Origin: Spirochaetales bacterium
Lineage (GTDB): Bacteria; Spirochaetota; GWE2-31-10
NCBI GenBank assembly: GCA_022508205.1
Contig: JAFLVQ010000002.1
Coordinates: 1 to 48,907 of the forward strand
Direction of reading: 5' to 3'
DNA: 48,907 bases
Part shown: positions 1-48,907 of the stretch, one piece after another
How positions within the stretch are numbered: the stretch's first letter is position 1
Layout: each line of letters begins with the position of its first letter
Position numbers and translations under genes: made by a program
Notes under the pieces: generated by a model
What the model was told of the DNA's origin: nothing
Seen by the model: only the letters and a program-made list of their open reading frames with translations
The model's database searches: none

Positions 1-452
1 GTTAATCGGTATCCTAACGACTGCATTTTTTTCAATGGAAAAATATCAATCGGCAAATTTCTATCAAGGTACTTTTTCAGTATTTCATTAATACAGTCCG
101 CTTGCTTCAGGAAAAGCTTCCAATGCGGACAATTTTTATCAATAGCTAAATGACACGTGTTTTCATCATTAAGCAATGATTTTTCTGTAATGACAAAAAA
201 CGGATATGCCGCGCAGATAAATGGAAAATGTTCGGTATTGTAAATATCGCAGCAAAAATTATCGTAATGCTTGCAATATTTTGCCATTATAAATTTATTT
301 CTTTTCTTGTCAAATTGGAAAATGGTTTGTGAAAGATGCCGACTGAAACAATAATGGCGCAAAAGTTCTTCTTCGGAATATTCATTTCTGATATGATCGT
401 GTGCAAAGCGGCAGCAGCTTTTGCACGATGCGCAGATTTTATGTTGAATCAT
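1..452 (-). CDS. YkgJ-type cysteine-cluster protein (CxxCxxCC), C-terminus cut off by the window edge
   Basis: This ORF is absent from the ORF track because it runs off the window. Read by hand from the minus-strand ATG at 452, it begins MIQHKICASCKSCCRFAHDHIRNEYSEE... It has an N-terminal C-A-S-C-K-S-C-C motif plus further Cys/His pairs, as in the YkgJ/UPF0153 metal-chelating family. It lies 17 nt downstream of the preceding same-strand gene. Confidence 0.55.
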   Translation of the reverse strand, partial: MIQHKICASCKSCCRFAHDHIRNEYSEEELLRHYCFSRHLSQTIFQFDKKRNKFIMAKYCKHYDNFCCDIYNTEHFPFICAAYPFFVITEKSLLNDENTCHLAIDKNCPHWKLFLKQADCINEILKKYLDRNLPIDIFPLKKMQSLGYRL

Positions 453-468
453 GTTTAACCTCAATGTT

Positions 469-1200
469 TTAAATCGGTTTTTTGTCAATATCTTTTAATT
501 TATTCCGAAAAAAATCTGCGGTATCGCCGAAAATTGCCAATGCTTTTTTCCCCTCATCCGAAAGGCAGTATCGTCCTCGTTTGATTCGAGTAAACCAGCC
601 ATAGTAATTTTTGCTTAAAATTGTCCCTGTTTTTCTTTTGCTGCTTCCGAGTTTGCGTAAATCTTCCGGCGAAAGCTCTCCGAATTTTTCCAAGCAACAT
701 GCAATGAAAACAGAACGTTCGCGATAAAGCGTGAGAAGTTTTTTTTGGCTGCATCCGCCGCAGTTGCCATCTGTTGCTCTGAGCGTTGATTCTTTGAAAA
801 TCATTCTGCGCGTGCGTGATTTTTTATTTACCCTGAAAGACAGGCCCGGAGCCAAAATTTCTTCTACCACAGCATTTTCAGCATCTTCAAAATCAACAAG
901 CAAAAGTCCTAAATCAAGTTTTTTAAGTATGTACAAAATATCTTGAAGTTTGCGGTATTTCACCGAAGGCTTCTGAATTACGATGTAAACTTTTTCCGCT
1001 GATTTTTGACGCGATACGCCTTGAAGCAAAAGTTCTATTGTCAATCCCCGCTTAAATTCGGCAATTATCAACTCGGAATTTTTTATTGCGGTTAAATCGC
1101 AGTTTTTTACTTCCGCGTGTACTGTAAAACCGGCATTTTCAAACCATTTTTTTACCGGAGGATACAATTCCGTTTCTTTTTTTATTTTGTACTGCTTCAT
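469..1200 (-). CDS. Hypothetical protein with N-terminal PD-(D/E)XK-like nuclease motif and basic winged-helix-like C-terminal half
   Basis: This is a 243-aa ORF. The segment ...NCDLTAIKNSELIIAEFK... gives D-x12-E-x-K, the same layout as the YraN-like protein at 23076..23456 (EIDLIGF...IIFIEVK). Its ATG overlaps the stop of the upstream oxidoreductase (ATGA at 1197..1200). Confidence 0.6.
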   Translation of the reverse strand: MKQYKIKKETELYPPVKKWFENAGFTVHAEVKNCDLTAIKNSELIIAEFKRGLTIELLLQGVSRQKSAEKVYIVIQKPSVKYRKLQDILYILKKLDLGLLLVDFEDAENAVVEEILAPGLSFRVNKKSRTRRMIFKESTLRATDGNCGGCSQKKLLTLYRERSVFIACCLEKFGELSPEDLRKLGSSKRKTGTILSKNYYGWFTRIKRGRYCLSDEGKKALAIFGDTADFFRNKLKDIDKKPI

Positions 1201-2774
1201 CTCGAAGATTCCGGGCGGTTATCTCCCGCAATCGGTTCCGGTTTCGCAAAATCATTAAATTCATTTTTTATACCGTAATAATCCAGCAGTTTGCTTACGC
1301 AGCTGATTGCGCTTATCAATGCGCCGGAAGTTCCACCGCCGGGAACAGCCCAGCTGCTTGAGAAATATAAATTTTTTTTGTGGAATGCGTTGGGAAAACG
1401 AAAAATATTTGTTTGCGCCCATTCCTGAGCCGCTCCGTAAACAGCACCGCCGTCATTCAATGTAAATTTTTTCATTGTAAGCGGAGTTCCGATTTCGATT
1501 ACTTCTATGCAGTCTTTTAAGCCGGGAAAATGCTGTTCTACCCGTTCGATTAACTCATTTGCAATACGTTTTTTTTCATTGCGGTACGCGTCCTTGTCAT
1601 CTTTATACTTATTCCAGTATTTTTCATTGTCCGTAACTACCGCAGAAACCGTCAGCAGTCCATTTTTCGTCATGTCTTTGTCGAGCATGTAAGATGTAAA
1701 AAATATCGGCCGCTGGTTGTGAGGAAAAAATTTTCCGCATTTCTTGGTAACTTTTGCTACATCGTCATTTTCATTGATTATGTAGCAGTATTCCTTTATG
1801 CCCAATTTTTCCGGAGTCGCTTTTAATCCCAAATAGACAATAAACAGCGAAGTAGAAGGAATCATATGAAGTGCATGACGCCGCCAGATTCCGCCGAAAT
1901 CTTTTTTATCGATAATATTACGGAACGTAGAAATTAATGAAGAATTGCAAATAACCAGGTCGGATTTATATGTTTCTTTCCCATTGTTGATTTCCACACC
2001 GCAGGCTTTTTTGCCATTGAAAAGGATTTTTGTTACTTTTTTATTTATTTCGATTATTCCGCCGTTTTCTTTTATTATGTCGCCAAGTGCGTTGCTGAAC
2101 GCTGCGGAAGTCCCTTTTATATAATAAGATTCATTGAGATAGGAATACGTCGGCATTGCGAAATATAAAATATTCATTTTGTTGGTGTTGTCGGAGTAAT
2201 AGCAAAACAATTGCGTAATAATGGTTTTTGCTTTGGGATTTTTGATTTTCTTAACGAGTTGTGCCAATGTTTGGAAACATCCCGAAATTAACATCGGGTA
2301 TTTTACCGGAGTATTTTTCATCGCGGTAAGAAAATCCGATTCGTGCAAATACCCTGTAACTTGTGAAGATATTTTCTTTATTTTTTCCATAATCCGCTCG
2401 ATTTCTTTTTTATCTTCCGGAAATTCTGCTGCCAATTTTTTTATGTAATCGTCGAAATTATGCGGTAGTGTGAATTTGTAGCCGTCTTTGAATACAGAAG
2501 TATAAGGTGACGATACCGGAATAAATTTTACACGATCGAATATTCCAAGATAGCGAAATGTTCTTAACTTCAAGTCATCGGGGAAAAATCCGTTTAGTTC
2601 ATGCATTGAAGTTTCAAACAAATAATCTCCGCGCTTCCAACTTGTGAGATAGCCGCCGATTTGCGGACGAGCCTCAAAAATTTTTACGTTAAATCCGTGT
2701 TTTGCGAGAAGTGCCCCGGCAAAAAGACCTCCGACTCCGCTCCCGACAATAGAAACAGATGGTTTTTTGTTCAT
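1197..2774 (-). CDS. FAD/NAD(P)-dependent oxidoreductase, phytoene desaturase (CrtI)-like family
   Basis: This is a 525-aa ORF. It has the N-terminal dinucleotide-binding motif VGSGVGGLFAGALLAKHGFNVKIFEARPQIGG and a C-terminal WAVPGGGTSGA segment typical of the CrtI/amine-oxidase superfamily. Confidence 0.8.
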   Translation of the reverse strand: MNKKPSVSIVGSGVGGLFAGALLAKHGFNVKIFEARPQIGGYLTSWKRGDYLFETSMHELNGFFPDDLKLRTFRYLGIFDRVKFIPVSSPYTSVFKDGYKFTLPHNFDDYIKKLAAEFPEDKKEIERIMEKIKKISSQVTGYLHESDFLTAMKNTPVKYPMLISGCFQTLAQLVKKIKNPKAKTIITQLFCYYSDNTNKMNILYFAMPTYSYLNESYYIKGTSAAFSNALGDIIKENGGIIEINKKVTKILFNGKKACGVEINNGKETYKSDLVICNSSLISTFRNIIDKKDFGGIWRRHALHMIPSTSLFIVYLGLKATPEKLGIKEYCYIINENDDVAKVTKKCGKFFPHNQRPIFFTSYMLDKDMTKNGLLTVSAVVTDNEKYWNKYKDDKDAYRNEKKRIANELIERVEQHFPGLKDCIEVIEIGTPLTMKKFTLNDGGAVYGAAQEWAQTNIFRFPNAFHKKNLYFSSSWAVPGGGTSGALISAISCVSKLLDYYGIKNEFNDFAKPEPIAGDNRPESSR

Positions 2775-2806
2775 GTGAACCTCCTTAGTAATGGCGGGGA
2801 ACGCCG

Positions 2807-3559
2807 CTATAACCCGGTTGGAATAGAAATAAATTCTGTCTTTATAGATAATTTTTCAGCGATAAGTTGCTGCAAAGCCTGCACTCCCCAAATTTCCGTA
2901 TGATAATGTCCGGCAAACAGTACATTGATATTTTGCTCTTTTGCTGCATGATACAAAACATGCTCTGAATCTCCGGTAATAAAAAGCTCGGCTCCCGCAT
3001 CGACAAAATCTTGAAAGTGATGCCCGCCGCTGCCGGAAAGGACTCCGACCTTTGTAATTTTGTTTTTTCCGAAAGACAGAATTCTTAAACTGTTATCCAG
3101 AATACCGAGCGTTTTTGCGATGCTGTCGATTGTTGTCGGCTGCTGTAGATTTCCGATGTATCCCAGAGCAAAACCTTTATGATAACTGCAAGGCTTAATA
3201 TCCACGGCGGAAAGTTTTTTCAAAATTTGAACATTATTTCCGACTTCGGGGTGACCGTCCAGCGGCAGATGATATGCCAAAAGCCCGATGTTGTTTTCGA
3301 GCAACGCTTTCAGTCGGCGGTAGTGATTGCCGGTAACGGGCAAATCTTTTCCCCAAAATAAACCGTGATGTACTACCAGCAGATCGCATTTTAGCTGCAC
3401 CGTTTGCAATATTGTTTCTTCGCACGCGTCTACTGCAAAAGCGATTTTTTTGATTTCACCGCAGTTTTCAACTTGAATGCCGTTGTAACCAAAATCAGCA
3501 ACGGAAGTACTCATTAATAGCTCGGAAAAAAATTGATTTATTGTATTGATTGTCTGCAT
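2807..3559 (-). CDS. Nif3-like dinuclear metal centre protein (YbgI/GTP cyclohydrolase 1 type 2 family)
   Basis: This is a 250-aa ORF. The motifs VVHHGLFW, AYHLPLDGHPEVGNN and a C-terminal GHYHTE fit the Nif3 metal-ligand pattern. Confidence 0.85.
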   Translation of the reverse strand: MQTINTINQFFSELLMSTSVADFGYNGIQVENCGEIKKIAFAVDACEETILQTVQLKCDLLVVHHGLFWGKDLPVTGNHYRRLKALLENNIGLLAYHLPLDGHPEVGNNVQILKKLSAVDIKPCSYHKGFALGYIGNLQQPTTIDSIAKTLGILDNSLRILSFGKNKITKVGVLSGSGGHHFQDFVDAGAELFITGDSEHVLYHAAKEQNINVLFAGHYHTEIWGVQALQQLIAEKLSIKTEFISIPTGL

Positions 3560-3632
3560 TGCTAATGTATAAACAATATTCGCGGAATTTGCAATTTGGA
3601 AAAAATATTGTGCAGATTGATTGCAGGTTTAT

Positions 3633-4766
3633 TTACGTTTTCGGATAATCGATTTTTATTACGACAAAGTATTTCATACCGCTGGAAGCCGATAATTCAT
3701 CGACTTTCGTTTTCAGCTGCTGCAAAACTGCTTCTTCTTTTAGTTTGCAGTCGTAAGGGTACACAATGTCGAAAATCAAATTTGTTTGTGAATACCCGGA
3801 TACCATTCTGAAGTCATGAAATTTCAGATTTTTATCAATGTCAGTTATAATTTTTGCGATTTTTTCTTTCATTTCGAGAAGTTTTTCATTGTTAATATCG
3901 ATTGGGTCAAAATGAATCGTAATTTCGATATTAAGTTCATTGTAAATCTTGCTTTCAATTTGATCGATAATCTCGTGCATTCCCAGTAGATCGCAATCGG
4001 ATGGAATTTCCGCATGAGCAGATGCGAAAATACGTCCCGGTCCATAATTGTGAACAACTAAATCATGAATCCCGACAATGCCTTTGCCGGATAAAACCAG
4101 TTCTTCGATCTTGTCGACAATTTCCTTATCTGCCGATTGCCCCAAAAGCGGTCCCAGTGCATCGACAACTACTTCTATACCGGCTTTGATAATAAACAAC
4201 GCGACAACGCAGCCTATATAGCCGTCGATATTTATATTGAAAAACCAGAAAACAACTATTGAAACGACAGCTGCCAATGTAGCTATAACATCGTTGAATG
4301 CGTCGGTTCCGGAAGCTGTAAGTGAAACGGAATTGATTTTTTTGCCGAGACTTTTTGTGTAAAAGCCCAAAAATATTTTTGCGGCAATGGAAATCAGCAG
4401 TCCGACAAAACCTATCATTGTAACGGAAAGTTCCGTCGGTTTTAAAATGTTTGAAAACGAATCTTTAATAACCGACAGCCCGGTTGTAAGAATCAAAAAA
4501 GAAACTACCAATGCTGAAATGTATTCTATCCGTCCATAACCGAAAGGGTGCTTTGCATCGGGTTTTTTCCCGGCAACTTTAAAACCTATCAGTGAAACAA
4601 TCGAAGATGCGACATCCGATAAGTTATTGAAACCGTCGGCTATTACTGCCATACTGTGCATCATTGTTCCGAGCAGAAACTTTAAAATGAACAGACCTGT
4701 ATTTACTGCAATTCCGACAATACTTGCCCGCGTTCCGATTTTTTCGCGCTCTTCTATAAAACTCAA
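3633..4766 (-). CDS. Cation diffusion facilitator (CDF) family metal efflux transporter
   Basis: This is a 377-aa ORF with a six-helix membrane domain and a cytoplasmic C-terminal domain. The motifs ADGFNNLSD (TM2) and DAFNDVI (TM5) match CDF metal-site helices. The start is TTG at 4766, preceded by AAGGAG (4778..4773) with a 6-nt spacer. Confidence 0.85.
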   Translation of the reverse strand: MSFIEEREKIGTRASIVGIAVNTGLFILKFLLGTMMHSMAVIADGFNNLSDVASSIVSLIGFKVAGKKPDAKHPFGYGRIEYISALVVSFLILTTGLSVIKDSFSNILKPTELSVTMIGFVGLLISIAAKIFLGFYTKSLGKKINSVSLTASGTDAFNDVIATLAAVVSIVVFWFFNINIDGYIGCVVALFIIKAGIEVVVDALGPLLGQSADKEIVDKIEELVLSGKGIVGIHDLVVHNYGPGRIFASAHAEIPSDCDLLGMHEIIDQIESKIYNELNIEITIHFDPIDINNEKLLEMKEKIAKIITDIDKNLKFHDFRMVSGYSQTNLIFDIVYPYDCKLKEEAVLQQLKTKVDELSASSGMKYFVVIKIDYPKT

Positions 4767-4840
4767 ACTGTTCTCCTTGGTGTTACCGTGTTATGACATT
4801 GTACTGAAAATGGGGAAAATATTAAAGCATTTCGGGTTGA

Positions 4841-4873
4841 AAAAAAAGAGGCTGTATAAAATACAGCCTCTTT
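4841..4873 (-). terminator. Rho-independent terminator after the large surface lipoprotein gene (bidirectional shape)
   Basis: A 13-bp perfect stem aaagaggctgtat / atacagcctcttt with a 3-nt loop. The minus-strand transcript continues into a T-run. It lies directly after the stop at 4885. Confidence 0.65.
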
Positions 4874-4884
4874 GGAGGTATTGA

Positions 4885-7800
4885 TTAATTTGATGAAGGC
4901 GCAACCCAAATTGAAGTGCCGGCATCTTCCCAAATTTTAAAGTAGAAGTCGTACTGTCCGCGGGATGGAACTTTAAAAGGCTGACTGTCCTTTGCTCCTA
5001 CTTTATTATCCTTTTCCCAGTGAAGAATGCCGTTGTTGGGCAGTTTTGCGGGATCGGCATTGGTGTCGATTGTAACTTTATCTCCTTCCTGTAAAAGGAC
5101 ATTTTTAAGATAAAGTTCTTTCTTCAAAGTCGGATATGTTTTATTGTCAATGATTGCACTTACTGAAAATTGGTGTTTATTCACACCATTTACGCATAAG
5201 TAATAGTCGGCAGCTATCAAGCCTGCTGTTCTTGGAATTTCTATCCACTGAGAGTATCCTTTGGTATTATCTTTTTCATTCCAAATCTTATAATACATTT
5301 TGTAAATACCGTCCTCTTCAGCAATATAAGCCGCTTCGCTGACTCTATAGTTTGGATTGTCTTTATTGAATCCGAGTGCACCTTCCCACTGGTCAAGTGC
5401 TTTTTCGTTTTTATCCTTAATTTGTACTTTATCGCCTTTTTTCAACGGATAGCCCATTTGCGTATAACCTGCGGCATTCACAGATTCGATATAGTATTCT
5501 TTGTCTAAAGTCGGCCATGTCGCAGTATCCGGAGTAGGATTCAATGTGAAACTTTTTACTGCCCTGTCGTTGACCCAAAGATTTATATCGCTTCCGCTAA
5601 ATTCAAATGTTACATTGACCTCTACATTAGCTGCCGGCATGTTGAATTGATAAGGATGAGTATCTTTATTGAGTCTTTCGACTTTCATATCAGCATTTTC
5701 TGTTGTGTTTGTAACCTTGATTTGTTCTATGTAGTCATTATTTGACGGTGTTGCAATCAAGTAGACTGTTTCGCCATAAAGTACTTTTGTTCCGCTTGTG
5801 TATGTTGTTCCTGCGGGCGACAATTTTTTTGTTGCCTCACTGTAAGTGTAGCTGCTTGATAATGTGAAACTTCCGTCTGACGGATTAGTAAATGTCAGTG
5901 AGTATGACTTCTTCCGGAATTTTGCGGCAATCTTTACTTCTTCCGACGGCATAGTAACCGTTTCGCCACTGGTTATCGATTTTCCGTTCCATGTGATAGT
6001 TTCTGTTTCATAGCCGTCGTCGGGAGTTGCCAGAACAGTAACTTGTGTGTTTTCTACTACATACGCGTCGCCGCCGAGCCAGCTTTCGCTGCTGCTGGTT
6101 ACTGTTTCGGTGCCTACTCTGACAATTACGGTTCCGCCCGTAACTGTATCGATGTATACGCGTTTTGCATTTGAAATGCTGAATACAACCGTAATAATTA
6201 TATTTTTATCGGGAACGGTGAATGTGTACTCTTTGTTTTTCGTCGCAGCAGTAACTTCTTCGCTGCCGGAGCCATTTGCCCACTTAACTCCCACCTGCCC
6301 AACTTCATAGATTGCATCTCCGACTTTTCCCGGTGTTGTTTCTATTATAACTTCGGTTCCTGCGGCAAAATACATTGTATTTGCGGGTATGATATACGTT
6401 TTTCCCTGATACAATTCTGCGATTCCGGCGTTATTCGGAGTAGTTTCGAGTTTGACTTCAATCTTTTGTCCGAAAGTAGCTTCGATTTCGACATCGCCTT
6501 CAGGCATTGCAAAAGTAATTTCGCTTACTCCGTTGCCTGTATCGGTTCGCTGATTTTCCAAACTTTCTTCCCTGTTTTTGATAACAATCGCGCCCAAAGC
6601 TGTTTCGCCGTTGCCGGCCGCTTTTAATGTAACTTCTTCGCCTGCTTTGGCACTTTTTGCGGATGTTATTGTGCCGCCTTTCGAGTCTTTTATTGTAATC
6701 AGATATCCTCGGAAAACGGCAGATACGGTAACGCTGTTTTCCGGCATTACGAAAGTGTATTCATTATCGCTGTTTTTTGTTACAGCAACAGCCGCTTGAG
6801 TGGTGCCGTTTTCGGTAACGGTTATGCTGTCTATTGCGACATAACCTTCATCCGGCTTGCCTGTAACTGTAATTGTTGTTCCTTTATATGCTTTTGCATG
6901 ACTGAATTTCAGCTCTCCGTTGATGACAGCTCCCTGTAATATTTCGTAGCCTGCTTTTGCGGAAAATAATACTTCCAAAGTGGAATCGACGTCCTCCATT
7001 TCAAATGTTATTTTTTCCGATGATTCCAATGTTTCGCCGTTGAGCTTTATGTACGTAATTTCATTGCCGTCTGCCGGTGTAATTTTTGCGGTAACTTCGG
7101 TTTCGGGCTGCAAATACGTTTCCAGCGGTATAGATTCGCCGTTTACGGATAATTCAACGTTTCCGTCTCCCGATATTTTGACGGATAATTTTTTTGCTCC
7201 GAATTTTGTTACACTTACGGTAAGTATTACTTGTGATGCCGGCATAGTAAACGAAAAGTCTCCGATGTTTGCGTTTTCGATTGTTACTTCGACATTTTGC
7301 TGTACGCCGTATTCATCTGTATACGATACTTTCGGTATTTCCGGCAAAATGTAGTCCGAATCCGGTTTTGCCGATACTTTGATTACTTCGCCTGCGGGGA
7401 TTCTTTCCGACTTCCAATCAAGCGTTGTTCCGTCATTATGCGACAACGTAACTGTCACGTGATCTTTTTCGCCCACTGTGTTAAGCGTAATGGAGTACTT
7501 GGAAACTTCGTTTTTGCGTTTGAATGTAGCATTTATTGTAATAGGGTAGCTCGGCATGTCAAATGTTTTGTTTCCAAGTGAGATATTACGGATAATTTCG
7601 TTGCCGCTCTTTTCAATGTATGTGTACCATAAATTTTCCAATTCATATTCATCGCTTGCGGGGGTAGCTGTCACTGTTACGGGAGATTTTGCAACTGCTC
7701 TGTCAACGCCGCATGTTACAGTTCCGTTTTCGATATTGTCGTCGATTGTGATTTTATATCCGATTTGGATTGGCAGTACGGTTTCTTTTTTTATTCCGTC

Positions 7801-8127
7801 GTCAGTGTACGAAATTGTAATTTTTGTGTTGTTCTCGGTGAGTCTTGCAGATGGAGAATACGTATATTCGCCGCTCTTCAGTTCTTTTGCGGAACCGTTG
7901 GAATAATTCGCTTTTACGACCATTCCGTCGGGATTGAATGTTTCTCCGGCAATATAGAGCGTTTTTGTCGGGTTGGAAGTTACATCTATACTTGCGAGTG
8001 TAACTTTTTCACTTTTCGGAGTTTCTTCCGCCTTGCAAGAGTTGTCGCAGGATAAAATTACTACCCCCCCCCATATCAGAAAAAACATAATCGAAAAAAT
8101 TTTAACTTTATTTATTATATTGCCCAT
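4885..8127 (-). CDS. Large surface lipoprotein with an N-terminal Ig-like domain, about 10 divergent B-repeat-like modules and two tandem C-terminal putative glycan-binding modules
   Basis: The ORF track extends this gene to 8178. GGAGG followed by 5 nt and then ATG at 8127 gives MGNIINKVKIFSIMFFLIWGGVVILSC, a signal peptide with a lipobox Cys. It carries repeated ~80-aa modules of the pattern G..V......G..VT..A.P..GY. The corrected length is 1080 aa. Confidence 0.8.
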   Translation of the reverse strand: MGNIINKVKIFSIMFFLIWGGVVILSCDNSCKAEETPKSEKVTLASIDVTSNPTKTLYIAGETFNPDGMVVKANYSNGSAKELKSGEYTYSPSARLTENNTKITISYTDDGIKKETVLPIQIGYKITIDDNIENGTVTCGVDRAVAKSPVTVTATPASDEYELENLWYTYIEKSGNEIIRNISLGNKTFDMPSYPITINATFKRKNEVSKYSITLNTVGEKDHVTVTLSHNDGTTLDWKSERIPAGEVIKVSAKPDSDYILPEIPKVSYTDEYGVQQNVEVTIENANIGDFSFTMPASQVILTVSVTKFGAKKLSVKISGDGNVELSVNGESIPLETYLQPETEVTAKITPADGNEITYIKLNGETLESSEKITFEMEDVDSTLEVLFSAKAGYEILQGAVINGELKFSHAKAYKGTTITVTGKPDEGYVAIDSITVTENGTTQAAVAVTKNSDNEYTFVMPENSVTVSAVFRGYLITIKDSKGGTITSAKSAKAGEEVTLKAAGNGETALGAIVIKNREESLENQRTDTGNGVSEITFAMPEGDVEIEATFGQKIEVKLETTPNNAGIAELYQGKTYIIPANTMYFAAGTEVIIETTPGKVGDAIYEVGQVGVKWANGSGSEEVTAATKNKEYTFTVPDKNIIITVVFSISNAKRVYIDTVTGGTVIVRVGTETVTSSSESWLGGDAYVVENTQVTVLATPDDGYETETITWNGKSITSGETVTMPSEEVKIAAKFRKKSYSLTFTNPSDGSFTLSSSYTYSEATKKLSPAGTTYTSGTKVLYGETVYLIATPSNNDYIEQIKVTNTTENADMKVERLNKDTHPYQFNMPAANVEVNVTFEFSGSDINLWVNDRAVKSFTLNPTPDTATWPTLDKEYYIESVNAAGYTQMGYPLKKGDKVQIKDKNEKALDQWEGALGFNKDNPNYRVSEAAYIAEEDGIYKMYYKIWNEKDNTKGYSQWIEIPRTAGLIAADYYLCVNGVNKHQFSVSAIIDNKTYPTLKKELYLKNVLLQEGDKVTIDTNADPAKLPNNGILHWEKDNKVGAKDSQPFKVPSRGQYDFYFKIWEDAGTSIWVAPSSN
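8064..8072 (-). repeat. Homopolymeric G9 tract (C9 on the + strand) inside the signal-peptide coding region, in frame
   Basis: The coding strand reads ...CTG ATA TGG GGG GGG GTA GTA..., encoding L-I-W-G-G-V-V. The position was checked against the ORF-track frame. Confidence 0.95.
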
Positions 8128-8333
8128 GACAGCCTCCGCAGTGTATATTTTGAAAGAGTAAAGCAAAATTTGTTCCACGAGGATAACGGCTTGCGGTGTG
8201 TCAAAATAGCTTTCATTGCGGTATTAATGCGTACAACGAAAATTTTCTTTTGTGCAAACGCTTTAATAGTCTGGTAATAAATGTTCGTAAATGTTATACA
8301 GGCACGATACTAAAATAATCAGGAAGTGTACGA

Positions 8334-9173
8334 ATGAAGAAAACAGCAGTGTTTATCGGTTTATTGGTTATCGGAATTTGCGCATTTGCGGAAGAATTGA
8401 CAGTAAATATGTTTATGACCGAGCAGGAAATCGACAGGGTAAAGTCTGGTGAAATCATTACAAGGATGTATATAAAATACAATCATCATGAAGAAGCTAC
8501 GGATTTGGATTTGCCTGTTCCGTCTACATCTTACGCTCCGGTAAATTATAAAAATTATCAGATGATTACCGATGAAAAAGCTTTTTTGCCTTATGAACTT
8601 AACGAAAAGACAAAGATGACTTTCTACAATACAATAAGTGACGCAAGCAAACTTGCCGGAATGCAGTATTACTCAAGAAGAGCCGACGAAGTAAAAACGT
8701 TGGTTATTAATGCGTATCCAACGACAAAAAAATGGGTGAAAATAAAAGATCAGCAGCCTTTGACCGAGATTCAGCCGCATATTACAGGCTATTTTCGCCA
8801 GAAAGACAATAAATTCGGGCTGTTGTCCTTTGAGTCTGATTTATATAACGAAAGAAATAATTTTGTGTTGGTAAATACATGCAAAACTCCTATTCCGCTT
8901 GTTTGCTATTCGGATGAATATAAGACAATTACTTATTTTATATATGACGAAGAAGCAAAAGGATTTTATATTTATACTGTATTTCTTCTCGTGATACGTA
9001 CCGATTCACTTCTTAATGGAAAAGGTCTTATGACACTCAATCCGACAACGTTTTCCAATCGTTTGAGAGCGGCGACAACTCATATTGCGATATTGCTCGG
9101 AGTAGACTGGTCGGATAAACGCAATCCTTGGGATTCGGATAAAATGAAGCGCGGAGAATATAGAAATTACTGA
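8334..9173 (+). CDS. Secreted hypothetical protein
   Basis: This is a 279-aa ORF with an N-terminal signal peptide MKKTAVFIGLLVIGICAFAEE and an AGGAAG SD upstream. No family was recognised. Confidence 0.7.
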   Translation: MKKTAVFIGLLVIGICAFAEELTVNMFMTEQEIDRVKSGEIITRMYIKYNHHEEATDLDLPVPSTSYAPVNYKNYQMITDEKAFLPYELNEKTKMTFYNTISDASKLAGMQYYSRRADEVKTLVINAYPTTKKWVKIKDQQPLTEIQPHITGYFRQKDNKFGLLSFESDLYNERNNFVLVNTCKTPIPLVCYSDEYKTITYFIYDEEAKGFYIYTVFLLVIRTDSLLNGKGLMTLNPTTFSNRLRAATTHIAILLGVDWSDKRNPWDSDKMKRGEYRNY

Positions 9174-9185
9174 TTGGATAGAAAA

Positions 9186-9884
9186 ATGAGACTGAAACCA
9201 TTTTTGATTTTTATTTTATTTGCTTTGGGCGGTGTACTTTTTGCAAACGAAACGGAAGCCCCGCAATTGTCGGATGAAAATTCCGAAAATCCGACGGAAA
9301 CGAACCTTGAAGATGAACTGCTTTCCGTGAAATCCACATCGACTTTTGACGCACGTTTTGATTCGCCTGCAAAAAAATTCTACTTTTACAAAGGTTCGAC
9401 TGCTATTACCGAAAAAGAATTTGAAGCTATTGTCGATGATCCGGCGCTTGCCGAAAACAGGAGAAAACTGCGCCAAACAAAAATTGCCGGTTTTGCGACT
9501 GTAGGAATTTTAGGCGGATTGGGCGTTTGCTTTATGATTCCGTCGCTTGTATTTATTATCAGTCAGGCAAACAACGACACTTGGAGCAAAAAAGGGTACA
9601 AAACGTGGCTGGCTTTTTATAACAGTGAATACACATACGTTTTTCTGCCGGGCTTAATCTGTATTGTTCTTACGGGAGTATTTGTGGTATCTACGCTGTT
9701 TGCGCTGGCATTTACGCTTTATGGTATTCATAAATATTCCAATAATGAAACTTTGTATCAGGCCGTGATAAAGCGATACAATCTGAAAATGCAGCAAAAG
9801 TATCAGCTTCAGCCGAATTTCGATATAAAAGTCGATGAAGAAAATAATGAATCGCTGGAAGTATCGTTCAGAATGAAGCTGTAA
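9186..9884 (+). CDS. Membrane protein, hypothetical (signal/anchor plus two C-terminal TM helices)
   Basis: The ORF track starts at TTG 9174. The first ATG is at 9186 and gives MRLKPFLIFILFALGGVLFANE. Hydrophobic helices occur at GFATVGILGGLGVCFMIPSLVFII and VFLPGLICIVLTGVFVVSTLFALAF. It abuts the previous gene. Confidence 0.65.
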   Translation: MRLKPFLIFILFALGGVLFANETEAPQLSDENSENPTETNLEDELLSVKSTSTFDARFDSPAKKFYFYKGSTAITEKEFEAIVDDPALAENRRKLRQTKIAGFATVGILGGLGVCFMIPSLVFIISQANNDTWSKKGYKTWLAFYNSEYTYVFLPGLICIVLTGVFVVSTLFALAFTLYGIHKYSNNETLYQAVIKRYNLKMQQKYQLQPNFDIKVDEENNESLEVSFRMKL

Positions 9885-9896
9885 TGCAAGGGAATC

Positions 9897-9927
9897 AAAC
9901 AGGTTTAGTTTTACTAAACCTGTTTTT
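9897..9927 (+). terminator. Rho-independent terminator
   Basis: A 13-bp perfect stem aaacaggtttagt / actaaacctgttt with a 3-nt loop, running into a T-stretch. It begins 13 nt after the stop at 9884. Confidence 0.65.
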
Positions 9928-9984
9928 GTTATGGGATTATTCATTTTTCCCGTTTTGCAGTGCTCCGGAAAGTACCGAAAAAAA

Positions 9985-10407
9985 TCAATCGTCGATTTTT
10001 TCTTTCAGAAAATTTCCCTCGTACGAGAAAAGCAATTCGCGGTTGTTTTGCAGTTTAATTTCCCAGCTGCTTCTTTTTGCCTCGATTTCGATAATTTTGA
10101 TATTCGGATAAGATTCTTTGATATACTCGGCAGCTTTGCTCGGAATAAGCGAATCGGGAAGTCCATTGTAATTTTTAATGTCTTCCCAGCGACCGTTTTT
10201 CTCAAATTCAATTTCGGTTCCGTCGCTTAAACAGACATCGAATTCCTTATGCTGCTCCGTTTTGGCCGAAACAATCGAAACATCGGGGAAATTTTGTTGA
10301 ATAAAATTTTTAATGCTTTGCGGAAGTTTTGCGGAAGAAATAGGCCTGTCGGCATAAGCTGCCGCTGTCATAATCATAACAATACAAAGAATTGAAAACC
10401 TTTTCAT
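9985..10407 (-). CDS. PepSY-like (beta-lactamase-inhibitor-like, DUF2874-type) secreted protein
   Basis: This is a 140-aa ORF with a signal peptide followed by two repeats of the pattern LP..I..FI...FP...I...........L..G.E.EF...G.W, which is characteristic of the PepSY-like family. AAGGAG lies upstream. Confidence 0.65.
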   Translation of the reverse strand: MKRFSILCIVMIMTAAAYADRPISSAKLPQSIKNFIQQNFPDVSIVSAKTEQHKEFDVCLSDGTEIEFEKNGRWEDIKNYNGLPDSLIPSKAAEYIKESYPNIKIIEIEAKRSSWEIKLQNNRELLFSYEGNFLKEKIDD

Positions 10408-10502
10408 ACTTTTGACTCCTTAGTTTGATGTTGGTTAAATACTTCGGAATATGTAGTAGAATTTTAATTTATTTTACAAATCTTTACGGAAATCTGTGGC
10501 TG

Positions 10503-10541
10503 TAAAATAAAAATACGCCGAAATACGAATGTACTTCGGCG
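10503..10541 (-). terminator. Rho-independent terminator after the GH13 gene
   Basis: The minus-strand transcript folds as CGCCGAA-(loop)-TTCGGCG, followed by TATTTTTATTTT. It begins 17 nt after the stop at 10558. Confidence 0.6.
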
Positions 10542-10557
10542 CGGTTTCGGAGGTGTT

Positions 10558-13500
10558 TTAATCTTTCAAAATAAACATTGCGGACAAAGCCGGAACGCTG
10601 ACAGTTGCCGATGTTTTTGTTTTGGTCATTAAATCTGTTCCGGAGCTGCCCACATTGTAGCTTATCGATGAATTGGAATAATTTACAAGGTAGACGATAG
10701 TCTGCTCGCTTGTGGATTTTTGCGCTGCGAAAAATGTACTGCTTGACGACTGCAAGCTGCTGTATGTTCCGTTCCATAAAGCTTCATTTTCGTCTCTCAT
10801 AGTCATCAGCTTAGCTACGTAATCATGCAAATCTTGTTCATCGGCAGTGAAACCCGAAATTTTGCCTGAAGTCCTGGCGGCATTATCCGAGCTTGATGAT
10901 ATATCGCTTTTGTCTCCGTATTCATCACCGTAATAAACAGTGATAGGTCCGGTGTAAGCTGCCAATGTCGAAAGCGCAACCTTATGGCGTTTCCAGTAAT
11001 CATTGCTGCCGTATTTCCAAGTGACCAAATCTCCGAAACGAACCAAATCGTGGTTTGTGATGAATAAGTTCGGCAGATAACCGCTTGCTCTTTCGTCGTT
11101 ACTTGGGTGATAGTACCCTTTGGCCGAAGCACTTTTCATTACGTAATCGAGATTTGAAAGCGACAGTCCGGATTTTTCTTTGGATTCTTCCATTGCAAAC
11201 ATTTGAACAAGTTTATAGCGGCTTGGAAAATCAAAGCATGAACGAAGTCCGTATCCTGCTGCGCTTCCCTTTTCTACGGAGAATTTTTGAATTATCGGCG
11301 GATTGGAATCGTCACCGTTCCAATGTTCGCCTACCATATAACCCAAACTTCCCCAGTCGGTTCCCGGCGTTCCGTTGGCATTGGCTGCTTTTTCTACGGC
11401 ATCGCGAATTTCATACCAGTAATTATGACCGTTTGTATAGCTGTCGTCACCTAAGCTGCTATTGCCCAAACCTACTTGATAGCATTGATCCAGCCGCCAG
11501 CCGTCGATTTTGTAATTTTTAATCCAGTATGTTGCCACTTCTTTGAAGAATTCGAGTGTGCAGTCATTTTTTCCGGGATAATCGCACGCGCGGTATTGAC
11601 CGTTGCTTCTTTGCGGAGTAATTCCGTTCGGCGAAGCTTTGCAGCCTAAATCGCTCCAATGCCCGAAAACTCCGTCAAGGATTATATACATATTTCGGTT
11701 GTGACATTCTTCTACAAGTTTTCTGAAATCATCCGACGTTCCGAAATGCGGATCGATACTGAAATAATCATAAGCATAGTAGCCCGTAGCCGCAAGCTGA
11801 GTATTTGCGTTTGTATCGAATATCGGTGTCAGCCACAGGGCGTTCATTCCCAAACCTTTTATGTAATCCAATGCATTGATGATTCCCTTAATATCGCCGT
11901 TGTGCTTACTCGGCCCGTACCCTTGAAAGAATCCCAATGAAGCATCTCCGCTTTGAAAACTTTCCACCATTACTTGATAAATTCTCAATTCGTTGAATTT
12001 TCCCGTAAGTTTCGGGTTGGCAATCTTCAGGTTTGCCGTTGCCGAGTTATTGCTGCCCAAACGGTTTTCTGCGTTGGCAGATATTGTTATAAAGGCACCT
12101 TCGGTCGTTGTGAAGTCCGATACTCTGAATTCATTTTTGCCGCGTCGCAGATTGTAAGATTTTCCGTTGATTCTTGCCGCTGCACTTGTGAGTACGGTGT
12201 CACTTTCGATTGTAATCGAAAATGTTTTTGATGATGCGATACTGCCGTTTTGAGGGGAAATCGTAATTGTCAGAGCTGTCGATGTTGGATTGGGACACTG
12301 AAATGATTTTTCCGAAATTTCCGACGGCGTGAAATTTTTCCCAAAGGCTTTTGCTTTTACGATGATGTCTTTGCGGTTGTAATCTATCGAAAACGGAGCA
12401 ACATATTTTAAAGTAGATTCGTTTGGGTCGCTGTCATCGATTGTATAATAAATAGTTGCGCTGCCGTTGCCGCACGTAAGCGTAACAGTCGAATTGGTTT
12501 CGTCGATTTGTACCGTCGGCAATTTCTCTTTTTCTGTCTGCTGCAATGTAAATGTTTCGCTTACAATATCGGAGACTGCCGAACCGCGATAAGCAATTGC
12601 TTTTACGGTTGTGGTATTGTAAATAGTGAATGGTTCCGTATATTTTGTACTTTCCCGTGTCGGATTTTCGAGATTTGTCGTGTAGTAAATATCGCTGTCG
12701 TTTTCGCATGTGATTGTAATTTTTTGCTCCGAGCTGAAAGTGCAGCTTTTCGGTGAGATTACGGGCGCATTGGTTTTGCTGCTGCTTACGGAGAACTGCA
12801 CAGTTAGGATTTCCGAATTTTCGAGGTTATCGGCAATTCCCAGTGCTTTTACGGTTACGAAAGAATCTTTTTCGGTAAGTGTAAATCCCGAAGTGTATAA
12901 AGTTGATGATGAAGATGGCTGCGAGCCGTCTGTTGTATAGTAAATTCGCACATTTTCGGTTTCGCATGATATTGATATTTCGTCATTCGGAGAAATTATA
13001 CTGCCTGCGGAAAAATTGAATGATAACGGAGTGACTTTTGTCTGTTCGGGCGTGAGGGTTCTTTCGGCATTTTTTTCGGAAACAAAAACAGTTGCCGAAT
13101 CTTTGAAATACACCGTTTCGGTTTTATCCATGAAGTAAAAAGAGAAATGGTAATTTCCTTCTTCCGCTATTTGATCGAAAATAATCGGTTCGCCTTTTAT
13201 ATAGGCTAAGTAATATTCTCTACTGGTTTCGGCAATGTTGATTTTTACCTTCGTTATGATTGAAGGAAGCGCAATTTTTTCATCAATTGTAAATATTGCA
13301 GCTGCTTTTATCGGCTCTATTTGAAGTACTATTTCGTCTGCGCCCGATACGGACATTTCCTTTTCGGCTTTTCCTATAATCTTGCCGTTAGTATCATAAG
13401 CAAATGCGTAAAAAATATAATTGCCGGCATCGACGGTGAATGTATAAATTGTACTTACCGCTTCACGTGAAGTAACTTCCGTTCCGTCAATATTTTTTAT

Positions 13501-13662
13501 TCCGACTTTATATTTTTTTACGGTTATCTCGGGAGCTGGCTCTATGCTAACGGTAATTGATGTGCGCTTTTTTGCTGTTGTCGGCTTTTCGGTTACGGTA
13601 CACGATATTATCCCGATTAGTAACAAACAGAATAATAAAAAGTTTTGCAGATATTTTGCCAT
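10558..13662 (-). CDS. GH13 alpha-amylase-family lipoprotein with N-terminal Ig-like region and three CHB_HEX_C-like modules
   Basis: GH13 regions are visible: GMNALWLTPIF, ILDGVFGHW (region I), GWRLDQ (II), GEHW (III) and FITNHD (IV). Three tandem modules read ..I.C.....IYYT.D.S.P......Y...F. The start was chosen at ATG 13662 (MAKYLQNFLLFCLLLIGIISC, lipobox) behind GGAG. ATG 13674 is an alternative, and the ORF track extends to 13707. Confidence 0.85.
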   Translation of the reverse strand: MAKYLQNFLLFCLLLIGIISCTVTEKPTTAKKRTSITVSIEPAPEITVKKYKVGIKNIDGTEVTSREAVSTIYTFTVDAGNYIFYAFAYDTNGKIIGKAEKEMSVSGADEIVLQIEPIKAAAIFTIDEKIALPSIITKVKINIAETSREYYLAYIKGEPIIFDQIAEEGNYHFSFYFMDKTETVYFKDSATVFVSEKNAERTLTPEQTKVTPLSFNFSAGSIISPNDEISISCETENVRIYYTTDGSQPSSSSTLYTSGFTLTEKDSFVTVKALGIADNLENSEILTVQFSVSSSKTNAPVISPKSCTFSSEQKITITCENDSDIYYTTNLENPTRESTKYTEPFTIYNTTTVKAIAYRGSAVSDIVSETFTLQQTEKEKLPTVQIDETNSTVTLTCGNGSATIYYTIDDSDPNESTLKYVAPFSIDYNRKDIIVKAKAFGKNFTPSEISEKSFQCPNPTSTALTITISPQNGSIASSKTFSITIESDTVLTSAAARINGKSYNLRRGKNEFRVSDFTTTEGAFITISANAENRLGSNNSATANLKIANPKLTGKFNELRIYQVMVESFQSGDASLGFFQGYGPSKHNGDIKGIINALDYIKGLGMNALWLTPIFDTNANTQLAATGYYAYDYFSIDPHFGTSDDFRKLVEECHNRNMYIILDGVFGHWSDLGCKASPNGITPQRSNGQYRACDYPGKNDCTLEFFKEVATYWIKNYKIDGWRLDQCYQVGLGNSSLGDDSYTNGHNYWYEIRDAVEKAANANGTPGTDWGSLGYMVGEHWNGDDSNPPIIQKFSVEKGSAAGYGLRSCFDFPSRYKLVQMFAMEESKEKSGLSLSNLDYVMKSASAKGYYHPSNDERASGYLPNLFITNHDLVRFGDLVTWKYGSNDYWKRHKVALSTLAAYTGPITVYYGDEYGDKSDISSSSDNAARTSGKISGFTADEQDLHDYVAKLMTMRDENEALWNGTYSSLQSSSSTFFAAQKSTSEQTIVYLVNYSNSSISYNVGSSGTDLMTKTKTSATVSVPALSAMFILKD

Positions 13663-13728
13663 TCTTTGCTCCATCTTATTTTTATTTGTGAAATAAATAT
13701 GGAGCAAGTACAGTACCGCCGAAATATT

Positions 13729-15300
13729 TCAGGTAGTTTTCATCAATTTCAAAAATTCTTCTTTTGAGCTGTTGTTCAGACAAATATAAGCTCGGCTTTT
13801 GCCGCTTATGGCAGGTGACAGACGCAGCAGCTGAAAAACCTTTTCGTTTGTATTTGCATCCGATATTAAAATTGTATTTATTTCTTTGTCTTTTCCGGAA
13901 GAAAGCAGAATATTCGCAGCTGTTTCTATTACGGAAGTGCTTGTCTCTGCAGAGGGGGTGAAAATTTTCGATAAATTATTTATTTGAACTTTCTCTTTCT
14001 TCTCTTTGCCGCTCATATTCTTAATTTCTCTTCGGGTAAAAAGCTGATTTAATATTCGTATGATGAAATTGGCGTTTTTTGTTTGTTCGTTGATGAAACC
14101 GGTAAGCAAAGTATCTATTTTCGAGCTGCTCATTAATGTTGTAATTCTTTTTATTGCTTCGCTGTACGATGCGTGATTCTGGTCTTGTTTATCTTTGATT
14201 ATAATTTCTTCGAGAAAGCGCAGCAAAGAAATATCTTTCGATGCAATTACAGCCTGGCAGATTTCTTCTTTTTTCGGTTTGTACAAAATATATTGCTTCG
14301 GAGATTCTTCAAATGAATCCTGCTCTCTTATCGAGTAACTTTCAATCAGCATATTTTTCAGAATATTTCTTATCGCATCGATTTTTCTGGGAGTGAGAAT
14401 AAAGTATTTTTTGTCGTTTTCGGTAACGGAAAGTTTGTTGTTTTGAACCTGCAGATTGTAGGAAAGTCCGTTTACGGTTTTTGCATACTCGGTTTGCTGC
14501 TCCAATTTTGTCGCTGAGAACAAAAAAAAGCAGCTTTTGTCCGAAAAAAAGTTTATTGCGTCCTCTTTTGTTGCGACAACATCCATTTTCAGTTTAATGT
14601 ATTTTGTCAGTAAATCCCAAATCTCGTCACTTTTCGGAAATGTTTTGCGTTTTATATCGAAATAAAATGTTTCCTCCTCGATTGCTTTGTACAAAAGAGC
14701 TTTTTTCTCCGCTTCGATTCGCTCTTGTTCTTCGGTTTCCGAGATTGTGCTTGCTATCAAAGAAAGAAAATAATTATGCCAATCGTGCATATATTTGCGG
14801 AATAAATCGAGATATGAAAAATCAACTTCATGAACTTGGTACGGTTTTGTATTTTCCAAAGTAGTTTCCATTTCATCTATAATGCTTTTGGCATCTTTAT
14901 TTGGGTTGGCTTTCAAATATTCCTGAATCTTTTTTTTGTTGTTGTCGTCGATTTCTTTCTCGTAAGTATCGAGTATTTCTTTTGTAATGCTAAAACTGCC
15001 TAAGATACTTATATATTTTGGGTTTTTTTCCAGCAGTTTTTGAATTTCATATATTGCGGTTTCTTTGAGTATTAGAATGAAATTGAATGATTTTCTGTCG
15101 AAATTTTTTATTCTGATTTTCATTCTGCAGAAGTTTAAAAACGGGTCGACAAGATTGGGAAATATGTCTTCATGCAGTTCTGCCAATTTCGGAGCCGAAT
15201 AAATTGCGTCAAGCGATATTTGACCGTTTTTCCACATCATTTTTTTGAAAGCGTCGGAGATCAAGGTAGATTCATATAAAAGTCTTTCGATTTGGGTCAT
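13729..15300 (-). CDS. Hypothetical cytoplasmic protein, 523 aa, no recognised domain
   Basis: A long uninterrupted ORF lying 95 nt downstream of mutS on the same strand. It is K/E/I-rich and probably helical, with no signal peptide and no motif I can name. Confidence 0.7.
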   Translation of the reverse strand: MTQIERLLYESTLISDAFKKMMWKNGQISLDAIYSAPKLAELHEDIFPNLVDPFLNFCRMKIRIKNFDRKSFNFILILKETAIYEIQKLLEKNPKYISILGSFSITKEILDTYEKEIDDNNKKKIQEYLKANPNKDAKSIIDEMETTLENTKPYQVHEVDFSYLDLFRKYMHDWHNYFLSLIASTISETEEQERIEAEKKALLYKAIEEETFYFDIKRKTFPKSDEIWDLLTKYIKLKMDVVATKEDAINFFSDKSCFFLFSATKLEQQTEYAKTVNGLSYNLQVQNNKLSVTENDKKYFILTPRKIDAIRNILKNMLIESYSIREQDSFEESPKQYILYKPKKEEICQAVIASKDISLLRFLEEIIIKDKQDQNHASYSEAIKRITTLMSSSKIDTLLTGFINEQTKNANFIIRILNQLFTRREIKNMSGKEKKEKVQINNLSKIFTPSAETSTSVIETAANILLSSGKDKEINTILISDANTNEKVFQLLRLSPAISGKSRAYICLNNSSKEEFLKLMKTT

Positions 15301-15395
15301 ATTTCTCTCTCTGGGAATAAGAAGTTACTTTTTGTCTTCTGTTATTTATAGCTTTAATTTTCATTTTTGATAATGAAAGTTTTCACAAAAAATTA

Positions 15396-18038
15396 TTATT
15401 TGTTTTTTTTGGCTTTCTTTTGTAAATCATAAAGCAAAGTCAACGCTTGAATTGGAGTTACTCTGTCCAAATCAAGAAATTTTACGGCATTGCAGATCTC
15501 TTTCGATGCGTTATCTTCCTTATAATTTTCATGAAAATCGAACAAATTGTCTTGATATGCTTCTGTTTCGCGGCTGCCTTGCATTGTGTTTTTGTTGTTA
15601 TCATTTTGTTCAAGTTTTTCCAATAAGGTTTTTGCGTATATTACGATTGAATCCGGCATTCCGGCAAGTTCCGCAACATGTATCCCGTAGCTTTTTTGTG
15701 CTGCTTCGGGAATTATTTTGTGCAGAAAAGTAAAACTTGTGCCGTCTTCTTTAATCGCTACCGAGTAATTTTTGATTCCTTCCTTTTTATCAAGCTGTGT
15801 CAATTCGTGGTAATGTGTGGCAAATAATGTTTTTGCACCTAAAATGCGTTTGTCGTGGATGTAGTCGAGAATTGCCCATGCAATAGCCAAACCGTCGTAT
15901 GTACTTGTTCCGCGCCCGATTTCATCCATAATTATAAGACTTCGCCCAGTAGCATACTTTAAAATATTGGCGGTTTCCTGCATTTCCACAAAGAAAGTAG
16001 ATTGTCCGCGCGCCAAGTTGTCGGATGTTCCTATGCGGGTAAAAATTCTGTCTACGACTCCGATGGTTGCCGATGTCGCCGGAACAAAGCAGCCAATCTG
16101 CGCCATTAAAATAATCAGTGCGTTTTGTCGTAAATACGTAGATTTTCCTGCCATATTCGGTCCGGTGATTATCATTAAATAATTATCTTCGGTAATTTTC
16201 GTATCATTCGGAATAAAATCATTGTAATCCATTTTTGTTTCCACTACGGGGTGACGTCCGCCGATGATTTCCAAATCAAAGCAGTCGGTTATGTTTGGTC
16301 GCACATATTCTCGTTCCCGAGAATTTTTTGCGAATGCCAGCAGTACATCGAGTTTGGAAATCACTTCCGCGTTTTCCTGAATTTGAACAAGCGATTTCAA
16401 CAGAATTTCCTTTGTTTCGATAAAAATAGTTTGTTCGATTTCATTGATTCGCTCCCGCGCGGTAAGAACTTTCGATTCATATTCAGACAATTCTTTATTG
16501 GTATAACGGCAGGAATTGACCAAAGACTGACGCAGGATAAAGTCGCCGTTGAGATTTTTTGACTGTATTTTCGATATTTCAAAGAAATAGCCCAAAATTT
16601 TATTGTATTTGATGCGCAGACTCGGAACATCGAAATTTGCCCGAATTTCGGATTCTATTTTGCCGATGTATTCTTTGCTCTTTGAAGACAGCTGTTTCAG
16701 TTCGTCCAATTCTTTTGAAAAACCGTCTTTTACAATATTTCCTTCGTCAATGAATGTAGCCGGATCGTCTTTTATTCGTTCCTCCAGCAGTGCTACTGTT
16801 TCTGGCATTGCTGCGAATGTGGATAATAATTCTTTCATTTGCGTGATGTTTCCAAGCAGTTTGATAATTTTGCCGCATTCCTGCAATGAAATTTTTATGC
16901 TGATCAAATCTTTCGGAGTTGCTTTGTCCATAACCAGCCGACCGGCAAGCCGTTCCAAGTCCGCAATATTTTTTATGGAATTTTCAAGATTTGCCGCCAA
17001 ACCCGAAGTTTTTATAAAAACATCTACAATATCGAGCCTTTTTTCTATTTCTTTCGGACGGAGCAGCGGTTCCACAATCCATTTTTTTAACAATCTGCCT
17101 CCCATTGCGGTCAATGTGCAATCCATTATTTCAAACAGCGAATTGGTTGTGGTTCCGTCGTTTTGATTGCGCAGAAGCTCCAAGTGCTTGATGGTAGATT
17201 CGTCGAGCCGCATTACACTGTCACTGTTGCGGTAATGCGGCGGGCGGATATGAGATAAAAAGCCTTGAAAATTATTTTGCAAGTATTTCAATAATGCTCC
17301 GGGTACTGTCAAATCGGTCTTGAGTTCGGGCATTCCGAGCTGGCGCAGACTTTGGGCATTGAACTGCGCTAATACTATTTTCTGATTTTCTTCCGGCTGA
17401 AATTGTTCGTCACCAAAGCGGTTAATCAGAATCCCTTCTGTTTCCGAGAAAATTTCTTCTAATATCGGATAACGGCAAAGCAGTGATTCAGGGACTATTA
17501 TTTCTTTTGGCAGCAGGCGGCACATTTCTCCCCGCAATACGGAAAAGCCTGATGTTATATCCAACTCTGCCATTTCAAATTCACCGGTGGAAATGTCGAT
17601 GTATGCAATTTCAAGCCACGTGCCTTTGGTATTCAATCCAAACAGATAATTGTTGCTTTTGTTTGTCAGCTGATCTTCTTTAACTATTGTGCCGGGAGTA
17701 ATTATTTCGGTAATGCCGCGCTTTACCAGTCCTTTGGCCAGTTTCGGATTTTCAAGCTGTTCGCAGATTGCTACCTTTTTGCCGAAAGAGACAAGTTTCT
17801 TTATATAAAAATCGGCAGCGTGATATGGAACTCCGCACATCGGAATTTCATTTTGCCGTTTGGTCAGTGTGATATTGAGAAGTCTTGCTGCTTCAACGGC
17901 GTCGTTGTCGAACATCTCGTAAAAATCTCCGCAGCGGAAAAACAAGAATGCATCCGGATATTTGATTTTTAATTCTTTATGCTGCTTCATCATCGGTGTA
18001 TCGTATGATGCTTTATCGATTTCTTTTTTTTCTGACAT
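15396..18038 (-). CDS. mutS: DNA mismatch repair protein MutS
   Basis: This is an 880-aa ORF. It has the N-terminal mismatch-binding segment TPMMKQHKELKIKYPDAFLFFRCGDFYEMF, a Walker A motif GPNMAGKST, and the motifs DEIGRGTSTYDG and THYHEL. Confidence 0.97.
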   Translation of the reverse strand: MSEKKEIDKASYDTPMMKQHKELKIKYPDAFLFFRCGDFYEMFDNDAVEAARLLNITLTKRQNEIPMCGVPYHAADFYIKKLVSFGKKVAICEQLENPKLAKGLVKRGITEIITPGTIVKEDQLTNKSNNYLFGLNTKGTWLEIAYIDISTGEFEMAELDITSGFSVLRGEMCRLLPKEIIVPESLLCRYPILEEIFSETEGILINRFGDEQFQPEENQKIVLAQFNAQSLRQLGMPELKTDLTVPGALLKYLQNNFQGFLSHIRPPHYRNSDSVMRLDESTIKHLELLRNQNDGTTTNSLFEIMDCTLTAMGGRLLKKWIVEPLLRPKEIEKRLDIVDVFIKTSGLAANLENSIKNIADLERLAGRLVMDKATPKDLISIKISLQECGKIIKLLGNITQMKELLSTFAAMPETVALLEERIKDDPATFIDEGNIVKDGFSKELDELKQLSSKSKEYIGKIESEIRANFDVPSLRIKYNKILGYFFEISKIQSKNLNGDFILRQSLVNSCRYTNKELSEYESKVLTARERINEIEQTIFIETKEILLKSLVQIQENAEVISKLDVLLAFAKNSREREYVRPNITDCFDLEIIGGRHPVVETKMDYNDFIPNDTKITEDNYLMIITGPNMAGKSTYLRQNALIILMAQIGCFVPATSATIGVVDRIFTRIGTSDNLARGQSTFFVEMQETANILKYATGRSLIIMDEIGRGTSTYDGLAIAWAILDYIHDKRILGAKTLFATHYHELTQLDKKEGIKNYSVAIKEDGTSFTFLHKIIPEAAQKSYGIHVAELAGMPDSIVIYAKTLLEKLEQNDNNKNTMQGSRETEAYQDNLFDFHENYKEDNASKEICNAVKFLDLDRVTPIQALTLLYDLQKKAKKNK

Positions 18039-18127
18039 AAAATCCCTGATTTACATAGTATGTTTTTGAATTTATACACTTCGGAGCATTTATTCAAAAA
18101 AAACAGCGTATAATTTGGAAAAATTGT

Positions 18128-18155
18128 TTGAAAGATTTTTTATTTATAGTAATAT
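18128..18155 (+). promoter_or_regulatory. Candidate sigma70-type promoter for the PilZ gene
   Basis: TTGAAA (18128..18133), a 16-nt spacer, then TAATAT (18150..18155), about 45 nt upstream of the ATG at 18199. Confidence 0.35.
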
Positions 18156-18198
18156 AAGTGACTTTTTTACTATTACATAATACTAACAGGATATATTT

Positions 18199-19041
18199 AT
18201 GCCGACATTACCCTCTCAAAAGTTACAGGAGTTATATGAAGAATACGGTGCGCAAGAAATCGCATTTAATAAATCAATTCGCAGTGTTACTGGATTGGAG
18301 CCGACAAAGATTTGTGTAAAAATCGCCAACGATCATCTTCCGTGTGTGCTTTATTCATGTTCGATGCATGATGCAAAGGTAATTATGCCGCTGGATACGG
18401 AAGCTTTTGAAATTATTAAAAAGGCAAAAAATCTTGTAAATCTTCGCCTTGCGTTTCTCCCGAAAAATTCCAAAAATTCGATTATATTTTTTGTTCCTTC
18501 TGTGATTGAAAGCTTTGCTTCATTCAAGCTTCAGCACGAATCTTCCTATTTAGTTACGCTGAAATTCAATCAGAGACCGTCCGATGATTTGATAGAAATT
18601 ATCGGAACTATTTTTCAGTCTATTGAAAATTTTAAAAAACGGCGTGAGCTGCGTATCAATCTTGATGCAAGTGTAGTAGATGATATGGAAATTACTTCCG
18701 TCAATACGTACTGCATAGTCGATTCAATCAGAAGGCCGTGCATTTTGAAAAATCTATCGGCATCCGGTTTGGGGATTATTATGATGTGTAATCCTAAATT
18801 TTTGCTGAATAAAAGAATTACTGTCGCAATTTATTTGTATGGGTACAATGAGCCTATACTTTTGAACGGTGTAATAAAACGTTCCGACAATATCGAGGGC
18901 AGAAATGATTTGTTCCTTATGGGGGTTTTGTTGAATGAAGAAGAAATTCCTTATGGTTACAAAGATATGATTAACAAGTATATTGACCATTTGGAACGTA
19001 TATTGAAGCATAAAAGAGTAATGAATGTTGCCGTTGAGTAA
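18199..19041 (+). CDS. PlzA-like c-di-GMP receptor (N-terminal PilZN-type domain + C-terminal PilZ domain)
   Basis: This is a 280-aa ORF. The PilZ signature is R-R-E-L-R (RxxxR) in ...KKRRELRINLD..., followed by N-L-S-A-S-G (D/NxSxxG) in ...ILKNLSASGLGI... A ~150-aa domain precedes it, as in spirochete PlzA. Confidence 0.75.
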   Translation: MPTLPSQKLQELYEEYGAQEIAFNKSIRSVTGLEPTKICVKIANDHLPCVLYSCSMHDAKVIMPLDTEAFEIIKKAKNLVNLRLAFLPKNSKNSIIFFVPSVIESFASFKLQHESSYLVTLKFNQRPSDDLIEIIGTIFQSIENFKKRRELRINLDASVVDDMEITSVNTYCIVDSIRRPCILKNLSASGLGIIMMCNPKFLLNKRITVAIYLYGYNEPILLNGVIKRSDNIEGRNDLFLMGVLLNEEEIPYGYKDMINKYIDHLERILKHKRVMNVAVE

Positions 19042-19304
19042 TTTACTCGCATAAAATTTACTTGAAATACTTTTGCTGTGCATAAGGTTCGGTCGCTGCA
19101 GGGAAACGGTGGAGCGATTTCTTTTTTTCAGAAGAATTTCCGGCATTGCTTTGTGGTTATCGGAAGACTGCAAATTACAAAGAGGAACTGCAGCGAAAAT
19201 TATTTCCCCGTCTAAGCAAAAATCAAAAAATAGTAAATACCAAAATTACTGAAAGTCGGAGTTATTGTTTTTAAGTAATAGATACTTGTCTAAAACAAAA
19301 TAGA

Positions 19305-19333
19305 TTGACAAAAAACGACAATTCTTTTATTTT
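19305..19333 (+). promoter_or_regulatory. Candidate sigma70-type promoter for the ffh operon
   Basis: TTGACA (19305..19310), a 17-nt spacer, then TATTTT (19328..19333). AAGGAG lies before the ATG at 19362. Confidence 0.4.
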
Positions 19334-19361
19334 GCCGATTCAGAAAAAGGAGTGACTCTTT

Positions 19362-20693
19362 ATGCTTGAAGGAATTACTAAAGCTATTGCAGATTCATTT
19401 AAAGTGATTAGCGGTAACGCAAGAATTACGGAAGCAAATATCGGTTCCGTTATAAATGAAATCAGAGTTGCGCTTTTGGATGCCGATGTCAGTGTCGATG
19501 TCGTAAAAGAATTTATTAATGAAATTACAGCCAAAGCTATCGGAGAACAAGTAGTTCGTTCTGTAAATCCGCGAGAACAGTTTATTAAAATTGTTTATGA
19601 CGGAATTGCCGAAATACTGGGAAGTACTGCCAGCGGATTAAAGTTAAAGCCTAAATCAGCGAAATCTCTTTCGGTCATTTTACTTGCAGGGCTGCAGGGG
19701 GCTGGAAAAACAACTACTGCCGGAAAATTGGCAAAGTATTTAAAGGATACGGAAAATCGCAAAGTTCTGCTTTCGGCATGTGATGTTTACAGACCGGCTG
19801 CTATCGAGCAATTGCAGCGTGTGGGTGAAATTGCAGGCGTAGATGTTTTTACTGGGGATAAAAAAGATGCGGTAAAAACAGCAAAGGAATCTTTTAAATA
19901 TGCAAAAACAGGCAATTACGATGTTTTGATTATCGATAGTGCGGGACGATTGCATATCGATAAGGAGATGATGAGCGAGATTAAAAAAATCTCGAAAGAT
20001 CTTCGTCCTGACGAAACGCTTTTTGTTTGTGATGCGATGACAGGGCAGCACGCTGCTGAAATTGCAAAGGAATTTAATGATACATTGGAGCTTTCCGGAG
20101 TAATTTTAACTAAATTTGATTCGGATACTCGCGGTGGTGCGGCTTTTTCAATAAAGAAGATTACCGATAAACCTATAAAATTTATCGGTGTATCCGAGAA
20201 AATCGACGGTTTGGAAGTTTTTCATCCGGAACGAATTGCATCCAGAATTTTGGGAATGGGAGATATTGTATCTCTTGTAGAAAAAGCAGAGCAGATATAC
20301 AGCGAAGAAGAAGCGATAAAACTTGAAAAGAAAATGCGCGATGCGGAATTTACGCTGCAAGATTTTCTCGAACAGATGGAGCAAATGAATAAGCTTGGTT
20401 CTATGGAAAAAATTTTGGAAATGATTCCCGGAATGCAGGCAAAAATGGGAAGTATTAATATTGATGAATCGAAAATTGCGCGGCAAAAGGCGATTATTCA
20501 ATCAATGACTTTGAAAGAAAGGAACGATTCACGCCTTATTTTGGGATCGCGAAAACGTCGAATCGCCAGAGGTGCCGGAGTATCGATTTTGGAAGTAGAC
20601 AAACTTTTGAAAAATTTTCAGAAGTCAAAGCAAATGATGAAGAAAATGATGAGAAACAAAAATATGTTGACAAATTTGGGCAATATAAAATAA
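19362..20693 (+). CDS. ffh: Signal recognition particle protein Ffh
   Basis: This is a 443-aa ORF with GTPase motifs GLQGAGKTTT, DSAGR and TKFD, and a methionine-rich M domain at the C-terminus. Confidence 0.97.
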   Translation: MLEGITKAIADSFKVISGNARITEANIGSVINEIRVALLDADVSVDVVKEFINEITAKAIGEQVVRSVNPREQFIKIVYDGIAEILGSTASGLKLKPKSAKSLSVILLAGLQGAGKTTTAGKLAKYLKDTENRKVLLSACDVYRPAAIEQLQRVGEIAGVDVFTGDKKDAVKTAKESFKYAKTGNYDVLIIDSAGRLHIDKEMMSEIKKISKDLRPDETLFVCDAMTGQHAAEIAKEFNDTLELSGVILTKFDSDTRGGAAFSIKKITDKPIKFIGVSEKIDGLEVFHPERIASRILGMGDIVSLVEKAEQIYSEEEAIKLEKKMRDAEFTLQDFLEQMEQMNKLGSMEKILEMIPGMQAKMGSINIDESKIARQKAIIQSMTLKERNDSRLILGSRKRRIARGAGVSILEVDKLLKNFQKSKQMMKKMMRNKNMLTNLGNIK

Positions 20694-20739
20694 AAATGCC
20701 TGAAAATACAAACGGAAATGACCAATTAAGGAGGAAGTT

Positions 20740-21009
20740 TTGGTTAAGATCAGATTAAAAAGAGTAGGAACTACAAAAAGACCATACTACAGAATTGTTG
20801 TTACAGATTCAAGAAGTCCAAGAGACGGAAGATTTATCGAAGAAATAGGTATTTACCAACCTTTAGTAAAAGAAGAAAATCAGGTAAAAGTTGATGTTGA
20901 AAAAGTAAAAAAATGGTTTTTAAATGGTGCTCAACCCACTAATATTGTCAGAAAACTTTTGAATAAAAAGCAATTCAAATTTGACAGGGCGCAACTTTTA
21001 AAGAAATAA
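20740..21009 (+). CDS. rpsP: 30S ribosomal protein S16
   Basis: The protein begins [21 protein letters not shown]. The start is TTG, 7 nt after AAGGAGGAAG. Confidence 0.95.
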
Positions 21010-21045
21010 CTATTTTGTTGCCGGCGAGAATAAGGAGAACACTGA

Positions 21046-21282
21046 ATGAGTGAAAAAGAATTGGTTGAGTTTATTGCCAAATCATTAGTGGACAATGCCG
21101 ATAAGGTTGACGTAAAAATGCTTGAAAGCGAACGGTCTACCATTTTGGAATTATCAGTAGATGAAAATGATATTGGTAAAATTATAGGGAAGCACGGCAG
21201 AATTGCGAAAGCAATAAGGACAATTCTCAGTGCGGTTTCTAATAAAAGTAATAAACGCGTTCTTCTTGATATTATCGATTAA
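21046..21282 (+). CDS. KH-domain RNA-binding protein (YlqC/UPF0109 family)
   Basis: This is a 78-aa ORF with GKIIGKHGRIAKAIRTI (a GxxG KH motif). It occupies the conserved position between rpsP and rimM. Confidence 0.85.
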   Translation: MSEKELVEFIAKSLVDNADKVDVKMLESERSTILELSVDENDIGKIIGKHGRIAKAIRTILSAVSNKSNKRVLLDIID

Positions 21283-21284
21283 GA

Positions 21285-21806
21285 ATGAATAATAAAATAA
21301 AAGTAGGTTTTATTAGAAAAGCTCATGGATTAAAGGGAGAAGTAAAAATTCTCCCTTTAACTGATGATCCGAAACGTTTTAAAAAGATAAAGAAACTTTT
21401 TCTCAGAAAACCAGACGAAGTGGAAAGTCTTTTAGCGGAGTATGATGTTGAGTCTGTAAGATTTTCAGCAGAAGAGGTTATTCTGAAGTTCAAAGAAATT
21501 TGTGATAAAGATGCGGCGGATTTCCTGCGCGGGACTTCTGTATATATAAATCGCAGCGATGCGGTACCATTGGATGAATGGGAATTTTTTTCTCAGGATT
21601 TAATTGGTCTTTCGGTTTTTTATAAGGAAGAAAATGTAGGCACGGTTACGGATGTATTAAATACCGGCGCAAATGATAATTTGGAAATTCTCTTGAATGA
21701 CAATTCAAAACATATTTATTATCCTTTCATCCGTACTTTTATTAATAATGTTGATTTAGAAAATGGCTGTTTGATAATTAATCAATATGAAGGATTCTTC
21801 GATTGA
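21285..21806 (+). CDS. rimM: Ribosome maturation factor RimM
   Basis: This is a 173-aa ORF with the N-terminal segment VGFIRKAHGLKGEVKILPLTD. It sits in the conserved operon position. Confidence 0.9.
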   Translation: MNNKIKVGFIRKAHGLKGEVKILPLTDDPKRFKKIKKLFLRKPDEVESLLAEYDVESVRFSAEEVILKFKEICDKDAADFLRGTSVYINRSDAVPLDEWEFFSQDLIGLSVFYKEENVGTVTDVLNTGANDNLEILLNDNSKHIYYPFIRTFINNVDLENGCLIINQYEGFFD

Positions 21807-22603
21807 TTAGCTTCTATGTTTTGAGTTTGTTTCCTGAATTGTTTGAAACTTTTTTTAATACAAGTATTATTAAAAAAGGATTTGAGAAAAACGCTTTTAA
21901 TTATACTCTAAAAAATTTCAGAGAATTTGCAGTAAATAATTACGGTCAGGTTGATGATATGCCTTATGGAGGCGGAGCGGGGATGCTGCTGCGACCTGAA
22001 CCTATTTTTGATGCCTATGAATCTCTTAATATTCCGGAAATCGGGAAGAAAGTATTATTTTTTTCTCCCAAAGGTAAGAAAATAGACCATAAATATATTC
22101 TTGACTTGACAAAGCTTGAAAATATTGTTTTAATCTGCGGGCATTATGAGGGGGTCGACCAAAGAGTTTTGGATACTTTGGTTGATGAAGAAGTCTCTTT
22201 GGGAGACTTCGTGCTTTCCGGTGGGGAGATACCGGCAATGGCGTTAATGGATGCTGTAATTCGCCAGTTGGATGGAGTGATACGAAAAGATTCTTTGAGA
22301 GAAGAATCTTTTTCCGAAAATCTGCTGGAATATCGCCAGTATACAAGACCTGCAGTCTATCGGGAAATGGCGGTACCGGAAGTTCTGACATCTGGTAATC
22401 ATAAGGAAATAGAGAAATTCAAGTTATTGGATAGTATTCGGGAAACGTTGAAAAAGCGCCCCGATTTATTTGATAATCCTGAATGTTATCGAAGAATTTC
22501 CGAAAAATACCAAAGTAAGGAATCTATAGAATCACTAATAAATAAAATAAAACGGGAGTTAAATAATGTCAGTGATAACAAAAATAGAACAAGCACATAT
22601 TGA
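21803..22603 (+). CDS. trmD: tRNA (guanine37-N1)-methyltransferase TrmD
   Basis: This is a 266-aa ORF with the motifs [20 protein letters not shown] and [11 protein letters not shown]. It has a 4-nt overlap with rimM. Confidence 0.95.
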
Positions 22604-22997
22604 AGAATTAACCGATGCACTGGTTACTGAAGGTGCAAACGCAGAAACAGTTAAGAAATCTTTTAAAGATAGAGCAGGTGCTTTCAATATCGGAGACCTT
22701 GTAAAAGTAGGTGTAAAGATTATCGAAGGTAAAAGAGAAAGAGTTCAGGTTTTTGAAGGGTATGTGATTGCTTTCAGAGGCCATGGTATTACAAAAACGT
22801 TCAAAGTCAGAAAAATTGCATTTGGAGTTGGTGTAGAAAGAACTTTTCCTTTGTATTCTCCTAAAATCAGTTCTATTGAATTAGTAAGAAGAGGAAAAAT
22901 CAGAAGAGCCAAACTCTTTTATTTAAGACAAAGAAGTGGTAAGAGTGCTACTATTAAGGAAAAAATTAACTTTAAGAAAGTTGCAAAAGCTAATTAA
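22566..22997 (+). CDS. rplS: 50S ribosomal protein L19 (with ~25-aa N-terminal insertion relative to E. coli L19)
   Basis: The core is [33 protein letters not shown]...[21 protein letters not shown]...[20 protein letters not shown] lies before the ATG. It overlaps the trmD tail by 38 nt, and there is no later in-frame ATG before the conserved core. Confidence 0.9.
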
Positions 22998-23021
22998 GTT
23001 TTGATTGATGATTTTACAAAT

Positions 23022-23068
23022 AAAGCCAAAAGCTGTTTCCTGTTCGAGGATCAGCTTTTGGCTTTTTT
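23022..23068 (+). terminator. Rho-independent terminator of the ffh-rplS operon
   Basis: A 14-bp perfect stem aaagccaaaagctg / cagcttttggcttt followed by TTT. It begins 25 nt after the rplS stop. Confidence 0.75.
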
Positions 23069-23075
23069 ATATTAA

Positions 23076-23456
23076 ATGATGAAAAAACAAAGCAATACAG
23101 AAAAAGGTAAAAAGGGAGAAGAAGTTGCGGCTGAATTTCTCAGGAAGCAGGGAATCGAAATAATCGAGGAAAATTATCATACGAAATTTGGAGAAATCGA
23201 CCTAATAGGTTTTGATAAAAGTACGATAATATTTATTGAAGTCAAGTTAAGGAACAATGATAATTTTGGAACACCGGCAGAAGCTGTAACACAAACAAAG
23301 TTGAAACGTCTTTATAAGAGTGCTTTACTATACATTTCGGAGCATGAAAGTAATTATGATTATCGTTTTGATGTAATTGCAATTCGTAAGGATACTATAA
23401 GCCGATGTTATCATCTGGAATGGTTCAAAAATCAAAATCTGATTGATTTATTTTAA
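23076..23456 (+). CDS. YraN-family (UPF0102) PD-(D/E)XK endonuclease-like protein
   Basis: This is a 126-aa ORF with GKKGEEVAAEFLRKQG...GEIDLIGFDKSTIIFIEVKLR...FDVIA, the classical YraN layout. Confidence 0.85.
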   Translation: MMKKQSNTEKGKKGEEVAAEFLRKQGIEIIEENYHTKFGEIDLIGFDKSTIIFIEVKLRNNDNFGTPAEAVTQTKLKRLYKSALLYISEHESNYDYRFDVIAIRKDTISRCYHLEWFKNQNLIDLF

Positions 23457-23474
23457 TTTTGAGGATAAGATACG

Positions 23475-23609
23475 ATGGTTAAGAAAGCACGTCCGCGAAA
23501 CCCAAAAAAAATAAGAGATTTAAAAGTTAAAATTTGTGAAGAATCTTATTTGAGGGTTGCTATATCAAGAATAGCAGTATTATTGGCAGAGGAGATTCTG
23601 GGACTTTGA
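23475..23609 (+). CDS. Candidate 44-aa small protein (MVKKARPRNPKKIRDLKVKICEESYLRVAISRIAVLLAEEILGL)
   Basis: This ORF is below the ORF-track cutoff and was read by hand. GAGGA lies 9 nt before the ATG at 23475. Its stop TGA (23607..23609) overlaps the TTG start (23606) of the next ORF. It has a basic N-terminus and an amphipathic or hydrophobic C-terminus. Confidence 0.4.
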   Translation: MVKKARPRNPKKIRDLKVKICEESYLRVAISRIAVLLAEEILGL

Positions 23610-24259
23610 ATGACAATATAAGCAGCAATAATGTAAATGGAAATTATAATCATAGACGCAAAAGACGTTTTTACGGTCGAAAACTGCCATCTGCAGAAAA
23701 AAAAGATTCATTAAAATCCATTTCAACGCACACTTCTTCAAAAGAAATCAATACGGAAAAAAAAGATAATTCTGTGATTTTTGCAAAAAAGGATTTTAGT
23801 AAAACAAGTAGTAAAAAGCGAAAAAATAAAAATGCAAAGAACAATGAAAATTCCAAGAAACAAAATCTGAAAAAAGAAGATTTCAAACGTTTGTTTATAA
23901 AAAATGAGTTTAATAAATATAAAAAAACAAAATCGGCTTCAAAAGGTTTTTTAAGAAAAATCAAGAAAGAAGATTTGCCATATCATACCGAAAGTTTGCC
24001 GATGTCAATTTGTCCAATTTGCAATAAACCGATTGCCAATATGATGACAGCTTTGGCAAATGACGACTCCGAAAGTTATGTCCATTTTGATTGTGTTTAC
24101 GATAAACTGAAATCAAAAGTAACAATGAAAGGCAATGAACGGTTTTCTTATATTGGAAATGGAACGTTTGCCGTTATTGAAGATTACAAAGACGGACAAT
24201 ATTCAAAATTCAGAATAAAGCATCAAATTCAATTTTCAGAGACGAGACCTGCAAAATGA
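23606..24259 (+). CDS. Lysine-rich hypothetical protein with C-terminal Cys/His (CPIC...HFDC) putative zinc-binding domain
   Basis: This is a 217-aa ORF. It has no in-frame ATG before residue ~130, so it must start at a non-ATG codon (TTG at 23606). The first 125 aa are about 30% Lys and low-complexity. The C-terminal segment reads ...MSICPICNKPI...YVHFDCVYDKL... The stop overlaps the miaB start (ATGA at 24256..24259). Confidence 0.6.
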   Translation: MNDNISSNNVNGNYNHRRKRRFYGRKLPSAEKKDSLKSISTHTSSKEINTEKKDNSVIFAKKDFSKTSSKKRKNKNAKNNENSKKQNLKKEDFKRLFIKNEFNKYKKTKSASKGFLRKIKKEDLPYHTESLPMSICPICNKPIANMMTALANDDSESYVHFDCVYDKLKSKVTMKGNERFSYIGNGTFAVIEDYKDGQYSKFRIKHQIQFSETRPAK

Positions 24260-25572
24260 TGCATTTTTTTATTGAAACATACGGCTGCCAAATGAATAAA
24301 GCGGAAAGCATTGCGTTAGCCGGTCGTTTAATGGCAGCTGGATATTCACAAGTTTTTTCTCAGGAAAAAGCCGAGCTTATCATTATAAATACTTGTTCTG
24401 TAAGAAAAACAGCAGAAAACAGAATTTGGGGACGGCTTGGATTTTACAAGAAGGAAAAAACAAAGCGCGATATTACCGTACTTGTAATGGGATGTATGCC
24501 GCAGAGAATCAGTGAAGAATTACTCGATAAAAAACGCGGTGTTGATATTGTAGTGGGAAATTTTCATAAGGATAAGATTCCGGCAATTCTCGCGGCTCAT
24601 CGTAAAGGGGAAAAAAGTTGTTATATTGATGTTCCGGAAAAGCAAAATCCGGAAGCTTTTTTTGCTCAGACGGCACCGGATGAATTGAATCCCGCAAAGG
24701 CTTATTTGACGATAAGTCACGGCTGCGATAACTTTTGTTCTTATTGCATTGTACCTTATTTACGCGGGCGTGAAATTTCACGATCTTCAGCTTCCATTAT
24801 CAAAGAAATTCACAAATTGACAGAACTTGGCGTAAAACAGGTAATGCTGCTGGGGCAAAATGTGAATTCCTATGGAAATGATACGAAAGATATAACGTTT
24901 GCGCAACTTTTGAAACAGATTGCACACGAAACAGACGTTGCGTGGGTTAAGTTTATGTCAAGTCATCCCAAAGATTTGTCGCAGGAATTAATCGAAGTAA
25001 TGGCAGAAGAGCCTAAAATTTCCAAATGGCTTCATTTGGCGCTGCAATCGGGGTCTACACCGATTTTACAGGCAATGAACAGAAAGTATACTCGTGAAGA
25101 TTTCTTGAGTAAGGTTTATAAACTGCGTGAATATATTCCGAATATCATACTTACGACCGATTTGATTATTGGTTTTCCGGGAGAAACCGAAGCCGATTAT
25201 CAAGACACATTGAATATAATCGAAGAAGTTCGTTTTGATGATGCGTTTATGTACAAATATAATGAGCGTGATAATACGCTTGCACAGAAGACTCTCGGCG
25301 ATCCGATTGCAGATGAAATAAAAATAGAGCGACTGACTAAACTTATAGAAATTCAACGTAATATCGGTGTGGAAAATCGTCAGGCAATGAAAGGGCGGCA
25401 TTTTCAAATTCTGCATGAACGCCCGGCGAACGACGGTACCGGAAGGCATATCGGAATTTCATCAAATGAACTTATTTTTCTTTATGATGGAAAAGATGAC
25501 GATGCCGGAAAAGTTATTGATATTGAAGCTACGGGAGTAAACGGATCTACATTAACCGGAAAGAAAATATGA
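24256..25572 (+). CDS. miaB: tRNA-2-methylthio-N6-dimethylallyladenosine synthase MiaB (radical SAM methylthiotransferase)
   Basis: This is a 438-aa ORF. It has the N-terminal segment FFIETYGCQMNKAES, the radical-SAM cluster motif CDNFCSYCIVPYLRG, and a C-terminal TRAM-like region. Confidence 0.93.
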   Translation: MMHFFIETYGCQMNKAESIALAGRLMAAGYSQVFSQEKAELIIINTCSVRKTAENRIWGRLGFYKKEKTKRDITVLVMGCMPQRISEELLDKKRGVDIVVGNFHKDKIPAILAAHRKGEKSCYIDVPEKQNPEAFFAQTAPDELNPAKAYLTISHGCDNFCSYCIVPYLRGREISRSSASIIKEIHKLTELGVKQVMLLGQNVNSYGNDTKDITFAQLLKQIAHETDVAWVKFMSSHPKDLSQELIEVMAEEPKISKWLHLALQSGSTPILQAMNRKYTREDFLSKVYKLREYIPNIILTTDLIIGFPGETEADYQDTLNIIEEVRFDDAFMYKYNERDNTLAQKTLGDPIADEIKIERLTKLIEIQRNIGVENRQAMKGRHFQILHERPANDGTGRHIGISSNELIFLYDGKDDDAGKVIDIEATGVNGSTLTGKKI

Positions 25573-26579
25573 GACGATTTCTGTTCTGCGGATTTTTTTT
25601 ATTACTTTGCGTTTTTATGTATTCGGAAGAAAAAGTTTCGGAACTATTGAAAAAAGCCGGCAAGTATGAAGCGCAAAATCAGCTGAATGAAGCTTTGTCT
25701 GTGTATAATCAAGTGCAGAAATTAAATACCGATGCGCAGATTGCCGAGTGGATAATTTTAAAACTTGCCAGACTTACTCCTGATGCGGAACAGAAATTAG
25801 CTTTGTACAACAAATTCATTGCAGAGTATTCAACTTCAAAATTCATAAAACTTGCTTATTACGAAATGGGGGCGGTTTATTTCCTGCAAAAAAATTATGC
25901 GAAAGCTTTGGAGGTGTATGGAAATCTGCTGGAAATCTCATACGGAACATCATATTTTACAATTGCGGGTTTGTACTGCGGCGCACTTTATGTGGATCTG
26001 AATGAGCCGGACAAAGCTATCGATGTGCTTCATATTTTATTGGAAGAAATTACAACCGATGAAGAAGCGTGTAAGTGTTACTTCCTTTTGGGAAAAGCTT
26101 ATCTTATGAAAAATCAATCGGAAAATGCAGTGCATAATTTTTCTGTTTGCATCGGAACCTTTCCGCAGGCATTTTACGCAAAAAAAGCGGCAGAAGAACT
26201 GAAAAAGATGAATCAGAGCGAAACGGAACTTAAAATGGTTTCCGTAGATAAGAACTCGGACGAAAGTTTGCTGAATGCAATCGAATCGGATATAAAATTG
26301 TCTTTAAATATCTCTAAAGATTCCGAGCTGCTGCCGAACGGTCTTTATTTGCAGCTGGGTTCGTATTCGGAGGAAAAAAATGCTTTATTGCAGATTGAAC
26401 AGCTTCGAGTAAATAAATTGAACAAACTTCATATTTACCCCAGAAAAACATCTGCCGGATTTTTCCATAAGGTCGTTATGGGACCATTCTCCGACAAGAA
26501 TGAAATGAATGATGCTATTATAACTTTGAAAGATTACAATATCGATGCATTTCTGATAGAAATTCCGGAAGAAGACTAA
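25569..26579 (+). CDS. TPR-repeat protein with C-terminal SPOR (septal peptidoglycan-binding) domain
   Basis: This is a 336-aa ORF with a signal/anchor segment FLFCGFFLLLCVFMYS and TPR-like repeats. The C-terminal segment GLYLQLGSYSEEKNALLQIEQL...GFFHKVVMGPFSDKNEMNDAIITLK fits SPOR. It shares an ATGA overlap with miaB. Confidence 0.8.
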   Translation: MRRFLFCGFFLLLCVFMYSEEKVSELLKKAGKYEAQNQLNEALSVYNQVQKLNTDAQIAEWIILKLARLTPDAEQKLALYNKFIAEYSTSKFIKLAYYEMGAVYFLQKNYAKALEVYGNLLEISYGTSYFTIAGLYCGALYVDLNEPDKAIDVLHILLEEITTDEEACKCYFLLGKAYLMKNQSENAVHNFSVCIGTFPQAFYAKKAAEELKKMNQSETELKMVSVDKNSDESLLNAIESDIKLSLNISKDSELLPNGLYLQLGSYSEEKNALLQIEQLRVNKLNKLHIYPRKTSAGFFHKVVMGPFSDKNEMNDAIITLKDYNIDAFLIEIPEED

Positions 26580-26656
26580 AAAACACAATAGAATTTGTAA
26601 TCCGATAGCAGCACGAAAGACCGACGTTGTTTTTTAATTCCGCCGTCAATTCAAAC

Positions 26657-26685
26657 TTGAAAATAATACGTCATAATGATATAAA
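26657..26685 (+). promoter_or_regulatory. Candidate sigma70-type promoter for ileS
   Basis: TTGAAA (26657..26662), a 17-nt spacer, then TATAAA (26680..26685), about 45 nt upstream of the ATG at 26731. Confidence 0.4.
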
Positions 26686-26730
26686 ACCGCATTATTTTAT
26701 AAATAACAAAGAAAAACTCTGGAGTTTCAC

Positions 26731-29700
26731 ATGGAATGGAAAGATGCAGAAAAGTCGATAAATTTTCCCGATGCAGAAAAAGAAATCATCGAAAAATGGG
26801 AAAAAGACAGCACATTTGAAAAAAGTCTTGCGCGCAATAAAGGACGCAGACAATTCGTAATTTATGATGGACCTCCGTTTGCAACCGGACTGCCGCATTA
26901 TGGGCACATTTTACCTGGAACAATCAAAGATATTGTACCACGCTATCAAACAATGAAAGGTCAGTATGTTCCTCGCCGATGGGGATGGGACTGCCATGGA
27001 CTGCCGGTTGAAAATCTTATAGAAAAAGAACTTAATCTTAACAGCAAGAAAGAAATTCTTGCTTATGGTGAAGATAAATTCAATGAAGCCTGCCGTGCGA
27101 GTGTACTTAAATATGCCAATGAGTGGGAAAAATCAGTTACAAGAATGGGACGTTGGGTAGAATTCAAAGGTTCCTATAAAACGATGGATGCCGATTTCAT
27201 GGAAACAATCTGGTGGGTGTTCAAAACATTATGGGAAAAAGGTCTTATCTATGAAGGTTTTAAAATTCTGCCTTACTGTTGCCGCTGTACGACTCCGCTT
27301 TCTAATTTTGAAACAAATCAAGGGTATAAAGATGTTCAGGATCCGGCCGTTACCGTTGCATTTCAATTAAAAGAGCAGTCCGATACATACATTTTGGCAT
27401 GGACGACGACGCCTTGGACATTGCCTTCAAATACCGGCCTGGCAGTAGGCGAAGATATTGACTACATCAAAGTAGAAGATGACGGAAAATATTACATAAT
27501 GGCGGAAGTTCTTGCGAATCGCTACTACAAAAACCCGAACGAACTTAAAATTGCTGCAAAAATGAAAGGATCGGAACTTGTCGGTCTGCATTATATTCCG
27601 TTGTTTCCGTATTTTACAGCTTTGGAAAATGAAGGAGCTTTTCGCGTAGTTATAGGTCACCATGTAACAGTGGAATCGGGAACCGGTATTGTTCATATTG
27701 CGCCGGGATTCGGGGAGGACGATGCCGAAATCGGGCGCAAAGAAGGACTTCCGGCTCTTTGTCCGATTGACGCGGAAGGAAAATTCACCGCCGAAGTTAC
27801 GGACTATCAAGGTGAATACGTAAAATCTTTGGATAAAACAATTATTAAAAGATTAAAAGAAGAAGGCAAACTTATCAAACAGGAAACGTATCAGCACTCA
27901 TATCCTCATTGTTGGAGATGTGAGCAGCCGTTAATTTACAAGGCTGTGTCAAGCTGGTTTGTAAGTATCGATAAAATAAAAGAAACGATGATTGCTGCCA
28001 ATCAGAAAGTAAATTGGGTTCCCGAACATATCAAAAACGGACGATTCGGCAAATGGCTGGAGGGCGCACGGGACTGGGCTATCAGCCGTAACCGTTACTG
28101 GGGCTCTCCTATTCCCGTGTGGAAGTGTCCCGACTGCGGCGAAGTAATCTGTGTCGGAAGTATCGATGAGCTTTATCAATTATCCGGCGTAAAACTTGAC
28201 GATCTGCACAAGCATTTTGTGGATAAAATAACATTCCCATGCAAAAAATGCGGAGCGAAAATGCAGCGTGTAGATGAAGTTCTCGATTGCTGGTTTGAAT
28301 CTGGTTCTATGCCTTACGCGCAAAAGCATTATCCGTTTGAAAATAAAGAAGCGTTTGATGCTACATTTCCGGCAGATTTTATTGCCGAAGGTTTGGATCA
28401 AACAAGAGGCTGGTTTTATACATTGACAGTTTTGGGTGCGGCATTATTCGGTCAAAGTCCTATGAAAAATGTTGTGGTAAATGGACTTGTGCTGGCAGAA
28501 GACGGTCGGAAAATGTCAAAACGACTGAAAAATTATCCCGAAGTAGATTATATTTTCAATAAATACGGAGCAGATGCACTGCGTTTGTTCCTGATGAATT
28601 CAGCTGCAATTAAGGCCGGTGAGTTATTATTCAGTGAAAAAGGCGTTGAAGATGTAATCAAGCGTTACCACCTGCCACTGTGGAATACGTATTCGTTTTT
28701 TGTAACTTATGCAAAGGTAGACAACTGGGCTCCGGAAAATCAGGATAATAATTATAAAAATCCGCTTGATATTTGGCTGCAAAGTTATACGGAAAAATTG
28801 GCGGCAGATTGTGACAAAGCTTTGGGTGAGTATGATTTCCAAACTGCGGTACGTTCTCTGTATGATTATATCGACAATCTTACAAACTGGTATGTTCGCC
28901 GTTCCCGCCGCAGATTTTGGAAATCCGAAGACGATAACGATAAAAAACAAGCATATACAGCGTTATACAATGCGTTGATTACGTTCTGCAAAGCTGCGGC
29001 TCCTATTGCACCGTTCCTCTCCGAAAAAATTTACGGTGCTCTGCGAACCGAGAATATGAGCGAATCGGTGCATTTATGCGATTACCCGACAGGCGATGCT
29101 TCCAAGCGTGATTTAACTATAGAACGGGAAATGGAACTTGTTCAGCGAGTCGTGGAAATGGGGCGTTCTTTGCGCGCGAAAGTAGGTATTAACTTGCGAA
29201 AACCTTTGAATGCGGTTTATATAATTACCAGAAATCAAGACGAAATGGACTTGATGAGAAAAATGGAAAGTATTGTAAAAGAAGAGCTGAATGTCAAAAA
29301 TGTAGTGTATGAAACAGAAGAGGAAAAACTTGTTTCATTGTCATGCAAGGCTAATTTCCGTGTGCTTGGTAAAAAAGCCGGCAAGAGTATGAAAGCTGTA
29401 GCTGCGGTTATTGCCGGATTCGGAGCAAAAGAAGCCGCAATGATTGAAAACGGTACTTCGGTAACAGTGAATGTTGACGGCAATACATTTGAACTGACTG
29501 CGGAAGATGTTATTATCGACAGAAAAGAAAAAGAAGGGCTTACCGTGCAGAACGAAGGCACTTTGACGATTGCACTCGATACAAAACTTACGCAGGAACT
29601 GATTGACGAAGGAATTGCGAGAGAATTTATTCGTGCCGTTCAGAATTTGCGAAAGGAACGCGGCTTTGACGTTACGGACAGAATTAAAATTGTCTATGAA

Positions 29701-29853
29701 GCAAGTGAACGCGTGAATAATGCGGTTGATAATAATGAATCAATCATTAAAAATGAAACATTGGCTGTAGAAATTACAAAAGCGGCACCGGTGAATGTAT
29801 CGACTGCCGATGTTGATGAAGAAAATATAAAACTTGATGTTATAAAATCGTAA
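26731..29853 (+). CDS. ileS: Isoleucine--tRNA ligase, type 2 (eukaryote-like) form
   Basis: This is a 1040-aa ORF. It has the HIGH region PPFATGLPHYGHIL, a KMSKS motif (KMSKRLKN), and the WCISR-equivalent WAISRNRYWG. The N-terminal segment INFPDAEKEIIEKWEKD is typical of type 2 enzymes. Confidence 0.97.
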   Translation: MEWKDAEKSINFPDAEKEIIEKWEKDSTFEKSLARNKGRRQFVIYDGPPFATGLPHYGHILPGTIKDIVPRYQTMKGQYVPRRWGWDCHGLPVENLIEKELNLNSKKEILAYGEDKFNEACRASVLKYANEWEKSVTRMGRWVEFKGSYKTMDADFMETIWWVFKTLWEKGLIYEGFKILPYCCRCTTPLSNFETNQGYKDVQDPAVTVAFQLKEQSDTYILAWTTTPWTLPSNTGLAVGEDIDYIKVEDDGKYYIMAEVLANRYYKNPNELKIAAKMKGSELVGLHYIPLFPYFTALENEGAFRVVIGHHVTVESGTGIVHIAPGFGEDDAEIGRKEGLPALCPIDAEGKFTAEVTDYQGEYVKSLDKTIIKRLKEEGKLIKQETYQHSYPHCWRCEQPLIYKAVSSWFVSIDKIKETMIAANQKVNWVPEHIKNGRFGKWLEGARDWAISRNRYWGSPIPVWKCPDCGEVICVGSIDELYQLSGVKLDDLHKHFVDKITFPCKKCGAKMQRVDEVLDCWFESGSMPYAQKHYPFENKEAFDATFPADFIAEGLDQTRGWFYTLTVLGAALFGQSPMKNVVVNGLVLAEDGRKMSKRLKNYPEVDYIFNKYGADALRLFLMNSAAIKAGELLFSEKGVEDVIKRYHLPLWNTYSFFVTYAKVDNWAPENQDNNYKNPLDIWLQSYTEKLAADCDKALGEYDFQTAVRSLYDYIDNLTNWYVRRSRRRFWKSEDDNDKKQAYTALYNALITFCKAAAPIAPFLSEKIYGALRTENMSESVHLCDYPTGDASKRDLTIEREMELVQRVVEMGRSLRAKVGINLRKPLNAVYIITRNQDEMDLMRKMESIVKEELNVKNVVYETEEEKLVSLSCKANFRVLGKKAGKSMKAVAAVIAGFGAKEAAMIENGTSVTVNVDGNTFELTAEDVIIDRKEKEGLTVQNEGTLTIALDTKLTQELIDEGIAREFIRAVQNLRKERGFDVTDRIKIVYEASERVNNAVDNNESIIKNETLAVEITKAAPVNVSTADVDEENIKLDVIKS

Positions 29854-29923
29854 GTATTAGAAATACGTGAGGTTGTCTTGTGAAAAAATCATGAGGCAGC
29901 CTTTTTTTATTGGTAGGGCAGCA

Positions 29924-30931
29924 TCAGCTGAAACGATGTTTGATTTTCAATGCAAGCCGGTATAAACGATATTTCAATGGATTGAAAATTATGTCGTATG
30001 CCGGAAGGAACTGCGTTACACCATTGCCGAATTTCAGTTTGAAATCGGTTACACCGGCAAGTGCATCACTGCCGTTTTGGGGATCTGCTATTCCCATAAA
30101 ATCGTAATATGTGCAGCCTTTTGTTTTTCCATAGCGCAGAGCTTCCCACTGAAGTAAATACGGAGCCATTACGTTGCGTTTGTGGTTTGCAGATGCTCCG
30201 TAATAATACAAAGCCTGTTTCCCGCTGTATGTAAAAATCCCGCCGGCAATAATTTCATTCTCGTACACCGCAACCATAAAACGGGCAAACCGCAGATCCG
30301 TAATAAAAGATTTGTAGTATTCCAATCCGTTGGCATGAAAGCCGTCGCGCTGTGTAGTAATTTCCAAAAGATGATAAAATTCTTCTGTTTCTTCGGGAGT
30401 TCCTTCTCGCACAATAACACCTTTTTTTTCGGCAAGTTTGATATTATAACGTCCTTTAGGTTTCATTTGGGCAAGCAGTTCGTCATCTGTTTTGGTAATG
30501 TCAAGAATATTTGTGAATTTTGGTATTATGGGTTTTACATTGAAGTTGTGGTGCGGCATTGAGCGCAGAAAAGCCGCATCATTGTCATTGTGCGGAACAA
30601 TCCAGTCGATAAAAAAATGTATTAGCTTATTTTCCTTTGCGATTTTTTTCAGCCCGCCGATGATCGTATTGTACAGTTCGCAAGTCAGCCGGTCTTTTTT
30701 GTAAAGAATTCCGCCTTGGATATAGCCGAATTTAAAAATCGAACGATGACGTAGCTGTATGATTCCCGCAGCCATTATTTCATTGTTATCGTCGGCAGCA
30801 CCGAAATAAATGCCGCGATTTCCGTTTTTTGCCTGAAATGCAACCCAATCTTTTGTGTGCCATAAAGAACTGTAAGGATGCGAACAAAGAAATTTTTCCA
30901 ATTGCTCATTTTGTCCTTTTATAAACTGCAT
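29924..30931 (-). CDS. FemAB-family peptidoglycan interpeptide-bridge aminoacyltransferase (FemX-like)
   Basis: The ORF track runs to 31066 across the tRNA gene. The true start is ATG at 30931 (MQFIKGQNEQLEKFL...), behind GGAGG. The protein is 335 aa. The segments ...FLQSW.W-like HTKDWVAFQ, KPKGRYNIKLAEKKG and YYDFMG fit the family. Confidence 0.85.
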   Translation of the reverse strand: MQFIKGQNEQLEKFLCSHPYSSLWHTKDWVAFQAKNGNRGIYFGAADDNNEIMAAGIIQLRHRSIFKFGYIQGGILYKKDRLTCELYNTIIGGLKKIAKENKLIHFFIDWIVPHNDNDAAFLRSMPHHNFNVKPIIPKFTNILDITKTDDELLAQMKPKGRYNIKLAEKKGVIVREGTPEETEEFYHLLEITTQRDGFHANGLEYYKSFITDLRFARFMVAVYENEIIAGGIFTYSGKQALYYYGASANHKRNVMAPYLLQWEALRYGKTKGCTYYDFMGIADPQNGSDALAGVTDFKLKFGNGVTQFLPAYDIIFNPLKYRLYRLALKIKHRFS

Positions 30932-30968
30932 TTTGTGCCTCCGTTGATTTTCTGCCGCTGTACTGCAA

Positions 30969-31000
30969 ATAAAAAAAACTCCCTGTAAAAAAAGGGAGTT
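30969..31000 (-). terminator. Rho-independent terminator downstream of the tRNA gene
   Basis: The minus-strand transcript folds as AACTCCC-(10-nt loop)-GGGAGTT, followed by a run of eight T. It lies between the tRNA 3' end (31008) and the femX-like start (30931). Confidence 0.55.
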
Positions 31001-31007
31001 TTGATAG

Positions 31008-31081
31008 TAGCGATGATCGGATTTGAACCAATGACCCCCCGGATATGAGCCGGATGCTCTAACCAACTGAGCTACATCGCC
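31008..31081 (-). tRNA. tRNA with CAT anticodon (elongator Met, or Ile2 if lysidine-modified); CCA not encoded
   Basis: The cloverleaf was folded by hand. The acceptor stem is GGCGATG/CATCGCT with a G1-U72 wobble pair. The D arm is GCTC-AGTTGGTTA-GAGC. The anticodon arm is TCCGG-CTCATAT-CCGGG. The variable loop is GGGTC, the T arm is ATTGG-TTCAAAT-CCGAT, and the discriminator is A. Total length is 74 nt. Confidence 0.88.
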
Positions 31082-31120
31082 ATAAAGATGAGTCCTTATA
31101 ACAATTTTTTATTCCCGTTG

Positions 31121-31759
31121 TCAAGAAAAATCATCGCGAGACAGTGGTTTTCCTATGACTATGCCGTCTCCGCCGAGATACGTGCGGTTTTCTCCGTTGA
31201 TTAGAAATTGAACTTTTTTAATATCGGAATATTCCGTAGCGGTAAAAACAATCTGCTTTAATTGCAGCATTGCCGAATCTCTGCCGAATGAATTGATTTC
31301 AAACTCCGATGAAAAATCGAGAAATGCGGTATCACCTTCGATTTTGCAGCTTTTGAGAGTTGTATTTTCGGGAATATTGGTAATTATGTCGTGTTCCGCT
31401 TCTGCATTTGTCGGACCTGCAAGCAAAGCTTCAAGCGCAGCATTTAACGAATTTGGCGAAGAAATTTTTCTGAATGCCGCAAGCATTTTTTGTGTTCCGT
31501 CTTCCGAAATGCGGCAAAAGTACACTTTTCCGGTAATGTCGGTACTTTGTTTGGACTGCGAATTTTCCGATGCACCGAAAGTATCATTGATGATTTCCCG
31601 TTCCGTAGTTTCGGAAGCGACGTTTTTCTTTGCTTCCGGAGTTTTGCTTCCGGTGTTTCTGCACGTTTTAAGTATTACTATTCCCAAAATAATTACCACA
31701 AGCAATACTGCAAAAAAACCGATACCGCTGCGCGGATTATTTTTTTGTTCTGAAACCAT
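31121..31759 (-). CDS. GerMN-domain membrane-anchored protein
   Basis: This is a 212-aa ORF with an N-terminal TM helix GIGFFAVLLVVIILGIVIL. It then has ...ALEALLAGPT..E........IP..T.L......GDTAFLDFS.EF......DSAMLQLKQIVFTATE...IKKVQFLINGE, typical of GerM/LpqB-type GerMN domains. Confidence 0.8.
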   Translation of the reverse strand: MVSEQKNNPRSGIGFFAVLLVVIILGIVILKTCRNTGSKTPEAKKNVASETTEREIINDTFGASENSQSKQSTDITGKVYFCRISEDGTQKMLAAFRKISSPNSLNAALEALLAGPTNAEAEHDIITNIPENTTLKSCKIEGDTAFLDFSSEFEINSFGRDSAMLQLKQIVFTATEYSDIKKVQFLINGENRTYLGGDGIVIGKPLSRDDFS

Positions 31760-31863
31760 TTTTCCCTCTTTTATAAAAGTAAGGCTGCATCAAAACAGCG
31801 TCAAGTGTCAACTATTTTTCTACAGCCTTGTTAAAAAAAAAGTGTATAATTTGTTTTATAATA

Positions 31864-32643
31864 CTATTTTACGCTGAAAGTAATGTAGTCGGGATAATAC
31901 TGCTGATTTTTTCCCATATACAGTTTGTATTCTCCGGTTCCGTACTTGCATTCGACGGAAATTTCAAACGTTTTGTCATCAAGCCATTTAGGAGTCAAAA
32001 CGCCGCAGCCGGCATAATAACTTTTTCCGTCATCCAACATAAATTTTGCTTCCGAATCGGGAAATGATGCAAATACTACGAGGTTGGCCTTATCAAAACT
32101 TCCCAAAAATTCGCATTTCAGCGTTATATTTCCGCCGGCAGCCGTACTGCTTGGAACACCGGAAACAAGGCGAGCTATGGAGTCGGTCATTAATTGTGTA
32201 ACATAATGAATACCATCCGAGCTTTCGGGAGAAACTCCGATACCGGTGTAGTTTATATCAGTTGTTAAAATATTTTTTTTATGTCCGTCGGAATCCATCC
32301 AAGCATTTACAAGAGCTTCGGCAATTTCTGTTTCGTTTTTGCCTTTGCAGTAGGCGATATTTTCAAACACGCCGAAAAATAAATTAGGACATGCAAGTTT
32401 TACACGTTCTGCCGGCAGTTTGCTTTTACTTACATGCGAAAGTTTCATATTAGCCAACATATCGGCACTATGTTCGCGCGCGCAGTTTTGCAGTTGTTCG
32501 TCGGACTGCAAAGGAATTAACCCATTATCAATACGCTGCTTATTAACAAGCCGCAAAATTTCCTGTTCGATAACATTTGTATCGAGAGCGGAAATTCCAG
32601 ATACAACCGCAAAAAGTAATCCGACAAAAAACATCTTTTTCAT
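31864..32643 (-). CDS. CAP/SCP (PR-1-like, YkwD-type) domain secreted protein with extra C-terminal beta-rich domain
   Basis: This is a 259-aa ORF with a signal peptide. It has LVNKQRIDNGLIPLQSDEQLQNCAREHSADM....H......ENIAY.....AEALVNAWMDSDGHKKNIL...YTGIGV. Confidence 0.8.
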   Translation of the reverse strand: MKKMFFVGLLFAVVSGISALDTNVIEQEILRLVNKQRIDNGLIPLQSDEQLQNCAREHSADMLANMKLSHVSKSKLPAERVKLACPNLFFGVFENIAYCKGKNETEIAEALVNAWMDSDGHKKNILTTDINYTGIGVSPESSDGIHYVTQLMTDSIARLVSGVPSSTAAGGNITLKCEFLGSFDKANLVVFASFPDSEAKFMLDDGKSYYAGCGVLTPKWLDDKTFEISVECKYGTGEYKLYMGKNQQYYPDYITFSVK

Positions 32644-32789
32644 TATAAAACTCCTTTGATCTTGTTACATTTTTAATGTATCGACATTTTTTTTCTTTAT
32701 AAAAGAAGAAATATCGGATTTCTATTTTATGGACAAAAAAATCTCATTATTGTATAAGTTGGCACAATTTTTTAATCAGGAGCTTAATA

Positions 32790-33800
32790 ATGAAAAAATG
32801 TTTTATTCCGATGATTTTTTTGGTTTTGATGATTTCATGTGAAAAAAAAGAAACGCTGTATTTGTTCAATTGGGCGGAATATATTCCAACGCATATTTTC
32901 GGTCAGTTTGAACAGGAAAACAATGTTAAGTTGAAATTTGATTGGTACGATTCCAATGAAGCAATGTTTGTAAAAATTCGCTCCGGAGCGGTGGGATACG
33001 ACATCATTTTTCCGTCGGGGGACTATGTTTCCATTATGCGCAAAAGCAATATGCTGCAGCCGATTGATAAAACCAAAGTTCCCAATTTAGATCTTCTGGA
33101 TCGCAGAATTCTCGACCGTATTACATTTGATAAAAATCAGGAATACAGTGTGCCGTATATGATAAGTGTTACGGGAATTGCGGTAAATACGAATGAAGTA
33201 AAAGATTATCCTAAATCATTTGAAATTTATAATCGCAAAGATTTGGCAGGAAAAATGATTTTAATGGACAATATGCGCGAAGTGCTTGGCGCGGCATTGA
33301 TAAATCTCGGTTTTCACGCTAATTCTACAGATAAAAATGAAATTACTGCGGCAGGTGAGCTGGTGAAAAAATGGAAAGAAAATATTTTGCGTTTTGACCA
33401 AGAATCTTTTGCAAGAAGTTTTGCGCAAGGTGAAATTTTCGTAGTTCACGGTTATGCCGAAAATATTTTTCTGGAACTTGATGAACAGCAGAAGAAAACA
33501 ACGGATTTTTTCATTCCCGACGGCGGAACACTTTCCATTGACAATATGGTCATTCTGAAAGATGCGAAAAATCCGGAATTGGCGCATAAATTGATTAATT
33601 TTATTTTGCGTCCGGATATTTACGCCCAAGTTTGCGACTATTTAATGCTTCCTTCAATGAATCTCGAATCACGCAGTTTAATGCAGCAGACTCCGGTTTA
33701 TCCGATTGAAGATGTTTTATCGTGCGAAATAAAAGATGATGTAGGCGAGGCAATCGAACTGTACAACAGTGTTTGGCAGGATATAAGAATCGGCGGCTGA
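32790..33800 (+). CDS. potD: Spermidine/putrescine-type ABC transporter substrate-binding lipoprotein (PotD family)
   Basis: This is a 336-aa ORF with lipoprotein signal ...LVLMISC. The segment LYLFNWAEYIP and the overall PotD/PotF pattern fit the family. No potABC genes are adjacent. Confidence 0.8.
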   Translation: MKKCFIPMIFLVLMISCEKKETLYLFNWAEYIPTHIFGQFEQENNVKLKFDWYDSNEAMFVKIRSGAVGYDIIFPSGDYVSIMRKSNMLQPIDKTKVPNLDLLDRRILDRITFDKNQEYSVPYMISVTGIAVNTNEVKDYPKSFEIYNRKDLAGKMILMDNMREVLGAALINLGFHANSTDKNEITAAGELVKKWKENILRFDQESFARSFAQGEIFVVHGYAENIFLELDEQQKKTTDFFIPDGGTLSIDNMVILKDAKNPELAHKLINFILRPDIYAQVCDYLMLPSMNLESRSLMQQTPVYPIEDVLSCEIKDDVGEAIELYNSVWQDIRIGG

Positions 33801-33823
33801 TGTCGGTGTGATTTTTTGTAATG

Positions 33824-33870
33824 ATAAGACCTTTCGGTTAAGATTTTTCTTTCCGCAAAGGTCTTATTTT
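33824..33870 (+). terminator. Rho-independent terminator after potD
   Basis: The stem is ataagacctttcgg / ccgcaaaggtcttat with one bulge, followed by TTTT. It lies inside the 5' extension of the next ORF-track entry, which argues against that extension being coding. Confidence 0.6.
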
Positions 33871-33891
33871 ATTAGTGAAAGGAGAAAAATT

Positions 33892-35946
33892 GTGACAAAA
33901 AAAATGGAGCTTATGTCTCCTGCGGGCAATCTGAAGAGTTTTGCTGCGGCAGTGGAATCGGGTGCCGATGCGGTTTATTTGGGATATTTGAAGTTCAATG
34001 CACGCCGTCCGGCGGATAATTTCGATATTCCGATTCTTAAAAAACTTTGCGAAGAAGCGCATAAACGGGGCAAAAAGGTTTACGTCACGGTAAATATCGA
34101 TTTGAAAGATAATGAGCTTGCCGAAGCTGCGAAAGTCGTCGAAATGCTTTGCCGGATAAAAGCCGACGCATTGATAGTGAAAGATTTGGGATTGATTTAT
34201 TTGCTGAATCGCTTTTATAAAGGAAAAATCGCATTTCACGCATCAACGCAGCTTGCGATTACTTCAGCCTCAGGTGCGGTTTTTGCCGGCAAACTCGGCT
34301 TGACGCGCGCCGTCTTAGCCAGAGAATTGACCGGAGAAGAAATCAGTGTAATTTCGAGCAAAAGCGGCATAGAAACTGAGGTTTTTGTGGAAGGCTCTAT
34401 GTGTTTTTGTGTTTCCGGGCGATGTTTAATGTCGTCATGGGTCGGCGGGCGAAGCGGGAATCGCGGTGCATGTACGGCTCCGTGCAGATTGTCATGGGAA
34501 TGCGATGGGAAAAAATTTCCTTACTTTTCAATGAAAGACATGCTGCTTGTAAAACATCTCGATAAACTGAAAGCCTGCGGAGTAAATACGCTGAAAATAG
34601 AAGGCAGACTGAAAAGTCCGGGCTGGGTTGCGGCAATCACTTCGATTTACCGCAGAGCTTTGGATAATCAAAGCAGCGATGTCGAAACAGAAGAATTTCG
34701 TCGTCGTTTGGCGAATTATTCCGCACGCGAAACAGGAGAAGGGCATTTTTTCAATCACAAAAATCTTATCGGTAAAAATGAAAATTGGAGCAATTACAAT
34801 AAAATTACCGCATCTGAAATAGACTTTGATTTCGATTCCTTTCTTTTACGGAAAAAGGCTGAGATTACATCGGACGAAAAAAAGGCGCAGATTAAAATAA
34901 AAGCAGAGGAGCTTGAAGATTGTGCCGAATTGAAAATTCAGATACCGAAAAAGGGGAAAATCGGTACACTGGAAGATTTGACTGTAATGCTGGAAAAAGA
35001 GGGAATAGAAGTAAGCGTTGATGATAAAAATCGGCAAACGGCTGCACGTGAAATAAAAAATGTTGCGGATTGCGTCGCGGCAAAAATGAAATTGCTTGAG
35101 AAAAAACTCGGTGCACTGCCGAATCTTCCGGAAGAAGTAAAGAAATATGTTGATTACAAATATACGCCCTCGCATCGTCGGTTCAAACTTTCGGATGCGC
35201 CGAATAAAGCAGTGATTTTCCCGCAGCAGATACAGTTTGTGACAGAGGATAATTTTTCGGGATTGGAAATTGTCAATGTGTGTGTAACTTCGCAGATAAC
35301 TCACGATGAGTTTGACGAGATTGCAGAGCTTGCGAAAAAATACGATGTTATAATTTCATTTCCGCCGGTAATTTATGAAACGGAAGAAAAGGCTTATATT
35401 CCGTTGATTGAGCGTTTTTGTGCATTGGGAATTTGCAATTTTCAGGCAGACAGTTTTTCAATGCTTGAAATACTTTCAGGGAATCGGCAATGTAATATAT
35501 ACGGAGGGTTTTGGCTTTCGGTGTTAAACAGAAAATCTGCCGAGTTACTGTATAGTGCAGGCTGCAAATCGGTATATGCTTCCGTTGAAGCAGATGAATT
35601 TGTGATGGAAACTTTGGATAATACCGTTTGCGGTAAGCTCGAAGCGTTGGTTTTTGCCAGATTGCCATTGTTTATTTCGAGAGTTGAGGATAAGGAGTTT
35701 ACGGACGGGGCAATTTTTACCGATAACATCGGAACAAAAATAGAATGCAGACAGCTTGACAACGTTTCATATTTTTTCAGCAAAGAAGTGTATTCACTTA
35801 CGGGCGATGCGGTAACTAAAAAGGAAATACGCTTTGACGGATTGACTGCCGATTTGAGGTTTGCGGATATTGCGATATGGAAAAAACTGCATGAAGGGCA
35901 GGCTGTCGGCGGTAATACTTTTAATTTTGCGCGGAAATTAGTTTAG
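33892..35946 (+). CDS. Peptidase U32 family protein, long form (~684 aa) with C-terminal extension
   Basis: The U32 core is MELMSPAGNLKSFAAAVESGADAVYLG...EVFVEGSMCFCVSGRCLMSSW...RSGNRGACTAPCR. The start was chosen at GTG 33892, 7 nt after GGAG. ATG at 33904 is an alternative, and the ORF track starts at 33808. Confidence 0.85.
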   Translation: MTKKMELMSPAGNLKSFAAAVESGADAVYLGYLKFNARRPADNFDIPILKKLCEEAHKRGKKVYVTVNIDLKDNELAEAAKVVEMLCRIKADALIVKDLGLIYLLNRFYKGKIAFHASTQLAITSASGAVFAGKLGLTRAVLARELTGEEISVISSKSGIETEVFVEGSMCFCVSGRCLMSSWVGGRSGNRGACTAPCRLSWECDGKKFPYFSMKDMLLVKHLDKLKACGVNTLKIEGRLKSPGWVAAITSIYRRALDNQSSDVETEEFRRRLANYSARETGEGHFFNHKNLIGKNENWSNYNKITASEIDFDFDSFLLRKKAEITSDEKKAQIKIKAEELEDCAELKIQIPKKGKIGTLEDLTVMLEKEGIEVSVDDKNRQTAAREIKNVADCVAAKMKLLEKKLGALPNLPEEVKKYVDYKYTPSHRRFKLSDAPNKAVIFPQQIQFVTEDNFSGLEIVNVCVTSQITHDEFDEIAELAKKYDVIISFPPVIYETEEKAYIPLIERFCALGICNFQADSFSMLEILSGNRQCNIYGGFWLSVLNRKSAELLYSAGCKSVYASVEADEFVMETLDNTVCGKLEALVFARLPLFISRVEDKEFTDGAIFTDNIGTKIECRQLDNVSYFFSKEVYSLTGDAVTKKEIRFDGLTADLRFADIAIWKKLHEGQAVGGNTFNFARKLV

Positions 35947-35960
35947 CTGCGGAGGTAAAT

Positions 35961-35992
35961 AAAAAAAAGCTGCCCTTAGGACAGCTTTTTTG
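35961..35992. terminator. Bidirectional rho-independent terminator between convergent U32 and amylase genes
   Basis: The stem is aaaagctg(c)cc-tta-gg(a)cagctttt, flanked by an A-run on the left and a T-run on the right. Confidence 0.6.
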
Positions 35993-36002
35993 TAATCGGT
36001 AA

Positions 36003-38147
36003 TTATTGAGCAGCTTCGATTAACAATGTGCCATTGTTTTTATCTGTAATCGTAAATGTTGCTTTGCCGTTTGTAACATCAGCAGGTTCACCGGTGTAGA
36101 AATCTTTTACTTTTGCAGCTCCGATTGATGAAACATCGACTGTCACTTCACCCTCAGCTGCGCCAAGAACGACAACAACTTTATCGTTACCTTTTTCACG
36201 GCTGAACGCATAGCCTGCGCTAAGGTCAATCTTTTTGTGTACACCCGCTCCGACGGCAGTGTGATTTTTTCGGAAGTTCAGCACTTTTGACCAGTGAGCG
36301 TGAATGTTTTCGTCGAATGTGTAGTTTAGAGCAGCATTGTAACCAGCTTCTACGCTTTTCCACGGCATTTGCGAACGATTTTTCTGATCATCATCACCCT
36401 TAAATGATGCGTCGCTGTCTTTTCGTCCGGCTTCATCACCGTAGTAAACTTGAATTGCTCCCGGACACATCGCAAGCAATGAACCTGCAATCATTTGTTT
36501 TTCCGCACTCTTTGAATAAGCGGAATAAAATAAACCGTTGCTGTCTTGAGCTCCCGTATCGTGAGAACTGATGTAGCTTAAAACGTTGAAAGCTGGGTCT
36601 GAATTGATATTTTCGGCATAACTCGAATAAGTAGTATCTATATCGGAGATAGTAGTTAACGCGTTTTTTGCTACCGAACGGAACGAGAAGTTAATCATCG
36701 AATCAAATCCGCCTTCGGTGTAATACGCATCTTTTGTCACGCCGTGTAGCCAGTGCTCGCCTGTCATCCAGAAATCGCTGTCATCGACCTTTTTGTCGGA
36801 ATTTTTGTTTTTCCAGTCTCGCAGTGCCTGTGTACATGCAACTTTTAGCTGATACCACGCTTCTTTTTCCACATGTTTTGCCGTATCACAGCGGAACCCG
36901 TCGATACCGAACTCGCGCACCCAGCTGCTGAGCCAGTAAATCAGATAATCTCTTACACGGTAATTTGAATTCTCTTCCAGCTCGACAACATTATATCCTT
37001 CGGTAGGATAAAACTTTGCCATTTCCGCTGTAGCTGTATGCTTTTTTGTAAGGAATACAGGCAGTTTAACGGCAAAATTGTTTTCCGTAATGAAATCAGG
37101 CAAAGCACCGCCACTCGAACCTGTTAAATCTCCGCTACCTGTGTGATAGTGGCTGCATAACCCTGCGCGAATCCAGTCGCCGCCCCACCAGTCGTCCCAG
37201 CCGTTAGACTTTTCAGTGGAATAATCAATATAGTCATGATAATTCTTGATTGTGATTTCTGCAGTATCATTAAAATTATCTTTGAGTACTCCCGGATACA
37301 AATGCACAGCATCTTCGATAGTGTTGTAACCCGGATGGTTCATAACTACATCCATTACAATGCGAATTCTTTTCTCATGTGCTTTGTTGACAAAAGTGCG
37401 AAACTCCTCAACGGTTCCCATACTTGCGTCCATATTTGTGTAATCCATTGCATAGTAACCGTGATACGGATAATGGAAGAATTCACTGTTGCCGCCGATA
37501 CAGAAACCATGAATCTGCTCATACGGTGCGGTAATCCAGATTGCGTTGATACCCAATTCTTCCAAGTAATCAAGTTTTGCGGTAAGCCCTGCAATGTCTC
37601 CGCCGTAAAATTTTCCGGCATCATCCTCTTTTGTAGGATCTCCTTTTTCACGACCGTAAGACTCGTCATTGTTTTCATCGCCATTGTAAAAACGGTCGGT
37701 GATTACAAAATACACGCTGGCATTGTCCCAGAACTCGTTATTTAACTTATAATCCGAAGGGAGTAAGGTTTCCCAACTATTTGCAGCAGCGCGTTTCTCT
37801 TTTACCGTTACTTCGCAAGTTGCCGATTTTCCGCCTGCTTCGGCAGTAATTGTTGCAGTACCGACTCCTCTACCGGTAACTACTCCATCGTTGCTTACGG
37901 TTGCGACATTTTCATCGCTTGATGTCCAAGTAACCTCTGCATTTTCCGCATCTTTCGGCGATACTGTCGCTTTCAATGTTTCGGATGAAGAAACTGCAAT
38001 TATTACGGAAGTTGGTGACAATCTTATACTTGTGACTGCTTTTTTTGGTGTTTCGCTGGATTCTTTGGAACCAGAATCGGGTTCTGAGCAGCCGAACATG
38101 AACAAGATTACAGTTGCTAATGTTAAAAATACTTTAAACTGTTTCAA
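36003..38147 (-). CDS. GH13 alpha-amylase lipoprotein (MalS-like) with N-terminal Big_2 Ig-like domain
   Basis: This is a 714-aa ORF. The start is TTG at 38147, 7 nt after AAGGAG, and the lipobox is ...LFMFGC. The Big_2 pattern is VTSIRLSP....I.......L.ATV.P.DA....VTWTSSDENVATVS.DGVVTG...GTATITA. GH13 regions are VMDVVMNHPGY, GIDGFRCDTAKHV, GEHW and YISSHD. Confidence 0.9.
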   Translation of the reverse strand: MKQFKVFLTLATVILFMFGCSEPDSGSKESSETPKKAVTSIRLSPTSVIIAVSSSETLKATVSPKDAENAEVTWTSSDENVATVSNDGVVTGRGVGTATITAEAGGKSATCEVTVKEKRAAANSWETLLPSDYKLNNEFWDNASVYFVITDRFYNGDENNDESYGREKGDPTKEDDAGKFYGGDIAGLTAKLDYLEELGINAIWITAPYEQIHGFCIGGNSEFFHYPYHGYYAMDYTNMDASMGTVEEFRTFVNKAHEKRIRIVMDVVMNHPGYNTIEDAVHLYPGVLKDNFNDTAEITIKNYHDYIDYSTEKSNGWDDWWGGDWIRAGLCSHYHTGSGDLTGSSGGALPDFITENNFAVKLPVFLTKKHTATAEMAKFYPTEGYNVVELEENSNYRVRDYLIYWLSSWVREFGIDGFRCDTAKHVEKEAWYQLKVACTQALRDWKNKNSDKKVDDSDFWMTGEHWLHGVTKDAYYTEGGFDSMINFSFRSVAKNALTTISDIDTTYSSYAENINSDPAFNVLSYISSHDTGAQDSNGLFYSAYSKSAEKQMIAGSLLAMCPGAIQVYYGDEAGRKDSDASFKGDDDQKNRSQMPWKSVEAGYNAALNYTFDENIHAHWSKVLNFRKNHTAVGAGVHKKIDLSAGYAFSREKGNDKVVVVLGAAEGEVTVDVSSIGAAKVKDFYTGEPADVTNGKATFTITDKNNGTLLIEAAQ

Positions 38148-38207
38148 TTTTTTACTCCTTTTATTTTTTTTACAAATAAGACTATCACATTTTAAGTGAA
38201 AAGCAAG

Positions 38208-38242
38208 TAAAAAAACAAGGGACTTTTAAGTCCCTTGTTTTT
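38208..38242 (-). terminator. Rho-independent terminator after the pullulanase gene
   Basis: The minus-strand transcript folds as ACAAGGGACT-TAAA-AGTCCCTTGT, followed by TTTTTTT. It lies 5 nt after the stop at 38247. Confidence 0.7.
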
Positions 38243-38246
38243 ATTT

Positions 38247-41009
38247 CTAACTCTTCTTCTTTAAGATAACAAAACTTTTTTTCTCAACTGCTGTCGGAGC
38301 AGAATCAATCTCTTCAGTCTTTCCCTCTGTTACGTTAATAGCTTTGTAGCCGTCACTATCTGGGATTTTAAAGGCCTCATTTGATGAGTTGAAATAAACC
38401 ACAAAGTCTTCTGTAGTATATTTGATTACGCTGCCGTCATTATTAGCTTTTTCTGCTGTTGCTTTTGTATTGCTGCCGAAAGCCTCACGATTTTCTTTAC
38501 GCAGTTTAATCAAGCCTTTGTAAACGTTATATACGTCTTTGTAGTATTCTTTGAATTTCAAATCAATTTGATTGATTTCATCATCTGAGGCGTAGCTGTT
38601 TTCGTCACCTTGTTTTGTTCTCATAAATTCTTGTCCGCCGTTGATAAACGGAGTTCCCTGTGCGAGGAATACAAGTGCGGCGGCAAGTTTGTTTTGTGCA
38701 CGAAGTTCATTTTGTTGATTTTCGGTAAACTTATCATACGCTTTCCATCCGTCTTTATCTTTTCCGTCGTTTAACGAAATCGCCAGTTTATCCGCAAGAG
38801 TGTAGTTATCGTGACATTCCACATAGTTTATGGAACGGCCCGGATGCTTTGTCAATGACGGAGACCCTTTCAGTCCTTCGATTACCGCAGCAACCAAATC
38901 TTTTTTGTCACCATCTTCATAAGTACCTTGTACGAATCCTTTTTGGAAACCGCCGAATTCGGCACCTTTGATTGCGTTTCTGATGTCGTCGTTAAACATC
39001 GCAACACCTTCCATGGCGTCGACTGTTTTTTTGCTGTCCGATGTTATTCCGTTTTCAACGGGCGAGCTACCGCCTGTCCAAGGTTCGCCGTAAACCATTA
39101 CATGTTTATCGATTTTCTTTAATTCCGCGTAAATTTCTTTCATTGTTTCTTTTTCATGCAGCCCCATGAGGTCGAAACGGAAGCCGTTGATGTGGTAATC
39201 GTTCATCCAGTGTTTCAAGCTGTCGATCATGTATTTTTTAAACATTACCCGATTGGAAGCAGTTTCGTTGCCGCAGCCCGAACCGTTGGAGTAAGTTCCG
39301 TTTGTCAAACGATAGTAATAATAAGGAACAGTCATATCGAACAACGAACCTATACCTGTTCCGTTGGTGTGGTTGTAAACTACGTCCATGTTTACGGCAA
39401 TTCCGGCCTCGTGGAATGCTTGTATCATTGTACGCATCTGACATACAGCGTTGCGTCCGTCAACATCAGGTTTATTTACATAACGGCCTTCCGGTACATT
39501 GTATTGGTATGGGTTATATCCCCAGTTATATTTACCATCGTCATTCTTTTCCGCATAGTCGAACATCGGCAGAATTTGAACGTGTGTAACGCCCAAATCT
39601 TTTAAATGTGCAGCAAATTTGTCGGGGTCGGAGCTTTTAAGTGCACTTGTAATTTCATCGAATTTACCGGTACTGTTTGGTACAAAAGCGCGGCTCCAGT
39701 CACGAATGTGCATTTCGTAAATAACAGCATCGGTATACTCGCCTTCAAATGGGTTTGTATATTCGATTTCCCAGCCTGCTGGCTGTGCGGTTGTATCCGT
39801 AGCTAAATCCACTATTTGTCCGGCAACACTGTCCGGTGCTGCGGAATGTGCGTAAATATCGCAAATCCTGTTTGTGCTACCGCCGTTTGTGATTTCATAA
39901 GTATAATATTTGCCTTTCAAATCTTCCTTAATTTCGACAGACCATACACCGGTTTCTTCATTTAAAGTCATTTTAGTGCGCTTGCCTTTGTTTGCTGTCT
40001 CTGTTTTTGCGGCTTCTTCTTCTGTAAGGATAAAATTATGTTCTTTGCCGTCTTCTTTTGCTCCGTTCCAGTCATCGTAAATAAGCACACTTACTTCGCT
40101 TGCAAGAGGTGCCCAAACTTTGAAAGTTGTACTTGCAGAAGTATAAATAGCTCCGAGAGTTTCGTTTGCGGCTTCCTTTTCGGCTGCTTTAGTACTGAGA
40201 ACTTCATTCATGCCGATTTCCTTTCCGTCATCGGGGATGAACTTTGCATGAGAAATTTTATATGTTTTTTCCAAATCCAAATCCTCTCCAATCTCTACCC
40301 AAAAATTGGAAGTGAAGTTGTAATTTTTCAGATATCTTTCATCGTCTGATTTTCTGTAGGTATAATTTCTCATGTTTGTTATTTTTACTTCGGTTCCGTC
40401 AGTTGCCCGTATTGTAAAACCGTTATTCGACGGAGATGCACTGATTGCATACTTGCAGGAAAGGGTCAGCTGCATTTCCAATGGGCTGATCATTACCGCA
40501 CCTACAATCTGTGGCTTTGCATTCGGATCTACTGCATAAACATTTGAATTCCCGCTTATTGCGGCAAAATGTTTTCCCCATGAAAGATTCCAAGACCGAT
40601 CCAGATCCGGATCTTTATCTGCCCAATTGCCTTTTCTTATGATAAAGTTGATCTTCCCGTTGTCACTTTCAGCAGCATTTTTCACGTCGTTGTTAGGACT
40701 GTTTTCACTGAATTTAAGATATGCGACTTTTTTTCCGTCAACATCAATAAAGTCTGTAAAATCTCCTTGAGCACCCTCTCCGGCGTCAACCCAAAGCCAC
40801 ACATTCCAATCGGTATAATTTCCGTCGGGTCTGTAATAGTACAGCACTGCTTCGTCATTTGCGCCTAATTTCTCTTTGGCGGCAATAACGATTTTTATTG
40901 CTTCGGGTGTTTCTTCAATTGTTCCGGGAGCGACTTTTTCGCCATTGCTTCCGCCCCCCCCCACTGTTGTCTTTTTTGCTGCTGCTACTGCTGCTCGGTT
41001 CGCAGCCAA
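38247..41009 (-). CDS. Type I pullulanase (GH13 with CBM41- and CBM48-like N-terminal modules), enzyme-encoding frame; the authentic start is in another frame (see 40915..41064)
   Basis: This is a 920-aa frame with YYRPDGNYTDWNVWLW (CBM41-like) and TFKVWAPLASEVSVLIYDDW (CBM48-like). It also has YNWGYNPYQYNVPEGRY, MDVVYNHT, INGFRFDLMG, YGEPW and YVECHDN. The ORF-track M is an in-frame TTG with no SD and no signal peptide. Confidence 0.9.
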   Translation of the reverse strand: MAANRAAVAAAKKTTVGGGGSNGEKVAPGTIEETPEAIKIVIAAKEKLGANDEAVLYYYRPDGNYTDWNVWLWVDAGEGAQGDFTDFIDVDGKKVAYLKFSENSPNNDVKNAAESDNGKINFIIRKGNWADKDPDLDRSWNLSWGKHFAAISGNSNVYAVDPNAKPQIVGAVMISPLEMQLTLSCKYAISASPSNNGFTIRATDGTEVKITNMRNYTYRKSDDERYLKNYNFTSNFWVEIGEDLDLEKTYKISHAKFIPDDGKEIGMNEVLSTKAAEKEAANETLGAIYTSASTTFKVWAPLASEVSVLIYDDWNGAKEDGKEHNFILTEEEAAKTETANKGKRTKMTLNEETGVWSVEIKEDLKGKYYTYEITNGGSTNRICDIYAHSAAPDSVAGQIVDLATDTTAQPAGWEIEYTNPFEGEYTDAVIYEMHIRDWSRAFVPNSTGKFDEITSALKSSDPDKFAAHLKDLGVTHVQILPMFDYAEKNDDGKYNWGYNPYQYNVPEGRYVNKPDVDGRNAVCQMRTMIQAFHEAGIAVNMDVVYNHTNGTGIGSLFDMTVPYYYYRLTNGTYSNGSGCGNETASNRVMFKKYMIDSLKHWMNDYHINGFRFDLMGLHEKETMKEIYAELKKIDKHVMVYGEPWTGGSSPVENGITSDSKKTVDAMEGVAMFNDDIRNAIKGAEFGGFQKGFVQGTYEDGDKKDLVAAVIEGLKGSPSLTKHPGRSINYVECHDNYTLADKLAISLNDGKDKDGWKAYDKFTENQQNELRAQNKLAAALVFLAQGTPFINGGQEFMRTKQGDENSYASDDEINQIDLKFKEYYKDVYNVYKGLIKLRKENREAFGSNTKATAEKANNDGSVIKYTTEDFVVYFNSSNEAFKIPDSDGYKAINVTEGKTEEIDSAPTAVEKKSFVILKKKS

Positions 41010-41064
41010 TCAAAAATAAAATAGATGCGATTAACGCAATAATTGAATTAATTATTCGTTTCAT
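40915..41064 (-). CDS. Lipoprotein signal-peptide leader of the pullulanase, out of frame with the enzyme body at the G9 tract (49-codon ORF as sequenced)
   Basis: Read by hand. GGAGG (41074..41070), 5 nt, then ATG at 41064 gives MKRIINSIIALIASILFLIGCEPSSSSSSKKDNSGGGRKQWRKSRSRNN*. The lipobox is L-I-G-C. The Ser-rich linker continues sensibly only if the frame shifts at the G-run. Confidence 0.75.
   Translation of the reverse strand: MKRIINSIIALIASILFLIGCEPSSSSSSKKDNSGGGRKQWRKSRSRNN
40954..40962 (-). repeat. Homopolymeric G9 tract (C9 on the + strand) at the frame junction of the pullulanase gene
   Basis: The coding strand reads ...AAC AGT GGGGGGGGG CGG AAG... The position was verified against the ORF-track frame (V16-G17-G18-G19-G20 of the 920-aa frame). 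Confidence 0.95.
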
Positions 41065-41092
41065 TGTTTCCTCCAATTTGTTTTTTTCATCA

Positions 41093-41121
41093 AGTATAGA
41101 TTTTTAGATATTGATTTACAA
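41093..41121 (-). promoter_or_regulatory. Candidate sigma70-type promoter for the pullulanase gene
   Basis: On the minus strand, TTGTAA (41121..41116), a 17-nt spacer, then TATACT (41098..41093), about 29 nt upstream of the ATG at 41064. Confidence 0.5.
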
Positions 41122-41159
41122 TCGAAAAGAAAAATTTCCATGACTTTGAAAAAAAACGT

Positions 41160-41410
41160 GAGTTTTGCTTGCCGACAAGCGGCCTAACGGTGGTTCTGGG
41201 GCGATTTGCGGTTAAGTCCGCGCGGAGCAAAAGCAGTGCTTTGAACGTCAAACCTGCGGGAGTTCATTCTGCATTTTGCCGATTTTGTCGGCGCAGAAAC
41301 TGTAATTGTACGATAGGGACAGACCTATATTCTGCTTTGGGATTAGAGCCTGTCCCCGACTTCGTTTTCGGTGTTCTGCGAAAGCCTGCAAGCCGAATGC
41401 ACTTTGTCAA
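41160..41410. other. GC-rich structured intergenic island carrying one inverted copy of a dispersed ~39-nt repeat
   Basis: By hand count, 124 of 240 bases (41161..41400) are G/C, compared with 14 of 60 in the adjacent 41101..41160. Three structural elements are visible: long-range complementarity gccgacaa (41171..41178) / ttgtcggc (41285..41292), a hairpin gggacag (41316..41322) / ctgtccc (41350..41356), and a palindrome tccgcgcgga (41217..41226). Positions 41364..41400 are about 80% identical to the reverse complement of the repeats at 48823..48907. Confidence 0.45.
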
Positions 41411-41414
41411 CTTG

Positions 41415-41762
41415 TCAAAATAACACCGCAAGAATATCAGTCTGAATGAGAATCATATATAAAATCGTTCCGCCGAATATCGAGAATAACGGATTGCCTT
41501 TTCGCAAATGTATGATTGTTACAAAAAACAGCGAAATAATTTCGGGAAGACCGAAAGGTGCGGCACTCCATTTTGTATCTTTCAGACTGTAAATTACAAG
41601 AATTACCATTATCATCGGCGGAATGTACTGCTGCACGAAATCCAAAATCTTCGGCGGTCTGCGGCGGCTGAAAAACAAAAAAGGAAATGCTCTGGTAAAA
41701 AAAGTAACGGCTGCAATTATAAAAATCGCAATGAATACACGCGACAACGGCATCGATGTCAT
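41415..41762 (-). CDS. azlD: Branched-chain amino acid exporter small subunit AzlD
   Basis: The true start is ATG at 41762 (MTSMPLSRVFIAIFIIAAVTFFTRAFPFLFF...), behind AGGAGG. The protein is 115 aa with 3-4 TM helices. It shares an ATGA overlap with the azlC stop. The ORF-track version (to 42026) is an out-of-frame extension over azlC. Confidence 0.8.
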   Translation of the reverse strand: MTSMPLSRVFIAIFIIAAVTFFTRAFPFLFFSRRRPPKILDFVQQYIPPMIMVILVIYSLKDTKWSAAPFGLPEIISLFFVTIIHLRKGNPLFSIFGGTILYMILIQTDILAVLF

Positions 41763-42460
41763 GACGGCAGCCTCCTGCGCAGTAAAATTAATACCACTAT
41801 TGAAATTAAAATCGAAAATATCAACATGTTCTCCCTGCTGATAAAAATCAAAACCAGCACAGAAACAATTGCGGCGATAATAAACGGCAATTTTGAACGG
41901 CACTGTTTCCATTGTTCTATAAGCAGTACCATAAATAAAGCAGTCAGTGCAAATGACAATCCGGTGCAGTCGAATGAAATAAAAATGCTTGCAAACCACG
42001 CCCCGATTACACTGCCGGCAATCCAATAAAAATGGTCAAGCATACTGATGTAAAAATAAAAATCGCGCTTGTTTACATCATCGGGAACGGTTACCGTCGT
42101 AAGCAGAGAGTACGTTTCGTCGGTAAGTGCAAAGATTAAATAAGGCGTTATCGGTTTTGTACTGCGAAATTTATCCAGCAAAGACAGTCCGTAAACCATG
42201 TGCCGAGCGTTCACAAGCAACGTTACAAGTGCAATTTCGGCAAAATCGGCATTTTGTGCAAACATTGACACTGCGATGTACTGTCCGGCACCCGCGTATA
42301 TTATAATGCTCATAAGAAGTGCAATCAGCCATGAATAACCTGCATTTACCGCCAATAATCCAAATGCAGTCCCGATTGCCAAATAACCAAGCATTACGGG
42401 AACAGTACAGCGAAATGCGGCCTTGAAACATTTATTTGAAAATATGGTAAATACCGTCAT
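41759..42460 (-). CDS. azlC: Branched-chain amino acid exporter AzlC
   Basis: This is a ~233-aa polytopic membrane protein with ...AAFRCTVPVMLGYLAIGTAFGLLA...IIYAGAGQY..V.... The ATG at 42460 was chosen over the TTG at 42472. Confidence 0.85.
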   Translation of the reverse strand: MTVFTIFSNKCFKAAFRCTVPVMLGYLAIGTAFGLLAVNAGYSWLIALLMSIIIYAGAGQYIAVSMFAQNADFAEIALVTLLVNARHMVYGLSLLDKFRSTKPITPYLIFALTDETYSLLTTVTVPDDVNKRDFYFYISMLDHFYWIAGSVIGAWFASIFISFDCTGLSFALTALFMVLLIEQWKQCRSKLPFIIAAIVSVLVLIFISRENMLIFSILISIVVLILLRRRLPS

Positions 42461-42610
42461 ACAAAAATCCAACTAAATTATAAAATCAAGTTTAAGTGAG
42501 TGTTAATATAATAGAAACTTTGCTATAAAGGAACACCGCATTGGTAACTGAAAAAAATTATAAACAATGATTATATACTTTTGAGAAAATCGACGTGTTC
42601 GGGATGGAAT

Positions 42611-43177
42611 ATGAAATATAAATTTGGCGATAAGTTGCGCACAATGCGTGAAAAAAAGAAAATTACGTTGAAAGAAGTTGCCGAACGTGCCGGCGTAAGC
42701 GAAAGCCTTATATCGCAAATCGAACGGAACAAAGTTTCTCCGGCAATTGATACTCTGCTGCAAATTGTGGAAATTCTCGGTATTGACCTCGAATATCTGT
42801 TTCAGGATTTCAAAAAGAACCGCAATGTTACTTTAGTTCATCAGTCTCAGCGAAATCGTATTGTCCAAGGCGGCGTAACGTATGAACAGCTGGTGCAGAC
42901 TCCGGAGTCCGATTCCGAACATGGAATAGAAGCGTATCTTATGACGATTGCGGCAGGAGCAAGCAGCGGAAGTCCGGAGTACGGCCACATTGGCAAAGAA
43001 ATGGGCGTAATTATCAGCGGAACGGGAAATTTTTCCATAGGAAGCCAAACATTTGCATTGCAGGCAGGTGACAGCATTTCTTTCGATTCGGGAATTCCGC
43101 ATCAATTGAAAAATACAGGCGATAATGAACTGAAAGCATTCTGGGTAATAACTCCTCCCAAGAATTTAAAGTTTTAA
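42611..43177 (+). CDS. XRE-family HTH transcriptional regulator with C-terminal cupin domain
   Basis: The start is ATG at 42611 (MKYKFGDKLRTMREKKKITLKEVAERAGVSESLISQIERNKVSPAIDTLLQI). The cupin motif is ...G.E.GVIISGTG.F.IG.Q.F.L.AGDSISFDSGIPHQLKN. It is divergent from azlCD. Confidence 0.85.
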   Translation: MKYKFGDKLRTMREKKKITLKEVAERAGVSESLISQIERNKVSPAIDTLLQIVEILGIDLEYLFQDFKKNRNVTLVHQSQRNRIVQGGVTYEQLVQTPESDSEHGIEAYLMTIAAGASSGSPEYGHIGKEMGVIISGTGNFSIGSQTFALQAGDSISFDSGIPHQLKNTGDNELKAFWVITPPKNLKF

Positions 43178-43335
43178 TGAGTCGGCGAATGATTTAGCTA
43201 AAGGACAATCCATTACCTTTTTGAATACGTGGGAAACAGCGATTTTTGAACAAAATCGAAAATAGCCACAGTACCGAAAAAAAGTCAGGTATCTTTGCGG
43301 CGATTTATTTCACATAAAATATGCAGGAGCAAAAT

Positions 43336-43812
43336 ATGTTTAGAGAATTAATCAGAAAAAAGCAGGAACTTCCGTTTGATGAATGCATTGACATTTTGCG
43401 AACCGAAAAACGCGGTGTTCTTTCGGTGCTGGGTGATGATGATTATCCTTACGGAATTCCGATGAATCATTTTTACAATGACGAAGATGGAGCTGTTTAT
43501 TTCCACTGCGCAAAAGTCGGTCACAAATTGGATTCGATTAAGCGTCACGACAAAGTGTCGTTTTGTGTTTATACGCAAGGTACGCATAAGCCGGGAGAAT
43601 GGGCGCTGCATGTGGAAAGTGTCGTCGTTTTTGGGCGAATTTGCATTATCGATGACATGGAAAAAATTGTAAATATCACAACTGCGCTTGGACATAAATT
43701 TACTGCCGATGATGAATATATAAAGGAAGAAATCGAAAAGGCAGGGAAGCGCACTCTTTTGCTGAAATTGCAGATTGAACATTTATGCGGAAAGGCTGTA
43801 ACGGAAGCCTGA
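43336..43812 (+). CDS. Pyridoxamine 5'-phosphate oxidase-fold flavoprotein, Nim (5-nitroimidazole reductase)-like
   Basis: The start is ATG at 43336 behind AGGAG. The protein reads MFRELIRKKQELPFDECIDILRTEKRGVLSVLGDDDYPYGIPMNHFY..DGAVYFHCAKVGHKLDSIKRHDKVSFCV. Its N-terminal pattern and ~158-aa size resemble Nim-family proteins as I recall them. Confidence 0.75.
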   Translation: MFRELIRKKQELPFDECIDILRTEKRGVLSVLGDDDYPYGIPMNHFYNDEDGAVYFHCAKVGHKLDSIKRHDKVSFCVYTQGTHKPGEWALHVESVVVFGRICIIDDMEKIVNITTALGHKFTADDEYIKEEIEKAGKRTLLLKLQIEHLCGKAVTEA

Positions 43813-43904
43813 TTGCGAAAAATTTTGAAATAGGGAACCCGTACGATGGAAAAAGGAATTTTCAGCACCGCTAAAAAAATAAAACATTGTTATACCGATT
43901 GGGA

Positions 43905-44501
43905 TTATCGTAAATATGGATTGAACTGTTTTTCTTCATCCACTGTAGTCGACGCGCCATGCCCGGGATAAAGTACCGTATCGCCATTTTCTGCCAAATT
44001 AAAAAGTTTTTCCACAGAATTTATAAGCTCGGATAAATCTCCGCCGGGGAAATCGGTGCGTCCTATGCTGCGGTAAAAAACCAAGTCCCCGCAAAAAATA
44101 CAGTGCAGATCTTCCACAAACCAGCTCATACTGTCTGCGGAGTGTCCCGGAGTCTTTACTGCCAGAATTTTGTGATCGCTTAATGTCAATTGTGTTCTGT
44201 CTGATACAGCAGTAATGCGCTGCGTATCGATAAAATCCGTAGATGCAAGCGTATATTCTACATTATTTATATTTTTTTTGGCTTCGGAAGAAGCGTAAAC
44301 TTCCACTGTCGGAAAGATGTCAAGAAATTCTCGCAGTTCTTCGATGTGATCAAAATGTACGTGAGTAATACATAAAGCTTTCGGCTGAATATTGTTTTTT
44401 TTGATGTAAGAAAGTGTTTCCGGGATGTAATCGAAAATCAGATCGTCGACAACATAACTGTTTGTTCCGATACTTCCGCCGCAAATTTTTTTTATACTCA
44501 T
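43905..44501 (-). CDS. MBL-fold metallo-hydrolase (glyoxalase II-like)
   Basis: This is a 198-aa ORF with the motif THVHFDH (HxHxDH), a later GHSADS, and a C-terminal PGHG. Confidence 0.85.
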   Translation of the reverse strand: MSIKKICGGSIGTNSYVVDDLIFDYIPETLSYIKKNNIQPKALCITHVHFDHIEELREFLDIFPTVEVYASSEAKKNINNVEYTLASTDFIDTQRITAVSDRTQLTLSDHKILAVKTPGHSADSMSWFVEDLHCIFCGDLVFYRSIGRTDFPGGDLSELINSVEKLFNLAENGDTVLYPGHGASTTVDEEKQFNPYLR

Positions 44502-44537
44502 GGCAACCTCCGCTGATTAAAATAATTTTAGAAATTG

Positions 44538-44993
44538 TTAAAACAATTTTTCCGAATCAAGAAGAATCGTTACGGGACCGTCGTTCAACAGTTCGACATT
44601 CATATCCGCCTGAAAAATTCCGGTTGCGATATTTCCCGATTTATATACGTGCTGCAATGTTTCGACAAATTTTTCATACCATTTTTTTGCCTCATCAGCA
44701 GGTGCCGATGCAGAAAAAGAAGGTCTGCGTCCTTTGCGCATATCGCCGTACAATGTAAATTGCGATACAACCAGTATATCACCGCTTATATCCTGCACAT
44801 TAAGATTCATTTTGTCATTATCATCGCTGAAAATCCGCATGTTCAGAACTTTGTCTGTAATATAATCTACATCCTTCTGAGTGTCTTTTGCCGATACACC
44901 GAGCAAAACCAAAAGCCCGGAATCGATACTGCCGACAATCCGATTGTCAACTGTTACACTGCAGCGGGAAACTCTTTGTACTACGGCACGCAT
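44538..44993 (-). CDS. dtd: D-aminoacyl-tRNA deacylase
   Basis: The protein reads MRAVVQRVSRCSVTVDNRIVGSIDSGLLVLLGV...SQFTLYGD..KGRRPSF. The ATG at 44993 lies 6 nt after GGAGA. The ORF track starts at GTG 44999. Confidence 0.9.
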   Translation of the reverse strand: MRAVVQRVSRCSVTVDNRIVGSIDSGLLVLLGVSAKDTQKDVDYITDKVLNMRIFSDDNDKMNLNVQDISGDILVVSQFTLYGDMRKGRRPSFSASAPADEAKKWYEKFVETLQHVYKSGNIATGIFQADMNVELLNDGPVTILLDSEKLF

Positions 44994-45005
44994 AAGCACT
45001 CTCCA

Positions 45006-46088
45006 TCAATCACGAATCAAAATACGCCCGTCGATTCTGATTTTTTGGTTATCGGAAATTCTTATCTGCCCGAAAACGCGTGCAAATGTTTTGTTCTCGG
45101 CAATTACCGGCTTTTCAAATGTTACCGGAAGAATTGCGTCGATGTAGCCGGCATCTTCATCGCCTAAAACCAAATTGAAACCGGTTTTACCATCGGCAGT
45201 CGCACTGTTTGCTATTTTTCCGTGCCACAAAACATACACTCCGTCGTAGACCGCGGGTTCATTCCTGATTGTTTGGTAATCGAAATTACTCTTGAAATCG
45301 GAATAATCGGGAACCTGCAAAAAACCTTTGAGATATTCGACTTTGCTTTTTACATTTTCCGATGCATTGGAAAATTTTAGTTTATTCATCAGAACAATCG
45401 CCTGATTATCGTCATTGCTCATAATTTTTTCTTTTGCCGTATCAAACATTTTGCGGACTTCGGCTTCTTTATACGAATATTGCTTATTTTCATCGGGATA
45501 ATCATTTAATACACTGGGGTTATATTCGTCAATCATAACTTTGCTTATGTCGCTGCGATAATGCTTCAACCGAATTTCGCGGTATAGCTTTGGAGTTTGA
45601 GTAATGGCGAAAAAAAGAAGAACTGCAATCAGACACCCGGCAGCGGCTCCCTGTATTATACTTTTGAAAGGAATAAAAGTTGGCTGCTTTGTACTGAGTT
45701 TTCTGATAAATTCATCTTCAAACAGCCCGATTTCACGTCCTTTTTCTTTGATATGAGCAAGAATTTTTTTTGCTGTTCTTTGATTTTTGTTAATTTCCAG
45801 AGCTTTGCACCATGAAATTATCGCATTTTCTTTTTGATTGTGACGGGCGTAAATGTAGGCAAGCCGAACATAGTCCATCGGCGTGGCTTTGCGGCGTTTG
45901 ACCAAAAGTTCGTAGTGTTTACGTGCATCGAAATAGCTTTCCAGATAAAAAGCCGCCTGTGCATGGGCACGAATTTTCTCGGCAGATTCTTTTGTATCAA
46001 AAAGATCGCATACCGTCACACTTAAAATTTTTTCATATTCATGAGAATGCAGCCAAAAGAATATTTTCAGTTTTGAAAGCGGTCCCAT
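45006..46088 (-). CDS. Hypothetical membrane protein with TPR-like N-terminal region, one TM helix and a C-terminal beta-rich domain
   Basis: The start was chosen at ATG 46088 (MGPLSKLK...), 6 nt after GGGAGG. The ORF track extends to 46154. The TM helix is AAAGCLIAVLLFFAI. No family was recognised. Confidence 0.65.
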   Translation of the reverse strand: MGPLSKLKIFFWLHSHEYEKILSVTVCDLFDTKESAEKIRAHAQAAFYLESYFDARKHYELLVKRRKATPMDYVRLAYIYARHNQKENAIISWCKALEINKNQRTAKKILAHIKEKGREIGLFEDEFIRKLSTKQPTFIPFKSIIQGAAAGCLIAVLLFFAITQTPKLYREIRLKHYRSDISKVMIDEYNPSVLNDYPDENKQYSYKEAEVRKMFDTAKEKIMSNDDNQAIVLMNKLKFSNASENVKSKVEYLKGFLQVPDYSDFKSNFDYQTIRNEPAVYDGVYVLWHGKIANSATADGKTGFNLVLGDEDAGYIDAILPVTFEKPVIAENKTFARVFGQIRISDNQKIRIDGRILIRD

Positions 46089-46199
46089 TTTCCCCCTCCC
46101 AGATAAAAAACAGATTATAATTTTATCAAACATAAAAAAATAACGGCTTAACATTTCTTTTGTAAAGAAATGAAAAGCCGCTTTTAAACAAAAAAGAAA

Positions 46200-46772
46200 C
46201 TATTTCTTTTCGTTGATTCTTTCCAAATATTCGCCTGTTCTTGTATCGATTTTCAATAAATCGCCTTCCTGAATAAACAAAGGAACTTGAATTGAAGCTC
46301 CTGTTTCGATTTCAACGGATTTTGTTGTTTTAGTAACAGTGTCGCCTTTTACTCCCGGATCCGAATGTTTAACACGCAGCTGGACAAAGTTTTCCGGAGA
46401 AACAGAAAGGACAGTGCCTTCATAGATAGAAAGTTTCACATTTCCGTTTTCCAAAACGAATTTTTCCACATCTTCGCACATTTCGGCAGGAACTTCATAC
46501 TGCTCGAATGTTTCCGAGTCCATAAATACAAAATTATCACCGTCTTTGTACGAGTAAGTTCCGTCTTTTTCAAAGACATCGACTAATTCTATTTTTTCGC
46601 CCGAACGATAGTTGTTTTCTTTTTGGTTTCCTGTTTTCATGTTTCTGGCTTTTACTTTTACAAAAGCACCGCCTTTACCCGGAGTAACATGTTGGAAAAA
46701 CATTACAGTCCAGAGATCTCCGTTTTCCTTAAATACATTGCCTTTTCTTATATCCTGTACATTAATCAGCAT
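46200..46772 (-). CDS. efp: Elongation factor P
   Basis: The protein reads MLINVQDIRKGNVFKENGDLWTVMFFQHVTPGKGGAFVKVKARN, including the conserved PGKG loop. It has a three-domain length (190 aa). The ATG at 46772 lies behind AAGGTGA. Confidence 0.93.
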   Translation of the reverse strand: MLINVQDIRKGNVFKENGDLWTVMFFQHVTPGKGGAFVKVKARNMKTGNQKENNYRSGEKIELVDVFEKDGTYSYKDGDNFVFMDSETFEQYEVPAEMCEDVEKFVLENGNVKLSIYEGTVLSVSPENFVQLRVKHSDPGVKGDTVTKTTKSVEIETGASIQVPLFIQEGDLLKIDTRTGEYLERINEKK

Positions 46773-46852
46773 AAAAGTCACCTTTTTTTCAAATAGTTTA
46801 TAAGTTTTTGCCTTATATCTTTTTTTATTATATTTGTCAAATTACGGCTTTG

Positions 46853-47785
46853 TTACGACAAATGGTAGTTTATCAGCTCAATGTTTTTTTCTTTTAATTC
46901 TTTTTCGAGAGTATCGAGATTTTCCTTAACCTTTTTGTCTTCTTCCACAAACTTAGCTGCATGACGATAATTTTTTTTATCCGCAGCTTTTTGCTCTTCT
47001 CTCATTTCATACAGTTTTCTTGTCATTATACTGCGCATAAGTTTTGCCAATTCGGCATGAGTCAAATGCTTGTATTGTTCATATTTTATCGCAGGTAAAA
47101 TTGTAATATACGGACGAATATTGCGAATCCACACACCGGCACCCGTAGGACGCACACAATTCCAGTCATCCATTATTACCGGCACAATATCTACATGACC
47201 GGTCAATGCAATTTTAAAAGCACCGCGTTTAAAACGCTGGATCTGACCGTTTTTGCTTCTTGTTCCTTCGGGGAAAACGATTATCGGCATTTCCTGTTCA
47301 AAGGCTTTCACTGTTTCCATGATTGAATCCGGTTCACCATCGGCTATTTGGTGATTTTCGGGTTTATCTTCTCCCACGACGACATTTCCGGCCAAATGCT
47401 GAATCCAACCGACAAACGGTTTTTTCATCCATTTGTCTTTGATCACAAAGCGAGATGCACCGGGCAGAATATAGGCAAGAATTACGTCGTAAATGGAAGA
47501 ATGATTTATAAGATACATGCGCTTCTCGCCTTTTTCCATTCTTCCGACGCCGTTGTTTTTCAGTATGATTGTGTGTCCTATAAATAGAAAGAAAAATATT
47601 CTGCACGCCAATTTTATACACCAAATGATTGTTTTTCTTTTTTTATCGATACCGAAAATGCAAAGCAGCAAACAGATTGGAGCAAAGATAAGAAATAATG
47701 CAGTAAATATTACGGCGAATAATCCCCAACCGTATATAGTATAAAAAATATAACGAATTTTAAAATTGTCTTGTATTTCTTTCAT
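46853..47785 (-). CDS. Lysophospholipid (1-acyl-sn-glycerol-3-phosphate) acyltransferase family protein
   Basis: It has two N-terminal TM helices, an HX4D motif (NHSSIYD), and FPEGTRS. The ATG at 47785 was preferred over the TTG at 47794. Confidence 0.85.
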   Translation of the reverse strand: MKEIQDNFKIRYIFYTIYGWGLFAVIFTALFLIFAPICLLLCIFGIDKKRKTIIWCIKLACRIFFFLFIGHTIILKNNGVGRMEKGEKRMYLINHSSIYDVILAYILPGASRFVIKDKWMKKPFVGWIQHLAGNVVVGEDKPENHQIADGEPDSIMETVKAFEQEMPIIVFPEGTRSKNGQIQRFKRGAFKIALTGHVDIVPVIMDDWNCVRPTGAGVWIRNIRPYITILPAIKYEQYKHLTHAELAKLMRSIMTRKLYEMREEQKAADKKNYRHAAKFVEEDKKVKENLDTLEKELKEKNIELINYHLS

Positions 47786-47880
47786 GTTGCACAACGTACC
47801 ATATTATTATAAATAATAAAAGTATTTTATAATTTTTAAAATCGGTCAAAAGCTTAATTTACAACGATGTAAGGGTAAAA

Positions 47881-48624
47881 ATGGACTGCGGAATAATCGG
47901 ATTTGGAAATTTTTCAAGGGTAATGGCGGAGATTTTACGTGATTTCTTTCCTTTATACTGTTACGATACCAAAACAACATACGAAGTCCCCGAATATGTT
48001 CGGCGGACGAGTTTGGAGGATACCGCCTCAAAAGATATTGTGCTATTGTCAATTCCGGTTCAATATCTCGATGCATTTTGGGCTGAAAATGCCGCATTGC
48101 TGAATAAAAACTTACAGGGAAAAATTTTCGATGTTTGTTCGGTAAAAGTAAAAACTTTACAATTGGCAAAGAAATATTTGAATCCGGAGATTTATTACAT
48201 GGGACTTCACCCGTTGTTTGGCCCCATGAGTACTAAAGGGTGCGGCGCAAAGGGACAGAATATTGTCGTTTGTCCGCCGGAAAAGGCGCGTCCGTTTGAT
48301 AATGAAGTTATACGCTTTTTAAGTGAAAATTTGTGCCTGAATGTAGTGAAAATGACAGCTGAGGAGCACGATAAAGAAATGGCATTAGTACAAGGAATCA
48401 GCCATTTTATTGCACATGGACTTGCTGATTTGGCACCGCATGTTTCAAACGTTGCCACAAAAGGATACAACAAAATGCTGGAAATGTATCAAATGTTCAG
48501 TCATGATTCACAGGATTTGTTTGTCACGCTGGAAAATGAAAACCCATTTGCAAAACCATTGCGCCGGAAATTTATCGATACGCTTCTGAGAATCGAAAAG
48601 GAATTAGAAGAGTTTGAAACATAA
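47881..48624 (+). CDS. Prephenate/arogenate dehydrogenase family protein
   Basis: This is a 247-aa ORF. It has the N-terminal dinucleotide fold CGIIGFGNFS, the motif GLHPLFGP, and HDKEMALVQGISHF (the catalytic His region of the TyrA family). Confidence 0.8.
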   Translation: MDCGIIGFGNFSRVMAEILRDFFPLYCYDTKTTYEVPEYVRRTSLEDTASKDIVLLSIPVQYLDAFWAENAALLNKNLQGKIFDVCSVKVKTLQLAKKYLNPEIYYMGLHPLFGPMSTKGCGAKGQNIVVCPPEKARPFDNEVIRFLSENLCLNVVKMTAEEHDKEMALVQGISHFIAHGLADLAPHVSNVATKGYNKMLEMYQMFSHDSQDLFVTLENENPFAKPLRRKFIDTLLRIEKELEEFET

Positions 48625-48822
48625 TTTTCTGTTTCATAAATTTTATTCCCGGTAAAAATCCATTATTTCCAATGAAAATTATCCAAATATGACAGTTTCC
48701 GAATGGGGAAAAATTACGGTAATTCGGAGTGTTCTGCCGAGTAATAGCTTCGATTTGCATGAGGTTCAAAATAAACGGACAAACCCGCGCAAGGTGCAAG
48801 TTGGATTTTAAGTGCATCAGGC

Positions 48823-48907
48823 ATGCTTCGGCTTGCAGACTTTTGCAAGAAAGTCGAAAACGATAGCAATGCTTCGGCTTGCAGACTTTCGTAAGAAGGT
48901 CGAAAAC
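48823..48907. repeat. Tandem direct repeat, two 39-nt units with a 7-nt spacer (46-nt period), running off the window end
   Basis: Unit 1 (48823..48861) is atgcttcggcttgcagacttttgcaagaaagtcgaaaac. Unit 2 (48869..48907) is atgcttcggcttgcagactttcgtaagaaggtcgaaaac, matching unit 1 at 36 of 39 positions. They belong to the same family as the inverted copy at 41364..41400. Confidence 0.85.

Follow-up and report, generated by a model that had tools for sequence, protein, structure and literature searches.

A run of nine G residues in the gene for a predicted 1080-aa surface lipoprotein of an uncultured herbivore-gut spirochete is in all likelihood a slipped-strand contingency locus, placed in the signal-peptide coding region of a probable starch-binding protein. 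The tract occupies positions 8064 to 8072 on the minus strand (C9 on the plus strand) of the window, the whole 48,907-nucleotide stretch of DNA analyzed here, and stands in the ON register of the proposed slipped-strand switch.

The gene (4885 to 8127, minus strand) translates as a 1080-aa open frame with the N-terminus MGNIINKVKIFSIMFFLIWGGVVILSCDNSC. Its product contains several InlB B-repeat-like (Flg_new_2) domains besides a Big_3 domain (aa 52-108), and two SusE-like modules make up its C-terminus. A GGAGG ribosome-binding site (8133 to 8137, minus strand) precedes the ATG at 8127 by 5 nt and supports this start over the GTG at 8178 listed by the ORF finder. By pattern match, M1 to C27 form a lipoprotein signal peptide (MGNIINKVKIFSIMFFLIWGGVVILSC; 8047 to 8127, minus strand) in which K7 and K9 give a basic n-region, followed by a hydrophobic core and the lipobox I-L-S-C. 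The segment MGNIINKVKIFSIMFFLIWGGVVILS-C27 fits the regular expression for a signal peptidase II lipobox, and the motif is kept in about 40 orthologs, where this region reads VLSC or ILSC. The protein would accordingly be displayed at the cell surface. NCBIfam holds no name for it, nor for a 472-aa lipoprotein described below.

Within the coding sequence the tract covers nt 56-64, in frame, at codons 19 to 22: the last two bases of W19, all of G20 and G21, and the first base of V22. Computed translation of the G7 to G12 alleles gives full read-through for G9 and G12 only. The G8 allele stops after 21 aa, G11 after 22 aa, and G7 and G10 after 38-39 aa. Run counting and translation thus bear out the first-pass annotation, which had described nine in-frame G residues on the coding strand of the signal peptide and had proposed that any one-base change in length would truncate the protein (21 aa with G8, 38-39 aa with G10). 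Two hallmarks of slipped-strand contingency loci are found here: a slippable repeat of about 8 or more G/C in the 5′ part of an ORF (G9 at nt 56-64), and a length that shifts the gene in and out of frame and leaves the rest of the ORF untouched.

An exhaustive count of G/C runs in the window returned one C6, two C9 and none of 7 or 8. The two C9 runs, at 8064 to 8072 and at 40954 to 40962, are the only G/C runs of 7 or more. By analytic estimate, an independent-base model predicts 0.035 runs of at least 9 (P for two or more = 6e-4), and extrapolation of the window's own run-length decay predicts 0.013 (P = 9e-5). These figures agree with the earlier impression, formed by eye, that no other G/C run exceeds 6 and that two runs of nine (0.013-0.035 expected) go beyond chance. 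About 101 kb of sequence drawn from six relatives without the tract contains zero G/C runs of 7 or more. GGG is the rarest glycine codon (11.6% in the 19 genes checked), and the tract holds the sole GGG-GGG pair in those genes. The tract at 8064 to 8072 is non-random.

To compare tract lengths we used ENA and Logan contigs found via protein look-ups, reading each length from the consensus contigs of metagenome assemblies. An exact-flank DNA search with a variable tract gap found nothing in the GTDB genome collection or the JGI metagenome contigs, and the species is absent from both. All eight assemblies recovered for the window's own species carry G9 here; they represent several strains about 97% identical in protein. 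The orthologous tract of a sister lineage varies: among eight contigs it is G8 in one (L005), G9 in one (L011) and G10 in six (L007-L010, L012, L013). These contigs come from eight different sequencing runs, whose closely numbered accessions (SRR334542xx-SRR33454311) may belong to one study. Outside the tract, the G9 contig L011 matches the G10 contig L012 at every position over 3,731 bp. The G10 length occurs on three haplotypes separated by 7-18 substitutions, and G8 on a fourth. All seven sister OFF alleles regain an intact 1078-codon frame once the tract is reset to G9.

The tract sits at the identical codon in these two lineages, which are only 67% identical in protein and differ in the bases directly 3′ of it (TAGTA vs CACTG). 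At this site the more distant orthologs, which have no tract, read FLAGF or FLASF. Length differences between close genomes, a further hallmark of contingency loci, are therefore seen at the orthologous tract of the sister lineage and at the pullulanase tract within the same species, with 8064 to 8072 itself invariant. The comparison between strains that the first-pass annotation had proposed came out divided in the same way, with G8, G9 and G10 in the sister lineage and G8 and G9 in pullulanase on one side and uniform G9 at 8064 to 8072 on the other. All eight same-species assemblies carry G9, so that switching at 8064 to 8072 in this organism is a matter of inference.

The second G9 tract (40954 to 40962, minus strand) lies at nt 103-111, codons 35-37, of a gene for a type I pullulanase lipoprotein (38247 to 41064, minus strand; PUD, CBM48 and GH13 domains; signal peptide MKRIINSIIALIASILFLIGC). 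Here the G9 is out of frame and the gene is frameshifted (OFF) in this contig. The computed product of the G9 allele is 49 aa, and G8 or G11 would restore a protein of 938/939 aa. The tract is G8 (ON) in contigs L014/L017, L015 and L020 of the same species (samples SRR16767936, SRR16767934, SRR27406862), and G9 (OFF) in the window and in L019. Contigs L016 and L019 are 100% identical over 9.5 kb, so the G9 pullulanase alleles may be non-independent observations. Two samples have both the 1080-aa gene and pullulanase ON, and the window has the former ON and the latter OFF. With pullulanase OFF here and ON in three other samples of the species, the two genes, 33 kb apart, occur in different ON/OFF combinations. 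The earlier reading of independently switchable components, ON for the 1080-aa gene and OFF for pullulanase, is upheld as far as the mixed combinations and the OFF state of pullulanase go; on the side of the 1080-aa gene it meets only G9, in eight of eight assemblies. The supposed same relative position of the two tracts did not hold: 8064 to 8072 precedes Cys27 and is part of the signal peptide, and the pullulanase tract follows the lipobox Cys21, in a Ser/Gly-rich tether of the mature protein.

Our poly-G survey of this genome covers about 64 kb. Beyond the window, the same contig carries a third tract, a G10 (L016, 18983-18992) that precedes the ATG of the 472-aa lipoprotein gene by 36 nt. 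By eye, a tentative promoter (TTGCCG-17 nt-TATAAG) can be read there; a promoter scan around this G10 called none, since the last base of the −10 element is G. A fourth tract, present in other strains, is G9 or G12 inside a cytoplasmic BcGHD/DUF2264 gene. It changes only by multiples of three, so not every poly-G run in the species is an ON/OFF switch of a lipoprotein.

Several features point to a role of the 1080-aa protein in alpha-glucan use. Its C-terminus is predicted to fold into two tandem beta-sandwich modules of about 115 aa each (aa 843-1080; 4888 to 5601, minus strand) with invariant aromatic residues, as seen with AlphaFold and Foldseek. The AlphaFold models have pLDDT values of 88.6 and 92.4. 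Foldseek against the PDB placed the starch-binding domains of B. thetaiotaomicron SusE (4fch_A and 4fem_A) as clearly separated best matches, with probabilities of 0.99-1.00 and TM scores of 0.53-0.56 for a single module, at E-values of only 1.6e-3 to 2e-2. When the C-terminal 238 aa were compared by sequence with the PDB, the only hits were to McrA, at a chance-level E of 0.04, and they were rejected. There is thus moderate evidence that the modules fold like SusE starch-binding domains, and they probably bind starch.

The gene lies among DUF6675, PepSY-like and GH13 genes. A tract-free gene for a 1038-aa GH13 alpha-amylase-family lipoprotein (10558 to 13674, minus strand) is its syntenic neighbor in every lineage examined. 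The SusE-like modules and this synteny together give moderate support to an alpha-glucan link. A 523-aa gene between the amylase gene and mutS was considered as a further component and rejected, as it has no signal peptide. No homologues of TonB-dependent transporters, SusC or SusD were found among the 20 large ORFs scanned in the window, so the 1080-aa protein may work like SusE/F without belonging to a Bacteroidota PUL. Like SusE and SusF (PDB 4fch, 4fem), it would be an N-terminally lipidated surface protein with Ig-like spacers followed by tandem C-terminal starch-binding beta-sandwich modules, as predicted here, and it is encoded near GH13 enzymes. It differs from them in being about three times larger, with InlB-B-repeat/Big_3 spacers, in having undetectable sequence similarity, and in a fold similarity that is moderate (TM ~0.55). 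Of the idea that both tract-bearing genes serve one alpha-glucan apparatus, the link of the 1080-aa protein to alpha-glucan finds support in the modules and the GH13 synteny. Unity of the apparatus is a looser suggestion, because the four alpha-glucan lipoprotein genes are scattered over 36 kb; two of them, the amylase gene and a second GH13 lipoprotein gene (36003-38147), are free of tracts.

We propose that during replication the nascent or template strand slips in the homopolymer, so that the tract gains or loses a G; slipped-strand mispairing would be the cause of the length differences. With G9 (or G12) the ribosome would read from M1 through W19-G-G-V to C27, and the protein would be exported, lipidated and displayed. 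With G8, G10 or G11 translation would stop after 21-39 residues and no protein would be made. The change would be reversible because the remainder of the 3.2-kb frame is intact, and in this organism switching at 8064 to 8072 may be both frequent and reversible. The same device would operate independently in the pullulanase gene and probably in one or more other lipoprotein genes of the genome. Cells of one population would then differ in their combination of starch-capture and debranching surface proteins, a diversity that may carry a selective benefit. The genome has an intact mutS (15396-18038) and hence mismatch repair, which would moderate slippage, not abolish it.

The tract could instead be a mutational hot spot with no adaptive switching, a fragile Gly-Gly run that is a stable part of the signal peptide in the window's species and whose G8 and G10 versions in the sister lineage are accidents on the way to pseudogenes. 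Such an account is improbable in our judgment. In its favor, G9 is read in all eight assemblies of the window's species, seven of the eight sister contigs are OFF, as expected for a dispensable gene, and the sister haplotypes differ by 4-10 nonsynonymous vs 3-6 synonymous changes, with nonsynonymous changes not rarer among these few substitutions. Against it, every OFF allele lacks a second frameshift or stop in 3.2 kb. G9 and G10 also occur on an otherwise identical 3.7-kb sequence, so that the change in length must be very recent. Although the tract uses the rarest glycine codon twice in succession, it has kept its codon position in two lineages whose proteins are 33% diverged. Finally, a second and probably a third tract lie at the 5′ ends of lipoprotein genes within about 64 kb, against none in about 101 kb of relatives.

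Errors of sequencing or assembly, by which the length differences between contigs would be mistakes and the pullulanase frameshift a miscalled base, are a very remote explanation. Homopolymers are the most error-prone context, the data are metagenome assemblies throughout, and two contigs break at or beside a tract (L034 begins 7 nt past it, and L024 terminates within a G12). The lengths are nevertheless reproducible over independent assemblies (G9 eight times, sister G10 six times, pullulanase G8 three times), and an identical wrong length in six samples is unlikely to arise from random error. A tract of 8-10 nt is also shorter than the assembly k-mers, so each contig gives the majority allele. 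We give scarcely more credence to control at the level of RNA or translation, where RNA polymerase slippage or ribosomal frameshifting would yield mixed products, tune dosage and allow partial expression of OFF DNA alleles. Transcriptional slippage does occur at long homopolymers, which are generally known as sites for it. In the G8 allele an ATG directly before the tract (ATATGGGG) is in frame with the gene body; the gene caller chose this ATG for protein P0002 (N-terminus MGGALILSC). A product begun there could not be exported, since it would retain little of the hydrophobic core and none of the basic n-region. Differences in DNA length are directly observed and are enough for ON/OFF control, and no frameshift-stimulating structure or slippery heptamer was noted at the site.

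The slipped-strand switch proposed here very probably belongs to a known kind, the poly-G contingency loci of Neisseria pilC and Treponema pallidum; the novelty lies in the context, a herbivore-gut spirochete and its capture and debranching of starch. The poly-G tracts in the signal-peptide region of pilC switch at 1e-2 to 1e-4 (PMC2193922, PMC5354566), and later papers credit the description of poly-G phase variation of pilC in N. gonorrhoeae and N. meningitidis to Jonsson et al. 1991 (PMC2193922, PMC5354566, PMC5953494). Both pilC and the 1080-aa gene encode surface proteins and carry a G tract of 9 or more in the part that codes for the signal peptide, and in both a one-base frameshift makes a translational ON/OFF switch with the rest of the ORF intact, here as read from the sequence. 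They differ in host (a pathogenic beta-proteobacterium against an uncultured herbivore-gut spirochete), in product (a pilus tip adhesin against a predicted SusE-like glycan-binding lipoprotein) and in that switching rates were measured for pilC, whereas the present alleles are known from contig sequences alone.

In T. pallidum, expression of tprL, tprE/G/J and tp0126 is gated by poly-G tracts whose length varies within isolates (PMC7864442). Both organisms are spirochetes in which poly-G tracts of about 7-12 are tied to envelope protein genes, and in T. pallidum length varies within and between isolates. Its characterized tracts, however, lie in promoters and act on transcription, whereas 8064 to 8072 lies inside the ORF, downstream of the ribosome-binding site and ATG, and would act via the reading frame. 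The G10 upstream of the 472-aa lipoprotein gene resembles the promoter type. The targets in T. pallidum are a pathogen's putative porins and antigens, not carbohydrate-harvesting proteins.

The poly-G phasomes of Campylobacter and Helicobacter (PMC6321876, PMC2823697) offer a further parallel, as those genomes too are low in GC with few G/C runs of 8 or more. In both cases the runs are concentrated in surface-structure genes and generate combinatorial ON/OFF states. To our knowledge, Campylobacter and Helicobacter are without classical MutS/MutL mismatch repair, in contrast to the genome studied here with its intact mutS. Phase variation of Bacteroides utilization loci proceeds, as far as we know, by invertible promoters and not by simple-sequence repeats, and our literature search gave no counter-example. 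Nor did the literature searched contain any account of phase variation by simple-sequence repeats in starch-utilization genes or in Treponema of the rumen or gut. Poly-G slippage is textbook phase variation in mucosal pathogens; it is hardly documented in commensal gut bacteria or in carbohydrate-harvesting proteins.

Gene callers mis-annotate poly-G genes of this kind: they reported the OFF alleles in our dataset as proteins of 1010, 1060 and 920 aa, truncated at the N-terminus. If the proposed switching is real, glycoside hydrolases recorded as frameshifted in metagenome-assembled genomes are not necessarily pseudogenes. Starch capture and debranching would then be heterogeneous within a clonal population of common uncultured herbivore-gut spirochetes, with a bearing on sharing and cheating in extracellular polysaccharide breakdown and on the surface proteins targeted by phages or host antibodies. 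More speculatively, these spirochetes may maintain a small poly-G phasome on their surface lipoproteins (one or more others besides the starch-binding protein and the pullulanase), by which each cell would stochastically show a subset of the starch-harvesting machinery. Such a phasome would be a case of nutrient-acquisition phase variation by simple-sequence repeats in a commensal. It might be driven by producer/cheater dynamics of extracellular debranching, or by phages or IgA acting against exposed glycan-binding proteins, and not by the immune evasion of a pathogen.

The gene for the 1080-aa lipoprotein is encoded on the minus strand from an ATG at 8127 to a stop at 4885, with a GGAGG read 5 nt upstream of the ATG. 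Translation gives a lipoprotein signal peptide, MGNIINKVKIFSIMFFLIWGGVVILS-C27, and confirms the proposal of the first-pass annotation that a second G9 tract lies in frame within it. The tract (8064-8072, C9 on the plus strand; direct sequence read and run count) runs from the second base of the W19 codon through all of G20 and G21 to the first base of V22. Computed changes in tract length bear out the expectation that gain or loss of one base truncates the protein: the frame stops after 21 aa with G8, 39 aa with G10 and 22 aa with G11, and is kept with one extra Gly with G12.

An exhaustive count of G/C runs of at least 6 in the window revealed one C6 and the two C9 at 8064-8072 and 40954-40962, and nothing else, as had been noted. 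Two runs of at least 9 compare with 0.035 expected under an independent-base model and 0.013 when the decay of run lengths within the window is extrapolated (P of two or more = 6e-4 to 9e-5 across the two models), consistent with the earlier view that they are not expected by chance. GGG is the rarest Gly codon (11.6%), and among 19 genes a GGG-GGG pair occurs in the tract only. In a survey of about 64 kb of the window's genome, all long G runs (3/3) are located at lipoprotein gene 5′ ends, and six related genomes that do not have these tracts showed no G/C run of at least 7 over about 101 kb of sequence.

Most of the ~40 full-length orthologs of the 1080-aa protein read ...MLFLAGFIVLSC or ...FLASFLILSC at the tract site, with no G run. 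The tract is present at the same codon in two lineages, the window's species and a sister species (67% protein identity; CACTG after the tract versus TAGTA in the window's species). In the window's species, where the proteins are ~97% identical across assemblies, the tract is G9 in 8/8 assemblies (ERZ27293312, ERZ27293317, SRR27406862, SRR16767931, SRR16767936, SRR10504711, SRR27406842, SRR13619847), none of which carries an OFF length; a ninth contig of this species, L034, starts 7 nt past the tract. Two short contigs (L034 at position 1, L024 at its end) have their break at a poly-G tract or no more than 7 nt from it, perhaps because tract lengths were mixed or the homopolymer was poorly covered in those samples.

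Length does vary in the sister species, where eight runs, probably from one study, comprise G8 (n = 1, L005), G9 (n = 1, L011) and G10 (n = 6, L007-L010, L012, L013). The gene calls track the tract state: 1078 aa when ON, 1060 aa from MGGALILSC with G8, and 1010 aa from Met69 with G10. Across 3,731 bp compared between L011 (G9) and L012 (G10), the tract is the sole difference. G10 is found on three haplotypes, 7-18 substitutions apart, and G8 on a fourth, and therefore at least two length changes have occurred among sequences less than 0.6% diverged. All OFF alleles recover an uninterrupted 1078-codon frame once the tract is reset to G9. A 60%-identical ortholog on contig L006 (9925-10010) has a signal-peptide region without a G tract; an in-frame TAG at codon 7 is followed there by an (AT)6 run, which may mark another type of disruption or a switch based on the dinucleotide repeat.

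The pullulanase lipoprotein gene (38247-41064, minus strand; PUD, CBM48 and GH13 domains) carries the other G9 tract at 40954-40962, on the same strand. The two tracts had been placed at the same relative position, which holds only approximately: this one occupies nt 103-111 of the gene, past C21 of the N-terminus MKRIINSIIALIASILFLIG-C21 and in the Ser-rich tether that follows it, versus codons 19-22 before C27 in the 1080-aa gene. By computation the frame ends after 49 aa with G9 and G8 brings back a 938-aa protein; the window's allele is thus out of frame, the gene caller giving 920 aa from an internal TTG, and the annotated states (1080-aa gene ON, pullulanase OFF) are correct. G8, which gives this protein in frame (935-956 aa), was found in three other same-species samples (protein P0124; contigs L014/L017, L015 and L020). 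G9 is found in the window and in L019, which is 100% identical to the window's contig over 9.5 kb, so that the two may represent the same strain or sample. In SRR27406862 and SRR16767936 both genes are ON, in the window only the 1080-aa gene, and these combinations fit independent switches. In L015 (10095-10146), a 21-codon duplication of the pullulanase tether adds a further, shorter run, G6, on the upstream side of the G8 tract (KKDNSGGSESNDEKDNSGGGGSNGE).

A third tract, G10, lies on the window's contig ~8 kb past the window's right end (L016 18983-18992, would-be window 56863-56872), 36 nt before the start codon (ATG) of the gene for a 472-aa lipoprotein with the N-terminus MKRLVKCVILFAFALAFVS-C and no known domains. 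By eye it occupies the 17-nt spacer between TTGCCG and TATAAG, an arrangement that the promoter scan does not call. A fourth, seen only in other strains (G9 at L015 1693-1701; G12 at L018 2968-2979 and L024 1931-1942), falls in codons 66-69 of the GC-rich gene for a cytoplasmic BcGHD/DUF2264 protein just past the right end of the window; it is in frame, its lengths differ by multiples of three, and the allele on the window's contig has a different sequence without the tract. The sense strand carries poly-G, not poly-C, in 4/4 long tracts (window 8064-8072 and 40954-40962, L016 18983-18992, L015 1693-1701).

The G9 tract is best explained as a classical contingency locus, in which replication slippage within the G run would change its length by one and so switch translation of the lipoprotein OFF or ON. 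The closest precedent is Neisseria pilC, whose poly-G tract likewise lies in the signal-peptide region (PMC2193922, PMC5354566, PMC5953494). Among spirochetes, variable poly-G tracts, mostly promoter-located, gate outer-membrane protein genes in T. pallidum (PMC7864442). Length invariance in the window's species would also suit a mutational hot spot that has no adaptive role and whose OFF alleles are decaying, but we consider this unlikely given the otherwise identical G9/G10 pair, the repeated occurrence of tracts where lipoprotein genes begin and the intact OFF frames, which are a prediction of reversible switching and contrary to that of decay.

An assembly artefact is the least probable reading, as the lengths are reproducible between independent assemblies. 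Slippage or frameshifting at the RNA level is scarcely more credible and is unnecessary because the length differences are already present in the DNA. The earlier interpretation as a switchable locus is largely right in substance: comparison between strains shows variation in the sister ortholog (G8/G9/G10) and the pullulanase (G8/G9), and from these we infer that the tract at 8064-8072, invariant in its own species, probably switches there as well.

In the 1080-aa protein, Pfam detects Big_3 at aa 52-108 together with several Flg_new_2 domains that resemble InlB B-repeats; NCBIfam yielded no match. Its C-terminal 238 residues make up a pair of related modules in which many aromatic residues are invariant; AlphaFold predicts them with high confidence (pLDDT 88.6 for the pair, 92.4 for the last module). 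A Foldseek search of the PDB matched B. thetaiotaomicron SusE (4fch_A, 4fem_A; probability 0.99-1.00, single-module TM 0.53-0.56, E 1.6e-3 to 2e-2), well apart from all other matches, in structures whose ligand is maltoheptaose or alpha-cyclodextrin; AmyP, through its starch-binding domain CBM69 (5x5s), ranks lower. The neighbourhood is constant in all lineages examined (mutS, a 523-aa gene, a GH13 amylase lipoprotein, PepSY-like, DUF6675). Also in the window are genes for another GH13 amylase lipoprotein, adjoining the pullulanase gene, and for a solute-binding lipoprotein. The fold match and GH13 neighbourhood therefore predict, with moderate confidence, a SusE/SusF-like starch-binding surface lipoprotein. 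Its gene does not belong to a Bacteroidota Sus locus, since the 20 large ORFs scanned in the window include no SusC/SusD genes.

The window (39% GC) comes from a metagenome contig of 92 kb (ENA ERZ27293312, k141_789251) with genes for FlaA flagellar sheath proteins, a PilZN3 protein and DUF6675. The source organism is a spirochete; the public genomes closest to it are MAGs of uncultured 'Spirochaetales/Spirochaetota bacterium' (MutS identity up to 90%), recovered from ruminant gut, water-deer caecum and faeces. An intact five-domain mutS (15396-18038, minus strand) lies three genes from the 1080-aa gene, and poly-G instability would therefore operate in the presence of mismatch repair. The system is of a known kind; its functional and ecological setting is unusual.

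Follow-up and report, generated by a model that had tools for sequence, protein, structure and literature searches.

Repeat-mediated phase variation has, to our knowledge, been catalogued almost wholly in pathogens. In Neisseria, pilC carries a poly-G tract in its signal peptide-coding region and opa carries CTCTT repeats in its leader. Poly-G/C contingency loci with SSR-mediated translational phase variation have been described in Campylobacter jejuni, Neisseria, and Haemophilus (PMC11868660, PMC6321876, PMC3025981). Poly-G tracts of Treponema pallidum are found in the promoters of tpr subfamily II as well as within the genes TP0127, TP0479, and TP0618 (PMC3373638). An extracellular glycoside hydrolase can be switched in a comparable manner, as an intragenic poly-C tract sets whether the surface sialidase NanH3 of Gardnerella is full-length or truncated (10.1101/2020.09.16.300947). 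Phase variation also affects surface lipoproteins, S-layers, and capsules in Bacteroides thetaiotaomicron, where the benefit is an altered phage susceptibility (10.1101/521070, PMC12548429). An initial annotation of the DNA analyzed here had remarked that no homopolymer switch was known to control a polysaccharide-degrading enzyme in a spirochete. The Gardnerella example shows that such switching of a glycoside hydrolase is not new in itself, whereas our literature search found no report of it for a starch-degrading enzyme or for a spirochete outside T. pallidum.

We analyzed a stretch of 48,907 nt (hereafter, the window) of a MEGAHIT metagenome contig from a Spirochaetales bacterium, a gut-type Treponema. 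The minus strand carries GGAGG (41074..41070) and, 5 nt further on, an ATG at 41064 that opens a leader ORF reading MKRIINSIIALIASILFLIGC-EPSSSSSSKKDNSGGGRKQWRKSRSRNN that ends after 49 codons at a stop (40915..40917). This leader displays the layout of a lipoprotein signal peptide, MKR-IINSIIALIASILFL-IGC, with a positively charged n-region, a hydrophobic h-region, and a lipobox whose last residue is Cys, and it is also found in the full-length orthologues P0002-P0006. The 920-aa pullulanase frame (38247..41009, minus strand) opens at an incidental TTG. Both frames join inside a run of nine G (40954..40962, minus strand) located 13 codons past the lipobox Cys, and the length of this intragenic repeat is above the threshold of about 7-8 or more used here for the instability of G/C repeats. 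When the tract was changed in silico, G8 and G11 fused leader and body into lipoproteins of 938 and 939 aa, respectively, reading ...KKDNSGGGGSNGEKVAPG..., and G7, G9, and G10 gave truncated products of 55, 49, and 56 aa, so that the number of repeats would set expression via the reading frame. The initial annotation had already described this arrangement, from the Shine-Dalgarno sequence and the LIGC lipobox to the TTG, the frame junction, and the fusions at G8 and G11, and re-reading the minus strand bore it out in full. The features of both tract-bearing regions are listed in Table 1.

Table 1. Features of the pullulanase-amylase operon and of the second tract-bearing gene, in window positions.
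Feature	Position	Strand	Basis
Promoter-like site of the pullulanase-amylase operon, TTGTAA-17 nt-TATACT	41093..41121	-	Consensus scan; sequence identical at all conspecific loci
A7 run between -10 box and Shine-Dalgarno, polymorphic	41081..41087	-	A7 versus A6 among assemblies
Shine-Dalgarno GGAGG, 5 nt 5' of ATG	41070..41074	-	Read from sequence
Lipoprotein signal peptide MKRIINSIIALIASILFLIGC, lipobox L-I-G-C	41002..41064	-	Sequence; leader common to orthologues P0002-P0006
Poly-G tract, G9 = OFF; G8 fits its own body, G9 fits a B-type body	40954..40962	-	Sequence and allele comparison
49-codon truncated product of the G9 allele, stop 40915..40917 included	40915..41064	-	ORF reading
Predicted type I pullulanase body (PUD/CBM41-like, CBM48, GH13), intact, one base off the leader frame	38247..40953	-	ORF, Pfam, motifs
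Alpha-amylase lipoprotein (Big_2 + GH13; MKQFKVFLTLATVILFMFGC), downstream of pullulanase	36003..38147	-	ORF, Pfam
Intrinsic terminator closing the two-gene operon, 13-bp stem then T-run	35963..35991	-	Terminator scan
Second poly-G tract, G9, in frame (ON), in signal peptide ...FFLIWGGVVILSC	8064..8072	-	Sequence; G9 in 8/8 assemblies
1080-aa Big_3 / InlB-B-repeat (Flg_new_2) lipoprotein gene, bears the second tract	4885..8127	-	ORF, Pfam

The enzyme body is predicted to be a genuine type I pullulanase resembling GH13 subfamily 14. Pfam recognized PUD, CBM48, and alpha-amylase domains in it, with both accessory modules exceeding their curated cut-offs (PF03714, 44.5 bits; PF02922, 38 bits). 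Its best match of solved structure was 2WAN (E = 3.5e-112), and it also aligned with R. bromii Amy10 and Amy12. The GH13 conserved regions I-IV were found with their catalytic Asp/Glu/Asp, the motifs DVVYNHT, GFRFDLMG, YGEPWTGG, and YVECHDN were intact, and YNWGYNP was present as well. Since the 920-codon body is unbroken and has kept all of its GH13 motifs, the frameshift would be either recent or reversible. No terminator was found between the pullulanase and the downstream amylase, and the two genes are probably co-transcribed.

Comparing tract length in related genomes, a check that the initial annotation had proposed, revealed that the same gene body carries G8 and an intact gene in three conspecific assemblies (L081, L082, and L087). 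The flanks of the window are ~99% identical to those of these assemblies, and tract length therefore differs among close strains with conserved flanks, the A-type body being OFF with G9 in the window and ON with G8 in the three others. In another species, a more distant orthologue (L003, 47% identical) is OFF, its tract in the equivalent place being G10. In a second allele class, termed B-type (L085, L086, and L088), the same leader is joined to a different body that is in frame with G9; both classes circulate in the same sample series. Of about ten biological samples, one was OFF at the pullulanase tract. JGI metagenomes contained no exact match to the leader followed by G7 or longer, so that the species seems absent from that collection, and a look-up through the AzlC neighbour yielded no new alleles, the contigs being too short.

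A ninth G could have been added to a true G8 tract by a homopolymer miscall in sequencing or assembly, and poly-G is indeed troublesome for some short-read chemistries. A metagenome consensus can also mask mixtures, and several Logan contigs (L097, L109, and L088) end at or beside poly-G tracts; contigs also break at many strain-variable sites, and such ends are a weak hint of length heterogeneity. However, the majority path wins in the k-mer assembly of MEGAHIT, and the Logan pipeline also gave G9 from run SRR13619852, with contigs 100.000% identical to the window contig, evidently from the same sample. The corresponding locus (L104) was dropped as an independent G9 replicate because of this identity and counts as confirmation by an independent assembler. 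The second tract of the window has a constant length of G9 in 8/8 assemblies from several projects, indicating that G9 calls are reproducible, and all other isolated homopolymer indels among three strains were intergenic, no other coding homopolymer being variable. A chimera assembled from A-type and B-type strains living side by side was rejected as well, since the 12-mer TG9CG is absent from both the G8 A-type and the G9 B-type alleles and no k-mer graph can build it from them. The assembly error that the initial annotation had listed as an alternative is thus quite improbable.

The two allele classes raise another explanation, in which the allele arose by a crossover within the tract, its leader coming from a B-type allele (requiring G9) and its body from an A-type allele (requiring G8), so that the hybrid is out of frame. 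B-type contigs are ~99.5% like the window from far upstream through G9 and the next C, where homology stops exactly, and both classes occur in the same sample series. Yet the A run upstream of the Shine-Dalgarno sequence is A7 in the window and in the A-type G8 strain L087, in contrast to A6 in all three B-type strains (L085, L086, and L088) and in L081 and L082. Moreover, a single slippage event is far more probable than a crossover confined to 8-9 nt, and we regard the crossover origin as highly improbable.

Expression of a full-length enzyme from the G9 allele by +1 ribosomal frameshifting or transcriptional slippage, also raised in the initial annotation, is scarcely credible. In its favour, GGG GGG G would let tRNA-Gly re-pair perfectly, the run is followed in the leader frame by CGG, a codon that is presumably infrequent at 39% genomic GC, and a modest hairpin takes in the tract (z = -2.1). 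However, close and distant orthologues are all in frame or without a tract, which contradicts a conserved frameshift requirement; an out-of-frame arrangement conserved among orthologues, as expected for programmed frameshifting, was not found, and the RNA fold downstream of the tract offered no convincing frameshift stimulator. Transcriptional slippage is known to be efficient mainly on A/T runs.

The tract also stands out by its length. The window has 53 G/C runs of length 4, 8 of length 5, and 1 of length 6, lacks runs of 7 or 8, and has two of exactly 9; the only other long G-run is the one at 8064..8072. In ~606 kb of Treponema DNA, runs of 4-7 numbered 877, 99, 12, and 2, and runs of 8-12 numbered 8, 10, 3, 1, and 1, a bimodal distribution whose second peak at 8-9 had no equivalent among the A/T runs of the same DNA. 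The 23 G/C runs of 8 or more in this genus-level survey, for which loci were picked through GH13 homology rather than genome-wide, compare with about 0.3 extrapolated. GGG is the rarest Gly codon (11% of Gly codons in the window, 6% across all loci), and GGG-GGG pairs were nevertheless found in ~8-fold excess (24 observed versus about 2.8 expected). In a sibling species, the corresponding Gly-Gly-Gly is written GGC-GGT-GGT, without a tract; together with the rarity of GGG, this argues that the tract is not a coding by-product. Tracts in excess of composition and codon usage, as found here and as characteristic of contingency loci, would imply selection for mutability. Of the 20 poly-G tracts of 8 or more, 11 lay in promoters or leaders between -60 and +135 relative to a lipoprotein start, a region that makes up 2.4% of strand-specific positions (enrichment P about 2e-13). 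On 68 kb of the contig, all three G/C runs of 7 or more were attached to lipoprotein genes, the G9 tracts within ORFs and a G10 tract forming a 17-bp promoter spacer.

Among the relatives recovered are MAGs from the human gut (Hadza and Nepali) and from ruminants. Among tract-bearing loci of other species, L039, L065, and L069 were OFF and L015, L023, L051, L052, and L057 were ON. At one site, L037, L038, and L080 carried C8, C7, and C9, all OFF, with bodies of 450-474 codons still open; such preservation of long ORFs behind OFF tracts in several genomes provides indirect support for reversible switching. The ~250-aa tract-bearing lipoproteins of other species matched no Pfam family and had no homologue in the window, and the length differences seen inside protein clusters of such species mostly had nothing to do with tracts.

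An ordinary loss of function, namely a one-off +1 G, easily gained in a G8 run, that has started to turn the gene into a pseudogene, with switching playing no part in regulation or adaptation, is unlikely, although it deserves to be taken seriously. In mechanism, frequency and reversibility are all that separates it from phase variation. In the sibling species, which has no tract, the same pullulanase gene is frameshifted in two assemblies by an ordinary A5->A4 change, showing that plain loss of function also occurs and suggesting that the gene can be dispensed with under some conditions. Two further GH13 lipoproteins encoded in the window could compensate, the organism encodes a full-length MutS, and the single OFF sample would fit a one-off event. 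Against this explanation, the body has remained wholly open with intact catalytic motifs, and two divergent allele classes have both retained the tract, each at its own in-frame length and against codon preference. Furthermore, the architecture recurs across species in a mixture of ON and OFF states.

The comparative evidence (conspecific G8 alleles, tract enrichment, and the ON/OFF mix) instead favours the lead interpretation of the initial annotation, a slipped-strand switch caught in its OFF state. We thus consider that the pullulanase gene is probably a slipped-strand contingency locus, i.e., a translational phase-variation switch, in the OFF phase; with intact G8 genes in sister strains and like tracts in many lipoprotein genes, it looks like a classical switch of this type. 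Slipped-strand mispairing during replication would gain or lose one G in the hypermutable tract. With G8 (or G11), leader and body would form one ORF encoding a lipid-anchored surface pullulanase, whereas with G9, the dominant allele in the sample, translation would stop after 49 codons and no enzyme would be exported, possibly with a polar effect on the co-transcribed amylase. We infer that the G8/G9 change arose by slippage and is reversible and frequent, and that OFF cells would lack surface pullulanase. This reading is weakened by the single OFF sample, by the constant length of the second window tract in 8 assemblies, and by the plain loss of function seen in the sibling species. Unlike Campylobacter and Helicobacter, which are without MutS, this organism has a full-length MutS, and its slippage rates may consequently be lower. 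Switching could be adaptive, for example by allowing escape from phages or antibodies aimed at surface lipoproteins or by bet-hedging on starch availability.

A broader proposal is more tentative and could nearly as well hold as fail. Gut and rumen treponeme commensals may possess a multi-locus poly-G/C "phasome", with tracts located systematically in surface lipoprotein genes, those for starch-degrading GH13 enzymes among them, at the promoter, in the signal peptide, or in the linker after the lipobox, so that cells would vary their glycan-harvesting surface stochastically. The tract may also be the point where recombination attaches different enzyme bodies to a conserved leader, each body tuned to its own in-frame tract length. 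If true, phase variation would extend to the starch- and fibre-degrading commensal gut spirochetes of a microbiome characteristic of non-industrialised populations, and this would point to cell-to-cell differences in the capacity to degrade carbohydrates within populations of such bacteria. For MAG annotation, treponeme genes that appear broken at G/C tracts of 8 or more should be neither dismissed as pseudogenes nor silently repaired.

Compared with the systems described so far, this locus shares with those of C. jejuni, Neisseria, and Haemophilus a G/C homopolymer of ~8-11 placed inside surface-related genes close to their 5' end and a reading frame that sets ON and OFF, together with several loci per genome, bimodal run lengths, and mixed ON/OFF states in assemblies. 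However, those organisms are pathogens or pathobionts in which mostly glycosyltransferases, adhesins, iron receptors, and restriction-modification systems are targeted, whereas here, in a commensal-type gut spirochete, the targets of the predicted switching are lipoproteins including starch-degrading GH13 enzymes. The leader repeats of Neisseria pilC and opa resemble the second tract of the window and those of L015 and L037, in that a repeat in or just after the signal peptide region switches a surface protein, but they belong to other families, of outer-membrane or pilus proteins and not lipoprotein enzymes. T. pallidum shares the genus, the repeat type, and tracts in both promoters and ORFs. 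Its best-studied tracts act on the transcription of outer-membrane-protein candidates in an obligate pathogen, whereas the present one lies in the coding leader of a lipoprotein enzyme from a free-living gut commensal lineage, and the loci have no sequence homology. B. thetaiotaomicron is likewise a gut commensal with stochastic variation of surface lipoproteins, but it relies on site-specific DNA inversion of promoters or shufflons and not on repeat slippage. Gardnerella NanH3 has in common an intragenic homopolymer in the gene for an extracellular glycoside hydrolase; it differs as a cell-wall-anchored sialidase of an actinobacterium acting on host glycans, with length heterogeneity within populations demonstrated experimentally. 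The mechanism proposed here is classical, and the organism group and gene class are new.

The leader frame of the pullulanase gene, which opens with a Shine-Dalgarno sequence and a canonical lipoprotein signal peptide, runs into nine consecutive G and stops after 49 codons. The pullulanase frame (38247..41009, minus strand; 920 codons) lies one base off and overlaps the leader ORF, its only start being an incidental TTG. The initial annotation had described this arrangement correctly in every detail. Its further claim that eight or eleven G would fuse leader and body was borne out by in silico editing of the tract: G8 yielded a product of 938 aa and G11 one of 939 aa; G7, G9, and G10 yielded truncated products. 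The body comprises PUD, CBM48, and alpha-amylase domains, retains all GH13 catalytic motifs, and aligns with solved type I pullulanases, namely 2WAN (E = 3.5e-112) and Ruminococcus bromii Amy10 and Amy12. The gene is probably the first of a two-gene operon with an amylase lipoprotein, so the out-of-frame (OFF) phase may also lower amylase expression through the operon.

Features of the pullulanase locus, of other tracts, and of strain-variable sites (window coordinates unless a contig is named)
Feature	Position	Strand	Remark
Promoter-like site	41121..41093	minus	upstream of pullulanase gene
Shine-Dalgarno GGAGG	41074..41070	minus	5 nt ahead of ATG 41064
Lipoprotein signal peptide MKRIINSIIALIASILFLIGC	opens at ATG 41064	minus	lipobox LIGC
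Site 1, poly-G, nine G	40954..40962	minus	entered by leader frame after EPSSSSSSKKDNS
Terminator	35991..35963	minus	closes pullulanase and amylase pair
Site 2, G9, in frame	8064..8072	minus	within signal peptide (...FFLIWGGVVILSC)
1080-aa Big_3/InlB-B-repeat lipoprotein gene	4885..8127	minus	carries site 2
G10, promoter-type tract	L101:18983-18992		same contig, ~9 kb past window position 48907
BcGHD tract	L082:1693-1701; L103:2968-2979; L109:1931-1942
B-type gene	L085:3698-6337; L086:3168-5795; also L088
MutS, complete, domains I-V	15396..18038	minus
Strain-variable intergenic homopolymers	31833..31841, 35961, 41081..41087, 41148, 46091, 46804		T8/T9/T10 at 31833..31841; A7/A6 at 41081..41087 (pullulanase 5′ leader); G5/G6 at 46091 (within a Shine-Dalgarno)

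About ten conspecific contigs were retrieved by exact-match look-up of neighboring genes. Three of them (L081, L082, and L087) carry the window's pullulanase body (A-type) behind G8 and encode the intact lipoprotein as predicted (...KKDNSGGGGSNGEKVAPG...), that is, the in-frame (ON) state. Since L087 is nearest to the window and also has its upstream A7 variant, the window allele is most simply explained by a single +1 G slip, taking A-type G8 (ON) to G9 (OFF). In L082, 12 codons of the post-lipobox linker are duplicated (L082:10100-10146; KKDNSGGSESNDE + KDNSGGGG...), which gives an extra G6 beside the G8. In B-type alleles (L085, L086, and L088), an identical promoter, leader, and tract precede a different 875-879-aa PUD/GH13 body, for which the in-frame length was, unexpectedly, G9. 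These alleles are ~99.5% identical to the window as far as the first base after the tract, where homology ends abruptly (window 40953), returning ~1.2 kb further on at 82-87%. An allelic replacement thus has its 5′ junction at the tract, which is the exact 5′ homology breakpoint, and the tract is maintained in both allele types, each at its required length. A crossover inside the tract as the source of the window's G9 is, in our estimation, very improbable.

The window derives from a short-read k-mer assembly, since it lies on a MEGAHIT contig of 92 kb (ENA ERZ27293312, k141_789251); the organism is a gut/rumen-type Treponema. In Logan's independent assembly of run SRR13619852, contigs that match the window contig at 100.000% identity along 9.5, 2.0, and 1.8 kb likewise gave G9 with the same gene body. 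This run evidently represents the same sample, so G9 is confirmed by a second assembler and not by a biological replicate; the OFF state at this locus was found in only one biological sample. Site 2 was read as G9 in 8/8 conspecific assemblies from several projects. Among three conspecific strains, the G tract alone differed within coding sequence, all other isolated single-base homopolymer differences being intergenic. We consider a sequencing or assembly artifact decidedly unlikely. Chimeric assembly of coexisting alleles was ruled out because the string T-G9-CG is absent from both G8 A-type and G9 B-type alleles. Intergenic A/T homopolymers (and one of G) vary by 1-2 nt between conspecific strains, and the public ENA contig L083 differs from the window by a single base at 29518 (C in the window, A in L083), within an isoleucyl-tRNA synthetase-like gene.

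The window has a GC content of 39%, and its G/C runs of 4, 5, and 6 nt number 53, 8, and 1, with none of 7 or 8 and two of exactly nine. Both G9 runs (sites 1 and 2, the window's only long G/C runs) are poly-G on the minus strand, each no more than ~35 codons into a large lipoprotein gene. Across ~68 kb of the contig, only three G/C runs of at least 7 occur: sites 1 and 2 and a G10. The G10 forms a 17-bp spacer that separates TTGCCG from TATAAG, and it lies ~37 nt upstream of a third lipoprotein gene (472 aa; MKRLVKCVILFAFALAFVSC). In other strains, a BcGHD (PF10022) gene contains G9, G12, or at least G12, always in frame; this tract is absent from the window's strain (homologous site near 11377 in L101), and one contig ends inside the poly-G.

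A survey of about 606 kb of Treponema loci and the window counted 877, 99, 12, and 2 G/C runs of 4, 5, 6, and 7 nt, followed by 8, 10, 3, 1, and 1 runs of 8, 9, 10, 11, and 12 nt; no second peak was found for A/T runs in the same survey. The window together with 80 loci of other genomes contained 20 poly-G tracts of at least 8. Of these, 11 lay on the coding strand near a predicted lipoprotein start (-60..+135 nt), a zone that accounts for 2.4% of all strand-specific positions (binomial P about 2e-13). The comparison with related genomes suggested by the initial annotation found tracts of this kind, both ON and OFF. In L003, a pullulanase orthologue (47% identity) is OFF, with G10 at the corresponding point after the lipobox. 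The ON state was seen in GH13 lipoproteins of L015, L023, and L052. Several treponemes have, adjoining their GH13 genes, a ~250-aa lipoprotein family with recurrent poly-G: its members in L051 and L057 are ON, those in L039, L065, and L069 OFF. No Pfam match was found for this family, which might be a starch-binding partner. Just 3′ of a GH13 gene, three genomes 94-96% identical to one another encode a ~470-aa lipoprotein with poly-C of 8, 7, and 9 in the signal-peptide n-region (L037:5036-5043, L038:5184-5190, and L080:5032-5040). All three are OFF, yet their 450-474-codon bodies are open, as expected of reversible switches and not of dead genes. An identical signal peptide and poly-G leader (MKKNVLKWLLPLFCVVAVSIFGCKTD..GGG; L051:1408, L057:1405, and L052:2221) belongs to a 256-aa lipoprotein in L051 and L057 and to a 939-aa GH13 enzyme in L052, indicating another shared leader with different bodies. 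Several Treponema-like pullulanase contigs (L004, L005, L021, L024, L036, L038, L039, L041, L049, L056, L058, L061, and L075) come from bins labeled Prevotella, Paratractidigestivibacter, Desulfovibrionaceae, Anaerovoracaceae, or 'bacterium' (H076xx 'cleanbin' series) and are probably mis-binned.

Coding requirements do not account for the tract. Of the glycine codons, GGG is used least (11% of them in the window and 6% over all loci), and Gly-Gly is usually spelled GGC-GGA or GGT-GGA; GGG-GGG pairs are ~8-fold above expected. A sibling species (~65% identity in the pullulanase protein) spells the same Gly-Gly-Gly as GGC-GGT-GGT, without poly-G. In two different assemblies of that species (L111:1902-2024 and L112:1550-1672, compared with L113-L119), an ordinary A5->A4 deletion cuts the pullulanase to 40 aa, which makes plain loss of function in the window's strain a real alternative, with a low but appreciable likelihood. 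The invariant length of site 2 is a caveat on phase variation, as is the complete MutS, which gives no obvious sign of a mismatch-repair defect. Expression of the G9 allele by recoding is contradicted by the in-frame orthologues, no stimulatory structure was found, and we regard it as hardly credible. On the best-supported reading, which we hold to be probable, the gene is a contingency locus of the classical slipped-strand kind, here in its OFF phase; the G8 ON conspecifics and the genus-wide lipoprotein-leader tracts favor this leading proposal of the initial annotation. We infer that tract length is heterogeneous and reversible; any selective benefit of switching would be speculative.

Literature searches on such switches in non-pallidum treponemes or in starch-degrading enzymes found nothing. 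The locus gains interest from the question of whether multi-locus phase variation is limited to pathogens (PMC11868660), on which it bears. Gardnerella NanH3 is a known example of an extracellular glycoside hydrolase switched by a homopolymer (10.1101/2020.09.16.300947). The proposed mechanism is that of poly-G contingency genes in Campylobacter, Neisseria, and Haemophilus, and of the poly-G tracts that T. pallidum carries in tpr promoters and within TP0127, TP0479, and TP0618 (PMC3373638). The nearest ecological precedent is Bacteroides, in which phase-variable surface lipoproteins alter phage susceptibility (10.1101/521070).
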